Shown here: one piece after another, positions 1 through 64,000 of the stretch
Layout: the number at the start of each line of letters is the position of its first letter
Numbering within the stretch: position 1 is the first letter of the stretch
DNA from: Oscillospiraceae bacterium
GTDB taxonomy: Bacteria > Bacillota > Clostridia > Oscillospirales > CAG-272
DNA: 64,000 nucleotides
Direction of reading: 5' to 3'
NCBI GenBank assembly: GCA_015064725.1
Contig: SVRQ01000002.1
Span: forward strand, 17,972-81,971
Notes under the pieces: model-generated
Database searches by the model: none
What the model saw: only the letters and a program-made list of their open reading frames with translations
Told to the model about the DNA's origin: nothing
Translations under genes and position numbers: made by a program

Positions 1-285
1 GCGGGCGATTTCGGCCCCATATCCCGTCTTACCGTGGCGGAGGTCAAGGAAATGGGCAGATACCTGGGTCTTCCCGAAAAATTTATCGAAAAAGCCCCCT
101 CGGACGGTCTTTCCGGCAAAACGGATGAGGACAAGCTCGGTTTTACATACGCTATGCTTGATAAGTACATCCGCGAGGGTGTTATAGACGACGAAGAAAA
201 GAAAGCCAAAATAGACAGACTCCACGTTATCAATAAATTCAAGCTCGAAACGCTTCCCGTTTACGAGTTCGACCCCGCAGAATAA
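1..285 (+). CDS. nadE: NAD+ synthetase, C-terminal part (5' end outside the window)
   Basis: Frame open from base 1: GDFGPISRLTVAEV...LGLP..FIEKAPSDGLSGKTDEDKLGFTY matches the NadE C-terminal motifs (D..PI..L, K.PSDGL, TDE..LG..Y). Confidence 0.85.
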   Translation, partial: AGDFGPISRLTVAEVKEMGRYLGLPEKFIEKAPSDGLSGKTDEDKLGFTYAMLDKYIREGVIDDEEKKAKIDRLHVINKFKLETLPVYEFDPAE

Positions 286-305
286 ATTTTACGGAGAGTA
301 ACGAT

Positions 306-803
306 ATGTCACCTTTGAAACGCCCCGACAAGGAAAACTACTATCTTGATATAGCGCAGACCGTGGCGCAGAGAAGCACTTGCCTTCGCCGTGCGTTTGG
401 CGCAATTATTGTCAAAAACGATATAATAATATCGACAGGGTATAACGGAGCCCCCAGAGGACGCAAAAACTGTACGGATATAAATTTTTGTATGCGCGAC
501 CACCTCGGTATTCCGCGCGGAGAAAGATATGAGATGTGCCGTTCCGTCCACGCGGAGGCGAACGCGATAATCGCCGCCTCGCGTGATCAGATGCTCGGCG
601 CAACGCTCTATATGGCGTGTCTTGACGCTAAAACGGGAGAGCTTATGCCCGGGACCTGCTCTTGTATGATGTGCAAGCGTCAAGTGATCAATGCCGGCAT
701 CGAGCGCGTTATCGTGCGCGATACGCAGGAGAAATATTCCGTTTATAACGTAGCGGATTGGATAGAGAATGACGACAGCCTCAGCGGCAAGTTCGGATAT
801 TGA
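306..803 (+). CDS. dCMP deaminase / ComEB-like zinc-dependent deaminase
   Basis: RSTCLRR..GAIIV, STGYNGAP, HAEANA and CSCMMC zinc-binding deaminase motifs. Confidence 0.85.
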   Translation: MSPLKRPDKENYYLDIAQTVAQRSTCLRRAFGAIIVKNDIIISTGYNGAPRGRKNCTDINFCMRDHLGIPRGERYEMCRSVHAEANAIIAASRDQMLGATLYMACLDAKTGELMPGTCSCMMCKRQVINAGIERVIVRDTQEKYSVYNVADWIENDDSLSGKFGY

Positions 804-826
804 CGCGAAGCGTATTAAAACGAAAT

Positions 827-1019
827 AAAACCGCCATAATAATGCAATGTCATTAAGTTAACAAAAGAAAAGGCTCTCCCTTGGGGAGAGCACCCGGCGT
901 AGGAGGGTGAGAGGGCGATATTCCTATGGTAAGCGCCCTCTCCGTCACGCTTCTCGTGCCACCTCCCCCAAAAAGGGGGGAGGTTTAACTTAAATGCTAC
1001 GCATAATAATGGCGGTTTT
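827..1019. repeat. Inverted pair of RIME/REP-like units inside a long imperfect palindrome
   Basis: ggctctcccttggggagag...gtgagaggg (871-915) faces ccctctccgtc...ccacctcccccaaaaaggggggagg (936-983). Flanks cattaagttaa/ttaacttaaatg and aaaaccgccat/atggcggtttt are also inverted. Confidence 0.7.
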
Positions 1020-1037
1020 CTTTCAGGAAAGAGCACC

Positions 1038-1364
1038 TCAGTCTGCAAATGCTTCTATATACTCATCCTTGTAAGAGTTGGGGTGGGGTATCACGCCGTC
1101 CTCAATATCTTTGAGATATTTGAAGTAAGCACCGATAACCGTATCTTCAAGCGTTATGCGCATAGCCGAGTTGATGGGATGGACGATATCGCGGTATGTG
1201 CCGTCGGGATTTTTTCTTGAGGGCATAACAACGAAGAATTTGTCCCTTGCGTTGATGACCTTAACGTCATGAAGCGCGAGCATATTATCGAACGTGATGG
1301 ATACAACTGCTTTCATAGGACCTTCGTCAAAAATTTTTCTGATTTTTACATCTGTGATCTGCAT
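1038..1364 (-). CDS. spoVG: SpoVG family regulator
   Basis: MQITDVKIRK..., KAVVSITFD, HDVKVI, FVVMPSRK..DGTYRDIVHPI. Confidence 0.93.
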   Translation of the reverse strand: MQITDVKIRKIFDEGPMKAVVSITFDNMLALHDVKVINARDKFFVVMPSRKNPDGTYRDIVHPINSAMRITLEDTVIGAYFKYLKDIEDGVIPHPNSYKDEYIEAFAD

Positions 1365-1540
1365 TTGTGTTTTCTCCTTGAAATTGTTTATTTTTCATTG
1401 TTTGGCTATATTTTACTACCTAATTGTGAACTTTATTCAAATGAATGGTTAGTAAATTTTAAATTTTTTTAAACATATGTGTGATTTTTGCGTTACATAT
1501 ATGTTAACGGTACATTTTTTTATAAAAAAGAGGTTTCAAT

Positions 1541-2914
1541 ATGTCTTTTGAAAAAACAACCGTTCTGCCGCAGGACGTGCGCACTTTCTTTTTTGTCGGC
1601 ATCGGCGGAATAAGTATGTCTAGCATCGCTTTCGTGCTTGCATCCAAGGGATACACGGTGCGCGGCTCGGACAGAACGGAAAGCGATATGACGCAAAGGC
1701 TGCGCGATGCGGGCATAGAGGTATTTATAGGGCACGATGCAGCGCACGTAGAGGGCGCGGACGTCATCATATACACGGGTGCTGTGAATGAGCAGAATCC
1801 GGAGATAGCGGAAGCAAAGAAACGCGGCATACCGCTTGTTTACCGTGCAGATGCCATCGGCTATCTTATGCAGAAATACAAAACGCGCATAGGTGTTTCC
1901 GGCTCCCACGGTAAATCCACCTGCACGGCGATGATCTCTCACATTCTTATCGCATCGGGAAAGGACCCCACGGTCATGTGCGGCGCGCAGACCGCGGAGA
2001 TGGGCGGCGCGTACCGCGTCGGCAAAAGGGAAGATTTCGTTTTCGAGGCTTGCGAATATAAGGATTCGTTCCTCGGCTTTTTCCCCTCCGTTTCCGTTGT
2101 GCTGAATATAGACCTGGACCACACGGATTATTTCACGGGCGGACTTGAACAGATAAAGGAGTCCTTCCGCCAATACGCATTGCTCGCCTTCGCGCAGGAG
2201 GAGCCGCTTGTGGTCTCCAATGCGGACGACGGAAACACGGCGCGTGCGCTCTTCGGCGTTGAAAAAACGACCTTCGGTATAGTGAATGATGCGGATTTTT
2301 GCGCCGTTAACATTACCTATAACAACGGCTGCGCAGAGTTCGATATTGCAAGAAAAGGAGAGTTTTTTTGCCACGCCGCGCTCAGCGTGCCTGGCAGGCA
2401 CAACGTGTATAACGCGCTTGCAGCGGCGGTTGCTTGCTTCCACGCGGGTGTCCTTCCTGCCGATATCGGAAAATATCTTTCCGATTTTGCGGGTCTTGCC
2501 AGAAGATTTGAGAAAAAAGGAAGCGTGAACGGGGCAGACGTGTATATAGATTACGCGCACCACCCAAGGGAGATCGTTTCCTCCATAGCCGCGGCAAAAA
2601 AAATGACGCAGGGCAGGGTGATCTGCGTTTTCGAGCCGCATACCTATTCGCGCGCGTCTGCGCTGTTTTCGGAGTTTGCCGCGTCCTTTGCAGACTCGGA
2701 TAAGACGTTTTTCGTCGATATTTATGCCGCGCGAGAGGTGAACACATACGGCGTTTCCTCCGCACAGCTTGCAGAAGCAACGGACGGCGGAGAATACACC
2801 CCCTCCTATGAGGATGCCGCGCGCAGACTGCGCGAGTATGCAAGAAAAGGCGATACGGTGCTTATACTCGGCGCGGGAACGGTGACCGAGGTGGCATCGA
2901 TGCTTGCTTGTTAA
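1541..2914 (+). CDS. murC: UDP-N-acetylmuramate--L-alanine ligase
   Basis: GIGGISMS, GSHGKST P-loop, FEACEY, DLDHTDY, DYAHHP, FEPHTYSR. Confidence 0.93.
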   Translation: MSFEKTTVLPQDVRTFFFVGIGGISMSSIAFVLASKGYTVRGSDRTESDMTQRLRDAGIEVFIGHDAAHVEGADVIIYTGAVNEQNPEIAEAKKRGIPLVYRADAIGYLMQKYKTRIGVSGSHGKSTCTAMISHILIASGKDPTVMCGAQTAEMGGAYRVGKREDFVFEACEYKDSFLGFFPSVSVVLNIDLDHTDYFTGGLEQIKESFRQYALLAFAQEEPLVVSNADDGNTARALFGVEKTTFGIVNDADFCAVNITYNNGCAEFDIARKGEFFCHAALSVPGRHNVYNALAAAVACFHAGVLPADIGKYLSDFAGLARRFEKKGSVNGADVYIDYAHHPREIVSSIAAAKKMTQGRVICVFEPHTYSRASALFSEFAASFADSDKTFFVDIYAAREVNTYGVSSAQLAEATDGGEYTPSYEDAARRLREYARKGDTVLILGAGTVTEVASMLAC

Positions 2915-2985
2915 GTTCTTCTGAAAATTTATGCAGTCAAAAGCGCAATTTTTGCGCTTTTGACGAATATTTTTGCAATTTTATG

Positions 2986-3014
2986 TTGACAAATCAGCAC
3001 AGTTAAACTATAAT
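2986..3014 (+). promoter_or_regulatory. Sigma-A type promoter of the amino acid ABC operon
   Basis: TTGACA-17 nt-TATAAT, a perfect consensus, downstream of the murC palindrome gtcaaaagcgcaa/ttgcgcttttgac. Confidence 0.7.
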
Positions 3015-3062
3015 TACACATACTATCCTATTTAAAATTATATATTACGGAGGAAATAGAAA

Positions 3063-3920
3063 ATGAAAAAAATCATTAGCATTGTTCTCGCAGCAGCTCT
3101 TATGCTCTGCACACTTTTCGCTCTCGCTTCCTGCGGCGGCGCAAACTATAAGGTAGGCGTTCAGTCCGGTACAACAGGCTGGAGCTTTATGTCCGGTGAC
3201 GCTGACTGGGGCTTTACAGGCTTCCCCACGATCGACGTTGCTTCCTATGACAACGGTTCTCTTGCTGTTTCTGCTCTTAAAGCAGGCAACGTTGACTTCG
3301 TTGTAATCGACGCAGACGTTGCAAAGGCTCTCGTTGCTGAAAACGCCGGCACAAAGGTTATCGACATCGCTCTTACAACAGAATCCTACGGTATTGCTGT
3401 TGACAAGAAGCAGACAGAGCTTCTTGCAAGCATCAACGGTGTTCTCGCTTCCAAAAAAGCTGAGATCGACGCTATCTTCACAAAATATGCAAACGTTGAC
3501 GACAGCAACGCTGCAAACTGGACAGGTGACGTTATCCCCGCCGGTACATACGATTCTTCCAAGAACCAGCTCGTTGTTGCTACAAACGCAGCATTCGCTC
3601 CCTTTGAATTTACTGTAGGTAACGGCTTTGCAGGTATCGATATGGAGATCGCTAAGCTCGTTGCAGACGAACTCGGTATGGAGCTCGTTATCAAGGATAT
3701 GGACTTCGATGCTATCACAACATCTCTCGGTGTAAACGGCATTGACGTTGGTATTGCAGCTATGACAATCAACCCTGCACGTCAGGAAGTTGTAAACTTC
3801 TCCGATTCCTACTACACAGACGCTTACCAGGTTATCATCGTTAAAGAAGGCGATACAACGTTTGACGCTTGCAAGACAACGGAAGACGTTCTCAAGACCT
3901 TCGACACTCTTTCCAAATAA
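3063..3920 (+). CDS. Polar amino acid ABC transporter substrate-binding lipoprotein (family 3), circularly permuted
   Basis: Lipobox LASC. Family-3 motifs KVGVQSGTTG, ESYGIAV, VATNAAFAPFEF, GIDMEIA and VNFSDSYY are present, with the two halves in swapped order. Confidence 0.85.
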   Translation: MKKIISIVLAAALMLCTLFALASCGGANYKVGVQSGTTGWSFMSGDADWGFTGFPTIDVASYDNGSLAVSALKAGNVDFVVIDADVAKALVAENAGTKVIDIALTTESYGIAVDKKQTELLASINGVLASKKAEIDAIFTKYANVDDSNAANWTGDVIPAGTYDSSKNQLVVATNAAFAPFEFTVGNGFAGIDMEIAKLVADELGMELVIKDMDFDAITTSLGVNGIDVGIAAMTINPARQEVVNFSDSYYTDAYQVIIVKEGDTTFDACKTTEDVLKTFDTLSK

Positions 3921-4621
3921 TGCAAAAAGAGTGGGAATTATTTTACAGAAAATTCATAACGTACGGCGGTTATGAAAACGTATTGAACGGTCTTTGGATC
4001 ACGGTTCAGATAGCCGTCCTCGGTCTTGTTATCGGTATCCTCATCGGTATGGTCATTGCCGTTATCAAGATGATACCCAAAAACAGGACTGCTCCGAAGA
4101 TATTCTCGTTCATATGCGATATATACATAGGCTTCTTCCGCGGAACGCCTATCGTGGTTCAGCTTCTTATCGGTTATTTCGTACTTATGCCCGCACTCGG
4201 ACTTAACCTTCCGAACGTAGCGGTTGCCATTGCCGTTTTCGGTATGAACAGCGGCGCGTACGTTTCCGAAATTATGCGAAGCGGTATTCAGGCGGTCGAT
4301 CCCGGTCAGCTGGAGGCTGCCCGTGCGCTCGGTCTTAATTACCCCACGTCTATGATAAAGGTAGTTATCCCCCAGGCTGTTAAGAATATTATGCCTACGC
4401 TCGGTAACGAATTTATCTCCCTTATTAAAGAAACGTCCGTTGTAAGCTTTATCGCCATCGTTGACCTTACAAAGGCCTTCAGACAGATAGGCGACTCCAA
4501 CTACGAGTACATAATCCCGTATCTTATGCTTGCGGCCGTTTACCTTGTGATAGTTTATATCATCTCCCAACTTGTCAAACTCCTTGAAAGGAGGCTGAAA
4601 AAAGTTGATAGAAATAGTTAA
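3920..4621 (+). CDS. Polar amino acid ABC transporter permease (His/Glu/Gln/Arg/opine family)
   Basis: [50 protein letters not shown] overlaps the upstream stop (TAATG). Confidence 0.92.
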
Positions 4622-5534
4622 TCTTACAAAGCAGTACGGCGACCACGTTGTTCTCAACAACATTTCCGCGACTATTGCGGACGGCGAAAAGGTTGCCATA
4701 GTAGGTCCTTCCGGCGGCGGTAAGAGCACGCTTTTGCGTTGCCTTAACTGTATGGAAGAGCCCACAAGCGGCGAGGTTCACTTCGACGGAAAGCTCGTTT
4801 CGGACCTTGACCCGTATCTTCACGATGAGCTTATCGTTGCTTCAAAAACCTTTAAAAAGGTTTTTGCCAAGATCGTTCTTGAAAATCCCGCACTTACCGA
4901 GGATGAAGCAAGAAGCGCCGCTGTATTTAAGATAAAAGCAGAAAAGCTTCTTCGCAAAAACGAAGGCTCTGCTTTCAAAAAGGAATTCAAACGCATTGAA
5001 AAGGAGATCGCCATAGACCTCAATATCGCCCGCCGCGATATCGGTATGGTGTTCCAGCACTTTAACCTTTTCAATAACCTTACGGTTATGGAAAACCTCA
5101 CGCTCGCTCCCGTTCACCTCAAGCTCAAAACGAAAGAGGAAGCGGAAGCAAAGGCAACGGAGCTTTTGCACCGTATAGGTCTTTACGATAAAAAAGATGC
5201 GTATCCCTCCACCCTTTCGGGCGGTCAGAAGCAGCGTATCGCCATCATCCGTGCGCTTGCTATGAATCCGAAGGTAATGCTCTTTGACGAACCGACGAGC
5301 GCGCTCGACCCCGAAATGGTAGGCGAGGTTCTCGATCTTATCAAGCAGCTTGCGGACGAGGGTATGACGATGGTCATCGTAACTCACGAAATGGGATTTG
5401 CACGCGAGGTTGCAACGAGAATGCTTTTCGTTGCGGACGGCGACATCCGCGAAAGCGCGCCCCCCGCAGAGTTCTTCGACTCTCCCAAGCATCCCAGACT
5501 TAAAGAGTTCCTTTCCAAGGTTATAAAGAACTAA
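4605..5534 (+). CDS. Polar amino acid ABC transporter ATP-binding protein (GlnQ-like) with internal insertion
   Basis: [48 protein letters not shown] start after aggagg. Confidence 0.92.
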
Positions 5535-5536
5535 GA

Positions 5537-5566
5537 AAAAACCGCTCGAAAGAGCGGTTTTCTTTT
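5537..5566 (+). terminator. Intrinsic terminator of the ABC operon
   Basis: aaaaccgctc-gaaa-gagcggtttt followed by a T-rich tract. Confidence 0.75.
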
Positions 5567-5582
5567 GTTTTAACTGTAATTA

Positions 5583-5628
5583 GCCTTCCCCTCCGGGGAG
5601 GGGGGAGCGCTTTGCGGTGGATGAGGTG
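5583..5628. repeat. RIME/REP-like unit
   Basis: gccttcccctccggggagggggga..gcggtggatgagg, similar to the copies at 871, 31051 and 44991. Confidence 0.6.
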
Positions 5629-5735
5629 AAGAAAAAATGTTAAAATTCGCAGAGTTTTAAATAAAGAGGTAAAAACGCCCAAGCGTTTTTAAGAGGAGTT
5701 AAAACGCTTTGCGTTTTAACAAATTTATTTTATAC

Positions 5736-6160
5736 CGCTTTTTCTTGTTTAAAGAAAAAGCTCGCAAAAAGATAAAAAACCGTTCCGGTTTATCGTTATC
5801 GAAAAGTTAAATGGTTCGGTATCGGCTACCGCACATTTTTCACTCGCAAGCTCGCAAAAAACGCACGGAATCCCGCCGAGGTCATTTGCTCTGCTGCTTT
5901 TAACTGAGCGCGTGATAACAAAGAGATAGTTTTGATTAAAAATATCACGCGGCTTTACAAAACTCAGAACTTGCTTCCCTACGTTCGAGTTGAGCGCAAA
6001 TACATCGACTATTGAAGTGAATTTTTTTCGCAAACTGCACGTCGATGTGTGCAGCGCGATTGTTTGAGAACGATATATAAACCCCAAGTCAGAACAAGCG
6101 GATAAAGCGAAGGGCTTTTTGCTTCTTTTTGTCACTTTTTCTTTCAAAAAGAAAAAGTGA
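5736..6160. mobile_element. Putative non-autonomous element or structured non-coding region with ~60 bp imperfect terminal inverted repeats
   Basis: Left end cgctttttcttgtttaaagaaaaagctcgcaaaaag resembles the reverse complement of the right end (cactttttctttttgaaagaaaaagtgacaaaaag). Internal stems cgcgtgata/tatcacgcg and acatcgac/gtcgatgt. Confidence 0.45.
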
Positions 6161-6239
6161 GTATAATAAATATTTTTGTTAAAATACAACGTGTTTTAAC
6201 GCAAAAAAACAAGACCTTCGGGGTCTTGTTTTTGCGGTT

Positions 6240-7520
6240 TTATTCCATAAAGTCCATTATATCAAGACCCATCATAGGCATAAGTCTTGTTATAAGCAAG
6301 CGATAGCGCATATAGCTGTGGTAACGGAGAGCGTTTTCAAGAAGCTCCTCTCCAACGTTAACTTCTTCGGGCGTGGTTGCAGCACCCGCTGCTTTCATAA
6401 GCTTCATAAGATGCTCGTCCGAGGGAAGTGTTTCAAGTATTATCTTGCGTATTTCGGGCCAGAGTGCCTTGAGCTTTTCGGGGTCAACCTTATCCGTGAT
6501 GGTGGGGGAGTTGACTCTCTTTACGTCCGCGTGCATACATTCATCGTATTTGGAGTAAACAACGTCCCAATCCGTGGGGTCTTTCGTGGGGTTTATCTCC
6601 TCCACGCGCTCTGCAAGGTTGCGGTATGCGCGGTTGAGAAGTACCGTGACAACGCCAACTTTTTTGCCGTGGAATTCGGGCCAAATGCCGCGGTTTACCT
6701 TGTAACATTCAAGGTAGTGGGAAACAACGTGCTCCGCACCGGAAGCAGGACGGGAGCATCCCGCAAGCTTCATTGCAAGGCCTGTGAGAACGAGGGATTC
6801 CATAACCGCGCCCGCGGCTTCCTCGCTGTTTTCGCAGATCTTGTCCGCAAGGGCAGAGATCTTTTCAACGGCTTCCTTTGTGATGGCGGCTACGTTTTCG
6901 CAGTAATATTCGCCGATAAGCAGATTTGCTATCTTCCATTCCGCAAGACCTACGTATTTTGCGACCATATCGCCAAAGCCGGAGGCTTTAAGCTCTGCGG
7001 GGGAGGCGGCAAGCACCTTTGTATCGCCAATGATAACAAGCGGCTGTTCCGCCTGCCAGGATTCTTTGAAATTATTTTTGATGATGGGTGCTGTATCGGA
7101 AGCAAAGCCGTCCATACTGGGCGCGGTTGCGAAGATACAGAACTTTTTGTCCGCCTGATATGCCGTTACGCGGCAGATATCGTTGAGCGAGCCAGTGCCG
7201 ACGGAGATGATGCCCTTCACATCCTTGGAAAGCTCAAGAAGCTCTTCCACCTGCTCCGCACGCGCGTACATAAGGTTGTCGTAGATTTTTTCTTTAACGG
7301 CAAAGCCTGCCTCGTGAAGGCTTTCGCGCACGCCGCTTGCCGCGGATATCGTGTTTTCGTCCGCAACGAGAAGAAGCTCGTCCTCAAAGCCGTTGTCACG
7401 CAGTATCTTACCCGTGTTCTTTGTAATTCCGCTGCCTATTTCTATGGCTTTGGTGAAAAATGTATGTTTTTTGCCGCAGGGGCAGTTTTCGAGTTTGGAA
7501 AGAATTTTGTTAAGATCCAT
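6240..7520 (-). CDS. sn-glycerol-1-phosphate dehydrogenase family (AraM/EgsA-like)
   Basis: VGTGSLNDICR, TAPSMDGFAS, SGFGDMVAK, SRPASGAEHVVSH, HGKKVG. Confidence 0.85.
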   Translation of the reverse strand: MDLNKILSKLENCPCGKKHTFFTKAIEIGSGITKNTGKILRDNGFEDELLLVADENTISAASGVRESLHEAGFAVKEKIYDNLMYARAEQVEELLELSKDVKGIISVGTGSLNDICRVTAYQADKKFCIFATAPSMDGFASDTAPIIKNNFKESWQAEQPLVIIGDTKVLAASPAELKASGFGDMVAKYVGLAEWKIANLLIGEYYCENVAAITKEAVEKISALADKICENSEEAAGAVMESLVLTGLAMKLAGCSRPASGAEHVVSHYLECYKVNRGIWPEFHGKKVGVVTVLLNRAYRNLAERVEEINPTKDPTDWDVVYSKYDECMHADVKRVNSPTITDKVDPEKLKALWPEIRKIILETLPSDEHLMKLMKAAGAATTPEEVNVGEELLENALRYHSYMRYRLLITRLMPMMGLDIMDFME

Positions 7521-7679
7521 AAAAATCACCCTCAATTTAAGTTTCTATAATAAAAGTGTACTTTAAAAACGGCAACTTGTCAAGCAAATGTAAACAAAAT
7601 TAACTTTCTTTCTTTTCCTATTGTGTTTTGTGTATTTTTATGATAAAATACAGCATAACGTTTTGAAAGGAGAAAGAAA

Positions 7680-8531
7680 ATGGTTTTTCGTGCAAAGCGT
7701 ACCTCGGAGAATATGGCGCTTGCGCTTTTTTGCGCCGTTATCCTTTATTTTATACACGGTTTTATGAGCGAAATATCCTTCGGAGCGATAGAGGATAAGC
7801 TTATATCCCTCGTCTTCGCGGCAATGCGTCTGCTGATCCCGGTGCTTGTATTTACGGGATTGCAAAAAAATGCCCGATTCGAGAAAATATCGCTTGAGAG
7901 CTCGCCAAAGCAACCCGTTATATCCAATATAAGAATAACGTTTATCGGCTTTTCCGTTGTGTTCGTATTCGGCATTTTTTACGGAATGGCGTTTCCGTCT
8001 GCGGCAGTATCATATGCTTATACCGATCCGATCTCGATGATCTTGACGTTTGTGTCTGCCGTTGCCGTCCCTGCTTTCCTTGAGGAATATCTTTACAGAG
8101 AGCTTTTTTGCAGGGAGCTGACCGTTCACGGCAACCTTTTTGCTATTATCAGCTCGGCTCTTCTCTTCGGACTTATGCATTTTTCCTATTACTCTTTCCC
8201 GTATGCCTTTATATGCGGTCTTGTGATAGGCTTTGTGTATTTGAAGACCGGCTCCGTCAAATATACGATTGCGCTGCATTTTGCCCAAAATCTTTTTTCA
8301 TACGTCCTTTCCGTTATCGGCTCGCTCGTTGCCGGGGATATATACTTTAAAATACTTATGGGAACGGTCGTTGTCGTAAGTGCTGCGGCACTTCCGACGG
8401 TGTATTTCCTTATCCCGAGCAATTACGGAAAATTTACCGAAAAGGAATACGGAAACGTCACCTCCTCTGCGTTTCTCACGTTCCCGATGGTGATCCTCAT
8501 TGCCTGCATCCTTATACTTAATTTCATATGA
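7680..8531 (+). CDS. CPBP (Abi/CAAX) family intramembrane metalloprotease
   Basis: Multiple TM helices. EEYLYRE, SALLFGLMH and H...N motifs. Confidence 0.8.
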   Translation: MVFRAKRTSENMALALFCAVILYFIHGFMSEISFGAIEDKLISLVFAAMRLLIPVLVFTGLQKNARFEKISLESSPKQPVISNIRITFIGFSVVFVFGIFYGMAFPSAAVSYAYTDPISMILTFVSAVAVPAFLEEYLYRELFCRELTVHGNLFAIISSALLFGLMHFSYYSFPYAFICGLVIGFVYLKTGSVKYTIALHFAQNLFSYVLSVIGSLVAGDIYFKILMGTVVVVSAAALPTVYFLIPSNYGKFTEKEYGNVTSSAFLTFPMVILIACILILNFI

Positions 8532-9046
8532 CGGAAAAGGCTTTGGATGAACAGACCCTGAACCGTTTTATGGGTCTTGCCATAGAGGAGGCAAAAAAAT
8601 CTCTTGCGCTTGTGGAGGTGCCTGTCGGTGCCGTTGTCGTGTGCGAGGGAGAGGTGGTGTCTGCGGCGTACAACACCAGAGAAACGGAGAAAAACGCCGT
8701 AAATCACGCAGAGCTGCTTGCAATATCCGCCGCCTGCCAAAAGCTTGGCGGATGGCGTCTTCACAAATGCGACCTGTACGTGACCCTGGAGCCTTGCCCT
8801 ATGTGTGCGGGCGCGATAGTCAACTCCAGGATAAAGAGGGTCGTGTTCGGCGCGAAGGACCCGAAAAGCGGTGCTTTCGGCTCTGTTATCGATCTCAACG
8901 CGCATCCCTTCAATCATAAGCCCGAAATTATAAGCGGCGTGCGGGAAGAGGAATGTGCGGCGATGCTTTCGGATTTTTTCCGCGCCCTGAGGGAAAAAAA
9001 TAATTATGACAAAAAAATCCGAAATTCTGCACAGCACAAGGATTAA
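8528..9046 (+). CDS. tadA: tRNA adenosine(34) deaminase
   Basis: EVPVGAVVV, HAELLAI, WRL...DLYVTLEPCPMCAGAI, FGAKDPKSGA. Confidence 0.9.
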   Translation: MTEKALDEQTLNRFMGLAIEEAKKSLALVEVPVGAVVVCEGEVVSAAYNTRETEKNAVNHAELLAISAACQKLGGWRLHKCDLYVTLEPCPMCAGAIVNSRIKRVVFGAKDPKSGAFGSVIDLNAHPFNHKPEIISGVREEECAAMLSDFFRALREKNNYDKKIRNSAQHKD

Positions 9047-9248
9047 CTTGCATAAAAATGCAGTATGAAGTAAAAAACTGATGTAAAAAGGTTTTAAAAT
9101 ATACTTGAATTTTTAATACCCTTGTGTTATACTATGACTACGATTTAATAAAAATTTTCTTTTTTGATTTTTGTTTTGATACGAAACAAAAAAGAAGGAC
9201 GCTTTTGCGGTTTCCAACCCGCATAAAAAAATATTAAGGAGAGAAAAA

Positions 9249-10553
9249 ATGAAGAAAGAAATCAGAAGAATCGCACTCGTTTTCGCTGTTATTTTCACAT
9301 TTATGGCAGTAAGCTTTTGCTTGGTTTCCTGCGGTGACGGCGGCGCAGACAGCACAACAAAAAATCCCGTTCTTCCCACCCTTACAACAGGCGGAGATGC
9401 AACAACGGGAGGCACAACATCCGCAAACACAACTACAACCAATAACGTTGTTCCCGGTACAAGCGGCACAACGACAACACCTGTTACACCCCCCACAGGC
9501 GAATATGTAAACCCCCTTACGGGTCTTAAAACTACATATGATGCTTCCCAGAAGCGTCCCGTTGCCATCGTAGTTGACAACATCGGTCTTGCTCTTGCAC
9601 ACCAGACAGGTCTTAACCAGGCAGACGTTCTTTACGAAACACTCGTTGCTCCCGGCATCACACGTTTCCTTATGGTAGTTTCCAACTACACAAACCTTTC
9701 CAACGTTTGCAACGTTCGTTCCGCAAGAATCTTCCACATCGACCTTGCCGCTAACCACAATGCTATCCTCGTTTGCCACGGTGGTTCTACATACGAAGCT
9801 TTCGCAACGGTTGCTTCTATGCGTCTTGGCGGTGCTTGGAACGAAGAGCTTGGCAAGAATACATACGGCTACATCAACACAAAGGATGAATACGCTTTCG
9901 GTACACAGGAAGGCGGCCTTAAATACGGTACTATCAAGTATTACACAGGCGCATACAACTCCGGTCGTGTTGACCTTAAATACGATACACTCGTTACTGC
10001 AGGCGCGCTTATCGCAACACTCCAGTCCAACACGAGCCGCTTCCGTCTTTCCGGCAACTCCGTTGACGGCTTGACAAAGCAGTCCCTCAAGTTTGCAGCC
10101 GCAGGCACGGAAAGCGCTGTTATGAACGGTGCAAGCACAGCTACAAACGTTATCCTCAACTTCACGATGGACAACTTTGAAGGCGACAAGAACGTTTCCT
10201 ATATGCTCAAGAACGGCAAATACTACCGTTACCAGAACGGCACAGCTCATACAGACTCCGTTACAGGCGAACAGCTCTGCTTCACAAACCTCGTTACGCT
10301 CTTTACAGACGTTACAAGAGTTCAGGGTACTATTGAAGACCCCAACGTAGCTTCCGTAAGAACAACAGGTTCCGGCTCCGGCTACTACTTCTACAACGGT
10401 AAGTGCATCCCGATCAACTGGAGCAAGCTTACAGGCGACAGCGCACTCGTTCTTACAACGATTACGGGCGCAGAGCTCACACTTGCAACAGGTAACACAT
10501 ACATCGCTTACCTCGATAACACAAACACTTCTTCCGCTGTTATCTACAACTGA
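9249..10553 (+). CDS. DUF3048 (YerB-like) lipoprotein with Thr-rich linker
   Basis: Lipobox LVSC, Thr-rich stalk, NPLTGL, RPVAIVVDN, QTGLNQADVLYE...GITRF, VRSAR, HGGS. Confidence 0.8.
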   Translation: MKKEIRRIALVFAVIFTFMAVSFCLVSCGDGGADSTTKNPVLPTLTTGGDATTGGTTSANTTTTNNVVPGTSGTTTTPVTPPTGEYVNPLTGLKTTYDASQKRPVAIVVDNIGLALAHQTGLNQADVLYETLVAPGITRFLMVVSNYTNLSNVCNVRSARIFHIDLAANHNAILVCHGGSTYEAFATVASMRLGGAWNEELGKNTYGYINTKDEYAFGTQEGGLKYGTIKYYTGAYNSGRVDLKYDTLVTAGALIATLQSNTSRFRLSGNSVDGLTKQSLKFAAAGTESAVMNGASTATNVILNFTMDNFEGDKNVSYMLKNGKYYRYQNGTAHTDSVTGEQLCFTNLVTLFTDVTRVQGTIEDPNVASVRTTGSGSGYYFYNGKCIPINWSKLTGDSALVLTTITGAELTLATGNTYIAYLDNTNTSSAVIYN

Positions 10554-10565
10554 TAAGTAAATAAT

Positions 10566-10596
10566 AAAAGGCACTTCAAAATGAAGTGCCTTTTTT
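10566..10596. terminator. Bidirectional intrinsic terminator
   Basis: aaaaggcacttca-aaa-tgaagtgcctttttt between convergent genes. Confidence 0.75.
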
Positions 10597-10627
10597 ATGT
10601 TTTGAAGAAATCGAGCAAAGCGCGATC

Positions 10628-12049
10628 TTAAATATTATTTACCACGCCGACGAAAAGGGGAAGACCCACTTGGGACGTTATAACGAATATAAACGGTCTG
10701 TCAAGAACGAAATCAACAAAATCGTCGGGAGGCGGGGGAGAGCCCGCGTATTCAAGCATCGTAAAGGCAACTGCCTTGCAGCCTTCCTCATCTATCATAA
10801 CGCGCGCGCCGTGTGTCGCCTTTGAAACGGCAACCGCCGTGTCATCCGTCAAAGGGGAAAAGTCGGACTCTTTAAACGAGAATATATCCGTAACTCCAAG
10901 ATTTTGGAGGCCTTCTGTAAGGTTTATGGTGGAGGCAACGTCAAACTTTGGAATGCTTCTGTTCACTTTGATATAGGTGTTGTTTTTTCTGTTCGTTCCT
11001 ATGATAAAATCCATAGCTTCCTTGTTATCGAAAAGCTCTTCTGCGCTCACGCCCTCGTCGGGGAGGATAAAGTACATTTCTCCTCCGTCGGTGAAGCTTT
11101 GCGATATAGCGGAAAATTTTTCGCCCCAATAATATGTGTCATCGTAGGAGGCATACATAAAATCGCAGGTCTTATCTCCGCTTGTGCCGTGGAATGTTGC
11201 TTCCTCGGTCTTTTCTTTTTTGAATTCCGTGTTCCAACGGGCATAGAAGTTTACCGTCGTTGCAAGAGCCATAACTGTTTCGGGGGAAAATTCAAGCTGT
11301 TCTATGGAATCATCAAGAAGTCCGTCCGTCTGATCGCTCAGCCATTTGCGAAAAGCTTTCGTATATTCTTCGGATGTCACGTCGCCGCTGAAAGAGGAGG
11401 CGTAATAATTTTCCGCCGCCCGTTCGAGCGTGTCCTGCTTGAAGGATACGTCCTTGTTGAGCCAAAGGGAGCTTGCAAGCACGGTCTTTTTGGAGCCATC
11501 ATCAACGTAGCTCGCGTTCCATACCGTGTTTGCTTCGCGGCGAAGCGTTTCTATGTCGGAAGCCCCCAGGAGAGAGAGTATCTGCTCTCGGCTGTTTCCG
11601 TCCGTAAACTCCGCCGTCATAGCAAGCGCCATATATACGTTGAGAGGGGAATAAACACGGTTCTCTCCGTCCGTGTCGGAAAGGAACTCGCGTATCGTTG
11701 CACTGAAAAATGAGCCAAGGTCTATGTCCAGCGCATAATATGCGTTTCTTTTATCCCTGCGGTAATCTGCCCACTTTTCATATTTTGCTTCGTTGTTCCC
11801 TCTGCCGGGATAATCGGGCATATCGGGATACTGTGCAAGGGCAAGCGCATAGGCTTTCGGGGAAACGGAGCTCCAACCGGGGAGAAATACTGCTCCCAAA
11901 ACGAGGAACAGCGCAAGGCACGCGGCTATTGCCGCAGTCCATTTAACTTTTTTTGATTTTTTTGTTTGCTTTGGAATTTCTTTTGCTTCATTTACAAGAT
12001 CTTCGCCCACCATACCGATGGCATCCTGTAATTTTTCTGTTTTTTTCAT
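10628..12049 (-). CDS. Membrane-anchored serpin with an anti-sigma-like N-terminus
   Basis: VYSPLNVYMALAM, NFYARW..EF....T, IPKFDV, IDEEG hinge, FVLDRPFIFVI and PLFVGVV serpin signatures. N-terminal LQDAIG.V.EDLV.EA, basic stretch and TM helix. Confidence 0.85.
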   Translation of the reverse strand: MKKTEKLQDAIGMVGEDLVNEAKEIPKQTKKSKKVKWTAAIAACLALFLVLGAVFLPGWSSVSPKAYALALAQYPDMPDYPGRGNNEAKYEKWADYRRDKRNAYYALDIDLGSFFSATIREFLSDTDGENRVYSPLNVYMALAMTAEFTDGNSREQILSLLGASDIETLRREANTVWNASYVDDGSKKTVLASSLWLNKDVSFKQDTLERAAENYYASSFSGDVTSEEYTKAFRKWLSDQTDGLLDDSIEQLEFSPETVMALATTVNFYARWNTEFKKEKTEEATFHGTSGDKTCDFMYASYDDTYYWGEKFSAISQSFTDGGEMYFILPDEGVSAEELFDNKEAMDFIIGTNRKNNTYIKVNRSIPKFDVASTINLTEGLQNLGVTDIFSFKESDFSPLTDDTAVAVSKATHGARVMIDEEGCKAVAFTMLEYAGSPPPPDDFVDFVLDRPFIFVITSQVGLPLFVGVVNNI

Positions 12050-12603
12050 AGATAGATACCCTCCTTTATAAGTTCGCTTAAAAGTTTTTGCCTTGTGCGA
12101 AGAAGCATCATCTTGACCTTGCTTTGTCCAAATCCAAGCTTGCGTGCGATATCGCCGATGGGGTCCATATACCAATACCTGCGGATAAAAACAATGCGCT
12201 GTGTTTTTTCAAGCGACCGCAGGAATTTGTCTATTATAACGGAAAGCTCTTTTGCGCTTATTTCCTCCTCAACGCTTTCTTTTGCGGGGATACACTCCGA
12301 AAGCTCCGCGTCAAATCCGCCGTGAATACCGCCGCGTTTTTGCGCGGTACGGGCGCGCAACTTTTTGAGAGCCAGTTTTCTGGTTATTCCGCAGATAAAA
12401 GCGCAAAGAAACTGCGGCTTTTCGGGTGGGATGGCGTTCCACAGGGCAAGATAGGCATCGCTTACCACCTCTTCCGCATCCTGCGTGTTGCCGAGGATAT
12501 TGTAAGCGAGAGAGCTGCAGGCAGAGCCGAATTTTTCGCTTGTTTCGCGTATGGCTCGTTCATCGCGGGCAAAAAACATATCGAGAATAGAATTGTCATC
12601 CAT
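12046..12603 (-). CDS. ECF (sigma-70 group 4) RNA polymerase sigma factor
   Basis: Region 2 (AYNILGNTQDAEEVVSDAYLALW) and region 4 (RIVFIRRYW....IGDIARKLG....VKMMLLRTR) only. RBS aaaggagg. Stop overlaps the serpin start (ATGA). Confidence 0.9.
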   Translation of the reverse strand: MDDNSILDMFFARDERAIRETSEKFGSACSSLAYNILGNTQDAEEVVSDAYLALWNAIPPEKPQFLCAFICGITRKLALKKLRARTAQKRGGIHGGFDAELSECIPAKESVEEEISAKELSVIIDKFLRSLEKTQRIVFIRRYWYMDPIGDIARKLGFGQSKVKMMLLRTRQKLLSELIKEGIYL

Positions 12604-12627
12604 AATGCTGCCTCCTTTCACTATATA

Positions 12628-12654
12628 AGTACCGTTTTGCCTTGCCTGCGTCAC
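12628..12654 (-). promoter_or_regulatory. Possible autoregulatory ECF promoter
   Basis: On the minus strand, GTGAC-17 nt-GTACT lies just upstream of the sigma RBS. ECF genes are often autoregulated, but the motif is unverified. Confidence 0.3.
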
Positions 12655-12778
12655 GCAGAAAATAAAATAAAGTTGACTTTTGTCAACTTTATTTTGTGAA
12701 TTTGCGCAGAAAGAGACAGTCGGGGGACGCCTGCTGCTTCAAAAAATGATCTGTTTTTTGCAGCAGCTTAAAAAGAGC

Positions 12779-13441
12779 TTATTCCGCTTTTATTGTGTAG
12801 CCCACGCCGCGAACTGTAGAGATTATCTTTATTCCGAAGCGTTCGTCAAGCTTTTCTCTGAGGTAGCGGACGTAAACGTCCACGACGTTTGTTTCGCCTT
12901 CCTCCTCCTTGCCCCAGACCTCCTTTGCCGCCTGCGCGCGCGTAACGGTCTGCCCCTTGTTTTTGATAAGGAGCAGAAGCAGGGCAAACTCCCTCTGGGT
13001 AAGCTCCACGGTTTCTTTTCTGTATGAAACGGTGTGGTTCTTTTCCCCGAGGATAAGGGAGTCCGCTGCGCTTTTTCTGCGCTTTGCGGGGCGCACTCCG
13101 AGCAGAGCCTCGTCTGCGCGCTCAAAGATCGTTCCAAGAAACTCCTGAACGCAGAACGGACGCTCGAAAACGCGAAAGCCCGAGGGGATCTTCGTTTCGA
13201 GCCTTGAAAGCTCGCTTTTATATCCGAAAAGGATTATCTGCGTGAGTTCAAGGTTGGATATCTCTTCCGTGTAATAATCGAATATTTCGGCGCCGATCAC
13301 GGCGAAGTCCGCATCAAAGGCGTCCTTTGCGGCTTCCTCCGAAAGTTCCTCGAAAACCGTTACCTGCGCTCCGAAAAGGCTTATATCCCAAAAGAGCATA
13401 CGGGAAAACACTGCGTCTTTTGTAATTATCGTTATTTTCAT
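12779..13441 (-). CDS. OmpR/PhoB winged-helix regulator with degenerate receiver domain
   Basis: C-terminal LTQREFALL..L....GQTVTR...VW.....NVVDVYVRYLREKL....ISTVRGVGY. N-terminus lacks the acidic pocket and phospho-Asp. Confidence 0.8.
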   Translation of the reverse strand: MKITIITKDAVFSRMLFWDISLFGAQVTVFEELSEEAAKDAFDADFAVIGAEIFDYYTEEISNLELTQIILFGYKSELSRLETKIPSGFRVFERPFCVQEFLGTIFERADEALLGVRPAKRRKSAADSLILGEKNHTVSYRKETVELTQREFALLLLLIKNKGQTVTRAQAAKEVWGKEEEGETNVVDVYVRYLREKLDERFGIKIISTVRGVGYTIKAE

Positions 13442-13456
13442 ATCAAGCTCCGCACG

Positions 13457-15667
13457 TTATTTTTTTATCGGGGAGGGAACTGTCGGCACTTTTACCTTGC
13501 GAAGCCCCGACGTGTCCGGGAACTGCTTTTCAAAATCCTTTAGGGCAAACGCTACCTCGTCATCCTTTTTGAGAGTGAGAAGCGTTACTCCGGAGCTTGT
13601 TCGCGTTGTCTTGACGGGAATAAGCTTTGTATTGATAATACAGCCCTTGCCCGATCTTGTGCCGATGAATATTTCAAAAGGCTTATCCTCGTATATCGCG
13701 GCGATAAGCGGGGAGGCATCCGAGTAAGCTTTTACAAGCTTTTTACGGTTTGCCTTTGTTTCGTAGGATGAAACGGGTATCTTTACGCCCTTGCCGTTTG
13801 CGAAGATGTAGATGAGGTTGTGCGTTTCATCGTATTTTTTGAGCGCTTTCATAGCTATAACGCGCTCGCCGTCATCAAAATCGAGCTTCGCAGGGACAAA
13901 TTCACCGAGGGAGGAAGCCTTTACCTGATCGAAATCCGCCACGCGGGATTTGTATATCTGCGCATTGCTGCCGATGAAGATAAGCTCGTCAGCGTTCTCG
14001 GCATCTTCCTCTTGAATAACAACGTCCCCTTCCTTGAGCTTATGCTCGTCGCTTCCGCGAAGCGTGCTTGCGCGCAGGGAATTGTGCGTTATCTTTTTGA
14101 AGAAGCCATCGCGGGAGAGCACGAGGCGCACGGGGTAGTTTTCCACGTGGTCTTCTTCTTCGTAATTCGTAATATCTTCCTCGTAGATAAGGCGCGTTTG
14201 GCGCGGAATGGCGTATTTATCTTTTATCTTTGCAAGCTGCTTTGCGATATATCGCTTTGTTTTTGCCTCGGATTCGATAATGGAGGTAAGCTCCTCTATC
14301 TCCTTCTGAAGGTCATTTATCTCGGAAATGCGCTGCATAATGTATTCACGGTTGAGGTGTCGGAGCTTTATTTCCGCGATGTATTCCGCCTGCACCTCGT
14401 CAAGGCTGAAGCCTTTCATAAGGTTGGGAACAACGTCCGCTTCCTTTTCCGTTTCGCGGACGATCTTTATTGCTTTGTCTATATCAAGCAGTATTTCGCC
14501 AAGACCCAGCAGGAGGTGGAGCTTATCCTTTTTCTTGCCGAGGTCAAAGGTGAGCTCGCGCTTAACGCACGTCATACGGAAGCGTATCCACTCCGTAAGT
14601 ATTTCGCGTATGCCCATCGTGCGCGGGGTGCCGTCGATGAGGATGTTGAAGTTGCAGGCGAAATTATCCTGCAAGGGCGTTTTCTTGAAAAGCTTTGCCA
14701 TAAGCTTTTCGGGGTCTGTGCCGCGCTTCAGGTCGAGCGTGAGCTTGAAACCGTGAAGGTCGATCTCGTTTCGCGCATCCGTCACTTCCTTGAGAGAGCC
14801 ATCTTTTATCATATCCGTTATCTTTTTAAGAATGAGCTCTATCGTTGTGGAATAGGGGATCTCAAGAATATCTATGCAGTTTTCCGCTTTATCGTAAACG
14901 TAGCGTGCGCGAAGCGTAAAGCTGCCTTCGCCCGTTTCGTATATGTGGCGAAGCTTATCTCTGTCATAGATGATACCTGCACCGCCCGAAAAATCGGGCG
15001 CTTTTATAATATCGAGAAGGTCTTCCGTGGTGGTGTCTTTGTTTTTAAGCAGGGCTATCGTGCCGTCACATATCTCGCCCAAGTTGAAAGAGCAAATCTT
15101 ACTTGCCATACCGACGGCGATACCCATATTCGGGGAGACAAGCACGTTCGGGAACGCCGTGGGAAGGAGCACGGGCTCCTTCATCGTAGCATCGTAGTTG
15201 TCCGTCATATCGACGGCATCTTTATCTATACCGCCGAATATTTCATTACAAAACGTGTCCAGCTTTGCTTCCGTATAACGCGATGCCGCGTATGCCATAT
15301 CGGAGCTGTACTGCTTGCCGAAGTTACCCTTGGAATCCACAAACGGGTGAAGCAGCGCACCGTTGCCGCGGGTAAGGCGGACCATAGTTTCGTATATTGC
15401 CGCATCTCCGTGCGGGTTGAGCTTCATCGTCGCGCCGACGATGTTGGTGCTTTTCGTTCGCGGTCCCGTGAGAAGCCCCATTTTGTACATTGTGTAAAGA
15501 AGCTTTCTGTGGGAGGGCTTAAAGCCGTCTATCTCCGGGATAGCACGGGAGACTATGACCGTCATAACGTAGGGCATATAGTTTTTTTCTATCGTTTCCG
15601 TTATGGGCTGCGGAGTTACGGGGGCGTGGGGGAGGTTTTCTGTTATATTGTTTTTCTTTTTTGCCAT
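13457..15667 (-). CDS. Type IIA topoisomerase subunit A (GyrA/ParC family)
   Basis: RAIPEIDGFKPSHR, NPHGD, GNFG, AASRYTEAKL catalytic Tyr, GIAVGMA. Confidence 0.9.
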   Translation of the reverse strand: MAKKKNNITENLPHAPVTPQPITETIEKNYMPYVMTVIVSRAIPEIDGFKPSHRKLLYTMYKMGLLTGPRTKSTNIVGATMKLNPHGDAAIYETMVRLTRGNGALLHPFVDSKGNFGKQYSSDMAYAASRYTEAKLDTFCNEIFGGIDKDAVDMTDNYDATMKEPVLLPTAFPNVLVSPNMGIAVGMASKICSFNLGEICDGTIALLKNKDTTTEDLLDIIKAPDFSGGAGIIYDRDKLRHIYETGEGSFTLRARYVYDKAENCIDILEIPYSTTIELILKKITDMIKDGSLKEVTDARNEIDLHGFKLTLDLKRGTDPEKLMAKLFKKTPLQDNFACNFNILIDGTPRTMGIREILTEWIRFRMTCVKRELTFDLGKKKDKLHLLLGLGEILLDIDKAIKIVRETEKEADVVPNLMKGFSLDEVQAEYIAEIKLRHLNREYIMQRISEINDLQKEIEELTSIIESEAKTKRYIAKQLAKIKDKYAIPRQTRLIYEEDITNYEEEDHVENYPVRLVLSRDGFFKKITHNSLRASTLRGSDEHKLKEGDVVIQEEDAENADELIFIGSNAQIYKSRVADFDQVKASSLGEFVPAKLDFDDGERVIAMKALKKYDETHNLIYIFANGKGVKIPVSSYETKANRKKLVKAYSDASPLIAAIYEDKPFEIFIGTRSGKGCIINTKLIPVKTTRTSSGVTLLTLKKDDEVAFALKDFEKQFPDTSGLRKVKVPTVPSPIKK

Positions 15668-15709
15668 TATTTTCACTCCGGATTTTAAATTGTGGAAGAG
15701 TTTAAGAGC

Positions 15710-17701
15710 TTATATATCGGCATCCTTGAGGTAGAATCTGCCGTTTTCTTTTATGAATTTTTTGCGCTCGGCAAGATCGTCGCCAAGAAGCGTTTCAAAA
15801 ATATACGCTGTTTTTTCCGCATCCGTAGGGCTTACGCGGATAAGGCGACGTGTGGCAGGGTTCATCGTTGTCTGCCACATCATTTCGGGTTCGTTTTCAC
15901 CAAGACCCTTGGAGCGCTGGATAGTATGCTTTTTGTTGCCTATCTTGGAGAGTATCTCCGCTTTTTCCTGTTCGTTGTATGCAAAGAACGTGTCCTTTCC
16001 GCAGGTGATCTCAAAAAGAGGGGATTCCGCGATATAGACCTTGCCCTCCTTTATAAGCGTGGGAAGCAGTCGGTAAAAGAGCGTGAGCAGGAGCGTGCGT
16101 ATTTGGAATCCGTCCTCGTCCGCATCGGTGCAGATGATTATCTTGCTCCATTTGAGAAGGGAGAGGTCAAAGGTGTTTTGAGCCGCTTTGCTCTTTCCTT
16201 GTATTTCCGCGCCGCAGCCGATGACTTTGAGCAGGTCGACTATAACTTCGCTTTTGAATATCTTATCGTATCCGCATTTAAGACAGTTGAGCGTTTTGCC
16301 TCTTACGGGGATTATTGCCTGAAATTCGGAATCGCGCCCCTGGATACAGGAGCCCATCGCGGAGTCGCCCTCCACGATATAGACCTCACGCTTTTCGGGG
16401 TCCTTGGAACGGCAGGAAACGAATTTTTCAACCCTGTTTGCAACGTCCGTGCCGGAGGATGTGAGCTTTTTCTTGATGTCAACGCGCGTTTTTTCCGCGG
16501 TTTCGCGGCTGCGCTTGTTTACAAGCACTTGAGCTGCTATCTTGTCCGCTTCCGCGGGGCGTTCCGCAAAATATACCTCAAGGGCGTGCTTCAGGTAATT
16601 TGTAAGCGCTTCCTTGATAAATTCGTTTGTTATGGCTTTTTTTGTCTGGTTCGCGTAGGAAACCATCGTAGAAAAGCTGTTTATAACGATGAGCAGGCTG
16701 TCCTCTATATCGGAAAAGCCTATTTTGGATTCGTTTTTGTTGTATTTTCCGGTTGCTTTGATGTATTTATCGATAGCGTAGGTGAAAGCGGTCTTCGTTG
16801 CGCTGTCGGGAGAGCCGCCGTGCTCCAGGAAGCTTGCGTTGTGGTAATATTCAGTTTTGCTTACCTCGTTGGAAAAGCAGAAGGCGATCTCCGCTTTGAA
16901 GTTATACTCCGGCTTGTCCGCGCGGTCGCGCCCGCGCGCCTCTGTTTGCCAAAATACGGGAGGGGTGATGTACGTTTCGCCCGCAAGGCCCGCAACGTAA
17001 TCCGCGATGCCGTTTTCATAGAGGAAGGTCTTTTCATAGAACGAGCCGTCCTCAAGCTGGAAGCGGAAGACAAAGGAGATGCCCTTGTTGGAAACGGCTT
17101 GGCGTTCGAGCATAGTTTCGTAAAATTCGCGCGGGATGGCGGTGTCCGTAAAGACCTCAAGGTCGGGGCGCCACGTTACCACCGTGCCGTGCTGTTTTTC
17201 TTTTTTTGCAAGCGTGCGGCGCATAAGCTCGCCGTCCGGCTTGCCTTTTTTAAAGTGCATTTCCAAAAGCTCGCCGCCGCGGTAGGATTTTACCTGCATA
17301 AACTCGGAGCTGTACTGTGTGGAGGCGGCACCGAGGCCGTTAAGACCGAGGGAGTATTTATAGTTCGCACCGTCGTTGTTATTGTTGTATTTTCCGCCTG
17401 CGTAAAGCTCGCAATAAACAAGCTCCCAGTTGTATTTGCCTTCTTTTTCGTTATAGTCAAGCGGTACTCCGCGCCCCTCGTCCTCTATGGAGATGACGCC
17501 GTCCTTGGTAACGGTTATATGAATGATGTTGCCGTAGCCCTCGCGCGCTTCGTCAACGGAGTTTGAGAGTATTTCAAAAACGGAATGCTCGCAGCCCTCG
17601 ATACCGTCGGAGCCGAAAATGACCGCAGGGCGTTTGCGCACGCGGTCTGCACCTTTAAGAGAGGTGATGCTGGCATTATCGTATATTGGTGTTTTGGGCA
17701 T
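15710..17701 (-). CDS. Type IIA topoisomerase subunit B (GyrB/ParE family)
   Basis: VRKRP, E..SNSVDE, DEGRGVP, AGGKY (GHKL ATPase). VEGDSA, PVRGK, TDADEDG (TOPRIM). SKGLGE. Confidence 0.9.
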   Translation of the reverse strand: MPKTPIYDNASITSLKGADRVRKRPAVIFGSDGIEGCEHSVFEILSNSVDEAREGYGNIIHITVTKDGVISIEDEGRGVPLDYNEKEGKYNWELVYCELYAGGKYNNNNDGANYKYSLGLNGLGAASTQYSSEFMQVKSYRGGELLEMHFKKGKPDGELMRRTLAKKEKQHGTVVTWRPDLEVFTDTAIPREFYETMLERQAVSNKGISFVFRFQLEDGSFYEKTFLYENGIADYVAGLAGETYITPPVFWQTEARGRDRADKPEYNFKAEIAFCFSNEVSKTEYYHNASFLEHGGSPDSATKTAFTYAIDKYIKATGKYNKNESKIGFSDIEDSLLIVINSFSTMVSYANQTKKAITNEFIKEALTNYLKHALEVYFAERPAEADKIAAQVLVNKRSRETAEKTRVDIKKKLTSSGTDVANRVEKFVSCRSKDPEKREVYIVEGDSAMGSCIQGRDSEFQAIIPVRGKTLNCLKCGYDKIFKSEVIVDLLKVIGCGAEIQGKSKAAQNTFDLSLLKWSKIIICTDADEDGFQIRTLLLTLFYRLLPTLIKEGKVYIAESPLFEITCGKDTFFAYNEQEKAEILSKIGNKKHTIQRSKGLGENEPEMMWQTTMNPATRRLIRVSPTDAEKTAYIFETLLGDDLAERKKFIKENGRFYLKDADI

Positions 17702-17922
17702 ATATGCCTCCTTTTGAAATTTTTCTGCTATTGCCAAAAACATATTTTCGTGTTTCCGCAAAGAAAATAAAGCGGGGGTTGCTTTATGCGAAAAAATTTG
17801 ATAAAATAATATAAAACGCAGAAAAACGAATTTTAATGTCATTCTAATCTTAGAGTTTTATTATAACACAAAAATTTGACAAAATCAATTAGTGCTTTTG
17901 ACGGAAATGGGGGACTGAATTT

Positions 17923-18738
17923 ATGTATCGTGAAATTTTGGGCGAGTACGGTATAGAATATGCCGGGGCTGTTCCTTTTTCCGTGTGCCGCGTTTTCGAT
18001 GAGGATATCATCACACGGCGCGGTGTGGCAGTTTCCGAAATAAAAAGTGCGATCCTTTTCCTTGTGCCTTATTATTGCCGCGACGAGGGTGAGGCAAACG
18101 TATCTGTCTATGCCCGTGCCCACGATTATCATCTCTTTTTCGATGCACTTTATACACAGCTCGTTCCAAGGCTTGAAAAGACCTACGGCGCACGCTTTTG
18201 GGGCTTTGCGGATAAATCCGCCATTGGCGAGGTTGGTGCGGCTTCCTTGGCGGGGCTTGGGAAGATAGGCGATAACGGGCTTATAATAAACGAAAAATAC
18301 GGCTCCTTCGTCTTTATAGGGGAGCTCCTTTCCGATGCAGAGCCGGAAAGCTTCGGCTGCTCTGCGGCGGCGGAATACAAACCGAGCTTTTGCACGCACT
18401 GCGGTGCGTGCCGCGCCGCCTGCCCTATGAAGGAGGGGCAGGGCTGCCTTTCTTTCGTAACGCAGAAAAAAGGGGAGCTTACGGAGGAGGAAAAAGCGCT
18501 TATCCTTAAATACGGCTTTGCGTGGGGGTGCGACATATGCGCCGCCGTTTGCCCATTTACAAAAAAGGCGATAGCGGCAGGGAACACCACTCCGATAGAA
18601 TTTTTCAAAAATGACAGAATTGCTTTTCTCACAAGCGAAATGCTTGATGGAATGGATAAGCAGACCTTCCGCCGCCGTGCGTTTTCCTGGCGCGGGAAGA
18701 AAACGATAGCAAGAAACCTTGAAATTTTCGGAAAATGA
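17923..18738 (+). CDS. Epoxyqueuosine reductase QueG-like Fe-S protein
   Basis: SVYARAHDYH, AGLGKIG.NGL, YGSFVFIGEL, CxxCxxCxxxCP, CLSFVTQ, WGCDICAAVCP. Confidence 0.75.
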   Translation: MYREILGEYGIEYAGAVPFSVCRVFDEDIITRRGVAVSEIKSAILFLVPYYCRDEGEANVSVYARAHDYHLFFDALYTQLVPRLEKTYGARFWGFADKSAIGEVGAASLAGLGKIGDNGLIINEKYGSFVFIGELLSDAEPESFGCSAAAEYKPSFCTHCGACRAACPMKEGQGCLSFVTQKKGELTEEEKALILKYGFAWGCDICAAVCPFTKKAIAAGNTTPIEFFKNDRIAFLTSEMLDGMDKQTFRRRAFSWRGKKTIARNLEIFGK

Positions 18739-18790
18739 GAGTTTTTTTGAAGAACAGGGGCAAAATATATAGGACTTAACGAGGTTGCCG

Positions 18791-19258
18791 ATGATCATAA
18801 GAAGCTATAAACAAACAGACTGCGAGGGAATGTACGCTCTTTTTTGCGATACGGTCCGTTCGGTGAACTGCGCGGACTATACAGAGGAGCAGCTTGCCGC
18901 CTGGGTGGGCGCGGATATATCGCTTGAGGAGTGGGACCTTGCCTTTACGCGGAATTATACCGTGGTCGCGCTTGAAAACGGGCAGATAGTCGGCTTTGGG
19001 GAGATAGATAAAACGGGTTATCTCGATAAGCTGTATGTTCACAAGGATTTTTTGCGCCGCGGTATCGGAAGCGCGATATGCGATATGCTGGAGCAGAATT
19101 TTTGGGAGGGAAAGATAACCGTTCACGCTTCCATCACGGCAAGACCTTTTTTTGCTTCTCGCGGATATGCGCTTATTAAGGAGCAGACGGTTGTAAGGAA
19201 CGGCATACACCTTACGAACTTCGTTATGGAAAAAGAATGTTCTATGTTTGATGAATAA
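18791..19258 (+). CDS. GNAT family N-acetyltransferase (YafP-like)
   Basis: DYTEEQLAAW, IVGFG, LYVHKDFLRRGIGSA, HASITARPFF..RGY. Confidence 0.85.
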   Translation: MIIRSYKQTDCEGMYALFCDTVRSVNCADYTEEQLAAWVGADISLEEWDLAFTRNYTVVALENGQIVGFGEIDKTGYLDKLYVHKDFLRRGIGSAICDMLEQNFWEGKITVHASITARPFFASRGYALIKEQTVVRNGIHLTNFVMEKECSMFDE

Positions 19259-19273
19259 ATACGGAGGGCTTGT

Positions 19274-19975
19274 TTGGCTTATAAATTTGGCGAAAACGAA
19301 ATAGAACGCCTTAAAAAAGAGAATAGAAGGCTCAGGCGCGAAAACGCCTATCTTTCCTACCGCTTGGAGCGTATTTCGCCGCGCGAGGGGAAAAATACTT
19401 CTCGCGAGAGGGAGCTTTTCCTAAAATCGGAGCGCGTGGAGCGCGCACACGGCTATTTTCGGTATGTTTTCGGACTTTTTAAGCTGACTTTGATATACAG
19501 AATATACGACAGGATATTTTTTGCTCTGCGCAAATATATCCTTGCTTCAAGGATATGGCGAAATATCCTTATAATCTTTGCAATATTCGGAACATCGCTC
19601 CAGGCAATTATTACTTTCGGCTCTGTACTTGTGCTTTTGCCGACAGCGGCGCTTTCGGTGCTGGTGTTTGCTGTTTTTTCCGCATATTCGTATAAAAAAC
19701 AGACGGGAAAGCTTCTTGCCCTAATTTCGGGCAAGAAGGCGTATTTTCTTTACCCTGCGGCAGTACCGCAAAAGGGCAGAGCGTTTTACGAAAGTATGCG
19801 CCTTTTTTCCGCGGACGGCGCGGTCTTTGCCGTTACACATTCGTTTTCACTTTGCAAATGGAGAGCTGTGCGAAAGCTTTACGGCAACGTTTACTTTATT
19901 CACACGAGCTTTTACTATACGCTTATAAAAGCGATGATTAAAAACGGTAAAAACGAGATAATTAAGATATTTTAA
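19274..19975 (+). CDS. Hypothetical membrane protein
   Basis: TTG start after ggaggg. N-terminal coiled coil and two central hydrophobic helices. Confidence 0.6.
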   Translation: MAYKFGENEIERLKKENRRLRRENAYLSYRLERISPREGKNTSRERELFLKSERVERAHGYFRYVFGLFKLTLIYRIYDRIFFALRKYILASRIWRNILIIFAIFGTSLQAIITFGSVLVLLPTAALSVLVFAVFSAYSYKKQTGKLLALISGKKAYFLYPAAVPQKGRAFYESMRLFSADGAVFAVTHSFSLCKWRAVRKLYGNVYFIHTSFYYTLIKAMIKNGKNEIIKIF

Positions 19976-20003
19976 ATGAAGATTTTAAAGGAAGGAGAAA
20001 GAT

Positions 20004-23000
20004 ATGGTAAGCTTTATATACGGAAGAACGGGCAGCGGAAAAAGCTCATATATCTATGAAAAAGCCGCGAATACTATAGGCAAGCATATTTTTGTCCTTG
20101 TCCCGGACCGCGCGGCGGTCCTTGCGGAAACGCGCTTTGCCGCCGCACCGAACGCGGGCGATATAGACGTTATCACGTTCCGCAGGCTTTGCAATTTTGT
20201 TTTCCGGCGTTACGGCGGCATTTGCGAAAATTATATTTCTCGCGGCGCGAAGAAGGTAATGATGCATAATACCGTGCGTGCGCTTTCCGGGCTTCTTTCT
20301 TCGTATAAAGACATTGGCGCGGGAGATACCGCCGCCACGGAAAAGCTTATAAGTATGCGCACGGAGCTTGCGAGAAGCGGTGCTTCGCTTTCGCGTCTTG
20401 AGCTTGCGGCGCAAAAAAGCGATGGTGAGGCAGGCAAAAAATTTGCCGATATGGCGCTTCTTTTCACTGCGTTCGATGCCGAGGTAGGCGCACGCTTTAC
20501 CGACCCCGACGGAATGATAGCGAAAATGAACGCACTTCTTTCCGCAAACGATTTTTTTTGCGGCTGCGACGTTTACATAGATTCCTTCGCTTCCTTTTCG
20601 GGCGAACAGCTTGAAACCGTGAAGCAGATAATAAAAAGTGCGGACAACGTATATATCACGCTTCCGTTTGTTCCGAGAGAGGATGCGCGCACGCCATGCT
20701 TTTTCGGCGTGAACGATACAAGAGCGCGTCTTTTTGCCGCCGTTAACGAGGCTGGCGGACAAATTTCAGAGCAAACCGTGCTTTTTGACGTAAAACGATT
20801 TAAAAACGAGGAGCTTTCCTTCCTTTCGCGCAACCTTTTTCCGGGAAACGCAAATGTAAAGGCTGTTTTTGAAAAAGAGCCCGAGCATATTCACGCCGTC
20901 TATGCCGCCAACGCTTTTGCGGAGAGCGAGGCTGTCTGCCTTGATATAGCGCGGCGCGTTCGCGGCGGTGCGCGTTACCGCGACCTCGCCGTTATCGTGC
21001 GCGATACGGCATCATACGCCGGCGTTATAGATGCGATGATGAGAAAATACGGCATACCGTACTTCATATCATCGCGCACGGATATTGCACAGTGTGCTTT
21101 TATAAAATTTTTGCTTTGCGCTCTTGCCGTGTGCGAGCGCGGATTTGGCAGAGAGCTTGTTATATCATATATAAAAACCGATCTTGCGGGTATTACGCCC
21201 GATGAAATAAATCTTTTTGAAAACTACGTTCGAAAATGGAATATAACGGGCGCACGCTTTTACGATGAATACGAATGGAATATGGACCCGGAGGGCTTCC
21301 GCGGAGAGATGAGTGAGCAGAGCGCAAACACGCTCCTTCGCCTTTCCGATATACGAAAGCGTGCAATAAGCCCTTTGCGCGCCTTTTGCGAGGATGTTTC
21401 CGGCAAACACAGCGTGCGCTATTTCTGCGAAAAGCTGTATGATTTTGCCGTGTCTATGGGTGCGCCCGAAAAAATCGATGCGGACGCACGCGCGGCTGCG
21501 GAAAGGGGAGAGAAAGCGCTCTCCTTGGAGCTTGCACAGCTTTTCTCCGTTTTCTGCGACGTGCTTGATGCGCTTGTGAGCGCGAGCGCCGAGGCAGAGG
21601 TCAATGCGGCGGAGTTTACCTCTCTTTTAAGACTTGTTCTTTCCGAAACGGATATAGGAAAAATTCCCACCTCGCTCGATGAGGTGACGGTTTACGATGC
21701 TTCCGCCGGCGGATACGGCGAGTTTGAAGTGGCGTATCTTATGGGGGCGTGCGAGGGTGCTTTTCCTGCATCCGTTTCGGACGACGGGCTCTTTTCCGAC
21801 AAGGAAAAGGAGATGCTCGCAAGCTCCGGAATTGAGATCACCTCCACCGTGGAAAGAAGGATATGCGATGAGCTGTATTATTTTTACTGTGCCGCCTGTG
21901 CGCCGTCGAGTGAGCTTTACCTGACCTACCCGATATATGATAAGTCAGGCAAAAAAACGCGGCGTTCCCCGGCGCTTGCAAGCATTATGCAGATGTTCCC
22001 GAATATGCGCGAGGTCTGCTTTGAAGCCGTGCCGAGATACGAAATGATAGAGCGTGCATGCGCTTCCTTTGAGCATATAATGAAAAAAGACAGTGCGCTT
22101 TCCCGTGCGCTTGCCGCATATTATGCGGAAACGGAAGATTACGCGGACAAAATGAAATATATATTCACGCCGCTTTCATCTGCTTCCTGCCGTATTCCCT
22201 CGGAGGATGCGGTAAGGATATTCCCGCCCGATATGCAAACAAGCTATTCAAGGCTTGAACGATATATAGTTTGCAATTTCGCCTATTTTTGCGAGTATGA
22301 GCTAAAGCTCAAGGACAGCTCCCCTGTGAAGTTCGGGGCTCTTGACGTGGGCAACTTTATGCACAAAATACTTGAGGTTTCCGTGAAATACGCTCTTTCC
22401 CACCCGGACGCTACGGACGAGGAGATGAAAAAAGAGATAAACTCCGTCTGCCGAGAGTACGTGGAAAGCCTTTGCCGGGAAAAATACGCGGCGGTATCTC
22501 CGCGCCTTGTGCGACTTACGGATTACCTTGCAGCCTCTTCGGAACGCTTTGTTGCAAGCATACGGGAGGAATTTCGCGAAAGCAAGTTCCGCGCACGCGA
22601 TTTTGAAATAGTTATCGGTAAGGGCGCGGATATAGAGCCGATACGCCTCAAAAACGAAAACGGCAGCGTGGAGCTGCGCGGCAAGGTCGATCGCGTGGAC
22701 ACCTACGAGGACGGCGATGGCAAGATATACGTGCGCGTTGCGGATTACAAGACGGGCAGCAAAAAATTCGACCTTGCAAACGTGGAAAAGGGCAGGGACC
22801 TTCAAATGCTCCTGTATCTTTTCTCCATATGCGAAAACGGAAAGAAAAGATACGGCGAGGACCTCTCCCCTGCGGGCGTGATGTACGTTTCCGTGCGCCC
22901 TGCGGCGGCGGACGTGGACCTTGGTACGGTACCGCCCGATGAAAAAAACAAAAACAGCGGTCTTCTTCTTGATAACGAGGAGGTCCTTACCGCTATGGAG

Positions 23001-23225
23001 CCTTCGCTTGAGGGAAGATTTATCCCCGTTTCTGTCGCCAAGGGAGGAAAAAAGAAAGGCAATCTTATTGCAAGCGAGGCTTTCGAGGAGCTTAAAAACA
23101 CCGTTGTGGAAACGGTGCTCCGCGCCTCGGACGCTCTGCGTTCCGGCAAGGCGGACGCCGCGCCGTGCGAGCAAACGGCTTGCGACTACTGCAAGATGCA
23201 CGCCGTTTGCAGAGTGAAGAAATAA
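20004..23225 (+). CDS. addB: ATP-dependent helicase/nuclease subunit B (AddB/RexB)
   Basis: N-terminal GRTGSGKS, LVPD, TFRRL. C-terminal S.SRLE.Y..C.F.YF, RGKVDRVD, DYKTG, DLQM.LY and C..C.....C Fe-S staple. Confidence 0.85.
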   Translation: MVSFIYGRTGSGKSSYIYEKAANTIGKHIFVLVPDRAAVLAETRFAAAPNAGDIDVITFRRLCNFVFRRYGGICENYISRGAKKVMMHNTVRALSGLLSSYKDIGAGDTAATEKLISMRTELARSGASLSRLELAAQKSDGEAGKKFADMALLFTAFDAEVGARFTDPDGMIAKMNALLSANDFFCGCDVYIDSFASFSGEQLETVKQIIKSADNVYITLPFVPREDARTPCFFGVNDTRARLFAAVNEAGGQISEQTVLFDVKRFKNEELSFLSRNLFPGNANVKAVFEKEPEHIHAVYAANAFAESEAVCLDIARRVRGGARYRDLAVIVRDTASYAGVIDAMMRKYGIPYFISSRTDIAQCAFIKFLLCALAVCERGFGRELVISYIKTDLAGITPDEINLFENYVRKWNITGARFYDEYEWNMDPEGFRGEMSEQSANTLLRLSDIRKRAISPLRAFCEDVSGKHSVRYFCEKLYDFAVSMGAPEKIDADARAAAERGEKALSLELAQLFSVFCDVLDALVSASAEAEVNAAEFTSLLRLVLSETDIGKIPTSLDEVTVYDASAGGYGEFEVAYLMGACEGAFPASVSDDGLFSDKEKEMLASSGIEITSTVERRICDELYYFYCAACAPSSELYLTYPIYDKSGKKTRRSPALASIMQMFPNMREVCFEAVPRYEMIERACASFEHIMKKDSALSRALAAYYAETEDYADKMKYIFTPLSSASCRIPSEDAVRIFPPDMQTSYSRLERYIVCNFAYFCEYELKLKDSSPVKFGALDVGNFMHKILEVSVKYALSHPDATDEEMKKEINSVCREYVESLCREKYAAVSPRLVRLTDYLAASSERFVASIREEFRESKFRARDFEIVIGKGADIEPIRLKNENGSVELRGKVDRVDTYEDGDGKIYVRVADYKTGSKKFDLANVEKGRDLQMLLYLFSICENGKKRYGEDLSPAGVMYVSVRPAAADVDLGTVPPDEKNKNSGLLLDNEEVLTAMEPSLEGRFIPVSVAKGGKKKGNLIASEAFEELKNTVVETVLRASDALRSGKADAAPCEQTACDYCKMHAVCRVKK

Positions 23226-23256
23226 GTGAAAAATTCTCTGAAAGGAATGAAATAAA

Positions 23257-25098
23257 TTGAAAATACCCGAAAGTATTCTTAAACAAGTTGAAAAACCCGG
23301 CCGCTATACCGGCGGCGAATGGGGCGAGGTCATAAAAGACCCGAAAAGTGTGGACGTGCGCTTCGCTTTTTGCTTCCCGGATACATATGAGATAGGTATG
23401 TCCAACCTCGGTGTACGCATACTTTACAATATCCTCAACGAGCGAGAGGACGTTTGGTGCGAGCGCGGTTATGCTCCGTGGGCGGATATGGAAGAGAAGC
23501 TTCGAGAGCATAAGCTGCCGCTTTGCTCTATTGAAAGCGGCACTCCTCTTTCAGAGTTCGATTTCGTCGGATTCTCGCTCCAATACGAGCTTTGCTATAC
23601 GAATATGCTCAATATGCTGGATCTTGGCGGTATAGAGCTTGAAAGCGCAAAGAGAGCGAACGATGCCCCGATCGTTGTTTGCGGCGGTCCTTGCACCTAT
23701 AACAGCGAGCCTTTTGCGGATTTCGCGGATATCTGCCTTATCGGCGAGGGCGAGGACGAGCTTCCCGAGCTTATGGATATTTACAAAAAGCACAAAGCTA
23801 TGGGTTTTGACCGCGCGGCGTTTTTGCGCGAGGTATCGCATCAGCAGAGTATGTACGTTCCCTCTCTTTATGACGTGGAATATAACGGGGACGGCACGAT
23901 AAAGAGCTTCACACCCAAATTCCCCGACGTTCCCGCAAAGGTGCAGAAGAGAATTGTTAATGATATGGATAAAGCCCCGTTCCCCAAAAACCTCGTTATG
24001 CCCTTTATTCAAACGGTGCAGGACAGAATAGTGCTGGAGGTTTACCGCGGCTGTATCCGCGGCTGCCGCTTCTGCCAGGCGGGTATGGTGTATCGCCCCG
24101 TAAGAGAAAAAACGCCCGAGGTACTTAACGAGCAGGCAAAGATACTTGCGGATGCAACGGGTTATTCCGAAATTTCGCTCTCCTCCCTTTCCATCAGCGA
24201 CTATTCCTGCATAGAAAAGCTTACGGACGAGCTTCTTTCCTGGACGGATGACCGCAAAATATCGCTCAATCTGCCCTCGCTTCGCGTGGACAGCTTTACA
24301 AAAGAGCTTATGGATAAGATATCCACCATCCGCACGGGCGGCATTACCTTTGCGCCCGAGGCCGGTACGCAAAGACTGCGCGACGTTATCAACAAGAACG
24401 TGGAAAAAGCGGATCTTCTCCGTGCTTGCCGCGTAGCTTTCGAGGGCGGCAAGACACAAGTCAAGCTCTACTTTATGCAGGGCTTGCCAACGGAAACGGA
24501 CGAGGACCTTGAGGGAATCAACGAGCTTGCCGAAAGCGTTATAGACGAATTTTACGCAACGCCGGGCAGACCCAAAAAATCTCCGCAGGTAACTCTTTCC
24601 ACGGCTTGCTTTATCCCCAAGCCGTTTACACCGTTCCAGTGGGAGGCGCAGTGTGACCTTGAGGAGCTTCAGCGTAAGCAGAAATACCTTATGGGTAAGG
24701 TTATGAACAGAAAGATAAAATACAACTATCACGATGCCAAGGTGAGCCGTATCGAAGCAATTTTTGCGCGCGGCGACAGAAAGCTTTGCCGCGTACTTCT
24801 TGAAGCGGCAAAGAGAGGCATACGTCTTGACGGTTGGGAAGAATTTTTCGATTACGATAAATGGATGGAGGTTTTCGCAGACCTTGGTATAGACCCCGCA
24901 TTCTATGCAAACCGCGAATTCGGAGAAGAAGAAATATTGCCGTGGGATAACATCGACATCGGCGTTACAAAAGCATTCCTCTTGCGTGAGCGCCACAAGG
25001 CTTACGAAGAGAAAACAACGCCCAACTGCAGGCTTCAGTGCAGCGGCTGCGGCGCAAATAAACTCGGAGGTGAAAGATCGTGTTGCCCGAAAGCGTAA
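23257..25098 (+). CDS. TIGR03960-type B12-binding radical SAM protein
   Basis: VEKPGRYTGGE, FPDTYEIGMSNLG, RGCIRGCRFCQAG (CxxxCxxC), TFAPEAGTQRLR, FIPKPFTPFQW. Confidence 0.88.
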   Translation: MKIPESILKQVEKPGRYTGGEWGEVIKDPKSVDVRFAFCFPDTYEIGMSNLGVRILYNILNEREDVWCERGYAPWADMEEKLREHKLPLCSIESGTPLSEFDFVGFSLQYELCYTNMLNMLDLGGIELESAKRANDAPIVVCGGPCTYNSEPFADFADICLIGEGEDELPELMDIYKKHKAMGFDRAAFLREVSHQQSMYVPSLYDVEYNGDGTIKSFTPKFPDVPAKVQKRIVNDMDKAPFPKNLVMPFIQTVQDRIVLEVYRGCIRGCRFCQAGMVYRPVREKTPEVLNEQAKILADATGYSEISLSSLSISDYSCIEKLTDELLSWTDDRKISLNLPSLRVDSFTKELMDKISTIRTGGITFAPEAGTQRLRDVINKNVEKADLLRACRVAFEGGKTQVKLYFMQGLPTETDEDLEGINELAESVIDEFYATPGRPKKSPQVTLSTACFIPKPFTPFQWEAQCDLEELQRKQKYLMGKVMNRKIKYNYHDAKVSRIEAIFARGDRKLCRVLLEAAKRGIRLDGWEEFFDYDKWMEVFADLGIDPAFYANREFGEEEILPWDNIDIGVTKAFLLRERHKAYEEKTTPNCRLQCSGCGANKLGGERSCCPKA

Positions 25099-25784
25099 AC
25101 GCTGTTAAAACAGATATAAAAGTTCGTGTTAAATTTTCAAAAACGGGAAGCCTTAAATTTATTTCCCATCTTGACCTCAATCGCACGATGCAGTCCGCTT
25201 TCCTCAGAAGCAAGCTGCCCGTATGGTATTCCGAGGGCTTTAATCCCCATCCCAGAGTTGCCTTTACGCCCCCTCTTTCCGTCGGCGTTTCCAGCCTTAC
25301 GGAATTTATGGATTTTAAAATGGTGGAGGAAGTCGAGCCGGAAACGATAGTTGAAAGACTCAACGCTTCTTTCCCTGCGGGGCTGCGCGCAAGCCTTTGC
25401 TATGCGCCGAAAGCACATTTCCGCGATATAAAATGGAGCCTTTACGAAATAAAATTCGAGCTTTCGGGAAATGCACCCGAGAATATTGAAGAAAAGACGA
25501 AAGCGGCCCTTTCCGCAGATGAAATATTCATCGAAAAATACAGCAAAAAGGGCGAACCCAAGATCGTGAATATCGCACAGGGCATTCGTTTTTGCTCCTC
25601 GGTGCTCGATGGAAACGTATTCACGGTAAACGTGAAGCTTTCCTGCGATGAAATGGCGTTCGTAAACCCGAAGTACATCGCGGAGGTCCTTGAAAAAGCA
25701 ATGCCGGAGTGCTTCGCGGGGGCTGAAAACGAGGTCTGCCGTATGGAGGTATATCTTGCGGACGGCGAAACGCTTTTTGCGTAA
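25080..25784 (+). CDS. TIGR03936-type radical SAM-associated protein (DUF2344)
   Basis: FSKTGSLKFISHLDL.R...RS.LP.WYSEGFNPHP. Usual partner of the upstream gene. Confidence 0.85.
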   Translation: MLPESVNAVKTDIKVRVKFSKTGSLKFISHLDLNRTMQSAFLRSKLPVWYSEGFNPHPRVAFTPPLSVGVSSLTEFMDFKMVEEVEPETIVERLNASFPAGLRASLCYAPKAHFRDIKWSLYEIKFELSGNAPENIEEKTKAALSADEIFIEKYSKKGEPKIVNIAQGIRFCSSVLDGNVFTVNVKLSCDEMAFVNPKYIAEVLEKAMPECFAGAENEVCRMEVYLADGETLFA

Positions 25785-25907
25785 TAGAAAATGAAAATTT
25801 AGAAATGAGCCTCCAAATAAGGATGGCTCATTTTTTGTAAACCTTATTAGTTCGACTCTCTTCGGCTATATCGATAAGCGAAGGATAAGCACGAACAAAA
25901 AATATGT

Positions 25908-26070
25908 GTAGGGACAGGCGTCCTAGACTGTCCAAGAAAATTACGGATAAAAGACAAACTTAAATTGAGGATATAAATATTGTTTTAAAAGGTAGGGGAG
26001 CGGCTTGCTGCTCCCGTAAGTGAAAAAATATTTTATTCCAAAACGGACAGTCGAGGACGCCTGTCCCTAC
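25908..26070. repeat. Cluster of GTAG-type REP palindromes (inverted pair plus a middle copy)
   Basis: gtagggacaggcgtcctagactgtcc (25908), gtaggggagcggcttgctgctcccg (25992), and inverted cggacagtcgaggacgcctgtccctac (26044-26070). Confidence 0.8.
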
Positions 26071-26203
26071 AATATATGGCAAATTTCAAAGAGAGCCCAT
26101 TTATGTGTGGATATCTATTCGTTTTATATTGTTGTCTTGACTTTTAGTTGCAAAAGAACTATAATTATTTTAGATTCTATTATATATTATAAGGAGTGAA
26201 GTT

Positions 26204-27529
26204 ATGAAAAAAGTAATAATCATATTTTTGGTGTTATTTATTGCAGTTGCTTTTTGTGCGTGCGTGAATACCGATATTCCAAGCGTAACAACATATAACA
26301 GCAGTATCGATATGACGTCGGAAACTTTTATTACTACTGTAAATACAACATCCGATGTAGTTACGACAACTGCGATTTCCGATACAACTAATACAACCAC
26401 CGCAGAAACCACGACTGCAACAACCGTACAAACGGAATCTGAGGAAGAAAAAGCTTTGAAGGCTCGCTACGAAGCGGCAAAATCGCACTTGGCGGAATAC
26501 GTTGATAAGGGATCTTTCGTCGTTGAAGAAGAATATAAGTACGGCGCGGCGGCAAAATATCTTTATGATGAATTTGAAGCGTTGGGCGATTATAAAGATT
26601 GCAAAGAAATTTTGACCGGGTTTACGGTGCTTCCCAATATGCTTACAAGCATTACTGCGAAGCAAACCAATCCTCTCGGATATGAGATTGAAACAGTATA
26701 TGCATCTTACATGTACGATGAAAACGGAAATTTAAAAAATAACGAAGGTCCCTTTGATTTGAGAATACTCGGTTTTGATGACTATTCTTCTGTATACGCA
26801 AACGATTATTTAGAATATGAATTTGATGATGCCGGAAAGTTGGTGTTGGCAAATTTGATTGTAAGAGAAAAAACGATTGCGGTAATAACTCCCGAATACG
26901 ATGAAAAAGGTAATATCGTAAAAGTTACTACTTTGGGAAAGAAAAAAACTTATACGCAAGCTTATGAATATGATGATCAAAATAGATTGATTTCGAAGAG
27001 TAGCGAGACATATTATTTTGATGAGTACGGAAACTTTTCAAAAATGGAATTGATTACTCATTATACGTATTCCTATGATGAAAATGGTAGACTTGTTGAG
27101 GAAACGAGCAAGAGGCCTTCTTCTCAATATCCCGTGAAGACAACGTATTGTTATAACGATGCTGGAAAAGTGACCGAAAAAACTATTTGGTCCGTTTCAT
27201 CCAATAACCTTATCTGGCACAGTTCGGATTATAAAAACGTTGTTTATAACGCTTCAAGAACAACAACATATACCTACGATGAAAACGGAAATTTAACGTT
27301 GGAATCGTATTTGACTAATTATACAGAATATTTTTACGATGATAACGGTTATCTTGTAAAAGAAACGGAAAAATTGGGTGAAAAATTTTATGATCGTGTT
27401 TATGTCAATGATGAAGAGGGAAAACATATTTCTGCAGAAATCACCGAAACGCAAAACGGAGAACAGATAAGTAATCCGCAGACACTTACATATAATTACG
27501 AAACCCTCTATTTCTACGTTGCAAAATAA
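26204..27529 (+). CDS. Lipoprotein with Thr-rich linker and YD/RHS-like repeats
   Basis: Signal peptide ending in FCAC, Thr-rich stalk, repeated YDENGN/YDDQNRL/YDDNGYL motifs. AT-rich relative to neighbours. Confidence 0.7.
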   Translation: MKKVIIIFLVLFIAVAFCACVNTDIPSVTTYNSSIDMTSETFITTVNTTSDVVTTTAISDTTNTTTAETTTATTVQTESEEEKALKARYEAAKSHLAEYVDKGSFVVEEEYKYGAAAKYLYDEFEALGDYKDCKEILTGFTVLPNMLTSITAKQTNPLGYEIETVYASYMYDENGNLKNNEGPFDLRILGFDDYSSVYANDYLEYEFDDAGKLVLANLIVREKTIAVITPEYDEKGNIVKVTTLGKKKTYTQAYEYDDQNRLISKSSETYYFDEYGNFSKMELITHYTYSYDENGRLVEETSKRPSSQYPVKTTYCYNDAGKVTEKTIWSVSSNNLIWHSSDYKNVVYNASRTTTYTYDENGNLTLESYLTNYTEYFYDDNGYLVKETEKLGEKFYDRVYVNDEEGKHISAEITETQNGEQISNPQTLTYNYETLYFYVAK

Positions 27530-27622
27530 ATTTCTTTCATAAAAACAAAGGGAAATTGCTCTTGCAATTTCCCTTAAAATATGGCATTATAGTATTAAAG
27601 TAAGTCAAAGGCAGGCAAAAAT

Positions 27623-27919
27623 ATGGCGGAAATAATCAGAGATGAAAATAAAGACCTCCTTTTCAAAGCAATACTTTCCCTTGAAGATACGGAGCAGTGC
27701 TACGCTTTTTTCGAGGATCTTTGCACGAAGGCGGAGCTGCGCGAAATGGCGCGCCGTTTCCTTGCGGCAAGGCTTATTTGCGAGGGAGAAAAATATACCA
27801 CCATCGTTGAAAGAACGGGGCTCAGTACGGCAACCATAACCCGCGTCAACGGCGCTTTGCGCGAGGGCTGCGGCGGATATGCGCGTGCGCTCGGCGTTTT
27901 GGGGGCGGATAAAAAATGA
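27623..27919 (+). CDS. TrpR-like YerC/YecD protein
   Basis: LFKAILSL...EQCYAFFEDLCT..E...MARR, TGLSTATITRV...L..G.GGY. Confidence 0.88.
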   Translation: MAEIIRDENKDLLFKAILSLEDTEQCYAFFEDLCTKAELREMARRFLAARLICEGEKYTTIVERTGLSTATITRVNGALREGCGGYARALGVLGADKK

Positions 27920-28665
27920 GCGGACAGTATTCTTCTCTTTCTTTTTTCTATGACGCTTTTATGCAGGACGTGGACTACGGCGCGTGGTGCGATTTTTATG
28001 CGGAGTGCTTTCGCCGCTTTTCGGACGTACCCGTGCAGAGCGTTGTTGACGTCGGCTGCGGAACGGGAAGCATCACCGTGCCGATGTGCGCGCGCGGATA
28101 TAAGATGACGGGTATCGATATAAGCGAAGAGATGCTCACCCTTGCCGCCAAAAAAGCAGAGGAAGCGGGGCAGAGCGTGCGCTTCCTTGCCTCGGATATG
28201 CGTTCCTTTAATCTCGGTTTCAGGGCGGACGGGGCGATATCCTCTTTCGATTGTATGAATTATCTGCTCAAAACGGGTGACGTGGCGGCTTCTCTTTACC
28301 GTGTTCACGAAAACATCGAAAAGGGCGGCATATTCGTTTTTGACGTGTCAACTCCGTATAAATACAAAAATATCCTTGCAGACAACACCTTCGTGTTTGA
28401 AAACGAGGATGCTTTTATGACGTGGGAGAATTACTTTAACGAAAAAACGGGAGTTTGCGATTTTTACCTTACGTTCTTTATCCGCGAGGGCGGGCTCTAC
28501 CGCCGCGAGGACGAGGAGCAAAGGCAGAGGTGCTATTCTCTCCGGACGATAAGAAAAGCCATACAAAACGCAGGCTTTTCCATCGTTTGCGAATGTGCGG
28601 ACGTGGATTTTTCGCCCCTTATGGAAGAGAGCGAAAGATGCTTCTTCATATGCAAAGCGGAATAG
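27916..28665 (+). CDS. Class I SAM-dependent methyltransferase
   Basis: YD.FM.DVDY, VDVGCGTG, GIDISEEML, DMR, GGIFVFD. Confidence 0.88.
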   Translation: MSGQYSSLSFFYDAFMQDVDYGAWCDFYAECFRRFSDVPVQSVVDVGCGTGSITVPMCARGYKMTGIDISEEMLTLAAKKAEEAGQSVRFLASDMRSFNLGFRADGAISSFDCMNYLLKTGDVAASLYRVHENIEKGGIFVFDVSTPYKYKNILADNTFVFENEDAFMTWENYFNEKTGVCDFYLTFFIREGGLYRREDEEQRQRCYSLRTIRKAIQNAGFSIVCECADVDFSPLMEESERCFFICKAE

Positions 28666-28890
28666 ATATAAGGATATATTTCAAAATTGAAAAACCAATG
28701 CAAGAATACCTCGTCGAATTTTTCCAACGAGGTATTTTTCTTATGCGATAGAAACGCTCCGTAAACGGAGCGCACGCCCCAACGCTATACTTTTTTTGCA
28801 TACGACCAATACTTTTTTTCAAAACTATTGAAAATAAATTTATAATGTGATAAAATATTTTTGATAAAATTTTTTTGGAGGTTGAAAAAA

Positions 28891-30204
28891 ATGACTTACA
28901 ATAAGAAAACAATCGAAGACATTGATGTCAAAGGCAAAAAAGTCCTCGTAAGATGCGACTTTAACGTACCCGTAAAGGACGGCGTTATCACAAGCGACAA
29001 GAGAATCGTAGAAGCTCTTCCCACGATCAAATACCTTGTTGCACAGGGCGCAAAAGTAGTTCTTTGCTCTCATATGGGCAAGCCCCACGCTATCTTTGAA
29101 AAGAGCTTCAAGCTCACAAAGAAAGAGCTTGCTAAGATCGCAGAGCTTCCCGCAGAAGAACAGGAAGCAGCTACTGCAAAAGCTTTTGAAAAAGCTCAGG
29201 GCGACGTTACAAAATTCTCCCTCAAGATCGTTGCAGACAGACTCAATGAGCTTCTCGGCGGCATCGTAACATTTGCTGCAGACACAGTTGGCGCAGATGC
29301 ACAGGCAAAGGTTGCTGCTCTTGAAGAAGGCAAGATCGTTCTTCTCGAAAACACACGCTTCAATGCAGGCGAAACAAAGAACGACGAAGAATTCTCCAAG
29401 AAGCTTGCTGCTTTCGGTGACGTATTTGTAAACGATGCTTTCGGCTCCGCACACAGAGCGCACGCTTCCACAGCAGGCGTTACACAGTTCGGCGGTCTTC
29501 CCGCAGTTTGCGGCTACCTTATCCAGAAAGAGATCTCCATTATGGGCAAGGCTCTTGAAGATCCCAAGCGTCCTTTCGTTGCAATCCTCGGCGGCGCTAA
29601 GGTTTCCGATAAGCTCAACGTTATCAAGAACCTCCTTACAAAGGTTGATACGCTTATCATCGGCGGCGGTATGGCTTACACGTTCCTCAAGACAAAGGGC
29701 TATGAGATCGGTACATCCCTCTTCGACGAAGAAAAGGTTGACTATTGCCGCGAAATGCTCGAGCTTGCAGAAAAGAACGGCGTAAAACTCCTCCTCCCCA
29801 TCGATACAGTTGTTGCTAAGGACTTCCCCAACCCCATCGATGCAGAGATCGAAGTTACAACAGTTCCTTCCGATGCTATTCCCGCAGATATGATGGGTCT
29901 TGACATCGGCGAACAGACAAGAGCTCTCTTTGCAGACGCTGTTAAGAACGCACAGACAGTTGTTTGGAACGGACCTATGGGCGTATTTGAAAACCCCACA
30001 CTTGCTAAGGGTACGATCGCTGTAGCTCAGGCTCTTGCAGATTCCGATGCCATTACTATCGTTGGCGGCGGTGACTCTGCGGCTGCTTGCGAACAGCTCG
30101 GCTTTGCTTCCCAGATCACACACATTTCCACAGGCGGCGGCGCATCTCTCGAACTTCTTGAAGGTCTTGAGCTTCCCGGTATCGCTTGCCTCGAAAACAA
30201 ATAA
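28891..30204 (+). CDS. pgk: Phosphoglycerate kinase
   Basis: [58 protein letters not shown]. Confidence 0.97.
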
Positions 30205-30226
30205 TTTTTAGAAGGAAGACGTTAAA

Positions 30227-30994
30227 ATGAATAAAGCTAAGAGAAACGTTGTTATTGCGGGCAACTGGAAAATGAATATGACACCTGCTCAGACAACGGA
30301 ATTTATAACAACACTTGCTCCTATGGTTGCAGGTATGGACGGCTGCAAAGTAGTTCTCTGCGTTCCCTACGTTGATATCGCTGCTGCTGTTGCTGCTGCA
30401 AACGGCACAAATATCGAGATCGGCGCAGAAAACGTTCATATGGAAGCTAAAGGTGCTTACACAGGCGAGATCTCCGGCGAAATGCTCGCTGCTTGCGGCG
30501 TTAAATACGTTATCGTTGGTCACAGCGAACGCAGACAGTACTTCGGCGAAACAGACGTTACTGTAAACGGCAGACTCAAAGCAGGTCTTGCAAACGGTCT
30601 TAAAGTTATCCTCTGCGTTGGTGAAACTCTCACAGAGCGCGAACAGGGCATCACATTTGAAACTGTTGCAAAGCAGACAAAGATCGCTCTTCTCGGCGTA
30701 ACTGCAGAAGAACTCAAGAACGTTATCATCGCTTACGAACCCGTTTGGGCTATCGGCACAGGCAAAACAGCTACTTCCGCACAGGCAGAAGAAGTTTGCG
30801 CTGACATCCGCGGTGTTGTTGCAGGTCTTTACGGTGCAGAAGCTGCAGAAGCTGTTACTATCCAGTACGGCGGTTCTATGAACGCAGGCAATGCGGCTGA
30901 ACTCCTTTCTATGGAAAACATCGACGGCGGTCTTATCGGCGGTGCTTCCCTTAAGACAGCGGACTTCACAACTATCGTTAAAGCTGCTCAGTAA
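30227..30994 (+). CDS. tpiA: Triosephosphate isomerase
   Basis: AGNWKMN, GHSERR, AYEPVWAIGTG, YGGS, DGGLIGGASL. Confidence 0.97.
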   Translation: MNKAKRNVVIAGNWKMNMTPAQTTEFITTLAPMVAGMDGCKVVLCVPYVDIAAAVAAANGTNIEIGAENVHMEAKGAYTGEISGEMLAACGVKYVIVGHSERRQYFGETDVTVNGRLKAGLANGLKVILCVGETLTEREQGITFETVAKQTKIALLGVTAEELKNVIIAYEPVWAIGTGKTATSAQAEEVCADIRGVVAGLYGAEAAEAVTIQYGGSMNAGNAAELLSMENIDGGLIGGASLKTADFTTIVKAAQ

Positions 30995-31273
30995 CTTACT
31001 TTTTCTTTCGGAGAAAAAGTAAGCAAAAAGAACTTTGCTCAAATGATTTTGCCTTCCCTCGCGACAGCGAGATGGGGAAGGTGGACCGCTTGCGGTGGAT
31101 GAGGTTTGTGCAAATTTTAATCTTTTTGCAGGGACAGGCGTCCTCGACTGTCCGATATACATTTTGTCAATAAAAAACTTCCCTTGAAAAAGGGAAGTTT
31201 TTTGCGTTTTGTTTGATTTTTATAAAAATTTAATTTTCGCTCATTTTTGCAGACGACCAATGGTCGCCCCTAC
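30995..31273. repeat. Mosaic of three repeat families (T/A-tract hairpin, RIME-like unit, two GTAG-type REPs)
   Basis: cttactttttctttcggagaaaaagtaagcaaaaag (30995), gccttccc..ggggaaggtgg..gcggtggatgagg (31051), gcagggacaggcgtcctcgactgtccg (31128), gacgaccaatggtcgcccctac (ends 31273). Confidence 0.75.
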
Positions 31274-31345
31274 GGATAATAATGAATTTTCACAAAAATT
31301 ATGGATTTTTAAGCAAAATTCATTTTCCGCAATTTTCTTTGCTTT

Positions 31346-32161
31346 TTATTTGGATTTTTGCTGTTTGGAAGTTTGTCTTTTTTCTTTCGCATATTCCGTT
31401 GGGGAAAGACCGGTTATCTGCGAAAATTGCCTGTTGAACGTGCGAACACAGGTGTATCCCACCTCATACGCAATATCCGTCACGCTCATATTCGTGCTGC
31501 GCAAAAGGCGTCTTGCCGCGTGTATGCGAAGTCCGCGCAGATAATCCGTAAAGCTTGTTTTAATATCCCCGGAAAAAACGCGGGAGATATAATATTTGCT
31601 GTAGCCCAGCTCCGCGGAAAGCGTATCTAGGTTGATATTTCTTTTATAGTTCATATCGCAGAAGGCAAGTATCTTTTGCGCGGCGGTCAGATCCTTTTCC
31701 CTCTCCGGCGGCTCTGCGTCCGCACGGAGTAAAAGCTCGGATATTATCGCGGCGGCGTACGATATTGCGCCTTGTGATGCCGTCGGCTTCGTGCTCTGCA
31801 CAAGTGCTTCCATCCTCAGGAACAATTGCTTGGCAAAATCCAGGTCTTCAAGGTGTATTACGGGACAAGCGGTGTTGTATGCCGCCGTTTCCCCGAATAG
31901 CGGCGCGATATCCTCCGGAGGACAGATCAAAAGATGTGCCCAAACCTCCTCTTTGTCTTCATAGGAATGGATGGTGTTCGGCGGCACAAAGAAAGCATCG
32001 CCCTCTTTCACGGTATATTTTTTGCCGTGGATGAACATATTTGAGCTGCCTTTGATAATCAAGCCCGCTTCTATCCTGCTGTGAAGATGCGGAAAGCACG
32101 AAAGCTTGTTTTTGAGAATTGCGGTAAGAGTGCCTTTTCCCGCCGTTTCGTAGAGTACCAT
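31346..32161 (-). CDS. AraC family transcriptional regulator
   Basis: Cupin N-terminus (PHLH..IE, PNTIHSY). C-terminal double HTH (LGYSKYYISRVF, SVTDIAYEVGY...RTFNRQF....GLSPTEY). Confidence 0.9.
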   Translation of the reverse strand: MVLYETAGKGTLTAILKNKLSCFPHLHSRIEAGLIIKGSSNMFIHGKKYTVKEGDAFFVPPNTIHSYEDKEEVWAHLLICPPEDIAPLFGETAAYNTACPVIHLEDLDFAKQLFLRMEALVQSTKPTASQGAISYAAAIISELLLRADAEPPEREKDLTAAQKILAFCDMNYKRNINLDTLSAELGYSKYYISRVFSGDIKTSFTDYLRGLRIHAARRLLRSTNMSVTDIAYEVGYTCVRTFNRQFSQITGLSPTEYAKEKRQTSKQQKSK

Positions 32162-32170
32162 AAGCGCACC

Positions 32171-32920
32171 TTAAAAAATTTCTATTCCCACGGGGCAATG
32201 GTCGCTTCCCATAACGTCCGTAAGAATGAAGCTGTCCTTGACGTTTTCCATAATGCGGCTTGAAACCACAAAATAGTCTATGCGCCATCCAGCGTTTTTT
32301 TCTCTTGCCTTAAACATATAGCTCCACCAGGAGTATTTTACCGTATCGGGGTAGAGCGTGCGGAACGTATCGCAAAAGCCGCTTTCGAGAAGCTTTGTAA
32401 ATTTTTCGCGTTCCTCGTCGGAAAAGCCTGCGTTGAAATGATTTGTTTTAGGATTTTTGAGGTCTATTTCGTTATGAGCCACGTTGAGGTCGCCGCAGTA
32501 GATGACGGGCTTTTTCGCATCAAGCGCGAGAATATATGCGCGAAGTGCATCCTCCCACTCCATACGGTAGGAAAGACGTGCAAGCTCGCGCTGTGCGTTG
32601 GGCGTATAGACGCACAAAAGGTAAAAATCCTCATATTCGAGCGTGATTGCTCTGCCCTCCGTATCGTGCTCCGGAACACCGATCCCGTAATTTACGGAGA
32701 GGGGCTGATGCTTTGTGAATATTGCCGTGCCCGAATATCCCTTTTTCTCTGCGCTGTTCCAGTATTGAAAATATCCTTCGGGGGCGAACTCTGCCTGACC
32801 TTGTTGCATCTTCGTTTCCTGCAGGCATACAAAATCTGCGTTTTGCTCCTTAAAAAAGTCCGCAAAGCCTTTTTCAAGGCAGGCGCGAAAGCCGTTTACG
32901 TTCCAAGAAATAAATTTCAT
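32171..32920 (-). CDS. xth: Exodeoxyribonuclease III / AP endonuclease
   Basis: SWNVNG, LQETK, KGYSG, YTPN, GDLNVAH, SWWSY, GWRIDY, GSDHCP. Confidence 0.95.
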   Translation of the reverse strand: MKFISWNVNGFRACLEKGFADFFKEQNADFVCLQETKMQQGQAEFAPEGYFQYWNSAEKKGYSGTAIFTKHQPLSVNYGIGVPEHDTEGRAITLEYEDFYLLCVYTPNAQRELARLSYRMEWEDALRAYILALDAKKPVIYCGDLNVAHNEIDLKNPKTNHFNAGFSDEEREKFTKLLESGFCDTFRTLYPDTVKYSWWSYMFKAREKNAGWRIDYFVVSSRIMENVKDSFILTDVMGSDHCPVGIEIF

Positions 32921-33090
32921 ATTTTTCTCCTTGTTATAGCCGTGCCGATAATCCTTTCGGCTATAGGGTTGATACCTCTATTATAATACATTTGCTCTTT
33001 AAAAGCGAGGTTATTTTTCAAAATATTATTGGATTTTTGCTCACAAAGCGATATAATATAAACGTATAAAATAAAAAAGCGGTGATCGAT

Positions 33091-33972
33091 ATGAAAATGA
33101 ATAAGAATTGTGAAAAATGTCTTTTTGATAAAAACGAAAAGCGCATACCCTGCGGTGTTTCGGCGGAAAAAAGGGAGGCTTTTCTTGCATCCCTTGCCTG
33201 CGTGATAAATGAAAACCGAGAAAAGAGCGCGCCCGAGGTAGTGGAAAAAATAAATGAATTAAGGTGTGAATTTTTCGGCGGGACGGAGGATTACACAGAG
33301 ATAAAAAAGCATTTCAACGCTCTTATGCTGGGGCTTGAGGAAGAGCTTTGGCAAAACGTAAATGATTCAAAAGACCCTCTTATGCTTGCCGTGCAGTATG
33401 CTATGGCGGGGAATTTTATCGATTTCGGTGCTTCCGAGCGCGTGGATGACGAAAAGCTTCAAGAATTTCTTTCGGCGGCAAAGACGGCGAAGGCGGACGA
33501 GGCTGCCGTAGAAAAGCTTCGCTTTGATATATTCAAAGCAAAAGAGATCGTCTTTTTTACGGACAACTGCGGGGAGATAGTTGCGGATAAAGTGCTTATC
33601 CGCGCGATGAAAAAGCTTAACCCGAATGTCCGCATTACAGCGATCGTGCGCGGCTCTCCGGTGCTTAACGATGCCACGCGGGAGGATGCAGAGCAGGTGC
33701 GCCTTGATTCTGTTTGCGACAGAGTGCTTGACAACGGCACCGCTATTGCGGGAACAGTAATGGAACGGATGAGCGAGGACGCAAAAAAAGCCGCACTTTC
33801 TGCGGACGTGATAATTGCAAAGGGGCAGGGAAATTACGAATCCCTTTGCGGATGCGGTCTTCCCGTTCATTATATTTTTATGTGCAAGTGCGAGCTTTTT
33901 GTAAACCGCTTCCGCGTACCGCGATACAGCGGTATCATCACCAAGGAGGGGGAGCACGGCGCGGAAGAATAA
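33091..33972 (+). CDS. DUF89/ARMT1-like damage-control phosphatase
   Basis: N-terminal CxxC, AGNFIDFG, DNCGEIVAD, RGSPVLNDAT, KGQGNYESL. Confidence 0.85.
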   Translation: MKMNKNCEKCLFDKNEKRIPCGVSAEKREAFLASLACVINENREKSAPEVVEKINELRCEFFGGTEDYTEIKKHFNALMLGLEEELWQNVNDSKDPLMLAVQYAMAGNFIDFGASERVDDEKLQEFLSAAKTAKADEAAVEKLRFDIFKAKEIVFFTDNCGEIVADKVLIRAMKKLNPNVRITAIVRGSPVLNDATREDAEQVRLDSVCDRVLDNGTAIAGTVMERMSEDAKKAALSADVIIAKGQGNYESLCGCGLPVHYIFMCKCELFVNRFRVPRYSGIITKEGEHGAEE

Positions 33973-34040
33973 AAAAGTAAAACAGTCTATTCCGCTGATA
34001 TGCACCGCCAAAAGAGTCTGACTTTTGGCGGTGCATATTT

Positions 34041-34460
34041 TTACGAATTCAGCTTTTTGAGTGTTTCTTTTATTGCCGCAAGCGCTTCTTCCGGGGAGGA
34101 GCAGTTCATTGTTGCCTGCTCCATCGGGCAAAAGCCCGTGTCCGTTCTGTTGCGTATCATCGGAACGAGCGTATCGTATGAAACGGCAACTCCGTTCCCG
34201 AGAAGGAGCGAGAGCGCGTGCTCGCTTATAACAAGCGCGTGAAGCTTTTTTACGCCGAGCAACAGATAGAGAAACGCGGCGGCTTTGCCCACGACCTTAT
34301 CTGCCGCGCAAAAGCTTTCAAGGCTTTTGCTCTGCGAGAGCAAAGCCAAAAGCGGTTTTACGCCGCGCTCGGAAAAGGAGATAACTTCATCTCCTTTTAC
34401 CAGAACACAGGTGAACGCACCGTTTTCAAGAATTTCTTTTGCTTTTATTAAATCGTTCAT
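34041..34460 (-). CDS. DUF1893 (TM1506-like) protein
   Basis: ERGVKPL, ADKVVGKAAA, VIS..A, I.NR..TGFCPME. Confidence 0.8.
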   Translation of the reverse strand: MNDLIKAKEILENGAFTCVLVKGDEVISFSERGVKPLLALLSQSKSLESFCAADKVVGKAAAFLYLLLGVKKLHALVISEHALSLLLGNGVAVSYDTLVPMIRNRTDTGFCPMEQATMNCSSPEEALAAIKETLKKLNS

Positions 34461-34463
34461 AGC

Positions 34464-35579
34464 TTATTTTTTCTCAAATGCGGCGGCAACGTCGCGAAGG
34501 AGCTTGCGGATGGGCAGCTTCTGCGGGCAGGCGGCTTCGCACGCGCCGCAACCGATACAATCGCTTGCTTTGGCACCGCCCTCCGTATGTACGCCGTAGT
34601 AATAGCCGGAGTTCCAGTTATTAAAGGCTATTTTATCGTTCATACAAGAGAAGAGGGAGGGGATGGGAATGTTTTTCGGGCAGCGCTCCGTGCAGTATTT
34701 GCAATCCGTGCAGGGAATGAGGTTTTGCGCGTGGAATATCTTGCAGACCTTGCCCACGGCTTCCATCTCTTTTTCGTCAAGCGGACGGAAATCCTTCATA
34801 TATCCGATGTTATCGCGCACCATTTCGAGGTTGCCCATACCGGAAAGCGTCATAAAAATGCCCTCGAAGCTTGCGGCAAAGCGGATGGCGTAGCTTGCGT
34901 TGGAGCCACCGCCAAGCTCTGCGAAGATCGCCTGCGCTTCCGCAGGGAGATTTACAAGGCTTCCGCCCTTTACGGGTTCCATAACGATGACGGGCTTTTT
35001 GAATTTACGGCAGACCTCGTAAACCTTACGGGATTGAACGCTTGCGTCCTCAAAATCCGCGTAGTTGAACTGTATCTGAACCACTTCCACCTCGGGGTAT
35101 GCGGTAAGTATTTCTTCCAGCACCTCTGCCGTGTCGTGGAAGGAGATACCGAGGTGCTTTATCTTGCCCTCTTTTTTCAGCTCTGCCGCCGTTTCGTATG
35201 CGCGGCATTTTTTGTATTTTTCAAAAAGCTTTTTGTTTTGCGCGTGCATAAGGTAAAAATCGAAGTAATCCACGCCGCAGATACGGAGCTGTTCTTCAAG
35301 GAAGGGGCGAATGTCCTCTTGCTTTTCAAAAAAGTTGGAGGAAAGCTTGTTTGTAAGGATATAGCTTTCTCTTGGGTAACGGGAGGTAAGGCATTCTCTT
35401 ACGGCGATCTCGCTCTTTCCGCCGAGGTATCCGTGCGCGGTATCAAAATAATTAAAGCCTGCCTCCATAAACTCATCCACCATTTGGCAGAAGAGCTCGT
35501 TATCTACGTTTCCGTCTTTCATCGGAAGTCTCATACATCCGAAGCCGAAATTTTTCTTTATATCAGGGAATGTTTGCAT
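34464..35579 (-). CDS. Aldo/keto reductase with C-terminal 4Fe-4S dicluster
   Basis: FGFGCMRLP, NYFDTAHGY, GISFHD, VMEPVKGG, CTDCKYC...CP and CIGCGACEAACPQ. Confidence 0.88.
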   Translation of the reverse strand: MQTFPDIKKNFGFGCMRLPMKDGNVDNELFCQMVDEFMEAGFNYFDTAHGYLGGKSEIAVRECLTSRYPRESYILTNKLSSNFFEKQEDIRPFLEEQLRICGVDYFDFYLMHAQNKKLFEKYKKCRAYETAAELKKEGKIKHLGISFHDTAEVLEEILTAYPEVEVVQIQFNYADFEDASVQSRKVYEVCRKFKKPVIVMEPVKGGSLVNLPAEAQAIFAELGGGSNASYAIRFAASFEGIFMTLSGMGNLEMVRDNIGYMKDFRPLDEKEMEAVGKVCKIFHAQNLIPCTDCKYCTERCPKNIPIPSLFSCMNDKIAFNNWNSGYYYGVHTEGGAKASDCIGCGACEAACPQKLPIRKLLRDVAAAFEKK

Positions 35580-35754
35580 ATCATTTCTCCTTATTGCGGT
35601 TTTATCTATATTATACAACCGGGCAGGGTGTTCCTGCAAGTGATTTTGATAAAAACATCAAATTAAAACAAAAATACTGTTGGAAAATATTCGCAGATAT
35701 GTTATACTGTTTTTGTAATGTAAGAAAGAATATTATTTATCAAGGAGTGATATT

Positions 35755-36966
35755 ATGAAATACGATTTTACGTCTATTATAGACCGCAGGGGAAAGGATG
35801 CCCTTGCAATAGATGCGCTTGGCGTCGGCTTTGCGCCCGGTGCGCCCCAAGAAGGCTTCGATGCTATCCCTATGTGGGTTGCGGATATGAACTTTGCAAC
35901 CGCCCCCACGGTAGTAAATGCGATAATCGAGCGCGCCGCTCACCCTATGTTCGGCTACTTTTCCACAAGGGACGAATATTACGATTCGATAATAAAATGG
36001 CACGAAACGCGCAACGGCGTTACGGGGCTTTCGCGCGAGCATATCGGGTATGAGAACGGCGTTCTCGGCGGTCTTATGAGTGCGCTTTCCATCCTTTGCT
36101 CTATGGGTGAGAGTGTACTTGTCCACTCTCCCACTTATATGGGCTTTACGGGCTCTCTCAAAAATGCTGGATATAAAATAGTCCACAGCCCTCTTGTGCT
36201 TGATGAAAACAACGTATATCGTATGGATTTTGAAGATATGGAGCGTAAGATAGAAGAAAACCGCATCCACGCGGCGATCTTCTGCTCCCCCCACAACCCC
36301 ACGGGAAGAGTTTGGGAGCGTTGGGAGATAGAAAAAGCGATGGAGATATACAAAAAACACGACGTTTACGTTGTGTCCGACGAGATATGGTCCGATATAA
36401 TCCTGTTCGGCAATAAGCACGTTCCAACGCAGTCCGTAAGCGAGGATGCGAGAAACAGAACCATAGCTCTTTACGCGCCCTCCAAGACGTTCAACCTTGC
36501 AGGTCTTATAGGTTCATATCATATAATATATAATAAACTCCTGCGCGACAGACACAGAAAAGCATCTTCGCTTTCTCATTATAACTCCCTCAACGTGCTT
36601 TCGCAGCACGCGCTTATCGGGGCTTATAAGGATGAGGGTCACGAATGGGTGGACGAGCTTTGCACGGTGCTTTCCGGCAACGTGGACTACGCCTGCAACT
36701 ATATAAAAGAGCATTTCAAAGGTGTTCACGTTTCAAGACCGCAGGGAACTTATATGGTGTTTATGGACTGCCGCGAGTGGATGGAGGAGCACGGCAAAGA
36801 TCTTCACGATCTCCTTAAAGCCGGCTGGGACGTTGGCGTTGCTTGGCAGGACGGCACACAGCACGGCGGCACGACGCACATAAGGCTCAATCTTGCGCTG
36901 CCGCTTTCAAGGGTAAAAGAAGCCTTTGACCGTATGGACAAGTACGTTATTAATGTGCAAAAATGA
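35755..36966 (+). CDS. MalY/PatB family PLP-dependent enzyme (C-S lyase / class I-II aminotransferase fold)
   Basis: PMWVADMNF, CSPHNPTGRVW, SDEIWSD, APSKTFNLAGL (PLP Lys), RLNLA. Confidence 0.88.
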   Translation: MKYDFTSIIDRRGKDALAIDALGVGFAPGAPQEGFDAIPMWVADMNFATAPTVVNAIIERAAHPMFGYFSTRDEYYDSIIKWHETRNGVTGLSREHIGYENGVLGGLMSALSILCSMGESVLVHSPTYMGFTGSLKNAGYKIVHSPLVLDENNVYRMDFEDMERKIEENRIHAAIFCSPHNPTGRVWERWEIEKAMEIYKKHDVYVVSDEIWSDIILFGNKHVPTQSVSEDARNRTIALYAPSKTFNLAGLIGSYHIIYNKLLRDRHRKASSLSHYNSLNVLSQHALIGAYKDEGHEWVDELCTVLSGNVDYACNYIKEHFKGVHVSRPQGTYMVFMDCREWMEEHGKDLHDLLKAGWDVGVAWQDGTQHGGTTHIRLNLALPLSRVKEAFDRMDKYVINVQK

Positions 36967-37811
36967 GCAGAGTAAACAAGATAAAAAGAAATATAAAAAA
37001 TATACCGCGTCCGCCGCTTTCAATACTCGATAAATTTATATATTTTTTTATGATAGCGTTTTTAGCCGTATTGTGGTTTGTTTTGATGTATTCTTTTGCA
37101 TTGCCGATACCTATGTCACACGCTTTTTCTTACGAGGGAACTGTGGCGGCTGTTAATGAGTGGGGGCTTCTATTTGTTTTTCCGCTTGAAATATTGATAA
37201 TGGTTCCTGTAATTGCCGTTGGAATGAGTTGGCAGAAAAAACAACCTATTTTCGGCAACAAAAAGTTTTATACAACGCAAAAGTTTAAAGCAATGTATCA
37301 AACGGCAACGGTACACCCGATATTTTCTGAGGAATTTAAGAAAAATCTGCCCGAAAAGAAAAAACGCAGTATAAAGAGAGCTGTCTGCATATGCCTTGTC
37401 TTGCTTGTCGTGTTCTCTTTATTATCGATTTTGGGTATATGTCCGAGATATGTGCTTGATGAAAACAACAATATATTGAAATATAATTCATTTGACAAAA
37501 ACACGGCTACATTTGATATTACAGATGCGGACAAAGTGATAATAGGTATTGATCATATTAACCATAAAGGCAAAAGTAGGTATTATGTTCAAATACAATT
37601 TGTTTTTGATGATGAAACCTATACCTTCAGCGAAGGTAGTTTCTGTGAAATGAATACGGAAGAAATGCTTCGCTATATGCTTTATTTAAAAAACTTCTTC
37701 CTCGGCAGATGCAAGATAATCGGCGAGGACTATGCGAATGTAGTTATAGGAAGAAAAAAGTATAACTCGACAGAAGCCTATCTTTTATATGAACTGCTCG
37801 ATTTGAATTAA
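36963..37811 (+). CDS. Hypothetical membrane protein
   Basis: Three hydrophobic segments. AT-rich. ATGA overlap with the upstream gene. Confidence 0.6.
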   Translation: MSRVNKIKRNIKNIPRPPLSILDKFIYFFMIAFLAVLWFVLMYSFALPIPMSHAFSYEGTVAAVNEWGLLFVFPLEILIMVPVIAVGMSWQKKQPIFGNKKFYTTQKFKAMYQTATVHPIFSEEFKKNLPEKKKRSIKRAVCICLVLLVVFSLLSILGICPRYVLDENNNILKYNSFDKNTATFDITDADKVIIGIDHINHKGKSRYYVQIQFVFDDETYTFSEGSFCEMNTEEMLRYMLYLKNFFLGRCKIIGEDYANVVIGRKKYNSTEAYLLYELLDLN

Positions 37812-37822
37812 AGGAGATTTTT

Positions 37823-39178
37823 ATGAAAATAGCAATTATAAACGGAAGCCCCAAGGGAAAATACAGCATAACCTTGCAGACCTCTCTCTATCTTGAGAAA
37901 AAATATCCCGAGCACGAATTTTGCGTGCTTCACGCCGGGCAGACGATAAAGGCGCTTGAAAAGGATTTTTCTGCGGCAAAAGAGCTGCTGTCTTCTTGCG
38001 ATGCGGTGGTGTTCTCCTACCCCGTATATACGTTCCTTGCCCCCTCTCAGCTCCACAGATTTATAGAGCTTATGAAAGAGAACGGTGCGGACGTGTGCGG
38101 AAAATACGCAACTCAGATATCTACCTCCAAGCATTTCTATGACGTTACAGCGCACAAATATATCGAAGAAAATGCGCTCGATATGGGAATGCGCTATATC
38201 CGTGGGCTTTCTGCGGATATGGAGGACTTGCTTTCTGAAAAAGGACAAAATGATGCGGAAAAATTCTTTGAACGCTTCCTTTGGTCCGTAAAAGAGGGCA
38301 TTTACACATCACAACAAGGCGAAAAGACGGAGTTTTGCCCCGTCCCCGCGACTGTGCCTGAAATTTTATCCGCAGAAAAGAAAACCGGCAAGGATATTCT
38401 TATCCTTACCGACAACACGGATGCACAGTCCGCGCTTGCTTCTATGATAGCTCGCTTCCGTGCGGTATTCCCGTACGAAACAAGAGTCGTAAACATTTCA
38501 GAATATCCGCTTGCAGGCGGTTGTCTTGGCTGCTTCCGCTGTGCCGTTTCCGAAAAATGCGTATATCGCGACGGATTTGACACGTTCCTGCGCGAAAATA
38601 TTCAAAAAGCGGATGCGATAGTCTATGCTTTTAATATTTCGGACCACTCCATGGGTTCGCGCTTCAAAATGTACGATGACAGAAACTTCTGCAACGGACA
38701 CAGGACTGTGACCGTCGGTATGCCGGTGGGCTATCTTGTTTGCGGCAAATATTCCGAGGAAAACAATCTTCGTACCGTTATAGAGGCAAGGAGCGAAACG
38801 GGCGGCAACTTCCTTTCGGGTGTTGCCACTAACGAATTCAGTACGGATGCGGAAATTGATGCGCTTTCAAAGAGTCTTTGCTTCGCGCTTGAAACGGGTC
38901 ATACCGTGCCGCAGAATTTCTGGGGCGTGGGCGGAATGAAGATATTCCGTGACCTTATCTATCAGATGCGCGGAATGATGCGTGCGGATCATAAATTCTA
39001 TAAAAAACAGGGAATATACGATTTCCCACAGAAAAAACGATTGACGTCTATGAAAATGTATCTTGTGGGAATGCTTCTTTCAAGCGATAAGATACTTTCC
39101 AAAATGGGTAACAAGATGAATGAAGGAATGATCGCTCCGTACAAAAAACTGTTTGAAAAAATGGAAAATAAAAAGTAA
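37823..39178 (+). CDS. Tandem flavodoxin-fold NAD(P)H-dependent FMN reductase / iron-sulfur flavoprotein
   Basis: Domain 1: IINGSPKG..SIT, DAVVFSYPVY. Domain 2: GCLGCFRC.....C..RDGF, ADAIV, FK...DR. Confidence 0.75.
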   Translation: MKIAIINGSPKGKYSITLQTSLYLEKKYPEHEFCVLHAGQTIKALEKDFSAAKELLSSCDAVVFSYPVYTFLAPSQLHRFIELMKENGADVCGKYATQISTSKHFYDVTAHKYIEENALDMGMRYIRGLSADMEDLLSEKGQNDAEKFFERFLWSVKEGIYTSQQGEKTEFCPVPATVPEILSAEKKTGKDILILTDNTDAQSALASMIARFRAVFPYETRVVNISEYPLAGGCLGCFRCAVSEKCVYRDGFDTFLRENIQKADAIVYAFNISDHSMGSRFKMYDDRNFCNGHRTVTVGMPVGYLVCGKYSEENNLRTVIEARSETGGNFLSGVATNEFSTDAEIDALSKSLCFALETGHTVPQNFWGVGGMKIFRDLIYQMRGMMRADHKFYKKQGIYDFPQKKRLTSMKMYLVGMLLSSDKILSKMGNKMNEGMIAPYKKLFEKMENKK

Positions 39179-39194
39179 AAGCGCTTTTGCGCTT

Positions 39195-39563
39195 TTACTT
39201 TTTCTTTTTGCTGAGCGTCAGCTCAAAGCTTATATCGGTAAGATAGCGCAGAAAGTCCGCGTCCGTGCCATCCCCCAAGGATGCGCTTATCCAATGCCCC
39301 TTGTTCATATGGTAAGCGGGAAAAAATCCTTTTTCCTGCCAGAGGGAGCAAAGCAGCCCTTGCTCGCATTTTAGGTTTACTATGTCTATATCTCCGCTTT
39401 CTGCGATACCGAGCTTGCTCTTGGGTATAGTCATAACAACGGCGAACCATTTTTTGCTTCCCGCGTGGCGGAAAACGGCAAAATTCGGGTATTTTTCAAA
39501 AGGATATTCCGCGGATACGCCAAAGCTTTCTTCAATAAATTTTTCAAATTCCGTTCTGTTCAT
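39195..39563 (-). CDS. MmcQ/YjbR family protein
   Basis: EYPF, VFRH...KKWFA, VNLKC, GFFPAYHMNKGHWIS, SFELT. Confidence 0.85.
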   Translation of the reverse strand: MNRTEFEKFIEESFGVSAEYPFEKYPNFAVFRHAGSKKWFAVVMTIPKSKLGIAESGDIDIVNLKCEQGLLCSLWQEKGFFPAYHMNKGHWISASLGDGTDADFLRYLTDISFELTLSKKKK

Positions 39564-39663
39564 AGCACACCTCTTCTCCTATATGAGATAATTATACCAC
39601 GTTTGGGGGAATTTTTCAAAAAAATCCACAAAATGAAGCCGATATTATTGTAATACACCCTTG

Positions 39664-39692
39664 TTGACAGCACAACAAGCGGATGTTATAAT
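39664..39692 (+). promoter_or_regulatory. Sigma-A type promoter of the enoate reductase/AcnX operon
   Basis: TTGACA-17 nt-TATAAT with extended -10 TG. Confidence 0.7.
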
Positions 39693-39756
39693 ATTTATAT
39701 ATTTGTTATATTTATACACTTTGCAAGTTGAAATATCTACGAAAGGATAATTTATT

Positions 39757-41826
39757 ATGAATCAGATCGACAAAAAATACGAGGCGCTGTTTACCCCTTG
39801 GAAGATCGGCAATGTGGAGATTAAGAACCGCATAGTTATGTGTCCTATGGGCGGAACGTCGCTTTTCGGCTGGTTCGAGCTTGGCGGCTGCCACTTTGAC
39901 AAAGAGGCGGCAAAGCTTTTCCTTGAACGAGCAAAAAACAACGTGGGACTCATCATCCCCGGAATCGCGCCCCTGCGCGACACCTTCTGGGGCAAATGGC
40001 TCTGGCAGAACCCAAAAATGTTTGAAGAGCTTAAAGTCTTTATGGAGGAGATACATAAAACGGGCGCAAAGCTGTTTATTCAGCTTACGGCGGGTATGGG
40101 ACGTTCCTGGGCGATAACGGAGCTTGTTGCGCCCTTGCACAAAAATAAGTTTACGCGCGCGCTCATCAAGCCTATCATAGATACTTCCCACGAGCTTGCA
40201 AGTCCCAGCCCGCAGAAGTCCCGCTGGGCACACGATATTGAATGCCCCGAAATGACCGTGGAGCAGATACACGAAATTATAGAAGCTTTCGCGAAGACGG
40301 CGAAGCTCTGCCGCGATGCGGGCGTTGACGGTGTAGAAGTCCACGCCGTTCACGAGGGCTACCTTCTTGACCAGTTTGCAATAGAGTTTTTCAACAAACG
40401 CACGGACGATTACGGCGGCAGCTTTGAAAACCGCTACCGCTTTGCAACGGACGTTGTAAAGGCTATAAAAGAAGCGTGCGGAGAAGATTTCCCCGTTTCG
40501 CTCCGCTACTCCGTAGAATCCAAGATGAAGGGCTTCTGCGAAGGCGCTATGCCCGGCGAGGATTACGTTGAAGTCGGCAGAAATATGGAAGAATCCGAAA
40601 AAGCCGCAAAATATCTTCAGGATGCCGGCTACGATATGCTCAACGCGGATAACGGTACGTACGACTCCTGGTATTGGGCTCATCCGCCGATGTATATGCC
40701 CGAAAACTGCAACCTCGATGACGTTGCACATATTAAGAAATTCGTTGATATCCCCGTTGTTTGTGCGGGCAGAATGGATGCCGAGGTCGGTGCTGCCGCC
40801 GTTGCACAGGGCAGGATAGACGCTGTCGGCGTTGCACGCCAATTCCTTACTGATCCCGAATGGGTAACAAAGATGATAGAGGACAGGGTAGAGGACATCA
40901 AGCCTTGCATATGCTGCCACGCAGGCTGCTTTAACTTCTCCTCCTCCAAGGGTCATGCAAACACGCAGGACCTTACGGATACGATGGGACTTGCGCGCTG
41001 CGCTCTCAACCCCGAAACGATGCAATCGAAGAAATATTACGTAGAGCCTGCAAAGAAGCAGAAGAAGATAGCCGTTATCGGCGGCGGTATCGGCGGTATG
41101 GAGGCTGCTATCCTCCTTGCCAAGCGCGGCCATAAGGTAACTCTCTACGAAAAGAGCGATAAGCTTGGCGGCGTATTTATCGCGGCGGCAGCCCCCTCCT
41201 TCAAGGAAAAGGACAGAGCTCTTATCGCGTGGTACATCCGCGAGCTTGCAAAATATCCCATCGATGTGAAGATGAACACCGAAATTACGGACGTGAAAGC
41301 GCTCGACGCAGATGAAATTATCGTTGCAACGGGTGCTAAAGCCAAGAAGATCCCCATTAAAGGCGCGGACACGGCTATAGAAGCTGTAGATTTCCTCCTT
41401 GGCAAAGCCGAGGTCGGAGAAAACGTTACCGTTATCGGCGGCGGTCTTACGGGCTGTGAAATAGCATATGAGCTTTACCTTAACGGCAAAAAGCCCACTA
41501 TCGTGGAAATGCAGGATGACCTTATCACAACAAAGGGCATCTGCCTTGCCAACACAAGCTACCTTCGTGATTTCTTCAAAACGAACAAGGTTCCCGTTCA
41601 CCTTGAAACATCCCTCTGCGAGATAGGAGAGGGCAAGGTTACGGTTAAAGATAAAGACGGCAAGACGTTTGATATTGCCGCAGATTCCGTTATTATGTCC
41701 GTGGGCTACAACCCCGCGCCCGTTGTTTCCAAGGGCAAAAACGTTCACGTTATCGGCGATGCCGCTTCCGTGGGCAACCTCAGAACAGTTATCTGGGGCG
41801 CTTGGGACGTATGTATGAAGCTGTAA
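39757..41826 (+). CDS. 2-enoate reductase-like FMN/FAD/4Fe-4S oxidoreductase (Old Yellow Enzyme family)
   Basis: LFTP.KIG..EIKNRIVM.PMG, EVHAVHEGYLLDQF, NKRTDDYGGSFENR, CICCHAGC...C.LNP, IGGGIGGMEAA, IGGGLTGCE. Confidence 0.88.
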   Translation: MNQIDKKYEALFTPWKIGNVEIKNRIVMCPMGGTSLFGWFELGGCHFDKEAAKLFLERAKNNVGLIIPGIAPLRDTFWGKWLWQNPKMFEELKVFMEEIHKTGAKLFIQLTAGMGRSWAITELVAPLHKNKFTRALIKPIIDTSHELASPSPQKSRWAHDIECPEMTVEQIHEIIEAFAKTAKLCRDAGVDGVEVHAVHEGYLLDQFAIEFFNKRTDDYGGSFENRYRFATDVVKAIKEACGEDFPVSLRYSVESKMKGFCEGAMPGEDYVEVGRNMEESEKAAKYLQDAGYDMLNADNGTYDSWYWAHPPMYMPENCNLDDVAHIKKFVDIPVVCAGRMDAEVGAAAVAQGRIDAVGVARQFLTDPEWVTKMIEDRVEDIKPCICCHAGCFNFSSSKGHANTQDLTDTMGLARCALNPETMQSKKYYVEPAKKQKKIAVIGGGIGGMEAAILLAKRGHKVTLYEKSDKLGGVFIAAAAPSFKEKDRALIAWYIRELAKYPIDVKMNTEITDVKALDADEIIVATGAKAKKIPIKGADTAIEAVDFLLGKAEVGENVTVIGGGLTGCEIAYELYLNGKKPTIVEMQDDLITTKGICLANTSYLRDFFKTNKVPVHLETSLCEIGEGKVTVKDKDGKTFDIAADSVIMSVGYNPAPVVSKGKNVHVIGDAASVGNLRTVIWGAWDVCMKL

Positions 41827-41961
41827 GCTTCATACAGTGAAATTGCGGCTTTGCCGCAGTGAAATTCGCCTTCAGCGAATGAAATGTTGCTTTGCAACGT
41901 GAAATATTTCTCTTCGGGAAATGTTTAGGTTGATATTCCGCGCATATGCGCGGAATATCAA
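41812..41961 (+). repeat. Array of short hairpins separated by a repeated TGAAAT motif
   Basis: TGAAAT at 41838, 41860, 41880 and 41900, each followed by a different 4-6 bp stem-loop. Longer palindromes lie at both ends. Confidence 0.7.
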
Positions 41962-41990
41962 AAATTAAATTATAAAGAAAGGTATTTGAT

Positions 41991-43265
41991 ATGATCCTTA
42001 CTAAAGAACAGCAGGCTATACTTGATGGGGAAAAGGGCGAAACTCTTGCCAAGGTAATGAAAACGCTCGTTATGTACGGCGACGCTTTTGAAGCGGAAAA
42101 GCTTGTACCCATCACTTCAAAATACAATCACCTTGTAACATCCTTCGGACTTAAAGTAATGTCCCCTGTGTATGATCTTATGCAAAAGCTCCTTGACGCG
42201 GGCGTGGCAAGCGGACAGAAATTCTCCGTTGACCCAAGACCCCTTGATAAAAACGTCCCCGCAAACTTCCTGCAGAACCTTGTGTTCAACAAATTTATGT
42301 ACACAAAGCAGGATTTTTACGAAGAACAGCTTGAAAAGCTCGGCCTTATGGATAAGGACGCATTCTCCTGCGCCTGCTATATGGACGAGGTTGGCAACAA
42401 GCCGCAGAAGGGCGAGGTGCTTTCCTGGGCGGAATCAAGTGCGGTAGTTTACGCAAACTCCGTTCTCGGCGCAAGATGCAACCGTAACTCCGGTATTATC
42501 GATATTATGGGCTCTATCGTCGGATACGTTCCTTATTTCGGACTTCTCACGGACGAGGGAAGAAAAGCTACTTGGGTAGTAAAAGTGAACACAACGAAGA
42601 AACCGGAAGCACAGCTTCTCGGTTCTGCCATCGGTATGAAGGTTATGGAGGACGTTCCCTACGTTGTGGGCCTTGACAAGTGGATAGGAACAGAGCTTAA
42701 CGATGCCGCTTGCGCTTACCTTAAAGATTTCGGCGCGGCAACAGCCTCTAACGGTGCTGTCGGCCTTTATCACATCGAAAACCTCACTCCCGAAGCTGTA
42801 GAGCTTGGCGAAAAGCTTATTGCAGAGGGTGCGAAGGAATATATCATCGACGATGCCGAGCTTGAAAGAGTTCAGAAAAATTACCCCGTTATTTGGAAAG
42901 ATCCCGATGCCGCACCAAAGCTTTGCTTTGTTGGCTGCCCTCACCTCTCCCTTGAACAGCTCAAGGATTGGACGGTAAAGATAGAAGCTTCCCTTAAAGA
43001 AAACGGCGCAAAGAAGGTTTGCATTCCCACTGTGCTTACAGCCGCCCCCAAGGTGCTGGAAGCGTTTGAAAAAACGGAATATGCCGCAAAACTCAAGGCA
43101 ACGGGTGTTATCACGTCGTATATCTGCCCGCTTATGTATATGAACAATCCGCTTTGCAAGAAGATGCCCGTTATAACATCCTCCAACAAGCTTCGCACTT
43201 ATACAAGCGCAAGATACTATACGGATGCGGAAATTCTCAAAGCCATCACAGGAGGTAAAAAGTAA
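41991..43265 (+). CDS. Aconitase X catalytic (Fe-S) subunit, DUF521
   Basis: M.LT.EQQAILDGEKG, FSCACY, WAESSAVVYANSVLGARCNR, GAA.ASNGAVGLYHI...TPEA, VGCPHLS, ICP. Confidence 0.88.
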   Translation: MILTKEQQAILDGEKGETLAKVMKTLVMYGDAFEAEKLVPITSKYNHLVTSFGLKVMSPVYDLMQKLLDAGVASGQKFSVDPRPLDKNVPANFLQNLVFNKFMYTKQDFYEEQLEKLGLMDKDAFSCACYMDEVGNKPQKGEVLSWAESSAVVYANSVLGARCNRNSGIIDIMGSIVGYVPYFGLLTDEGRKATWVVKVNTTKKPEAQLLGSAIGMKVMEDVPYVVGLDKWIGTELNDAACAYLKDFGAATASNGAVGLYHIENLTPEAVELGEKLIAEGAKEYIIDDAELERVQKNYPVIWKDPDAAPKLCFVGCPHLSLEQLKDWTVKIEASLKENGAKKVCIPTVLTAAPKVLEAFEKTEYAAKLKATGVITSYICPLMYMNNPLCKKMPVITSSNKLRTYTSARYYTDAEILKAITGGKK

Positions 43266-43711
43266 TGAAACAGTTTAAAGGAAGAGTAATAGCCCCCGGA
43301 GAAGTAACGGCAGAGGCTGTTGTAACAACGCAGGGCTTCAATACGCTTGCATCTTTCCAGATGGCGCTCCAATTCGGAGATAAAGAGGTAAAATGCGGCG
43401 ATCAGAATAATGCGGAGCTTCACGGCAAGCCCCTTATCGGCAAGGCGCTCTGCCTTCCGCAGACCATCGGCTCTACCACGGGCGGCCTTGTTCTCTACTG
43501 CGCTTGCGCGATGGAAAGAAACCCCGCTTGTATGCTTTTCGCAAATCATATAGATTCCCTTGCGGCGGCTGGCGCTATCCTTGCGGACGTTTGGGTGGAC
43601 GGCGTTTCTATGCCCGTTGTGGACTGCCTCGGTGATGAATTTTTGAACTACGTTAAGGACGGAATGAAAGTTACCGTAAAAGCAGACGGCGTGGTTGAAG
43701 TAGAAGAATGA
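43265..43711 (+). CDS. Aconitase X swivel subunit, DUF126
   Basis: FKGRVI.PG...AEA.V, L.GK...GKAL.LP..IGSTTG (catalytic Ser position), P..MLF...ID..AAAGAI.A. TAATG coupling. Confidence 0.85.
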   Translation: MKQFKGRVIAPGEVTAEAVVTTQGFNTLASFQMALQFGDKEVKCGDQNNAELHGKPLIGKALCLPQTIGSTTGGLVLYCACAMERNPACMLFANHIDSLAAAGAILADVWVDGVSMPVVDCLGDEFLNYVKDGMKVTVKADGVVEVEE

Positions 43712-44724
43712 GAAGATATGCGATTTACGGCGCGGGCTCGCTCGGAACGGTGCTCGGCGCATATATTACCCAAAACGGCGGCAAGATAGACCTTATCAAC
43801 CGCAATAAAGCTCACGTTGAAGCGCTTCGCAAGAACGGCGCGAGGATCACGGGAACGGTGGAAATGACCGTGCCTGTGAACGCTCTTACTCCGGACGAGA
43901 TGGACGGAAAATACAACGTCATATTGCTTATGACAAAACAGCTTTTCAATAAAGAAGTTGTGGCGTTTTTGAAGGATCATCTTTCCGAGGACGGCGTTAT
44001 CGTAACGCTCCAGAACGGGCTTCCCGAGCCCAGTATTGCGGAGATAATCGGCGCGGACAGAACTATGGGCTGCGTTGTTGAGTGGGGCGCGGCATTGACT
44101 GCTCCCGGCGTTTGCACGCTTACAAGCGAGGAGTCCGGTCTTTCCTTCCATATGGGCAAGATGGACGGCATTACGCAATCTCAGTTCAACGAGGTAAAAG
44201 AGCTGCTTGAGCTTATGTGTCCGGTACACGAAGAACCCAATCTTATCGGCGCGCGCTGGTCCAAGCTGCTTATAAATGCCACTTTTTCCGGACTCGGTAC
44301 GGTCGTTGGCGGCGTTTTCGGCGACGTTTCCGAAAACCGCGCGGCACGCAAGGTTGCGGTGCGCTGTATGAAAGAGTGTATAGACGTGGGTCACGCGGCG
44401 GGTGCGGAATTTGCACCCGTGCAGGGCAAGAACATCACGGCGCTCTTTTATTACAAGGGTGCTCTCAAACGCGCCGTTGCTACGGCTCTTATTCCCATTG
44501 CTATGAAGAAGCACCGCAAGATCGAACCCTCTATGCTTCAGGACCTGAAGAAAAACAAGCCCTGCGAGATAGATGCGATAAACGGTATCGTTTGCGAATG
44601 GGGCAAAAAATGCGGTGTTGCAACGCCTATCAATGACAGAATAGTCGATATAGTTAAAAAATGCGAAAACGGCACGCTCAAGCCTTGCGCGGAAAACATC
44701 AAGTTATTTGACGATCTGCTTTAA
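43708..44724 (+). CDS. Ketopantoate reductase (ApbA/PanE) family 2-oxoacid reductase
   Basis: IYGAGSLG, L.TK, TLQNG, RWSKLLINA, PSMLQDL....PCEIDAING, GVATP.N. ATGA coupling. Confidence 0.85.
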   Translation: MRRYAIYGAGSLGTVLGAYITQNGGKIDLINRNKAHVEALRKNGARITGTVEMTVPVNALTPDEMDGKYNVILLMTKQLFNKEVVAFLKDHLSEDGVIVTLQNGLPEPSIAEIIGADRTMGCVVEWGAALTAPGVCTLTSEESGLSFHMGKMDGITQSQFNEVKELLELMCPVHEEPNLIGARWSKLLINATFSGLGTVVGGVFGDVSENRAARKVAVRCMKECIDVGHAAGAEFAPVQGKNITALFYYKGALKRAVATALIPIAMKKHRKIEPSMLQDLKKNKPCEIDAINGIVCEWGKKCGVATPINDRIVDIVKKCENGTLKPCAENIKLFDDLL

Positions 44725-44778
44725 AAAGTGAATATACTTCCGTAAACCAACGGTTGATGAAAATATTCCCCCCGATAA

Positions 44779-44807
44779 TTGACAATCGGGGGGAATTATG
44801 CTATACT
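44779..44807 (+). promoter_or_regulatory. Sigma-A type promoter overlapping the upstream operon's terminal hairpin
   Basis: TTGACA-17 nt-TATACT with extended TG. The -35 lies in the loop of attccccccgat/atcggggggaat. Confidence 0.7.
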
Positions 44808-44851
44808 GTAAGTGCAGTAAGATGCAAATACAGCCAAAGGAGGCGATTATT

Positions 44852-44905
44852 ATGATCAAAACTTATATTATCGGATGTCATATTTATCGCCTGCAAACAC
44901 TTTAA
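44852..44905 (+). CDS. Putative leader peptide MIKTYIIGCHIYRLQTL
   Basis: Strong RBS aaaggagg before the ATG, 17 codons, directly after the promoter and before a terminator. Confidence 0.55.
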   Translation: MIKTYIIGCHIYRLQTL

Positions 44906-44933
44906 GGCAGGTATTTTCACATAGCTTTTTTAT

Positions 44934-44961
44934 GCACATCCGATCTCGGGTGTGTTTTTTT
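44934..44961 (+). terminator. Attenuator terminator 1
   Basis: gcacatccg-atct-cgggtgtgt followed by a T run. Confidence 0.65.
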
Positions 44962-44990
44962 GTTATGGGAATTTACCTTGAAAAAATGGA

Positions 44991-45051
44991 AAGCCTCTTC
45001 CGCCTGCGCAAGCTGACACCTTCCCCGAAAGGGAAGGCTTTGCGGCGGATC
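44991..45051. repeat. RIME/REP-like unit within the leader region
   Basis: cctcttccgcc...gacaccttccccgaaagggaaggc, bracketed by the inverted repeats tatgggaat/attcccata. Confidence 0.55.
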
Positions 45052-45088
45052 GGGTGAAGTGTATCATTCCCATATAAATTTATTTGCG

Positions 45089-45119
45089 AAAGCACCCGAA
45101 GAGGGTGCTTTTTGTTTTT
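45089..45119 (+). terminator. Attenuator terminator 2
   Basis: aaagcaccc-gaaga-gggtgcttt followed by ttgttttt. Confidence 0.65.
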
Positions 45120-45239
45120 CGTGGAAACGCCCCTTTAATATAAGTCATAACGGAAAATCCGGAAGCTTGAAAGGAGAATTTTTTATGAATTATATTATAA
45201 CTTTTACATCATTTTTGAAAAAAGAAAGAGGGGATGCCC

Positions 45240-47042
45240 ATGAAGAGATTAAAAAACAAATTATTGGCTATGGAAACAAGTACAACAACGTACAAGGAAA
45301 TGTACGAGGGCTATATGCTCGTTTACGACCCTGCGTATGATATGGATCCTGTGGACGAATATAACCCGACTTATTATAACGAAAGAATTGGTTTTCAGAT
45401 AACGGGAACGCACAAGCTCGCGCAGGATAAGCCGACCGTGACCATAAGCATACCCTGTGATATGCTCGGTATCGATACGATGGAGGCGGATATGAAGACC
45501 GCAGCGGCGGACTTTTGCCTTCGTGCCTTCGGAAAATACATCGAGGAGCTTAACGAGGAGCTTTACAACAGAAGCCGCCCCGATAACGAAAACGGAAAAT
45601 ATTATTTGTGCCGCCCGGGCGGCGAGGTGCTGAAGCGAAACACGGCGTACTTCGCTCTTTGTCCGCAGAAGGATTACAGATATTGGCACGGCTCTGATGT
45701 TGTGCTTTTGAAAGACGGAGTTTCCCGTCCTCCGCTTATGTGCCTTTGCATAAGGATGCAGGTCCAGCTTCCCAAAAAGAAGCTTCGCAAAACGGTGCAG
45801 ATGCTCTGCCGCGACCTGCCGGATGCGGTCGATCGCTTTATAATGAATTTTGACGGCGGTGCGCTTGAAAAGAGCCTCTCTCTTGCAAGAAAGCAGAGCG
45901 ATATTCGCAAAAGCCTTAAAGAAAGCGAATATTGCGCTTTCGTTGCCAACGGCAGCATATTGCCGCGTGCCAAGGGAACCGACCTTCCTATGCTTGATGC
46001 CGTCCCGTTCAAGTCCACGCCCGACGATGAGATAGAGATATGCGGTGTGCGCGGTATGGGTATCAAAAAAGGCGTTACCGTTATAACGGGCGGCGGCTAT
46101 TCGGGGAAATCCACGCTGCTGGATGCCATTTCCGCGGGAATATACGATCACGTTTTCGGGGACGGCCGCGAGCTTTGCATCACGGACGAAAGCGCCATTA
46201 CCATCTCCGCAGAGGACGGGCGAAGCGTAAAGCACGTAAATATTTCGCCTTTTATAAAGTGGCTTCCCAGCGGGGACACGGCGGATTTTTCCACCGACCA
46301 CGCATCGGGCTCCACCTCGCAAGCGGCGAACATTATGGAAGCCATTGACGTAGGAGCGAAGCTCCTTCTTATAGACGAAGACAGGAGTGCGACGAACTTT
46401 ATGATCCGCGACGGTATGATGAAGGAGCTTATCGAAAAAGAGCCCATAACGCCGTTTACGGACAGAGTGAATGAGATTTACCTTGCTCGCGGCGTTTCCA
46501 CCATTCTTGTTATCGGCGGAAGCGGCGAATACCTTTCCGTTGCGGACAGGGTCTATATGATGGAGGATTACCTTATACACGACGTTACGGCAAGAGCAAA
46601 GGATATATGTGCCTTGCGCGGCTCTGCACCGCAGTTCCCGGATGGTGCGGATTGGACGCAGGGCAGAACGCTCTACGCCGAAGGATTTTCCTCCTATCCC
46701 GAGGGAAGCGGCACGGAAAAGCTGGAGGTTTCCGATATGGGCTTTATACTTATCGGGGACGAGAGGATAGACGTGCGCGGACTGCACGACGTCATCTCTG
46801 CGCGCCAGCTCGACACTCTCGGCTTTATGCTCCGTTATCTTGAGCTTTCAAACAAGGATAACGTGGTTGACATTCGCAAAAAGATAGATGATATGTACGA
46901 AAAAACGGAGAAGGAGGGAATAGATATTCTCTATTCCGCGTTCTTCACCACTTGCGAAAGGTTTCTTGATCTTCCGCGCAAGCAGGAGCTTTTCGCGCTT
47001 ATCAACCGTATGAGAAAGATAAAATTTTTGAAGGAGGCGTGA
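45240..47042 (+). CDS. Predicted ABC-class ATPase (PF09818-like), soluble
   Basis: AFVANGSILPR, GVTVITGGGYSGKSTLL.AI..GIYDH..GDGRE, AEDGR, ASGSTSQAANI.EA, IDEDRSATNFMIRD, EPITPF. Confidence 0.8.
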   Translation: MKRLKNKLLAMETSTTTYKEMYEGYMLVYDPAYDMDPVDEYNPTYYNERIGFQITGTHKLAQDKPTVTISIPCDMLGIDTMEADMKTAAADFCLRAFGKYIEELNEELYNRSRPDNENGKYYLCRPGGEVLKRNTAYFALCPQKDYRYWHGSDVVLLKDGVSRPPLMCLCIRMQVQLPKKKLRKTVQMLCRDLPDAVDRFIMNFDGGALEKSLSLARKQSDIRKSLKESEYCAFVANGSILPRAKGTDLPMLDAVPFKSTPDDEIEICGVRGMGIKKGVTVITGGGYSGKSTLLDAISAGIYDHVFGDGRELCITDESAITISAEDGRSVKHVNISPFIKWLPSGDTADFSTDHASGSTSQAANIMEAIDVGAKLLLIDEDRSATNFMIRDGMMKELIEKEPITPFTDRVNEIYLARGVSTILVIGGSGEYLSVADRVYMMEDYLIHDVTARAKDICALRGSAPQFPDGADWTQGRTLYAEGFSSYPEGSGTEKLEVSDMGFILIGDERIDVRGLHDVISARQLDTLGFMLRYLELSNKDNVVDIRKKIDDMYEKTEKEGIDILYSAFFTTCERFLDLPRKQELFALINRMRKIKFLKEA

Positions 47043-47049
47043 TGCAGAT

Positions 47050-47262
47050 ATGATGAAAATTACCATTGCAGAAAAAATAAAGTCTTACAGAAGCAAAAAC
47101 GCCCTTTCGCTTAATGATTTCGGAAGGCTCATCGGCGTTTCTGCACAAGCCGTTTGCAAATGGGAGCAGGAAAAATGCTATCCCGATATAATCTTCCTGC
47201 CCCGTCTTGCAAAAATATTGGAATGCCGCGTGGACGATTTCTTTGAAGGAAGCGCGGAGTGA
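47050..47262 (+). CDS. XRE family helix-turn-helix protein
   Basis: IKSYR....LS...FGRLIGVSAQAVCKWE....YPDI..L..LA. Confidence 0.85.
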   Translation: MMKITIAEKIKSYRSKNALSLNDFGRLIGVSAQAVCKWEQEKCYPDIIFLPRLAKILECRVDDFFEGSAE

Positions 47263-47277
47263 TTGGGGGTGAGGCCT

Positions 47278-49080
47278 ATGAATAATATAAAACTTACGGC
47301 AAGATCCGTGGCATATTCTTGGGATCTTATATTCAGTTCAAGCAGGTTTTTGATATTTATTGATTTTGCATTAAAGACGGTCAGGACCTCGTTTCCGCTT
47401 TTGACGGCTTTTTTGCTCAAATATATTTTGGATGCTTTGACTCACGAAGCACCTGACATTGAAAAAATATTGCTTTTTGTGCTTCTTTACGGCCTTGCCG
47501 TGGTATTGAACCGCGGCGTTGTGTCCGCGCAAAGCCTTACAAGAAGCACTATCACAAAAAAAGCACAGCACCTTTACGAATGCCGCCTTGCAGAAAAGCT
47601 TTCCGCGCTCCCTATGGGGATGCTCGATTCTTCAAAATGCAAGGATAACGTCGCGGAGGTGCGCTATACGAAAAACGTGGCAGTACAGCTTATCTTCCGC
47701 GTTACGGATACGTTATCATGCGTCTATTCGTTTGCTGTTGCTTTTGTGACGCTTGCCTCATTTTCGCTCGGATTTTCGATCATACTTTTGGTTCTTACCG
47801 TTCCGAACTGTATCTTTAACGAGTATTACTGCCGAAAAACGGATGATTTCAGGCGAGAGCACGCGCCCAATCTTCGGAAATCATTCTACTACCGCTGGAT
47901 GCTGACGGATGCCTGGCCCGCAAAGGACGTGAGGATGTATGACCTTACAGACCCTATAAAGGGAAGGTACGAGGAAGAAAAGGAACGTTATATAAAAGAA
48001 AACAAAAAGCTCGGCAAAAGGGTGTTGCGCGGAAAGCTTTTTATAGAGCTGTTCCGAAGATCGGGAGAGATGATATTTATCGCTTACGTTATCTTTAAAG
48101 CGGTAAACGGGACCATCGGCATCGGTGACGTTGCGCTCTACATCGGCTTCGCCGGAACGATAACGGACCGCTTCCAGGAGATAACGTGGTTTATCGCGGA
48201 TGCTTTTTGCTGTGTTGCGGAGTGTATGGGCAAAATGTTTGCGTTTTTTGAAGAAAAGACGGAAAATATAAACGGTGTGCGCGCGCTTTCTCGTTTTGAA
48301 TCTCTCGCTTTTGAAAACGTGTATTTTAAATATCCGCATACGGAAAAATATATACTTTCGGGCGCTTCCTTTGCGCTTGAGAGGGGTGATAAGCTTTCCA
48401 TCGTCGGCATAAACGGCTCCGGCAAATCTACCATCATAAAGCTGATGCTGGGGCTCTACACGCCCGATTCGGGAAGGATACTTATAAACGGCTATCCTAT
48501 GGAGGATTACGATATAAGAGAAGTGCGAAAGCTCTTTTCCGCGCTTTTCCAAAGCTTTGTGCAGTATCCGCTTACGCTCCGAGAGAACGTTTCGCTTTCC
48601 GCCCTTGAAAGAATGGAAAATGACGAAGAGATCGAAGCCGTGCTTTTGCAAAGCGGTATCTACGGGGATCTTCAGCCGAAGCTTGAAAAAGGTCTTGATT
48701 CCTTTATGAGCCGAAATTTCGACGATAAGGGAACGGCGCTTTCCAAGGGGCAGTGGCAGAAGATAGCGCTTTCGCGCGCATATTTCAAAAACGCACAGAT
48801 AGTTATTTTCGACGAGCCTTCCGCCGCGCTCGACGCGCAGGCGGAGGATAGAATTTTTAAAAATTTCGAGTCCATATCGGACGGCAAAACGGGCATAATG
48901 ATCTCCCACAGAATATCGGGCTCGCGTATGTCAAACAAGATAATCGTTCTGGAAAACGGCAGAATAACGGAGCAGGGCACGCACGAAGAGCTTACCTCGC
49001 TCGGCGGTATGTACGCAAGGCTCTATAACCTCCAGAAAGAGAAATATACGGCAAAGGAGGCTGATCGATATGAACAATAA
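47278..49080 (+). CDS. ABC exporter, fused permease and ATPase (subunit 1, variant LSKGQ signature)
   Basis: N-terminal TM helices. GINGSGKST, LSKGQWQKIALSRA, IFDEPSAALD, ISHR. Confidence 0.88.
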   Translation: MNNIKLTARSVAYSWDLIFSSSRFLIFIDFALKTVRTSFPLLTAFLLKYILDALTHEAPDIEKILLFVLLYGLAVVLNRGVVSAQSLTRSTITKKAQHLYECRLAEKLSALPMGMLDSSKCKDNVAEVRYTKNVAVQLIFRVTDTLSCVYSFAVAFVTLASFSLGFSIILLVLTVPNCIFNEYYCRKTDDFRREHAPNLRKSFYYRWMLTDAWPAKDVRMYDLTDPIKGRYEEEKERYIKENKKLGKRVLRGKLFIELFRRSGEMIFIAYVIFKAVNGTIGIGDVALYIGFAGTITDRFQEITWFIADAFCCVAECMGKMFAFFEEKTENINGVRALSRFESLAFENVYFKYPHTEKYILSGASFALERGDKLSIVGINGSGKSTIIKLMLGLYTPDSGRILINGYPMEDYDIREVRKLFSALFQSFVQYPLTLRENVSLSALERMENDEEIEAVLLQSGIYGDLQPKLEKGLDSFMSRNFDDKGTALSKGQWQKIALSRAYFKNAQIVIFDEPSAALDAQAEDRIFKNFESISDGKTGIMISHRISGSRMSNKIIVLENGRITEQGTHEELTSLGGMYARLYNLQKEKYTAKEADRYEQ

Positions 49081-50854
49081 AAGAGAAAATTTCTCCGGGA
49101 TCATAAAAAACGTATGGTTCGGAATAAAAATAAGCTTTCTTGCTTCAAAATTTTATTTTTCGATGAAGCTTATCATCCTTCTTTCCACAACGGCAATGCC
49201 TCTTTTAAATATCTGGCTCTGGAAAGAGGTACTCAACGGTATAACAAGCTTTGGGCAAAATGCGGAGCATATCGTCCTTTGCCTTTGCATTTACATTTTG
49301 CTCCTGCTTTCCTCGCATCTGCTTTTCAGGTTTGACAGCTACGTTGACGACCGCTATACGGATGAGCTGATATTTTATATGGAAAAAATGATGATGGAAA
49401 AAACGGCGAAAATGGACCTTTCCTTTTTCGATTCCGCAAAGATGGGCGATAAGGTGAAGCACACACGCGGCAGCTTTGTTGTTGTGATGAATATGTCGTG
49501 GGTCGTGTTCGATATAATTTCCGCCGTTATCAACGTCGCCGCAACGCTTGCCATCGTTTGCGCTTATAAATGGTGGCTGGGACTTGTAACGCTCTTGCTT
49601 CTTGTTCCGTATATGCTCTATAACAAAAAGCATACGGAGAAAAGGCTTCGTATGGAGAAGGAGCAGGTGCGCGATAACCGCAAAATGGAGTATTACCGCG
49701 ACGTGTTTTTTAACAATGACGTTCAGTTTGAGGTAAAGCTTCACAACACGGGAGATTATTTTATTGCGAAATATAAAGATCTTTGGAAAAAGCTCTACCG
49801 TATCAATAAAGCGGAGGATATAAAGCATTCCGTCCTCAACACGCTTATCACGATAGTGAACGTATCGAGCGAATTTTTGGTGCTTACTATGTCCGCGTTC
49901 GACGTATTCGGCGGTATTATCGGCATAGGAGATCTGCAATACAACCTTAGTATGGTGACGCGCCTGCGCGAGCAAGCGGGGCTTTTAACGCAGAAGATAA
50001 ACCATTTTCTGAATGATAACGCAAAGCTTTTGGAGCTGCAGGAGTTTATGGATATGGAGCCGAAGACCGAAAAAAGCGGCACGCTTAAACCTTCAAACAA
50101 CCCTAAGATAGAGTTTTGCAACGTATCCTTCCGCTATCCCAACTCGGAAGAATACGTGCTGAAAAATTGCTCCTTTGCCATAGAACCGCACGAAAAGATA
50201 GGGCTTATAGGGCTTAACGGCGCAGGAAAAAGCACTATCATAAAGCTGATGTTCCGTTTTTACGATCCCGAGGAGGGGTGCATAAAGCTTGACGGGGTGG
50301 ATATCCGGGAGTATGACGTTTACGCCGTAAGAAAAATATTCGGGGTGCTTTTCCAAGACTACGTTACTTACTGTTTGCCGCTGCGCGAGATCATTGCGCT
50401 TTCCGATTTTGGCGAGCGATTTAACGAAGAAAAACTGAAAAAGGCTTGCGACATAAGCGGCGCAAGCGACGTTATAAAGGATTGGGAGGACGGGTTTGAC
50501 AGCGTGCTGGGCAGAAATTACGCCGACAACGGCAAGGACCTTTCGGGCGGTCAATGGCAGCTCGTTGGGCTTGCGCGCGCTTACTTCAAGGATAGCGAAT
50601 ATATGATACTTGACGAGCCCTCCGCCGCGCTCGACCCGATCTCGGAGGACAGGATATTTGAAAAGCTCTATCGCCTGAGCGAGGGCAAAAGTTCCGTTAC
50701 GATATCGCACAGGCTCTCCAACACGACCCTTGCCGATAAGATCCTCGTTATCGGCGACGGGCATATCGTGGAACAGGGCTCTCACTTTGAGCTTTTGAAG
50801 CAGAACGGAAAGTATGCGGAGCTCTTTAGGCTGCAGGCAAGCAAATATGTATAA
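49070..50854 (+). CDS. ABC exporter, fused permease and ATPase (subunit 2)
   Basis: TM helices. GLNGAGKST, LSGGQWQ, ILDEPSAALD, ISHRLS. Confidence 0.88.
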   Translation: MNNKRENFSGIIKNVWFGIKISFLASKFYFSMKLIILLSTTAMPLLNIWLWKEVLNGITSFGQNAEHIVLCLCIYILLLLSSHLLFRFDSYVDDRYTDELIFYMEKMMMEKTAKMDLSFFDSAKMGDKVKHTRGSFVVVMNMSWVVFDIISAVINVAATLAIVCAYKWWLGLVTLLLLVPYMLYNKKHTEKRLRMEKEQVRDNRKMEYYRDVFFNNDVQFEVKLHNTGDYFIAKYKDLWKKLYRINKAEDIKHSVLNTLITIVNVSSEFLVLTMSAFDVFGGIIGIGDLQYNLSMVTRLREQAGLLTQKINHFLNDNAKLLELQEFMDMEPKTEKSGTLKPSNNPKIEFCNVSFRYPNSEEYVLKNCSFAIEPHEKIGLIGLNGAGKSTIIKLMFRFYDPEEGCIKLDGVDIREYDVYAVRKIFGVLFQDYVTYCLPLREIIALSDFGERFNEEKLKKACDISGASDVIKDWEDGFDSVLGRNYADNGKDLSGGQWQLVGLARAYFKDSEYMILDEPSAALDPISEDRIFEKLYRLSEGKSSVTISHRLSNTTLADKILVIGDGHIVEQGSHFELLKQNGKYAELFRLQASKYV

Positions 50855-50964
50855 TAAAGCAAAAAGAACACCTCCGTGGTGTTCTTTTTGCTTTTAAATA
50901 TTGAATAACACGCTGTTTTGCGATATAATTAAAGTATATAAACGATATTAAGAAGGGAAAGCAT

Positions 50965-51540
50965 ATGACAGAGCTTGAAAAGATAGAATATGCAAGGTCT
51001 TTTATAGATAAGCTTGCAAACGGCATAAATCCGCTGGACGGCTCTCCTGTTCCCGAGGGGGATATTGTAAACAACGTGCGCTTGTCGCGCTGTTTCTTCT
51101 ACGTTTCGGATATACTTCGCAGAGTCATTGAAAATGGCGGAACGGAGGATAGAAAGAGGGAGATCAGACCCAAAACGCGCAGGGCTTCTTTTGCGCTTCC
51201 GCCGGAGGCGCGCGGAAGATTTCAAATATCGCAGACACCCATTTCCGTAAGCGAAATAGCAAATCACATCAATTCCTTTATCAATGCCGAGGAGATGAGA
51301 AGGCTTTCTGCCGCCACGATAAGCAATTGGCTTCTCGGCGCCGGGCTTTTGGAGGTCGTGAGCATACCGAACGGAAGCCGCAGAAAGGTTCCGACGCACG
51401 AGGGCGGCTTGCTTGGCATCATCACGGAGGAAAGAAACGGTCAGTACGGAACTTACCTTGCCGTGCTTTTCAAGCCGCAGGCACAGCAGTTTATCTATGA
51501 CAATATAGATGCAATAATCGGATCTAAAAATAATAAATAA
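50965..51540 (+). CDS. Hypothetical protein
   Basis: Own RBS (aaggga) and an intact 191-aa ORF. No family recognised with confidence. Confidence 0.65.
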   Translation: MTELEKIEYARSFIDKLANGINPLDGSPVPEGDIVNNVRLSRCFFYVSDILRRVIENGGTEDRKREIRPKTRRASFALPPEARGRFQISQTPISVSEIANHINSFINAEEMRRLSAATISNWLLGAGLLEVVSIPNGSRRKVPTHEGGLLGIITEERNGQYGTYLAVLFKPQAQQFIYDNIDAIIGSKNNK

Positions 51541-51565
51541 AATATAGATAAGGGGCAAAAATATA

Positions 51566-52420
51566 ATGAACAAGCTTAAACAAAGCCGCGCGGCAAGCTT
51601 TGCCGTTGTTGCGATCGTATATGTTATCGCGGCGGCTGTGGGCATAATTACTTACCGTGCGCTCGATCTTGCGTGGTGGGCATCTCTTCTTATTGCCGAT
51701 ATCGCCGCAACAGCCGCAACGTTTATTTTCAGCGTTATCTTCGGCAACGCTTCCGTTTACGACCCGTATTGGAGCGTTCAGCCGCCGTTTATACTCGCCG
51801 CGTTTGCGCTCGGAAAGCCGCTTACGCCTTTTGGTGTGCTTCTCCTTATCGCAGTATCATTTTGGGCGGTACGCTTAACGGCGAATTGGGCATATACCTT
51901 CGGCGGACTTTACCATCAGGATTGGCGTTATACTATGCTTAAAGAAAAAACGGGCGTATTTTACCCCTTTATCAATTTTGCCGGCATACATATGGTTCCG
52001 ACGCTCGTTGTGTATGGCTGCATACTTCCTGCCGTGTATGCCGTGGTACATTCTGTTGAGGCAAATATTTGGAGCGTGTTGCTTGTACTCCTTTCCGTTT
52101 GTGCGGCGGCTATGCAGGGAATTGCCGATATAGAAATGAACAGGTTCCGTAAAAATAAAAGCGGCGCTTTTATACGCGATGGGCTTTGGAAATATTCGCG
52201 CCATCCAAACTACCTTGGAGAAATACTTATGTGGTGGGGCGTGGGACTTTCCGTTGTATGCGCATCCCCCGATGCTTGGTATCTTGCCTTCGGCGCGCTT
52301 GCAAACACCGTGCTTTTCCTTGCCGTCAGCATACCTATGGCGGATGGCAGACAATCCCGAAAGGAAGGCTTTGCGGAGTATAAGAAGCAGACGAGAATGC
52401 TTCTCCCGATAAAAAAATAA
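51566..52420 (+). CDS. DUF1295 membrane protein (steroid 5-alpha-reductase/ICMT-like)
   Basis: NASVYDPYWS, WAVRLT, QDWRY, AD.EM..FR, GLWKYSRHPNYLGE...WWG, Y...T..L.P. Confidence 0.82.
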   Translation: MNKLKQSRAASFAVVAIVYVIAAAVGIITYRALDLAWWASLLIADIAATAATFIFSVIFGNASVYDPYWSVQPPFILAAFALGKPLTPFGVLLLIAVSFWAVRLTANWAYTFGGLYHQDWRYTMLKEKTGVFYPFINFAGIHMVPTLVVYGCILPAVYAVVHSVEANIWSVLLVLLSVCAAAMQGIADIEMNRFRKNKSGAFIRDGLWKYSRHPNYLGEILMWWGVGLSVVCASPDAWYLAFGALANTVLFLAVSIPMADGRQSRKEGFAEYKKQTRMLLPIKK

Positions 52421-52450
52421 CTGTGTAAAATAACCGTAAGGGGAAAATAT

Positions 52451-53197
52451 ATGAGTTTTTTTGCCGATAAACGAAAAAGAAAAATATTTATTGCCGCGGC
52501 GGCATCGCTTCTTGCCGTGTTGACGCTCTTTTTCGCGTGTGCCGTTTACCTTGGAGATTACTACCGCGCAGATAATAATGCGATAGGTGCTTTCCTGCCG
52601 CAGGGCGCAAGCTGGAAGGAAGAGCCGAACGGCACGATAGTTTTTGAGCCGGAGGGTGCGGAGAAGGGATTTATTTTTTACCCGGGCGGCAAGGTAGAGC
52701 ATACGGCTTATATACCTTTGATGCAATACTGCGCGCAGAGGGGTATATTGTGTGTGCTTTTGGAAATGCCGTTCAACCTTGCGGTATTTGACGTGAATGC
52801 CGCAGACGGAATTTCGGGTGAATATCCGTATATCGAAGAATGGTATATAGGCGGACATTCGCTGGGCGGGTCTATGGCGGCGTCTTACCTTGCGGATAAT
52901 GCCGATAAATACGCAGGGCTTATATTGCTCGGCTCGTATTCCACGGCAGACCTTTCGGACACGGAGCTTGACGTGCTTTCCATATACGGAAGCGAGGACG
53001 GCGTGATGAACCGCGAAAAATACGAAGCGAACAAAGCAAATCTGCCCAAAGACTTCAGGCAGGTCGTTATCGACGGCGGATGCCACGCATATTTTGGTAT
53101 GTACGGCGCACAGGACGGCGACGGCACACCCACTATCAGCAATGCGGAGCAGATACGCTTTACTGCGGAAAGCATACTTGAAATGATGAAGGAATAA
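52451..53197 (+). CDS. Membrane-anchored alpha/beta hydrolase
   Basis: N-terminal TM, FYPGGKV, GGHSLGG nucleophile elbow, GSEDGV, GGCHAYFG. Confidence 0.85.
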   Translation: MSFFADKRKRKIFIAAAASLLAVLTLFFACAVYLGDYYRADNNAIGAFLPQGASWKEEPNGTIVFEPEGAEKGFIFYPGGKVEHTAYIPLMQYCAQRGILCVLLEMPFNLAVFDVNAADGISGEYPYIEEWYIGGHSLGGSMAASYLADNADKYAGLILLGSYSTADLSDTELDVLSIYGSEDGVMNREKYEANKANLPKDFRQVVIDGGCHAYFGMYGAQDGDGTPTISNAEQIRFTAESILEMMKE

Positions 53198-53198
53198 T

Positions 53199-53681
53199 AT
53201 GAACGACAAAAAATTCCGATTTGCGACAAAAAACGACATAGCTCTTATCTTGCGCTTTATAAAGGAGCTTGCCGCATATGAAAAAATGTCCGATCAAGTA
53301 GTGGCGGACGAAAATTTGCTGCTTGAATGGATATTTGAAAAGAAGAAAGCGGAGGTCATCTTTGCCTTGGAGGACGGAAAAGAGGTTGGCTTTGCATTGT
53401 TTTTCCACAATTTTTCCACGTTCCTCGGCAGGGCGGGGATATACCTTGAGGACCTTTTCGTAATGCCCGAATACAGAGGGCGCGGCCACGGCAAGGGGAT
53501 TCTGCGCGAGCTTGCGCGTATTGCCGTGGAGCGAGGCTGCGGCAGGCTTGAATGGTGGTGCCTTGATTGGAATAAGCCGAGCATAGATTTTTATCTTTCC
53601 CTCGGTGCGGAGCAGATGAACGAATGGACAACGTACCGCTTTTCGGGCGAAGGTCTTACGGCTCTTGCGAATATGGAGTAA
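53199..53681 (+). CDS. GNAT acetyltransferase (diamine/spermidine N-acetyltransferase-like)
   Basis: IKELAAYEK, FSTFLGRAGIYLEDLFV.PEYRGRGHG, LDWNKPSIDFY. Confidence 0.88.
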   Translation: MNDKKFRFATKNDIALILRFIKELAAYEKMSDQVVADENLLLEWIFEKKKAEVIFALEDGKEVGFALFFHNFSTFLGRAGIYLEDLFVMPEYRGRGHGKGILRELARIAVERGCGRLEWWCLDWNKPSIDFYLSLGAEQMNEWTTYRFSGEGLTALANME

Positions 53682-53711
53682 ATATTTATAAAACGAGAGA
53701 GGGGAAAGGGT

Positions 53712-53975
53712 ATGGAAAAAAGAACGATGGGGACTGTTATTTCCGTAAAAAAACAATGGTGGATAAAGGTGAATACAAAGCCCTTCAGAAAGCACGCTTT
53801 GGATGGAGCTGTTTTCCCGCATATCGTCAAGGTAAGATACGTCGTGAACGGAACTGAGATAATAAAAAGAAAATGGCTTGGCGCAAGTGTGACCCCGCCG
53901 TGTGTAAACGAAAAGGTTACGGTAATTTATCAAGAGGATAAGCCGACAAAATGCAAGCTTGGACTTTATCGTTGA
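53712..53975 (+). CDS. Hypothetical small basic protein
   Basis: Purine-rich RBS region and an 87-aa ORF in operon orientation. Confidence 0.55.
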   Translation: MEKRTMGTVISVKKQWWIKVNTKPFRKHALDGAVFPHIVKVRYVVNGTEIIKRKWLGASVTPPCVNEKVTVIYQEDKPTKCKLGLYR

Positions 53976-54064
53976 TTGTAAGATTACGGATATTATTTTT
54001 ATAGAAAGATCGCAAGCAAATGTCTTTTTTGACTTTCTTATAAGTATTGAAACGGAGAAAAACA

Positions 54065-55159
54065 ATGTTTGAACTTACAAATGAACAAAGAAAGTGTTTT
54101 GCTATCCCTCCTGTGCAGAGCACTTGGAAAAGAGTTGAGGTTAAGGCGGGTCCGTATGATGACCACGTTACTTTTGCCTATTTGGACGGGAGAAAAATCG
54201 TTAAAGTCATTCAGATATCCGAAAATGCGGGGAAATGGTTGTATAATGAATATGGAGTTGACCAGATGCTTTCCGAGGATGGTTTAAAAATACTTCCTAA
54301 GACCGAAAAAGGAAAAGCGCAGAATTTCACAGCACCAAACCTTACTAAAAAAACGCCTGTCGGAATGGGACTTCATTTCCGATGCGGATATATAGATATA
54401 TATAATAATACAACGGATCAATGTTATTATAGAGTGAATTATGAAGATCTAAAAGTTTACAATCTTTCGGAATTTTGCGATTGGGTCAAAGATTGGTGCA
54501 AAAACACAGGCGAAAAAGAACTTTTGGAGATAGAGGAATTTTCCAAGCGCAGAAGGATACACCAAAAATTTCGAGAAGGCGATTTTTTCAGATACAGAAT
54601 AAAGCGTAATCTTTACGGTTATGGACGAATTCTTGTTGACTATGAAAAAATGAGGAAAGAGGGGGTTCCTTTTTGGAATGTATTTATGGGTAAGCCACTT
54701 TGCGTGGCGGTTTATCACATTGCTACCGAAAATGCTGATATGCCCGTTGAAAAGCTTGCACACTTGAAAATGCTGCCTTCACAAATGATAATGGACAATA
54801 TTTTTTATTACGGAGAGTGCGAGATAATAGGAAATATGCCAATTATGCCCGATGAAGAGAATTATACTATCCATTACGGTGGGAGCGTTGATGCACGTAC
54901 TCCCAATCTTGTGTGTTACCAGTGCGGCAAGACCTACGTTGCTCTTCAAGATGAAAAATTGCTATATGATAATTTCCGAAAACAATCGATTAGTTGGGAT
55001 TTGGATGTTAAGCTTCCGATATTGCTTGAATGTATAAAAAATGATTCCAATGAGCCATATTGGGAACTGATACGGCGGTGGAGAGCAAATGAAGACCTTA
55101 GAAATCCAAAATTTAAGGAAGAACTTAAAAATATAAAAGAGCAAATGGGAGTAAAATAA
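54065..55159 (+). CDS. Protein with Imm26-like immunity domain
   Basis: FREGDFF.....NLYGYGRIL motif typical of Imm26. AT-rich. Confidence 0.55.
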   Translation: MFELTNEQRKCFAIPPVQSTWKRVEVKAGPYDDHVTFAYLDGRKIVKVIQISENAGKWLYNEYGVDQMLSEDGLKILPKTEKGKAQNFTAPNLTKKTPVGMGLHFRCGYIDIYNNTTDQCYYRVNYEDLKVYNLSEFCDWVKDWCKNTGEKELLEIEEFSKRRRIHQKFREGDFFRYRIKRNLYGYGRILVDYEKMRKEGVPFWNVFMGKPLCVAVYHIATENADMPVEKLAHLKMLPSQMIMDNIFYYGECEIIGNMPIMPDEENYTIHYGGSVDARTPNLVCYQCGKTYVALQDEKLLYDNFRKQSISWDLDVKLPILLECIKNDSNEPYWELIRRWRANEDLRNPKFKEELKNIKEQMGVK

Positions 55160-55373
55160 AACGAAAAATAAGCATTATAAACAAAATATTTGCCCAAACG
55201 CGCGGAGTTACCTATAAGAACAAAGTTGACTTCGTCAACCAAAAACGCCCTTAAAAGGGCGTTTTTGTATAAGGAAAACTTTGTTTGAACAAGCAAAATT
55301 GCGCACTTTCTACGCGCAATTTCCTATGTTATAAAAAAATCGGAGGTTATTTTTAACCTCCGATTTTATTTTA

Positions 55374-56501
55374 TTAGTTGTTTTTCTTTTTTGTTTTAAA
55401 TTCGTCCTCGTCGGTAACGTACTCGCCCGCATCGTAAAGCTCGCCGTCATCATCGCCGTATCCGCCTGCTTTGCCGAATTTTCCTGCGGGGGGCGCGGGA
55501 ACTGCGTCAATGGGCTCTGCCTCTTCTTCCTCTTCGGACTCGTCATCGTAATAGGGATCTATCATATATTTTTTCATCTGCGGGTAAGCAACGTACGTTG
55601 CGGTAAAAGTAGCCGCACCGAATACGAACACGAGCAGCAATATAACTCCGATGGGGGTATAGACAGCGGCAAACACCATTGTGATGAATGCGATGAGGGC
55701 GATGCCGAGAAACGCCAAGAAGTTTTTGCCGAAGCAGAGAATGGCAAAAATAAAGCTGTTTTTGATAACCTTGAAGAAGCTCTGCTTGAACGTGACCATT
55801 ATCATATACATATAGAATCGCATAAATAAATATATCACCAACGTCACAAGGGAGCAGAAAAAGAGGATATACTGTGTTGAATAATTGAGATAGTAGGAAT
55901 ACGTTGCGAAAGCGCAAAGACCGAGCACAACAGCATCGAAAATGCCCATAGGGATAGCCATTTTCCAATTTCTCTTTATCGCGCCGAAGAAATCGTCAAA
56001 GAGGAAAATCGGTTCGCCCTTAACTACGTTACGCATAACGTATGCGCATCCCGTGTTTACAAGGCCGAAGGTGAATATAAGTAAGAGCGAAAGCGCATAC
56101 AGTATCTTCACAAACAGGCTGTCCGCGCCAATGGGGACGGGAAAGCTTGCGCTAAGCCCATGTATGCCCGCAACGGGCAGAAGCGAAGCAGTATCCGCGC
56201 CTGCCGCGGAAAGCCCGTACAAAACGGAAGCCATTTCGCTTGTGGGGAGCACTGCCTGGCGGCTTAAGTTGCCGCTTATTGCTAGTATAAAGAAGAAAAT
56301 GGGGAAGTTGCCTGCGATATAGAAAAGGTTTGTGTTAACTATATAGCGGAACTTTCTGCCGAAGAGCTTGAAATAGTTTTCAAAGTTGTAATTTTTGATA
56401 ACGTCTCTTTTTCGTACACCGCGTCCGTTGCGCCCGTACATCCAGTTGTAGATATTAAATCGTTTTTTCTTGTTTTCGTTGTTTTTGTTGTCGCCGTTCA
56501 A
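55374..56501 (-). CDS. DUF624 (YesL-like) membrane protein
   Basis: Multiple TM helices. TFG....G..YV.RN.V.GEP.F...DFF.A.K.NWK, KNSFIFA. Acidic C-terminal tail. Confidence 0.65.
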   Translation of the reverse strand: MNGDNKNNENKKKRFNIYNWMYGRNGRGVRKRDVIKNYNFENYFKLFGRKFRYIVNTNLFYIAGNFPIFFFILAISGNLSRQAVLPTSEMASVLYGLSAAGADTASLLPVAGIHGLSASFPVPIGADSLFVKILYALSLLLIFTFGLVNTGCAYVMRNVVKGEPIFLFDDFFGAIKRNWKMAIPMGIFDAVVLGLCAFATYSYYLNYSTQYILFFCSLVTLVIYLFMRFYMYMIMVTFKQSFFKVIKNSFIFAILCFGKNFLAFLGIALIAFITMVFAAVYTPIGVILLLVFVFGAATFTATYVAYPQMKKYMIDPYYDDESEEEEEAEPIDAVPAPPAGKFGKAGGYGDDDGELYDAGEYVTDEDEFKTKKKNN

Positions 56502-56521
56502 AATAATATCCTCCGAGAAAT

Positions 56522-57110
56522 TTATTGTTGTTCATCGTTTACTGACGCGAGGTCGTCGCACCAGCTTTCGGCAAGGTAGTTTATATCCCCCGAAAGCAGC
56601 GCCATCATACCGCGGTAGATAAATTCGCTGCGCTCGTCAAAGTTGATGAGCATTCGCTCCGCTTGCTTTCTGGAATCGAGCAGGAGCTTTGTTTCCATAT
56701 AAACGCCGTCCTGCCCGGAAACGGAGCAGGTAAATGTGTATCTTCCCGCGCCGGCTTCGTCGATGGAAGCGCGCGGTGTAAGGCCGCGCGTGCGGAACGA
56801 GATGAGCTGGAGCGCGGAGCGCACGGCGTGGTCAAGTATTTCGGGAAGTATGGCATCCTTCATAGTTTGCGCCGTATCGCGTCCCTTGGGTGTTATGCGG
56901 ACCTTTTCACTGCCGTCATCGTTTTTTTCAACGGTGATGGCTTTTATTTTTTGCAGTTCGTAAAATTCGTCCATAAAGTCGAAGGTATTTATAAATTCGT
57001 CCTGAACGCAAATATCGTGGAGCGTTACAAAATCCAGCGGACGCTCTACTCTTGAAAGCAGGTACAGTATAAAGATCTTGATATCGGACTTTTCGGTAAG
57101 CCGCAATGCC
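56522..57110 (-). CDS. DUF4364 family winged-helix protein
   Basis: KIFILYLL..V..PL....L, INTFDF.....EL, ITPKG. Confidence 0.65.
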
Positions 57111-57348
57111 ATTTTTGTTCCCCCGTGATAAATTTCAAATGTGATAATATCAGTTTAACACACTTTTTGCTGAAAGTATAGATAAGAAATAAAAAAATAT
57201 AAATATTTACAAATTTTTTTTGCAAAAAATGCGATAGTGTGATAAAATAAATTATAAGGAGGACTTCTTATGGAAAACAAGAAGTTCAAAAAAATTTAGT
57301 TTATTGTTGACGGTGGTTTGCCCTCTGCTACCCCATAAGGAGGTACAT

Positions 57349-57840
57349 ATGAAAAAACTTATATCAATAATTCTCGCACTCATGCTCTTTTTATCTTGTT
57401 GTTTGCTTTCGTCCTGTAAAGATGGAAATCCGGATACTGTAGGAGAAATTGATTACAGCAGAATAAAATTTGAACGAAGCAATGGTCCATCCCCTCTGAT
57501 GCCGAAAAACAGAGAAGAATTGATTGAATATCTTAGAACTCACAAAAATTTTTGGTATGGATGTGATGAATGCCGTTCGAATATGCGTTTTGAATCTGAA
57601 AATAAGATTCCTCTAAAAGATTTGGGTGAATTGAATATACCTTTTGAATACTGCCCCAATGAAGAACCCGACGGAGTGGCAGAGGATAGATATGGTATAA
57701 AAATACTCAACAGCGTAGAGATAAAATATGGCGCAGAGGTGGATCTTGAAGCTTTTGCCGATTGTATTGAGCGTATGATACAAAGCGGCAAAGTGAAATC
57801 GATAACATTTGTTTATCACGCTCATACGGCTGACGAGTAA
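57349..57840 (+). CDS. Hypothetical lipoprotein
   Basis: RBS aaggagg and signal peptide MKKLISII...LLSSC. AT-rich. Confidence 0.65.
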   Translation: MKKLISIILALMLFLSCCLLSSCKDGNPDTVGEIDYSRIKFERSNGPSPLMPKNREELIEYLRTHKNFWYGCDECRSNMRFESENKIPLKDLGELNIPFEYCPNEEPDGVAEDRYGIKILNSVEIKYGAEVDLEAFADCIERMIQSGKVKSITFVYHAHTADE

Positions 57841-57890
57841 ACTACCACACAAAAGCAGAGGGCGCAAGCCCTCTGCTTTTCGATCTTATA

Positions 57891-58325
57891 CTATTTCTTT
57901 CTGTTGCTGATAAGCTCGCACACGCCGAAAGCGCAAAACAGGAGCGCCGCGGCGAACACGGGAATGTACGCCTTTACGTTTGATGCCGTTATTGCAAGCA
58001 CCACCATTACCGCAAGCACAATAAGGCTTGCGAGAATTTCGATATACGCCCAAAGACACGCTTTTTTGCGGCGTTTTTCCTTTTCCTCGGCATAGCTTTT
58101 TCCGCTTGAAAGGAGCACGCCGTCCGCGGCGAAATCGGGCTTATCGTGAAGAATGATAAAACGGCAGGTCTTTCCGTAAAGCTCAACTTCTTCGTCAACG
58201 CCTCCGAAAAATTTTCCGTAAACCGTGGTGACGAATTTATCTCCCTCATAGATGAAATATTTGTTACCGTCCTCCTGGCAGGAGACCTCCTTGCCATCGA
58301 GAAGAAAAGTGTATTCTTTAGACAT
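57891..58325 (-). CDS. Hypothetical membrane protein
   Basis: Two C-terminal TM helices. Overlaps the upstream ORF end. Confidence 0.6.
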   Translation of the reverse strand: MSKEYTFLLDGKEVSCQEDGNKYFIYEGDKFVTTVYGKFFGGVDEEVELYGKTCRFIILHDKPDFAADGVLLSSGKSYAEEKEKRRKKACLWAYIEILASLIVLAVMVVLAITASNVKAYIPVFAAALLFCAFGVCELISNRKK

Positions 58326-58887
58326 CGGCTTTTTCGCCTGCTCTTTCCTTGAGAACGGAGAGGAACTCCTCAAGGTCCGCCTTGGCCTCGCAGATGCCTT
58401 CGTTTATGCTGACGGTTTCGCGCCAGAAGGTCTTGTAAACGCGAACGAAGAACATCGTTGTGAAGGCAACGCTGCGCTCAAGCTCTCTCTTGGAGCGTGC
58501 AAGGGCTATTTCGTCCTTTCTTGCCTGTGCATCCTCGGGAAGCTCTTCCGTTTCGAGCTTCATTGCTTCAAGTGCCGCTTCTTCCTCTTCTTCCGCTTCT
58601 TCAAGGGCGAGGACGTCTTCCGTCTTTTCGTGCTTTACCGTTATTTTCGCGCTGCTGATATAGCCGTCGGAATAATCTGCAGGCTCTGCGATGGGTGTTG
58701 CGCGCAAGACCTTTATCTCTTCGGGGAGGAGATTTTCGTTTTCGCGTGTTATCTCCGTTTCAAGAACGTAGCCGAGTGCTGCAAAAGCGTCCTTGTTGCT
58801 TTCAACAAGGGAGTTTATGCTGTTTGCAAGCTCTGTTTCTTTTGCGTGGATCTCTTCCGTGGTGATTTTTTTGCGTGAAATTTCCAT
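58318..58887 (-). CDS. Hypothetical acidic protein
   Basis: RBS aaggaag and an intact 189-aa Glu-rich ORF. Confidence 0.6.
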   Translation of the reverse strand: MEISRKKITTEEIHAKETELANSINSLVESNKDAFAALGYVLETEITRENENLLPEEIKVLRATPIAEPADYSDGYISSAKITVKHEKTEDVLALEEAEEEEEAALEAMKLETEELPEDAQARKDEIALARSKRELERSVAFTTMFFVRVYKTFWRETVSINEGICEAKADLEEFLSVLKERAGEKADV

Positions 58888-59029
58888 AGTTTTCTTCCTT
58901 ACTCTATAAAATTTTAAAATATTTTTTTAAGAATTTAAATAATATGTTGAAAAATTTCCCGATTGGGTGTAAAATAGAAATATATCTTAAAAGATAAGCG
59001 CGTAATTTTTGCGAAAGGAATGTTTAAAA

Positions 59030-59290
59030 ATGACTGAAAAAGAAATGATGGAACAAACTGCTGCGTTTCGCTCCGAGGTAGGCAGCGAGGAAGAGCTTCG
59101 TGAAACTATTAAGACTGTGTATAACGCGCTTTTGGAAAAAGGATACAACCCCGTTAACCAGATAGTCGGTTATATACTTTCGGAAGATCCTACGTACATA
59201 ACGAATTACAAGGGCGCACGTTCCATAATGCGTAAAATAGACCGCGACGAGCTTCTTTCCAGTTTGCTCCGCAAATATCTTGAAATTTAA
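59030..59290 (+). CDS. ireB: IreB/ReoM family phosphoprotein (DUF965)
   Basis: [29 protein letters not shown]....AR...RKIDRDELL. Confidence 0.9.
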
Positions 59291-59458
59291 TTATATTATA
59301 CTTGGTTTTTCCCGCCGTTTCAAGAGGTATATTCAAAAAGAAAAGGGGAAAAGAAAACATTTTGTTTTCTTTAGTTTGAAAAATGCAAAAATACGGCAGG
59401 GTGCGCCCTGCCGTATTTTTGCGTTATCCCGATATTGCAAAAAAATTAAAAAAATCAA

Positions 59459-59470
59459 GAACAAAAGTTT
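59459..59470 (+). promoter_or_regulatory. LexA (SOS) box overlapping the lexA -35
   Basis: GAAC-aaaa-GTTT (Firmicute consensus GAAC-N4-GTTY), abutting TTGCTT-17 nt-TACAAT. Confidence 0.65.
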
Positions 59471-59540
59471 GCTTTTTTGAAAATATTATGCTACAATGAA
59501 TTGTAAAACATAAAAACACGAAGTACGAAAGGAAAACAAT

Positions 59541-60152
59541 ATGCAAGCACTCACACGACGCGAAAAAGAGGTTTACGATTACATCTGCGCGACGATAGAG
59601 CAAAACGGATACTCCCCCTCCGTACGCGATATCCGCGATAACCTCGGTATAAAAAGCACGTCCACCGTACATTCTTATATAAACAGACTTGAAGAAAAGG
59701 GATATATCCACAAGGAGGACGGTAAGAGCCGTACGCTTACGCTGGGTGACGATGCGCCTGAAAGTGCAAAGAACAAGGCGCGCGTGCCCATACTCGGTCA
59801 AGTTGCCGCCGGTCTTCCCATTCTCGCACAGCAGAATATAGAGGGCTACATCGATTTTTCCGTAAACGGAAAACGTCTGCCCGGGGAGCTTTTTGCGCTT
59901 CGCGTAAAGGGCGAAAGTATGATAGAAGCGGGTATTCTGGACGGCGATATAGTTGTTGTCTGCCGCACGTCTTACGTTGAAAACGGCGATATTGCCGTTG
60001 TTCTTGTGGAGGATGAGGCGACCGTCAAGACGTTTTACCGCGAAAACGGCCATTTCCGCCTCCAACCGGAAAACAAAACTATGAAACCCATCATAACTAA
60101 AGAGCTGTATATACTCGGAAAGGTTATTGCCAACGTGCGTTACTACGATTGA
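59541..60152 (+). CDS. lexA: SOS repressor LexA
   Basis: GYSPSVRDI...LGIKSTSTVH, VAAGLP (Ala-Gly cleavage site), GESM (Ser), ATVK (Lys). Confidence 0.95.
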   Translation: MQALTRREKEVYDYICATIEQNGYSPSVRDIRDNLGIKSTSTVHSYINRLEEKGYIHKEDGKSRTLTLGDDAPESAKNKARVPILGQVAAGLPILAQQNIEGYIDFSVNGKRLPGELFALRVKGESMIEAGILDGDIVVVCRTSYVENGDIAVVLVEDEATVKTFYRENGHFRLQPENKTMKPIITKELYILGKVIANVRYYD

Positions 60153-60164
60153 CAGGGTGATATT

Positions 60165-61010
60165 GTGAAAAATCAGATATATGCTTCCACGGGCACTTTT
60201 ATCGGCAGAGCGAACGCTTATGACCACCGTATTATAAAAGCAAACGCGGAAAAAATAAACTGCGACGGATTTGAGCTTATGATATATTCCGCTTGGTACG
60301 AGGATCTTGACAGGATAATCGGGGAGATAGTGGATTTCGGACTGAGCTTTCCCGTTGTTCATTTTGATAAGGGCATCGGTATGTTGCTTGCGGAGAATAC
60401 GGAAGATGCCGTTGCCGAGGCATTACGGAAATTCTCCCTTAACGTTGCGGCGGCAAAGCGCGTCGGCGCGAAAAAGGCGGTGTTCCACCTTTGGGGCGGA
60501 AAAAATTCCGATATTTTTATGAAATATTCAGTAAAACATATTCCGCGCTTTTACCGCGAATGCGAAGAAGCGGGGATAGAGCTTCTTATAGAGAACATAC
60601 CCGCGCTTTATAACGGCCCCGTTTGCGATTGGCTTGCCGTAAGGGAAGAGTATCACGATGCAAAGTTTATTTATGATACGCGCTTCGGGGAATACCACGC
60701 AGAGCACAGGCGCATATTTTCTCCCGCGTTCTGGCGCGATGTCCACCATATCCACATAAGCTCGTACATAAGCTGTGCGGAGCATTGGGGTATGCTGCGC
60801 CCGATACTTCATCCGGGAGAGGGCAGGGTGGATTTCGATGCTCTTATTGCGGCTATGCCCCGCTATGACTACAGCGTAACGCTGGAAAGCCCCGTGCTTT
60901 CGCCGGACGGCGCGATAAACACGGAAAAGCTGAACGCATCCCTTGCATATCTTTACAGAAAATTTGCCGAAAAAGAGCAGAACGAAAAACTAATTGCGAA
61001 CAATCGGTAA
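60165..61010 (+). CDS. Sugar phosphate isomerase/epimerase (AP endonuclease 2 TIM barrel) family
   Basis: DGFEL, VVH, AVFH, LLIEN, YDT, HIHIS, PGEGRVDF, VTLE. GTG start. Confidence 0.7.
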   Translation: MKNQIYASTGTFIGRANAYDHRIIKANAEKINCDGFELMIYSAWYEDLDRIIGEIVDFGLSFPVVHFDKGIGMLLAENTEDAVAEALRKFSLNVAAAKRVGAKKAVFHLWGGKNSDIFMKYSVKHIPRFYRECEEAGIELLIENIPALYNGPVCDWLAVREEYHDAKFIYDTRFGEYHAEHRRIFSPAFWRDVHHIHISSYISCAEHWGMLRPILHPGEGRVDFDALIAAMPRYDYSVTLESPVLSPDGAINTEKLNASLAYLYRKFAEKEQNEKLIANNR

Positions 61011-61097
61011 ACTTTGCCTTACCTCGGTGGACTTTTTTCACCGTGTGTGATACAATGAAAAAGTATGCAAAACTTTATTTATATTACGGAGGATAAA

Positions 61098-62588
61098 ATG
61101 GAAAATACAAATAAAAACACCAAAAAGCTCGTGATAATTATCGCGGCGTTTCTCGCCGCGCTCCTTGTCATAGTGCCTTTGGTCGTGCTTTTGGCGGCAA
61201 GAAGCACCGCACCGATAGATTTCTTGATGGAGAAGGACCTTTCAAAATACGTTGATTTTGAAATTCCCGAAACAATAAAATACGGCGATATTAAAGAAGC
61301 CGTTGCTTCCGGATACGACGTTTTCCGCGTGGGGCTCACGGAATCTTATTTCGGAACGGACGTTTACGTTGAAGAGGGCTCTACGATGGACTTTACGCTC
61401 TCTGCAGAGCTCGTTACGGAATCCGAGGGTGCGAAGGAATATACCGAGATAACGCTTCCTGCGGAATATGCAAAAATAGTTGGCTACCGCCCTTATTCCG
61501 AGGCGGAGAACCGCTTCTTTGACGACGCTCTTGCAAAAGCGGGCAATATTGACGATTACAGCCAATACTACCTCTCCAAAAATACAGCTGCAAAATTTGA
61601 GCTTACGTTGCCGGAGGGAGAGAGATTTGGCGAATACGCGGGCAAGACGCTCCGTTTTACCATTACCGTGACAGATTACGTTTGCCGCTATATCTATCTT
61701 TATGACGGCTATGATAATTCCATTACCACGGTTGAGGATTGGTATTGCAAGATAATAACAAGCACCGCAGAAAAGAGCAGCGGAAAGATCGAGGAGGGGG
61801 ATATCGTCCTTTTCGATTGCACGGATACTTACAAGAACGGCACAACGGAAAAATACGAAGACCTCTGCATTGAAGCCACGGGCGATTACCTTGAATACTT
61901 TAAGGACCGTTCCGAGGGGGATTCTTTTACCGAAGAGTTTTCCGATATTACGGAGAATTTCGTTATAAAGGGCGTTTATAAAGCGGAAAACGCAGAGGAA
62001 GCCGTGAAAGCGCTCGGATATGACAGCGTTTTTGCCTTGAAGGAGGAGCTTCGCATCTGGTGCTATGCCGTTTACAGCGATGGCTTTATGCTCCTTGCAA
62101 CGCAGAGTGCAAAGGTGCTCTCTTATCCCAAAAACCTTTTGAATACTTACACAAAGCTTGAGGACGCAACGTGGGAAACGGATTTCCGCAAGGATGCTGT
62201 TTCCTTTGCAGAAGCACTCGGTGACGAAACGGCTCTTGAAACGTACGGCATCACGGGCTATGAAACTATAGAGGATTACCTGGATGACCTTCTGGAGGAC
62301 CACGTTAAGACCCTTACGGGAGAGCTTATGACGTCTTTTGCTATGGCAAAGGAATTCGGCGTTTTGGAGGAACTTCACGAAAGATATGAAACCTCTTTGG
62401 CAAGCTATATTGTAAGCGGCGGCTTTGCCAATAAGCAGGAAGCGCTTGAAGCGCTTTATGCAAACGGCGACGAGGCGTGCGTCTTCTATTCCAACTTCCT
62501 TTCCCCCATACTCGGCACGAAGTTTGCGCAGAGAGTTACGGATGCCCCCTTCGCACAGTACCTTACGGACAGTTACGTTTCCTATTAA
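61098..62588 (+). CDS. Membrane-anchored trigger-factor-like protein
   Basis: N-terminal TM. DLSKYV, FELTLP.....EYAGKTLRFTITV, IEEGDIV (FKBP-like), VLSYPK and helical acidic C-terminus. Confidence 0.5.
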   Translation: MENTNKNTKKLVIIIAAFLAALLVIVPLVVLLAARSTAPIDFLMEKDLSKYVDFEIPETIKYGDIKEAVASGYDVFRVGLTESYFGTDVYVEEGSTMDFTLSAELVTESEGAKEYTEITLPAEYAKIVGYRPYSEAENRFFDDALAKAGNIDDYSQYYLSKNTAAKFELTLPEGERFGEYAGKTLRFTITVTDYVCRYIYLYDGYDNSITTVEDWYCKIITSTAEKSSGKIEEGDIVLFDCTDTYKNGTTEKYEDLCIEATGDYLEYFKDRSEGDSFTEEFSDITENFVIKGVYKAENAEEAVKALGYDSVFALKEELRIWCYAVYSDGFMLLATQSAKVLSYPKNLLNTYTKLEDATWETDFRKDAVSFAEALGDETALETYGITGYETIEDYLDDLLEDHVKTLTGELMTSFAMAKEFGVLEELHERYETSLASYIVSGGFANKQEALEALYANGDEACVFYSNFLSPILGTKFAQRVTDAPFAQYLTDSYVSY

Positions 62589-62613
62589 AAAATAAATGAA
62601 AGCGGATGTTACT

Positions 62614-64000
62614 ATGTTTAAAAATATAAAGATAAATTTGAAAAAAATATTGGCGGTATCTCTTGCGGCGGCAACGCTTTGCGCCGCGGGATGCGGAGAG
62701 AAAGAACTGCCCGATTTTGACTATGCTTCGGAGGACCTTTCCTCCTACGTTACTCTGCCCGATATCGGCTCTTACACGCGCGAGGGTGTTGTTGCCGAAT
62801 ATGAAAAGGCGATCAAGGAGGCGGAGATCCCGGACTCCTATATAATAAGCGGCGGCTCCTATTTTGATTTTTACGTTACGGCGTATATCAAAAACGGGGA
62901 GGAGTTTGAAAAGTACGAAAAGCTTTCTTATGAAACGTACGGCTCTCCCATAAGCGGCTACCGTGTGCTTCAAGACGGAAAAAACGCGGATTTCGACAAA
63001 TGCCTTATGGCAAGCGTTATCTCTGCGGAAGAAGCCGCAGTTCAGCCCAGAACGATAAAAAACGGAAAGCAGTTCTCTTTTACGCTTGATATCGGTGCGG
63101 ACAATGAAAACGCCGATATAGCAGGGAAAACGCTTAAATTCGTTATAACCCCCGTAGGCTATACGGCACCGCTTTACGATGATGCGGAGCTTAACGTATA
63201 TACAAGAAAATATTTTGACGGCGTATCAAACAAAACGACGGTAGAGGCCGGCGACGGCGTATTCTTTTCCGTTGTAGCTACGGCGGACGGTGCCGCTATC
63301 TACACCAACACAAACGCTTTTCTCTTTGTCGGGGACAACAGCCTTTTCCCCGGCTTTGACGAATATCTGATCGGCAAAAAGGTCGGCGGCTCTAATTTCT
63401 CCGTTACATTCAGCAACGATGCTTTTACAAAAGGGAACGGCCTTTTCCTTGCCAACGGCAAAAAAGTGGATTTTTATATCAATATAACGAAGATATGCGA
63501 CACGAAGACCTTGCCTGAAAATGATAATTTCAAAACCGTTTGGGAATTGAAGGAATATTGTGCGCTTGAAAGCTTTGCGAAAGAATATCTCTACGATGCC
63601 GTATTTTCCGATGCGAAAGTAAACTCTTATCCTGAAAAGGGATATGCGAAGATGGAAGAGCAGATGAAAGAGCAGCTAAGCGGTAACCTCGATTATTACA
63701 GAGAATACCTCGAAGAACGCCTTGGCGATGTTTCCGAGGAATACGTTTTTTCTTATATGCAGAAAGAGATCTTCGGTGAGGAAGAATATGAGGACGCGGA
63801 AGCTCTTATCCGCAGTGTTGTAACGGAACAGATGGATTATATTATCAAAAACAACGTGCTTGCGGATATGCTCGGAGTGGAATATTCGTATGAGGAATAC
63901 GAAAAGGACATCAAAGCACTTGTATCCTCCTCCTACCCCGATTATGAGATAACTGTGGAAGAATTTGAAAGCGGTATGCTCGGCGGAAAACATTATTGGT
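62614..64000 (+). CDS. Trigger-factor-like lipoprotein (3' end outside the window, absent from the ORF track)
   Basis: My translation: MFKNIKINLKKILAVSLAAATLCAAGC (lipobox), DLSSYVTLPD, IAGKTLKFVITP, VEAGDGV, VGDNSLFPGFDEYLIGKKVG, NGKKVDFYINI, VNSYPE. Frame open to the window end. Confidence 0.65.
   Translation, partial: MFKNIKINLKKILAVSLAAATLCAAGCGEKELPDFDYASEDLSSYVTLPDIGSYTREGVVAEYEKAIKEAEIPDSYIISGGSYFDFYVTAYIKNGEEFEKYEKLSYETYGSPISGYRVLQDGKNADFDKCLMASVISAEEAAVQPRTIKNGKQFSFTLDIGADNENADIAGKTLKFVITPVGYTAPLYDDAELNVYTRKYFDGVSNKTTVEAGDGVFFSVVATADGAAIYTNTNAFLFVGDNSLFPGFDEYLIGKKVGGSNFSVTFSNDAFTKGNGLFLANGKKVDFYINITKICDTKTLPENDNFKTVWELKEYCALESFAKEYLYDAVFSDAKVNSYPEKGYAKMEEQMKEQLSGNLDYYREYLEERLGDVSEEYVFSYMQKEIFGEEEYEDAEALIRSVVTEQMDYIIKNNVLADMLGVEYSYEEYEKDIKALVSSSYPDYEITVEEFESGMLGGKHYW

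What the first reader, a model, noticed from the sequence alone, without database searches (positions are those of the whole stretch)
10628..12654. ECF sigma factor coupled to an anti-sigma-serpin fusion: candidate protease-sensing signalling system
Seen: the ECF sigma stop overlaps the next start (ATGA). That protein begins MKKTEKLQDAIGMVGEDLVNEAK, then a basic stretch and one TM helix (KWTAAIAACLALFLVLG) with no lipobox, followed by a complete serpin domain. Established: the gene directly after an ECF sigma is usually its anti-sigma (short cytoplasmic domain, TM, external sensor), and serpins undergo a large conformational change when a protease cleaves the reactive loop. From recall, the L..AIG.I.D..I.EA...W...AACL N-terminus is typical of clostridial proteins encoded after this sigma type. 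The hinge reads EEGCKAVAFT rather than the inhibitory EEGTEAAAAT, and the loop ends AGSPPPP. Inference: the serpin may act as a receptor or bait that converts attack by a host or competitor protease into sigma release, rather than as a plain inhibitor. I know of no characterised serpin-sensor anti-sigma.
Basis: partly seen in the sequence, partly recalled or inferred. Interest (0 to 1): 0.82.

Follow-up and report, generated by a model that had tools for sequence, protein, structure and literature searches.

The report
Serpin fused to anti-sigma membrane anchor
A gut Clostridia bacterium encodes an alternative sigma factor followed by a membrane protein whose short inner tail looks like the sigma factor's inhibitor and whose outer part is a complete protease-trapping serpin, a widespread but undescribed pairing that may let cells sense protease attack.

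Summary
An ECF-type sigma gene (12603-12046) overlaps by ATGA a 473-aa protein (12049-10628). That protein has a conserved N-terminal helix, a basic stretch, one TM helix and a full serpin domain.

The pairing is conserved. In 80 related loci, all 56 serpins with the N-terminal module have a homologous sigma directly upstream. Of 22 complete serpins without it, 21 have secretion signals (mostly lipoprotein-type) and no sigma.

The module also heads non-serpin ectodomains. In 29 of 29 loci from other genomes it follows a sigma of the same family. Module variants track sigma clades.

A conserved ECF-like promoter precedes the sigma genes, and terminator-like hairpins flank the two-gene unit.

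The hinge is nearly invariant and of the loop-inserting kind, variability peaks at P5-P3 with a second rise at P1-P2', and lipoprotein relatives carry the same loop.

Best reading: an inhibitory, surface-anchored serpin whose anchor is an anti-sigma module. Protease-triggered sigma release is inferred, not shown. Sigma-module binding could not be modelled because the tool queue stayed full. I found no description in print.

The parts
12664..12695 (-). Terminator-like hairpin with a T run, ending the upstream gene and insulating the unit
   Evidence: stem of 14 pairs followed by a T-rich tail. It lies just upstream of the promoter.
12628..12654 (-). ECF-type promoter candidate: GTGAC (-35), 17 nt, GTACT (-10 region), followed by TATATAGTGAAAGG
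   Evidence: Sequence. A two-part motif (GTnAC-like, 15-17 nt, CG(T/A)C-like) occurs in 30 of 52 upstream regions. In 300 mononucleotide shuffles the mean was 6.4 and the maximum 15.
12046..12603 (-). ECF (group 4) sigma factor gene, 185 aa, stop included
   Evidence: Sigma70_r2 and Sigma70_r4_2, TIGR02937 over its cut-off. AGGAGG lies before the ATG.
10628..12049 (-). Gene for the 473-aa membrane protein: N-terminal module, TM helix, linker and serpin. The start overlaps the sigma stop (ATGA).
11978..12049 (-). Residues 1-24: conserved cytoplasmic helix module (family consensus MKxEKLQDAIGMIxxDLIxxAK), the candidate sigma-binding part
   Evidence: Alignments A1 and A3. A profile of the module finds 897 cluster representatives, and the module sits at residues 1-6 in all 150 best. 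A sigma is always directly upstream.
11882..11938 (-). Residues 38-56: single TM helix, preceded by a basic stretch (residues 25-37)
   Evidence: mean hydropathy 2.62. Net charge +6 before and +1 after, so the N-terminus is inside.
11696..11881 (-). Residues 57-118: extracytoplasmic linker with a conserved AYAxAxAxYPxMxxYP...W motif ahead of the serpin body
   Evidence: Y74, P75, P81 and W93 are invariant in A1. The region is modelled as ordered (pLDDT 75-88, helix 87-106). It is also present in the lipoprotein relatives.
10634..11695 (-). Residues 119-472: serpin domain
   Evidence: Pfam PF00079, E 5.7e-65. The closest solved chains are tengpin, E 3e-36. The AF2 model has pTM 0.77 and Foldseek matches to serpins at E 1e-25 to 1e-30.
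10727..10789 (-). Residues 421-441: hinge and reactive-centre loop (EEGCKAVAFTMLEYAGSPPPP)
   Evidence: Position-wise conservation across 83 sequences is.
10566..10594 (.). Two-way terminator-like hairpin after the serpin stop, shared with the convergent gene
   Evidence: 13 pairs, T runs on both strands.

Best explanation
This is a two-gene, self-regulated ECF sigma / anti-sigma unit in which the anti-sigma factor's outer domain is a serpin.

Supported by comparison:
- The sigma and the 473-aa protein are made from one transcript with overlapping stop and start.
- The protein is a single-pass membrane protein with about 37 cytoplasmic residues and the serpin outside.
- The first ~24 residues form a module found at the N-terminus of many proteins. 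In every locus examined it lies next to a sigma of this family, and its variants follow the sigma clades.
- The serpin has the conserved hinge and variable loop of an inhibitory serpin, and occurs elsewhere as a plain lipoprotein.

Inferred: the module holds the sigma at the membrane while the serpin sits on the cell surface as a suicide inhibitor of small-P1 (elastase- or subtilisin-like) proteases from the gut.

More weakly inferred: protease attack leads to trimming of the ectodomain, either after the serpin is consumed or by cutting of the linker near the membrane. Intramembrane cleavage and release of the sigma would follow. The sigma would then re-induce its own operon and replace the used serpin.
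For: Anatomy: ATGA overlap, Shine-Dalgarno sites, TM helix with positive-inside charge. Terminator-like hairpins lie on both sides.

Linkage:
- Among 82 serpin ORFs in 80 loci, 56 of 56 with the module have a sigma homologue directly upstream.
- Of 22 complete ORFs without the module, 21 have none. The exception, L098, has a different ECF sigma and a different cytoplasmic N-terminus. Four ORFs are cut at the 5' end.
- The gap is -4 in 42 of 50 pairs.

The module is general:
- 50 of 201 genomes of the same order have it.
- All 29 fetched loci have the sigma directly upstream, gap -14 to +19.
- Only 4 of those 29 partner proteins are serpins.
- 897 cluster representatives match library-wide, always at the N-terminus in the best 150.
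- Of the 54 that are 200 aa or longer, 31 are serpins, 3 have other Pfam domains and 20 have none.

Co-evolution:
- Sigma and module similarities correlate at r 0.64, against a permutation maximum of 0.09.
- For 12 of 26 non-serpin partners, the nearest serpin-linked module belongs to one of the 5 nearest of 54 sigmas.

Self-regulation: the conserved promoter is found in 30 of 52 upstream regions.

Inhibitory type:
- The distance from P17 to the xRPF motif is 28-30 residues in 81 of 83 sequences.
- The model takes the loop-inserted form and matches cleaved miropin at TM 0.91, rmsd 2.3.
- The nearest solved relative, tengpin, forms complexes with elastase.

Precedents: RsiV is cleaved after binding lysozyme. 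The B. breve serpin is induced by protease.
Against: - No direct test of sigma-module binding was possible. The complex job was never accepted.
- The module matches no Pfam or NCBIfam anti-sigma model. At about 24 residues plus a basic stretch it is shorter than classical anti-sigma domains.
- The N-terminal anchor means that loop cleavage alone does not free the ectodomain, so an extra cut near the membrane has to be assumed.
- P1' is Pro in this protein and its five closest relatives. That is unfavourable for many serine proteases (recalled), so the scissile bond or the inhibitory power is uncertain here.
- The M50 peptidases found in the genome were not shown to be of the RasP/RseP kind, and the genome is 70% complete.
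- No further promoter copies were found, so the regulon is unknown.
- No RNA data are available.
Confidence: 0.6

Rival explanations
1. The protein is an anti-sigma factor, but protease attack is not the signal. The sigma would be released by some other cue, such as general envelope stress, growth phase or constant turnover. The serpin would simply be the product that the operon delivers to the surface.
For: The same serpin works with a lipoprotein anchor and no sigma. The anchor type changed at least 5 times, 9 by parsimony, in the serpin tree. The module-sigma cassette is combined with many unrelated ectodomains. Loop cleavage does not detach an N-terminally anchored serpin.
Against: In well-studied single-pass anti-sigma factors the ectodomain is the sensor, as in RsiV. 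Serpins were joined to at least two different sigma / N-terminus types. They make up 31 of 54 long module proteins in a search whose profile was built from serpin-linked modules and so favours them. This suggests selection for the combination itself. In B. breve serpin expression is protease-inducible.
Confidence: 0.22
2. The N-terminus is only a signal-anchor. The sigma drives serpin expression but is controlled elsewhere, so the protein is merely a sigma-regulated membrane inhibitor.
For: There is no match to any curated anti-sigma family. The cytoplasmic segment is short. Binding was not modelled.
Against: An anchor needs no conserved 24-residue cytoplasmic helix. The helix is found in every examined case beside this sigma family (56 of 56 and 29 of 29). 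It is replaced by an ordinary lipoprotein signal exactly where the sigma is missing. Its variants follow sigma clades whatever the ectodomain. No other conserved neighbour that could serve as the anti-sigma was found in 80 loci.
Confidence: 0.1
3. One reading: the serpin is a non-inhibitory bait or receptor. Its cleavage signals attack, but it does not trap proteases.
For: In this subclade P9 is Phe and P1' to P4' are Pro, which could make the protein a poor inhibitor.
Against: The hinge positions that must enter the sheet are conserved and uncharged across 83 sequences. F or Y at P9 is the family norm (76 of 83), including the sigma-less lipoproteins. By the usual alternation (recalled), P9 points outward.
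Confidence: 0.08

Closest known systems
RsiV / sigma-V of Bacillus subtilis (ECF30), lysozyme-sensing anti-sigma factor
   Same: RsiV is a single-pass anti-sigma factor encoded next to its ECF sigma. Its ectodomain binds a host defence enzyme directly. Release occurs by site-1 cleavage (signal peptidase) and then RasP (passages of PMC6066255). The cytoplasmic part is short. Some module-bearing relatives give weak DUF4179 hits, below the Pfam cut-off (L114, L129).
   Different: Here the ectodomain is a serpin, not the RsiV lysozyme-binding fold. The window protein has no DUF4179 match. The best NCBIfam matches of the sigma do not include a SigV model. Nothing here has been tested experimentally.
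Bifidobacterium serpin (B. longum BL0108; B. breve serpin with its neighbouring two-component system)
   Same: It is a serpin of a gut commensal, retained on the cell by an N-terminal membrane anchor without a signal-peptidase site. In B. breve its production is induced by a protease, papain (passages of PMC8012564).
   Different: Signalling there goes through a separate two-component system. Here the serpin itself carries the candidate regulator-binding tail and is paired with an ECF sigma.
Tengpin (Thermoanaerobacter tengcongensis), PDB 2pee, 2pef, 2vh4
   Same: It is the closest solved sequence relative (E 3e-36) and a Firmicute serpin. Its N-terminal extension packs on the serpin body and keeps the metastable native state, and it forms complexes with elastase (PMC1905895). 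The family here also has a conserved, ordered pre-serpin segment.
   Different: No sigma linkage is reported for tengpin. The extension sequences were not shown to be homologous.
Miropin (Tannerella forsythia) and siropins (gut Eubacterium)
   Same: These are bacterial serpins of host-associated anaerobes that inhibit host proteases (titles and abstracts in the listing). The cleaved miropin structure is the best low-rmsd match of the model.
   Different: I found no anti-sigma tail or ECF pairing described for them. I saw only the search listing for these papers.
RsgI / SigI of cellulolytic clostridia
   Same: These are clostridial membrane anti-sigma factors with exchangeable sensor ectodomains (recalled; the sigma-I-like factors are mentioned in PMC7826278).
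   Different: They use a different sigma type (sigma-I, not a canonical ECF) and a different N-terminal domain. Their sensors bind carbohydrates.

Membership tests
Serpin superfamily (PF00079) | Sequence match over the whole serpin fold | tested here: met
   Pfam: 220.4 bits against a cut-off of 27, profile positions 11-369 of 370. PDB relatives at E 3e-36. Foldseek E 1e-30 to 1e-25 to serpin structures.
Inhibitory serpins | Hinge with Glu at P17, Gly at P15, an uncharged P14 and small residues at P12 and P10 (criteria recalled from the serpin literature). Reactive loop of standard length. | tested here: met
   83 sequences: P17 E 83, P15 G 83, P14 C 44 / V 39, P12 A 82, P10 A 77, P8 T 80. Distance from P17 to xRPF is 28-30 residues in 81 of 83. 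P9 is Y or F in 76, not a small residue. In the window protein P1' to P4' are Pro.
Inhibitory serpins | Forms covalent, SDS-stable complexes with a target protease | not testable with these tools
   This needs the recombinant ectodomain and protease assays.
ECF (group 4) sigma factors | Only sigma-2 and sigma-4 regions, small size | tested here: met
   185 aa. Sigma70_r2 at residues 31-86 and Sigma70_r4_2 at 123-174, with no region 3 match. TIGR02937 scores 54.7 against a cut-off of 42.9.
ECF (group 4) sigma factors | Self-regulated promoter of ECF type upstream of its own gene | tested here: inconclusive
   A conserved two-part motif with a CG(T/A)C-like -10 occurs in 30 of 52 upstream regions (shuffle mean 6.4, maximum 15). 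Transcription from it was not shown. No RNA runs hold the locus.
Named ECF group (ECF classification 2.0) | Assignment with the group HMMs | not tested
   The group models are not available here. The NCBIfam equivalog models all score far below their cut-offs.
Membrane anti-sigma factors of ECF sigmas | Encoded next to and co-transcribed with the sigma. Single TM helix, N-terminus inside. | tested here: met
   ATGA overlap. Topology. Linkage 56 of 56 and 29 of 29.
Membrane anti-sigma factors of ECF sigmas | Recognisable anti-sigma domain (zf-HC2/RsrA-like, RskA, FecR, DUF4179 and the like) | tested here: not met
   No Pfam or NCBIfam match in residues 1-118 at E up to 0.1. The module is therefore not a member of a curated anti-sigma family. 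It may still work as one.
Membrane anti-sigma factors of ECF sigmas | Binds and inhibits its sigma | not testable with these tools
   The complex prediction job was never accepted. Only indirect co-evolution evidence is available.
Regulated intramembrane proteolysis pathway | A site-2 protease (M50, RasP/RseP type) in the genome | tested here: inconclusive
   PF02163 matches at C16:85376-85819 (50 bits) and on C21. The open frames are only 210-220 aa, and no PDZ domain was checked. The genome is 70% complete.

The most novel reading that the evidence does not exclude
The serpin acts as a consumption sensor. Its stressed-to-relaxed change on trapping a protease frees the conserved pre-serpin segment near the membrane, in the way tengpin's N-terminal clamp holds only the native state. 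This would expose a site-1 cut in the manner of RsiV. That would be a signalling use of the serpin conformational switch not known in any organism.
Probability: 0.25. Interest if true: 0.88.

Novelty: new variant of a known kind. Interest (0 to 1): 0.74.

Why it matters
ECF sigma / anti-sigma pairs are a major way for bacteria to sense the outside, but few sensor domains have a known ligand.

Here the sensor position is held by a domain whose biochemistry is very well understood: a one-shot conformational trap for proteases. That gives a concrete and easily tested hypothesis for how abundant, mostly uncultured gut Clostridia detect and counter host or competitor proteases.

The pairing is common. 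It is currently annotated only as "serpin family protein" or "hypothetical".

The work also defines a short, unannotated N-terminal module that marks the partner proteins of one ECF sigma family (897 cluster representatives).

Gut serine-protease balance is studied in inflammatory bowel disease. A protease-responsive bacterial serpin circuit would be relevant there and useful as a synthetic protease sensor.

Tried and rejected
- Complex prediction of the sigma (A2) with residues 1-40 (A3). It was never accepted because the queue was full or the machine gave no answer. There is no verdict of any kind.
- RNA evidence. The look-up of sequencing runs listed 20 holders, all animal gut or faeces metagenomes, and no RNA holder.
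- Regulon search. A weight-matrix scan and two regular expressions over the 1.6-Mb, 70%-complete genome gave no second convincing site. Of 10 hits to the strict pattern, only the sigma's own site lies directly upstream of a gene start in the flank printed. Gene context of the other nine was not checked further.
- Conserved third gene or target protease. Clustering of flanking ORFs in 80 loci gave only the serpin (80 loci) and the sigma (53 loci). The next four clusters (52, 25, 19 and 10 loci) are, by coordinates and composition, mostly overlapping or antisense shadow ORFs; this was judged by eye and not tested. The remaining clusters span 7 loci or fewer.
- Rfam search around the unit. One sub-threshold hit on the terminator (28 bits against 70), which I dismissed.
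- Own-genome search for further copies of the module found none.
- I considered the AYA motif after the TM helix as a hidden signal-peptidase site. The motif is equally present in the lipoprotein relatives, so its conservation cannot be credited to signalling.
Full report
**What is there**

Both genes lie on the minus strand. The sigma ORF can be read from a GTG at 12654. The ATG at 12603, preceded by AGGAGG, gives a 185-aa protein.

That protein matches Sigma70_r2 and Sigma70_r4_2 and reaches the TIGR02937 sigma70-ECF cut-off. Its TGA stop (12048-12046) overlaps the ATG (12049-12047) of a 473-aa protein.

The second protein begins MKKTEKLQDAIGMVGEDLVNEAK. A basic stretch follows, then a TM helix at residues 38-56. 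Net charge is +6 before the helix and +1 after it, so the N-terminus stays inside.

Outside the membrane come a 60-residue linker and a full serpin domain, Pfam residues 119-472, E 5.7e-65. Terminator-like hairpins lie upstream of the promoter and after the serpin stop. The unit therefore holds just these two genes.

**Is the pairing conserved?**

A protein search returned 3401 relatives among 7999 scored candidates. Of the best 120:
- 117 carry the same N-terminal module;
- one is a fragment;
- two carry another kind of cytoplasmic N-terminus.

In species-representative genomes 579 stretches encode a relative. They come from Oscillospiraceae, Lachnospiraceae, Ruminococcus, Acutalibacter and others, including a few cultured strains.

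Those 80 loci hold 82 strong serpin ORFs:
- 56 of 56 with the module have a homologue of the sigma directly upstream.
- 21 of 22 complete ORFs without the module have no sigma. By regex or by eye, 19 have lipoprotein-type signals, one a plain signal peptide (L092), and one a signal peptide with dockerin-like repeats (L102).
- The exception, L098, has a divergent ECF sigma overlapping a different cytoplasmic N-terminus. The same N-terminus is seen in P0091 and P0115.
- Four ORFs are cut at the 5' end.

In 42 of 50 pairs the first start codon found within -40 to +110 nt of the sigma stop that opens an ORF of at least 380 aa gives the 4-nt overlap. No third gene recurs in the flanks.

**The module belongs to the sigma, not to the serpin**

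A 40-position profile of the module (A3) finds it in 50 of 201 genomes of the same order. In all 29 fetched loci a sigma of the same family (E 2e-51 or better) ends within -14 to +19 nt of the module's start.

Only 4 of those 29 partner proteins are serpins. The rest have no Pfam match or only weak, sub-threshold ones: DUF4179, DUF4367 and FG-GAP.

Across 1.84 billion cluster representatives the profile finds 897 proteins at E 0.001 or better. The match starts at residues 1-6 in all of the best 150.

Of the 54 representatives that are 200 aa or longer, 31 are serpins. One has a beta-propeller domain, one an Ig-like surface domain, one DUF4367, and 20 have nothing known. The profile was built from serpin-linked modules, so this share is biased towards serpins.

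Three further results point the same way:
- On a sigma tree, serpin-linked and other sigmas are interleaved: 13 changes, at least 6 forced by well-supported branches.
- On a serpin tree, the anchor type changes 9 times, at least 5 forced. Two 5'-truncated rows were counted as lacking the module.
- Sigma and module similarities correlate (r 0.64, permutation maximum 0.09). For 12 of 26 non-serpin partners, the most similar serpin-linked module belongs to one of the five most similar of 54 sigmas.

Adjacent genes share ancestry, so the correlation alone is weak evidence. The cases with different ectodomains are the informative ones.

**Promoter**

Its consensus is roughly tGTnAC, 16 nt, (t)GCG(a/t)CT, then TATAGGTGAAGGG.

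A relaxed pattern matches 30 of 52 regions, against a mean of 6.4 and a maximum of 15 in 300 mononucleotide shuffles. The spacer is 16 nt in 21 regions, 17 in 7 and 15 in 2.

The CG(T/A)C-like -10 is what is expected of ECF promoters (recalled). This argues for self-regulation. I found no convincing second site in the incomplete genome.

**What kind of serpin?**

I numbered positions from the conserved hinge Glu-x-Gly by the usual convention (recalled). Across 83 sequences the counts are:
- P17 E in 83, P15 G in 83;
- P14 C in 44 and V in 39;
- P12 A in 82, P10 A in 77, P8 T in 80.

Entropy is highest at P5-P3 and rises again at P1-P2'. P2 is Gly in 73 and P1 is Ala or Ser in 63.

A fixed hinge with a variable loop is the signature of inhibitory serpins. 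It is identical in the sigma-linked and the lipoprotein forms.

The AF2 model (pLDDT 78.5, pTM 0.77) places residues 423-436 as a strand. It matches cleaved or latent serpins best, for example cleaved miropin at TM 0.91 and rmsd 2.3. This shows only that the loop can be modelled as inserted.

The closest solved relative is tengpin. Tengpin forms complexes with elastase, and its N-terminal extension traps the native state (passages of PMC1905895).

The family here also has a conserved and confidently modelled pre-serpin segment. In the window protein and its five closest relatives the loop ends AGSPPPP, so P1' is Pro. This leaves its exact cleavage site and potency open.

**Mechanism**

Supported by comparison:
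- a co-translated sigma and single-pass partner;
- a sigma-specific N-terminal module;
- a conserved promoter motif consistent with self-regulation (transcription not shown);
- a serpin of inhibitory type displayed outside the membrane.

Inferred: the module sequesters the sigma.

More weakly inferred: protease attack starts the breakdown of the anti-sigma factor, and the freed sigma replaces the consumed inhibitor.

Two precedents make this plausible:
- RsiV becomes a signal-peptidase and RasP substrate only after binding lysozyme (PMC6066255).
- The membrane-anchored serpin of B. breve is induced by papain through a two-component system (PMC8012564).

Two points weigh against it. An N-terminal anchor means that loop cleavage alone does not shed the ectodomain, so a second cut must be assumed. 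The site-2 protease is only tentatively present.

**Novelty**

Full-text searches gave nothing on this architecture, judged from the listings:
- serpin with anti-sigma factor and ECF: 2 papers;
- serpin with "extracytoplasmic function": 5 papers.

Other checks:
- The serpin phylogeny paper PMC8233489 has no occurrence of sigma, lipoprotein or operon.
- The gut serpinome review PMC8201313 has none of six relevant terms.
- The ECF reclassification paper does not mention serpin in its main text: it holds the other two terms yet was not returned by the three-term search. The part of its supplement held here, which was cut when stored, has no occurrence either.

Subscription journals were not searched.

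I rate this a new variant of a known kind: an ECF / anti-sigma system with a new, mechanistically suggestive sensor domain and an unannotated anti-sigma module.

Noticed in passing
Own genome outside the window: G000 contig C25, about 9095-14020 (loci L006 and L001): There is a second serpin: a 417-aa lipoprotein whose hinge reads EKGTKAAAVT. It sits in a same-strand run of small lipoprotein genes. About 2 kb upstream lies another ECF sigma whose stop overlaps a 199-aa single-pass protein with a different N-terminus. This may be a second sigma-controlled serpin cluster.
   Followed up: partly
L098:2465-4482; proteins P0091 and P0115: The same serpin family is also fused to a second kind of cytoplasmic N-terminus (MNRYKxAN...P..L plus a TM helix). 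In L098 that N-terminus overlaps a divergent ECF sigma by 4 nt. Serpins therefore seem to have been joined to at least two sigma / anchor types.
   Followed up: partly
window 12612-12627 (-) and the matching place in loci L024-L097: The stretch just after the -10 element (TATAGGTGAAGGGcc; TATATAGTGAAAGG in the window) is as conserved as the promoter itself across many genera. Its role is unexplained. It could be an extended -10 or discriminator, the transcript start, or a leader.
   Followed up: no
L065:1-4257; L073:1-3568; L040:2306-7278: Some genomes carry tandem copies: two sigma-serpin pairs in a row (L065), or serpin-sigma-serpin (L073). In L040 a sigma-serpin pair is followed 1.1 kb later by a second sigma of the same family. 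Its partner has the module but a non-serpin ectodomain with no Pfam match.
   Followed up: partly
Own genome: C30:53035-53502, C3:1772-2218, C22:28803-29276, C33:11029-11412, C27:26526-26981: Five ECF-like sigma matches lie in open frames of 521-576 aa. These would be sigma domains with long C-terminal extensions and no separate anti-sigma gene directly downstream.
   Followed up: no
window 10628-12049 (model m298fb190a0d5): AlphaFold2 modelled the serpin in the loop-inserted (latent or cleaved-like) state rather than the native state. This may be a modelling habit. Alternatively the body may easily go latent without its N-terminal segment, as tengpin does.
   Followed up: partly
window 12779-13441 (-): The gene upstream of the unit encodes a 220-aa protein whose C-terminus looks, by eye, like a winged-helix response-regulator output domain. 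Its N-terminal half did not look like a standard receiver. It was not searched against any library.
   Followed up: no

Follow-up and report, generated by a model that had tools for sequence, protein, structure and literature searches.

A conserved reductase and AcnX gene module of gut anaerobes as a candidate CoA-independent route for beta-hydroxyl removal from a free acid

The stretch of DNA analysed here (the window) comprises 64,000 nt of an Oscillospiraceae bacterium (CAG-272; GCA_015064725.1, contig SVRQ01000002.1, positions 17,972-81,971, forward strand). Four genes lie co-oriented on its plus strand, encoding an OYE-type reductase of 689 aa (39757-41826; Pfam PF00724 and PF07992), the large subunit of AcnX (AcnX-L, 424 aa, 41991-43265; PF04412), its small or swivel subunit (AcnX-S, 148 aa, 43265-43711; PF01989), and a KPR-like (ApbA/PanE-like) reductase of 338 aa (43708-44724; ApbA and ApbA_C). 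A sigma-70 consensus promoter on the same strand, TTGACA-17(TG)-TATAAT (39664..39692), precedes the OYE-type reductase gene and agrees with the consensus at all 12 hexamer positions in addition to carrying the TG extension; the 64 kb window contains this exact pattern two times, whereas none of 100 shuffles did. The layout corroborates an earlier, sequence-only reading, which had described four co-oriented genes behind one consensus promoter, the last three of them translationally coupled: the ORF coordinates and Pfam domains agree with it, the overlaps between AcnX-L and AcnX-S (TAATG) and between AcnX-S and the KPR-like gene (ATGA) both read as claimed, and every AcnX motif it had listed (SCACY, GCPH, ICP, GST, RCNRNS, and TSSNK) was found in the translations. 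Genes 1 and 2 are separated by 164 nt, so translational coupling is limited to genes 2-4, and gene 1 is tied to the AcnX genes by conserved adjacency, not by overlap. After the last gene, a GC-rich hairpin with a 12-bp stem (44765..44796), terminator-like on the minus strand, forms the probable right-hand boundary of the unit; it is overlapped by a second promoter-like site (44779-44807, plus strand, 11/12 match), and the flank from 44743 onward is conserved in a 98%-identical relative.

The 164-nt spacer folds into five hairpins (MFE -61.8 kcal/mol, z -6.1). It holds a copy of the Gut-1 RNA motif (RF01706; 41835..41910, plus strand; cmscan 71.8 bits with a gathering threshold of 50, E 2e-13), the hairpins of which are parted by the constant linker GTGAAAT. 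Sequence and fold place an AT-rich palindrome with 14-bp arms (41932..41959, no U-run 3' on the plus strand) at the close of the hairpin array, and the same type of terminal hairpin was found in other long reductase/AcnX-L spacers. Positions 41834-41951 are inserted by comparison with the 98%-identical relative, in which this place is taken by 31 nt. Gut-1 was reportedly described by Weinberg et al. in 2010 as a stand-alone non-coding RNA of human gut metagenomes only, whereas it is present here as a repeat dispersed in multiple copies. This genome has 23 matches and its relatives have up to 34; copies occur on either strand as well as at contig ends, and one was inserted within the operon.

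Conservation of the gene order was assessed in a close clade of 89 AcnX-L loci (72-98% identity), in 87 of which the sequence extended 300 nt or more beyond the AcnX-L start on its upstream side. An OYE-type FMN/Fe-S/FAD reductase was located directly upstream of AcnX-L on the same strand in 85 of these 87 loci, and AcnX-S followed AcnX-L in 88/89, the single miss being a contig end; many of the 89 loci are closely related, so both counts overstate independent support. The reductase/AcnX-L spacer had a median length of 26.5 nt (84 loci). Among 41 relatives, 11 had a reductase orthologue (58% identity or higher) and all 11 carried AcnX-L, one further genome had a contig-edge AcnX fragment only, and 29 had neither gene, counts that are not independent because the genomes are kin. 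The pairing recurred at lower AcnX-L identity (37-59%): loci at 54-56% showed the order sigma-54 EBP, OYE (40-42%), AcnX-L, AcnX-S in 3/3 cases, loci at ~58% the order AcnX-L, AcnX-S, OYE (31%) in 8/8 cases (with the OYE of one locus broken into three pieces), and the single locus found at 37% the order AcnX-L, AcnX-S, OYE (33%). No OYE was found within about 6 kb of distant AcnX genes (26-33% identity; 0/14 loci). The structured spacer of the window and the two close-clade loci without an adjacent reductase, one of which (G037) has its reductase orthologue (72%) on a different contig, would suit mere neighbours without a common pathway. This explanation is nevertheless very improbable in view of the near-universal adjacency, its return in three more clades under other gene orders, the coinciding presence and absence of the two genes across the 41 relatives, and the short median spacer.

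The flanks of the module vary from genome to genome, and de novo clustering of 80 loci returned a MarR regulator (13/80) as the only other real recurrent neighbour, with no recurrent transporter, CoA-transferase or CoA-ligase beside the module. Amino-acid genes recur loosely nearby: the window and L015 each have an aminotransferase, L103 has a Glu/Leu/Phe/Val dehydrogenase together with an aminotransferase, L119 a Met gamma-lyase, and L102 a proline-racemase-family gene. Such neighbours could mean that the substrate is an amino or imino acid and not simply a hydroxy acid.

The conserved unit consists of three genes (reductase, AcnX-L, and AcnX-S), not four. The expectation that this clade travels with both OYE and PanE-like genes therefore held for the OYE and failed for the PanE-like gene, which was found directly after AcnX-S in 3/80 assessable loci besides the window (L031, L033, and L034; orthologues of 83-87% identity) and in 0/9 relatives' loci. 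Where the 98%-identical relative has 25 nt, the window has positions 43710-44742, a clean one-gene indel of 1033 nt. Orthologues of 78-81% identity are unlinked in G002 and G004, where they adjoin a GH3 glycosidase, and another occurs in G012, a genome in which AcnX-L was not found. The KPR-like gene is thus a strain-variable accessory cassette and an occasional add-on. Its product is predicted to be an NAD(P)H 2-oxoacid reductase of the ketopantoate-reductase family (ApbA 92 bits, ApbA_C 103 bits; TIGR00745 subfamily model 183 bits, cut-off 141), and it scores under all equivalog cut-offs. PanE of pantothenate synthesis was ruled out, as panB and panC were found in 0/5 genomes of the genus, which agrees with the earlier suspicion that the gene is not simply the pantothenate PanE.

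A conserved four-step CoA-independent route, in which a 2-oxoacid is turned into a hydroxy acid by the KPR-like enzyme, then dehydrated by AcnX and finally saturated by the reductase, draws on several of these observations. The ATGA overlap means that the KPR-like gene and AcnX-S are co-expressed in the window, three further loci have the orthologue directly 3' of AcnX-S, the family includes broad 2-oxoacid reductases (PDB matches include entries deposited as 2-dehydropantoate 2-reductase), and pantothenate synthesis is ruled out as the role of the gene. I nevertheless regard this route as unlikely, because the linkage is rare, the gene is a clean indel between near-identical strains, its orthologues occur unlinked or where AcnX-L was not found, and the hydroxyl of a 2-hydroxy acid counts as a beta-hydroxyl only if the molecule has a second carboxylate. 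As the linkage is not conserved, the step from oxoacid to hydroxyacid falls outside the conserved pathway.

AcnX-L and AcnX-S matched their Pfam families (the latter AcnX_swivel) with 311 and 43 bits. The AcnX-L profile matched TkAcnX (7cnr_A) with an E of 2.7e-92, and its AF2 model (pLDDT 95) gave TM values of 0.80/0.87 to 7cnr_A and 0.80 to AtAcnX, which confirms the fold. AcnX-L comprises domains 1-3 and AcnX-S domain 4. A [4Fe-4S]-type site is predicted for AcnX-L, and C127, C316, and C379 align with the Tk cluster ligands C110, C283, and C342. E148-S149-S150, K400, and Y404 are retained and correspond to the C3-OH and carboxylate binders of TkAcnX and AtAcnX, by the roles given in PMC8184944; these residues and the cluster cysteines are invariant in 89/89 clade sequences. 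AcnX-S matched TkAcnX-S (7cnr_B) at 6e-08, the catalytic Ser70 (in GSTTG) aligned to Tk Ser62 and was invariant in 84/84 clade sequences, and Ser70-Thr71, invariant in the clade, belong with the residues above to the set that aligns with the substrate binders and general base of both enzymes, again by the roles in PMC8184944.

In contrast to this catalytic set, the landmark residues of both characterised activities are replaced. The cis-3-hydroxyproline residues Asp203, Trp35, and Ile206 of AtAcnX correspond to Val49, Leu28, and Phe52, replacements that are invariant in the clade, and the alanine mutant of AtAcnX Asp203 is described as almost inactive (PMC8184944). The NCBIfam C3LHyp equivalog scored 137 bits with a cut-off of 700. 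Of the phosphate ligands for mevalonate 5-phosphate, Asn53 is Lys55, Asn79 is Asp81, and Gly48-Val49-Ser50 is Thr-Ser-Phe. The earlier observation that genes for proline racemase, the mevalonate pathway and panB/panC are absent from the window was confirmed for its annotated part (35.7-49 kb) and extends genome-wide to the carriers searched: HMG-CoA reductase and Pro_racemase family genes were each found in 0/5 carrier genomes, and IspH of the MEP pathway in 5/5. The claim that this AcnX is neither characterised type has thus stood up, and an uncharacterised AcnX subclass is the best reading; judging by the residues, the substrate of the module would be neither cis-3-hydroxyproline nor mevalonate 5-phosphate.

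The name 'phosphomevalonate dehydratase large subunit-like', given to one relative by one source, raises a bacterial phosphomevalonate (mevalonate 5-phosphate) dehydratase, and TkAcnX is indeed the closest solved structure and the best sequence match and has the three-Cys site in common. With the phosphate ligands changed, the carriers lacking HMG-CoA reductase and having IspH, and a patchy occurrence (12/41 relatives) unlike that of an essential isoprenoid step, this function is hardly conceivable. A hydroxy-imino or hydroxy-amino acid route has a slim chance of being correct. Here, AcnX would dehydrate a beta-hydroxy amino acid or cyclic imino acid of the 3-hydroxyproline/3-hydroxypipecolate type and the OYE would reduce the enamine or imine to the amino acid as a new kind of pyrroline-2-carboxylate reductase. 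Swivel Thr72 equals At Thr72, a ring-nitrogen binder, Asp81 in place of Tk Asn79 could pair with an amine, sister clades are found under sigma-54 EBPs and near amino-acid genes including that of L102, and bacterial AcnX is described as yielding delta2/delta1-pyrroline-2-carboxylate that is next reduced to proline (PMC8184944). However, the invariant loss of the three At residues, the low C3LHyp score, and the lack of Pro_racemase genes in the five carriers argue against it, and the L102 neighbour is missing from 2/2 sister loci.

The reductase (Oxidored_FMN PF00724 193 bits, Pyr_redox_2 PF07992 132 bits) has, by its sequence, the architecture of an OYE-type ene-reductase of the 2-enoate reductase subfamily, with a predicted FMN TIM barrel, a Cys cluster motif (C384-x2-C387-x3-C391-x23-C415), and an FAD/NAD(P) domain. 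His196, His199, and Tyr202 are invariant among six AcnX-linked OYEs. The earlier reading took AVHEGY-type enoate reductases to act on free 2-enoates. Free-acid specificity is an assumption for the enzyme of the window, because its best solved relatives, 2-naphthoyl-CoA reductase (6qkg, 5e-59) and FadH (1ps9, 1e-54), use CoA thioesters, and its best NCBIfam matches, BilR-long and BaiCD, score 372 and 366 bits, short of their cut-offs of 750 and 825. Clostridial 2-enoate reductases are described as reducing carboxylate-conjugated free enoates (PMC5882074). The 2-ER subfamily as presented in PMC11759058 also includes amine dehydrogenases and a demethylase, so the reductase could work in the other direction or on another functional group. 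At 31% identity in the ~58% AcnX clade, the partner must either have been exchanged or have undergone rapid divergence, so the chemistry may differ between clades.

Such breadth, the reversibility of aconitase-family reactions, and a sequence in which nothing fixes the direction leave some room for the opposite order, in which the flavoenzyme would desaturate or oxidise an acid (or amine) and AcnX would hydrate the enoate, akin to CoA-free beta-oxidation, or in which AcnX would act as an enoate isomerase feeding the reductase. This is unlikely, since the hosts are strict gut anaerobes and obvious acceptors are absent from the module, while the FAD/NAD(P) domain and Fe-S wire are the architecture of an NADH-driven reductase that retains the His-His-Tyr triad of alkene-reducing OYEs.

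On balance, the most fitting explanation is a self-contained, horizontally mobile three-gene module in which AcnX and then a 2-enoate-type reductase would convert a beta-hydroxy acid to a 2-enoate and on to a saturated acid, and it probably removes a beta-hydroxyl from a free acid in gut anaerobes. I infer that both enzymes, an NAD(P)H-dependent FMN/[4Fe-4S]/FAD ene-reductase and a heterodimeric [4Fe-4S] AcnX dehydratase, act in sequence on one skeleton, in the reductive direction, and on free acids rather than CoA substrates. AcnX would bind the carboxylate and C3 hydroxyl of the free beta-hydroxy acid, swivel Ser70 would take the C2 proton and the open iron of the cluster the hydroxyl, and the reductase would saturate the resulting carboxylate-conjugated double bond; both characterised AcnX reactions are described as giving carboxylate-conjugated enoates (PMC8184944). 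A substituted malate or a 2,3-dihydroxy acid, perhaps of plant origin, was put forward earlier as the candidate substrate class. The net result would be CoA-independent reductive removal of a beta-hydroxyl and, if true, an electron sink for strict gut anaerobes. In this strain, the KPR-like gene spliced onto the operon end may feed or drain the pathway, e.g. as a 2-oxoacid/2-hydroxyacid reductase. The earlier proposal of a third AcnX function in a free-acid reductive route thus keeps its AcnX part, which is distinct, linked to an OYE, and free of any recurring CoA enzyme, and loses its oxoacid step by KPR.

Compared to known systems, the reductase has the FMN barrel, Cys-ligated Fe-S cluster, and FAD/NAD(P) domain in common with clostridial 2-enoate reductases (EC 1.3.1.31, e.g. 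FldZ) and the OYE 2-ER subfamily (FadH, 2-naphthoyl-CoA reductase, BaiCD, BilR), as well as the His-x-x-His-x-x-Tyr active-site motif and an oxygen-sensitive gut-anaerobe context, but it has ~12 additional residues in the last Cys spacer and scores under both curated cut-offs of BilR-long and BaiCD. The KPR-like protein shares both Pfam domains with the PanE/ApbA family and exceeds the TIGR00745 subfamily cut-off; unlike PanE, it occurs in a genus without panB/panC and its gene wanders between unrelated contexts.

Among AcnX proteins, the uncharacterised bacterial subclasses Type-IIc to IIf (Watanabe et al. 2021, PMC8184944) are likewise bacterial, split, and without the landmark residues of both known activities, and the account of AcnX residues and subclasses given there makes no mention of an AcnX-OYE pairing. 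AtAcnX (cis-3-hydroxyproline) shares the fold, the carboxylate and C3-OH binders, the general-base Ser, and swivel Thr72, and its product class, a carboxylate-conjugated enoate/enamine later saturated by a reductase, resembles what is proposed here. However, Asp203, Trp35, and Ile206 are not kept, the three-Cys [4Fe-4S]-type site has a Cys at the At Ser449 position and none at At Cys510, as opposed to the [2Fe-2S] of AtAcnX, and the carriers searched are without hydroxyproline or proline-racemase genes. The best match in sequence and fold is TkAcnX, the archaeal Type-IIb mevalonate-5-phosphate dehydratase (PDB 7cnr/7cns), which shares with the AcnX of the window the split into large and small subunits, the three Cys that ligate a [4Fe-4S]/[3Fe-4S] cluster, and the Glu-Ser-Ser, Lys/Tyr, and swivel Ser-Thr catalytic set. 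The two are only ~28-35% identical, and the AcnX of the window differs from TkAcnX in the phosphate binders (Asn53, Asn79, and Ser50 to Lys, Asp, and Phe), and in extra segments of the large subunit (about 85-110) and swivel subunit (FQMALQF), and its hosts use the MEP pathway without a mevalonate pathway and pair AcnX with an OYE reductase.

The four co-oriented genes that the sequence-only reading had described were borne out by the open reading frames and by Pfam: a 689-aa reductase with Oxidored_FMN and Pyr_redox_2 domains (39757-41826), the large subunit of an aconitase X (AcnX-L; 41991-43265, 424 aa; PF04412, 311 bits against a cut-off of 31.5), its small subunit, a swivel domain (AcnX-S; 43265-43711, 148 aa; PF01989, 43 bits against a cut-off of 27), and a ketopantoate-reductase-like (KPR-like) protein (43708-44724, 338 aa; ApbA 92 bits and ApbA_C 103 bits). 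The consensus promoter upstream of the reductase is a perfect TTGACA-17-TATAAT with a TG extension (39664-39692), and this exact pattern occurred twice in 64 kb and in none of 100 shuffles. Both overlaps, TAATG between AcnX-L and AcnX-S and ATGA between AcnX-S and the KPR-like gene, could be read in the sequence. Domains 1-3 and domain 4 are encoded by separate, adjacent ORFs with the TAATG overlap, which is the split organisation of a Type-II AcnX.

On the 5' side, a 451-aa FMN_red/flavodoxin-like protein is encoded at 37823-39178, with a divergent YjbR gene between its gene and the reductase; the flavodoxin-like gene is missing at the same site in a 98%-identical relative and is therefore not a member of the module. 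On the 3' side of the KPR-like gene, positions 44779-44960 contain a second, near-consensus promoter (11/12), a mini-ORF of 17 codons (44853-44906) and a hairpin resembling a terminator, with a T-run (44934-44955), all three preceding a PF09818 ABC_ATPase gene. Their layout resembles a leader or attenuator and is kept in the 98%-identical relative.

AcnX-L was found in 12 of 41 related genomes and is thus patchily distributed, and the reductase, AcnX-L and AcnX-S were adjacent in 8 of 9 loci from these relatives, while the KPR-like gene was present in none of the nine. Scanning one genome per prokaryote species returned at least 596 stretches that encode an AcnX relative. The best 80 of these (80-93% identity) are MAGs, mostly labelled Acutalibacteraceae, Oscillospiraceae, Clostridia or Eubacteriales, with two labelled Anaeroplasmataceae and one Erysipelotrichaceae; a body site was named in 25 of these 80 titles, and it was always ruminant caecum, colon or rectum, all hindgut. 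The AcnX-L genes in MAGs with the Anaeroplasmataceae and Erysipelotrichaceae labels (L058 and L066, 86-88% identity; L088, 84%) suggest inter-class transfer, unless the contigs were mis-binned.

Within the close clade (89 AcnX-L loci, 72-98% identity), tblastn placed the reductase directly upstream and co-oriented in 85 of the 87 loci with at least 300 nt 5' of AcnX-L, and AcnX-S downstream of AcnX-L in 88 of 89. One of the two exceptions, genome G037, has a 72% identical reductase orthologue on a separate contig. Reductase orthologues (at least 58% identity) were present in 11 of the 41 relatives, all of which have AcnX-L; the twelfth AcnX genome holds a contig-edge fragment only, and the other 29 have neither gene. 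As the 41 relatives are kin, this co-occurrence should be taken as a pattern without statistical weight. Close to the end of a contig in G012 (G012:C41:450-866), a genome in which AcnX-L was not found, there is a 96%-identical fragment of the reductase (residues 4-142); this could represent a remnant, a copy that was not assembled or an artefact of binning.

The flanking genes vary from lineage to lineage. De novo clustering of 80 loci yielded one other real recurrent neighbour, a MarR regulator that lies directly upstream in the same orientation in 13 of them, and no transporter or CoA-activating enzyme recurred. The regulator is ~155 aa long (loci L021, L030, L033, L034, L036, L044, L047, L048, L054, L062, L077, L081 and L087); it is not encoded in the window, where the perfect consensus promoter occupies the place 5' of the reductase. 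The same clustering recovered the core genes in 72, 66 and 57 loci, an undercount because antisense ORFs displace core genes in the greedy ORF picker, and the tblastn counts are the linkage figures to use.

The proposed four-gene linkage therefore held for the reductase and AcnX-S but not for the KPR-like gene, which was downstream in 3 of the 80 loci with enough downstream DNA. Compared with the 98%-identical relative, 1033 nt (43710-44742) are swapped cleanly for 25 nt. Orthologues (78-81% identity) lie outside the module beside a GH3 glycosidase in G002 and G004, and next to an aldo-keto reductase in G012. The KPR-like gene is a wandering single gene, captured at the operon end in a few strains. 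Its product has the N- and C-terminal ApbA domains of PanE and scored 183 bits against the TIGR00745 subfamily (cut-off 141), falling below the cut-off of all equivalog models. None of five genomes from the genus, of which four are at least 94% complete, was found to have panB or panC (PF02548, PF02569), so the gene is not the pantothenate enzyme, in line with the sequence-only reading.

The reductase and AcnX-L are separated by 164 nt, which fold into a row of five hairpins (MFE -61.8 kcal/mol, z -6.1); the median spacer was 26.5 nt in 84 loci. This array (41835-41959) is a copy of the Rfam motif Gut-1 (RF01706; 71.8 bits, gathering threshold 50), and of 12 other loci with a long spacer, 7 (L024, L030, L043, L063, L064, L079 and L094) also scored above gathering there. 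Gut-1 is described in passages of Weinberg et al. (2010; PMC2864571) as a likely non-coding RNA from human gut metagenomes only. The window's genome (1.6 Mb, 70% complete) has 23 matches and relatives have up to 34; 26 of the 41 relatives have a match, and matches occur on either strand, often at contig ends and in inverted pairs. Gut-1 is not specific to the operon and behaves as a dispersed hairpin-array repeat, and its variable GC hairpins with a constant GTGAAAT or GTGATAT linker argue for selection on structure. As a by-product of this analysis, an orphan motif is thereby placed in named lineages, namely genomes of Oscillospirales type.

The AF2 model of AcnX-L (pLDDT 95) has the predicted fold of an AcnX large subunit. 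Its closest solved relative is TkAcnX, an archaeal mevalonate-5-phosphate dehydratase, by phmmer (5.5e-40; family profile 2.7e-92) and by Foldseek (7cnr_A, E 1.6e-31, TM 0.80/0.87); the model also superposed on AtAcnX (7cnp_A, TM 0.80), while classical aconitases reached a TM of 0.5-0.57 only. Residues were mapped through the site descriptions in PMC8184944. C127, C316 (GCPH) and C379 (ICP) align with Tk Cys110, Cys283 and Cys342 and are invariant in 89 of 89 sequences, predicting a [4Fe-4S]-type site as in TkAcnX. E148-S149-S150, K400 and Y404 match the residues described as binding the C3 hydroxyl and the carboxylate, and Ser70-Thr71 of the swivel domain correspond to the general base and the residue next to it. 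By alignment, the catalytic core of an AcnX dehydratase is in place.

The specificity residues fit neither of the known enzymes. In the type that dehydrates cis-3-hydroxy-L-proline (AtAcnX), the ring nitrogen and pyrrolidine are bound by Asp203, Thr72, Trp35 and Ile206; here Asp203, Trp35 and Ile206 are replaced by Val49, Leu28 and Phe52, and Thr72 alone is kept. AcnX-L scored 137 bits against the cut-off of 700 for the corresponding equivalog (NF051439), and the proline-racemase family PF05544 was absent from all five carrier genomes. A proline-racemase neighbour in the sister-clade locus L102 was considered as hydroxyproline context and rejected, as it was not kept in two of two sister loci. 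For mevalonate 5-phosphate, the Tk phosphate binders Gly48-Val49-Ser50, Asn53 and Asn79 correspond to Thr50-Ser51-Phe52, Lys55 and Asp81; the loop is where the alignment is least certain (model pLDDT 77 for residues 51-60). HMG-CoA reductase was found in none of the five carrier genomes and IspH in all five, which is not the profile of a mevalonate-pathway host. The view that this AcnX is neither a known hydroxyproline nor a known phosphomevalonate dehydratase, drawn initially from diverging motifs, was supported on each of these points. Throughout the clade (89 large-subunit and 84 small-subunit sequences), the mapped catalytic and specificity positions do not vary, and HLVTSF, DPRP, NxLAS, DQNN and GSTTG recur in the sister clades linked to OYE, down to 54% identity, but Lys55 does not.

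The reductase is built from the three modules of the OYE 2-enoate-reductase subfamily: a barrel, a four-Cys motif and a pyridine-nucleotide/FAD domain. The best NCBIfam models were BilR-long (372 bits, cut-off 750) and BaiCD (366 bits, cut-off 825), both well below cut-off; the best solved relatives were 2-naphthoyl-CoA reductase and FadH, and a look-up in the ESM Atlas returned generic 'oxidoreductase' clusters only. His196, His199 and Tyr202, the His pair and Tyr of OYE alkene reductases, are invariant in six AcnX-linked reductases, and the His pair presumably has the roles usual for OYE enzymes (His/His or Asn). The Cys motif is likewise kept in the six, the three more distant ones having a version of it that is poorer in Cys, and the sister reductase of L102 has a last Cys spacer of x11. 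In the window the motif reads C384-x2-C387-x3-C391-x23-C415, with a last spacer longer than in the CX2CX2-3CX11C given in sections of PMC11759058, which also name the Tyr as proton donor in OYE enzymes. Clostridial 2-enoate reductases act on free acids, according to parts of PMC5882074, and the subfamily, as outlined in PMC11759058, also includes CoA-ester reductases and amine dehydrogenases.

An AcnX-like gene (E <=1e-15) was present in 24 of 401 genomes of an even sample of the phylum. All AcnX relatives of 37-59% identity adjoin an OYE-type FMN/FAD enzyme, in arrangements that differ from the close clade, and the AcnX-OYE pairing predates the close-clade cassette. One sister clade has the order sigma-54 enhancer-binding protein (EBP) with PAS domain, OYE (40-42%), AcnX-L, AcnX-S in 3 of 3 loci; a second has AcnX-L, AcnX-S, OYE (31%) in 8 of 8; and a third lineage has AcnX-L, AcnX-S, OYE (33%) behind a sigma-54 EBP. 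Around the 14 AcnX loci that are distant, at 26-33% identity, no OYE enzyme was found within ~6 kb. The nearest named organism to the second sister clade is Capillibacterium thermochitinicola, and the cultured Tissierella carlieri, Caloramator, Brassicibacter mesophilus, Tepidanaerobacter and Thermoanaerobacter have AcnX proteins 66-74% identical to its own, annotated at source as 'aconitase X' or 'DUF521' only. No paper on an AcnX-OYE module was found in the literature covered, which lies outside subscription journals, and word searches within PMC11759058 and PMC6615313 gave no mention of it.

Several features of the sister loci were recorded alongside. The AcnX/OYE genes of L102, L118, L119 and L103 lie 3' of a PAS-domain sigma-54 EBP, and in L119 a second EBP, a Met-gamma-lyase-like gene and an NhaC-type transporter lie just upstream. 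A methyl-accepting chemotaxis protein is divergent from AcnX-L in 6 of the 8 loci of the Capillibacterium-like clade (L100, L124-L128); it may sense the pathway substrate, and no ligand-binding family was recognised in its sensor domain. The AcnX-linked reductase of L128 (8921-11449) comes in three pieces with ~140-170 nt between them, through either an interruption or a break.

In both AcnX reactions known so far, a free acid loses its C3 hydroxyl and is left with a double bond conjugated to the carboxylate, as described in parts of PMC8184944. Given this chemistry, and a partner with enoate-saturating architecture and triad, the simplest reading is dehydration followed by reduction. AcnX would convert a beta-hydroxy acid to a 2-enoate, the reductase would saturate the latter, both without CoA, and the net route would act as an accessory electron sink spread as a cassette; I consider this reading somewhat better than an even bet. 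The pocket is mixed: Val49, Phe52 and Leu28 suggest a non-polar part of the substrate, and Asp81, Arg83 and, in the close clade, Lys55 suggest a charged distal group. Loosely recurring amino-acid genes in the sister clades and the sigma-54 EBPs nearby keep an amino or imino acid in play. A route from citrate or aconitate to tricarballylate via AcnX and reductase in rumen Selenomonas-like bacteria was considered because one sister clade has outer-membrane genes. It was dropped because the nearest named organism to that clade is C. thermochitinicola, the 25 titles are all hindgut and the pocket is partly hydrophobic; among the papers listed by a literature search, none gave an enzyme lead.

The clade is large, with at least 596 stretches among bacterial and archaeal genomes (one per species) and thousands of 90%-identity clusters in metagenomes, and it is strongly conserved, spread between families and enriched in animal hindguts. 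The constant pairing of AcnX with an ene-reductase that is sensitive to oxygen brings its function within reach of a direct test, and cultured relatives (Tissierella, Caloramator, Capillibacterium, Brassicibacter and Tepidanaerobacter) make the experiment feasible. Only two AcnX activities are known, and in 2021 four bacterial subclasses had yet to be assigned one, as far as the relevant sections of PMC8184944 go; there, Watanabe et al. describe bacterial Type-IIc to IIf as having neither landmark set, and the close-clade sequences are consistent with these types as a group. I would give even chances to a third aconitase-X activity, in which a [4Fe-4S] AcnX and a 2-enoate-type flavoenzyme would form a portable, CoA-independent reductive dehydroxylase of beta-hydroxy acids, serving as an electron sink in hundreds of species of gut Clostridia and in cultured amino-acid fermenters. 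Its substrate would lie outside those of the known AcnX enzymes, e.g. a 3-hydroxy acid with an aryl or alkyl group, a dicarboxylate with a 3-hydroxyl, or a 3-hydroxy ammonium acid resembling carnitine. The pairing points to CoA-free beta-hydroxyl removal with electron disposal, which in gut anaerobes otherwise proceeds via CoA esters.
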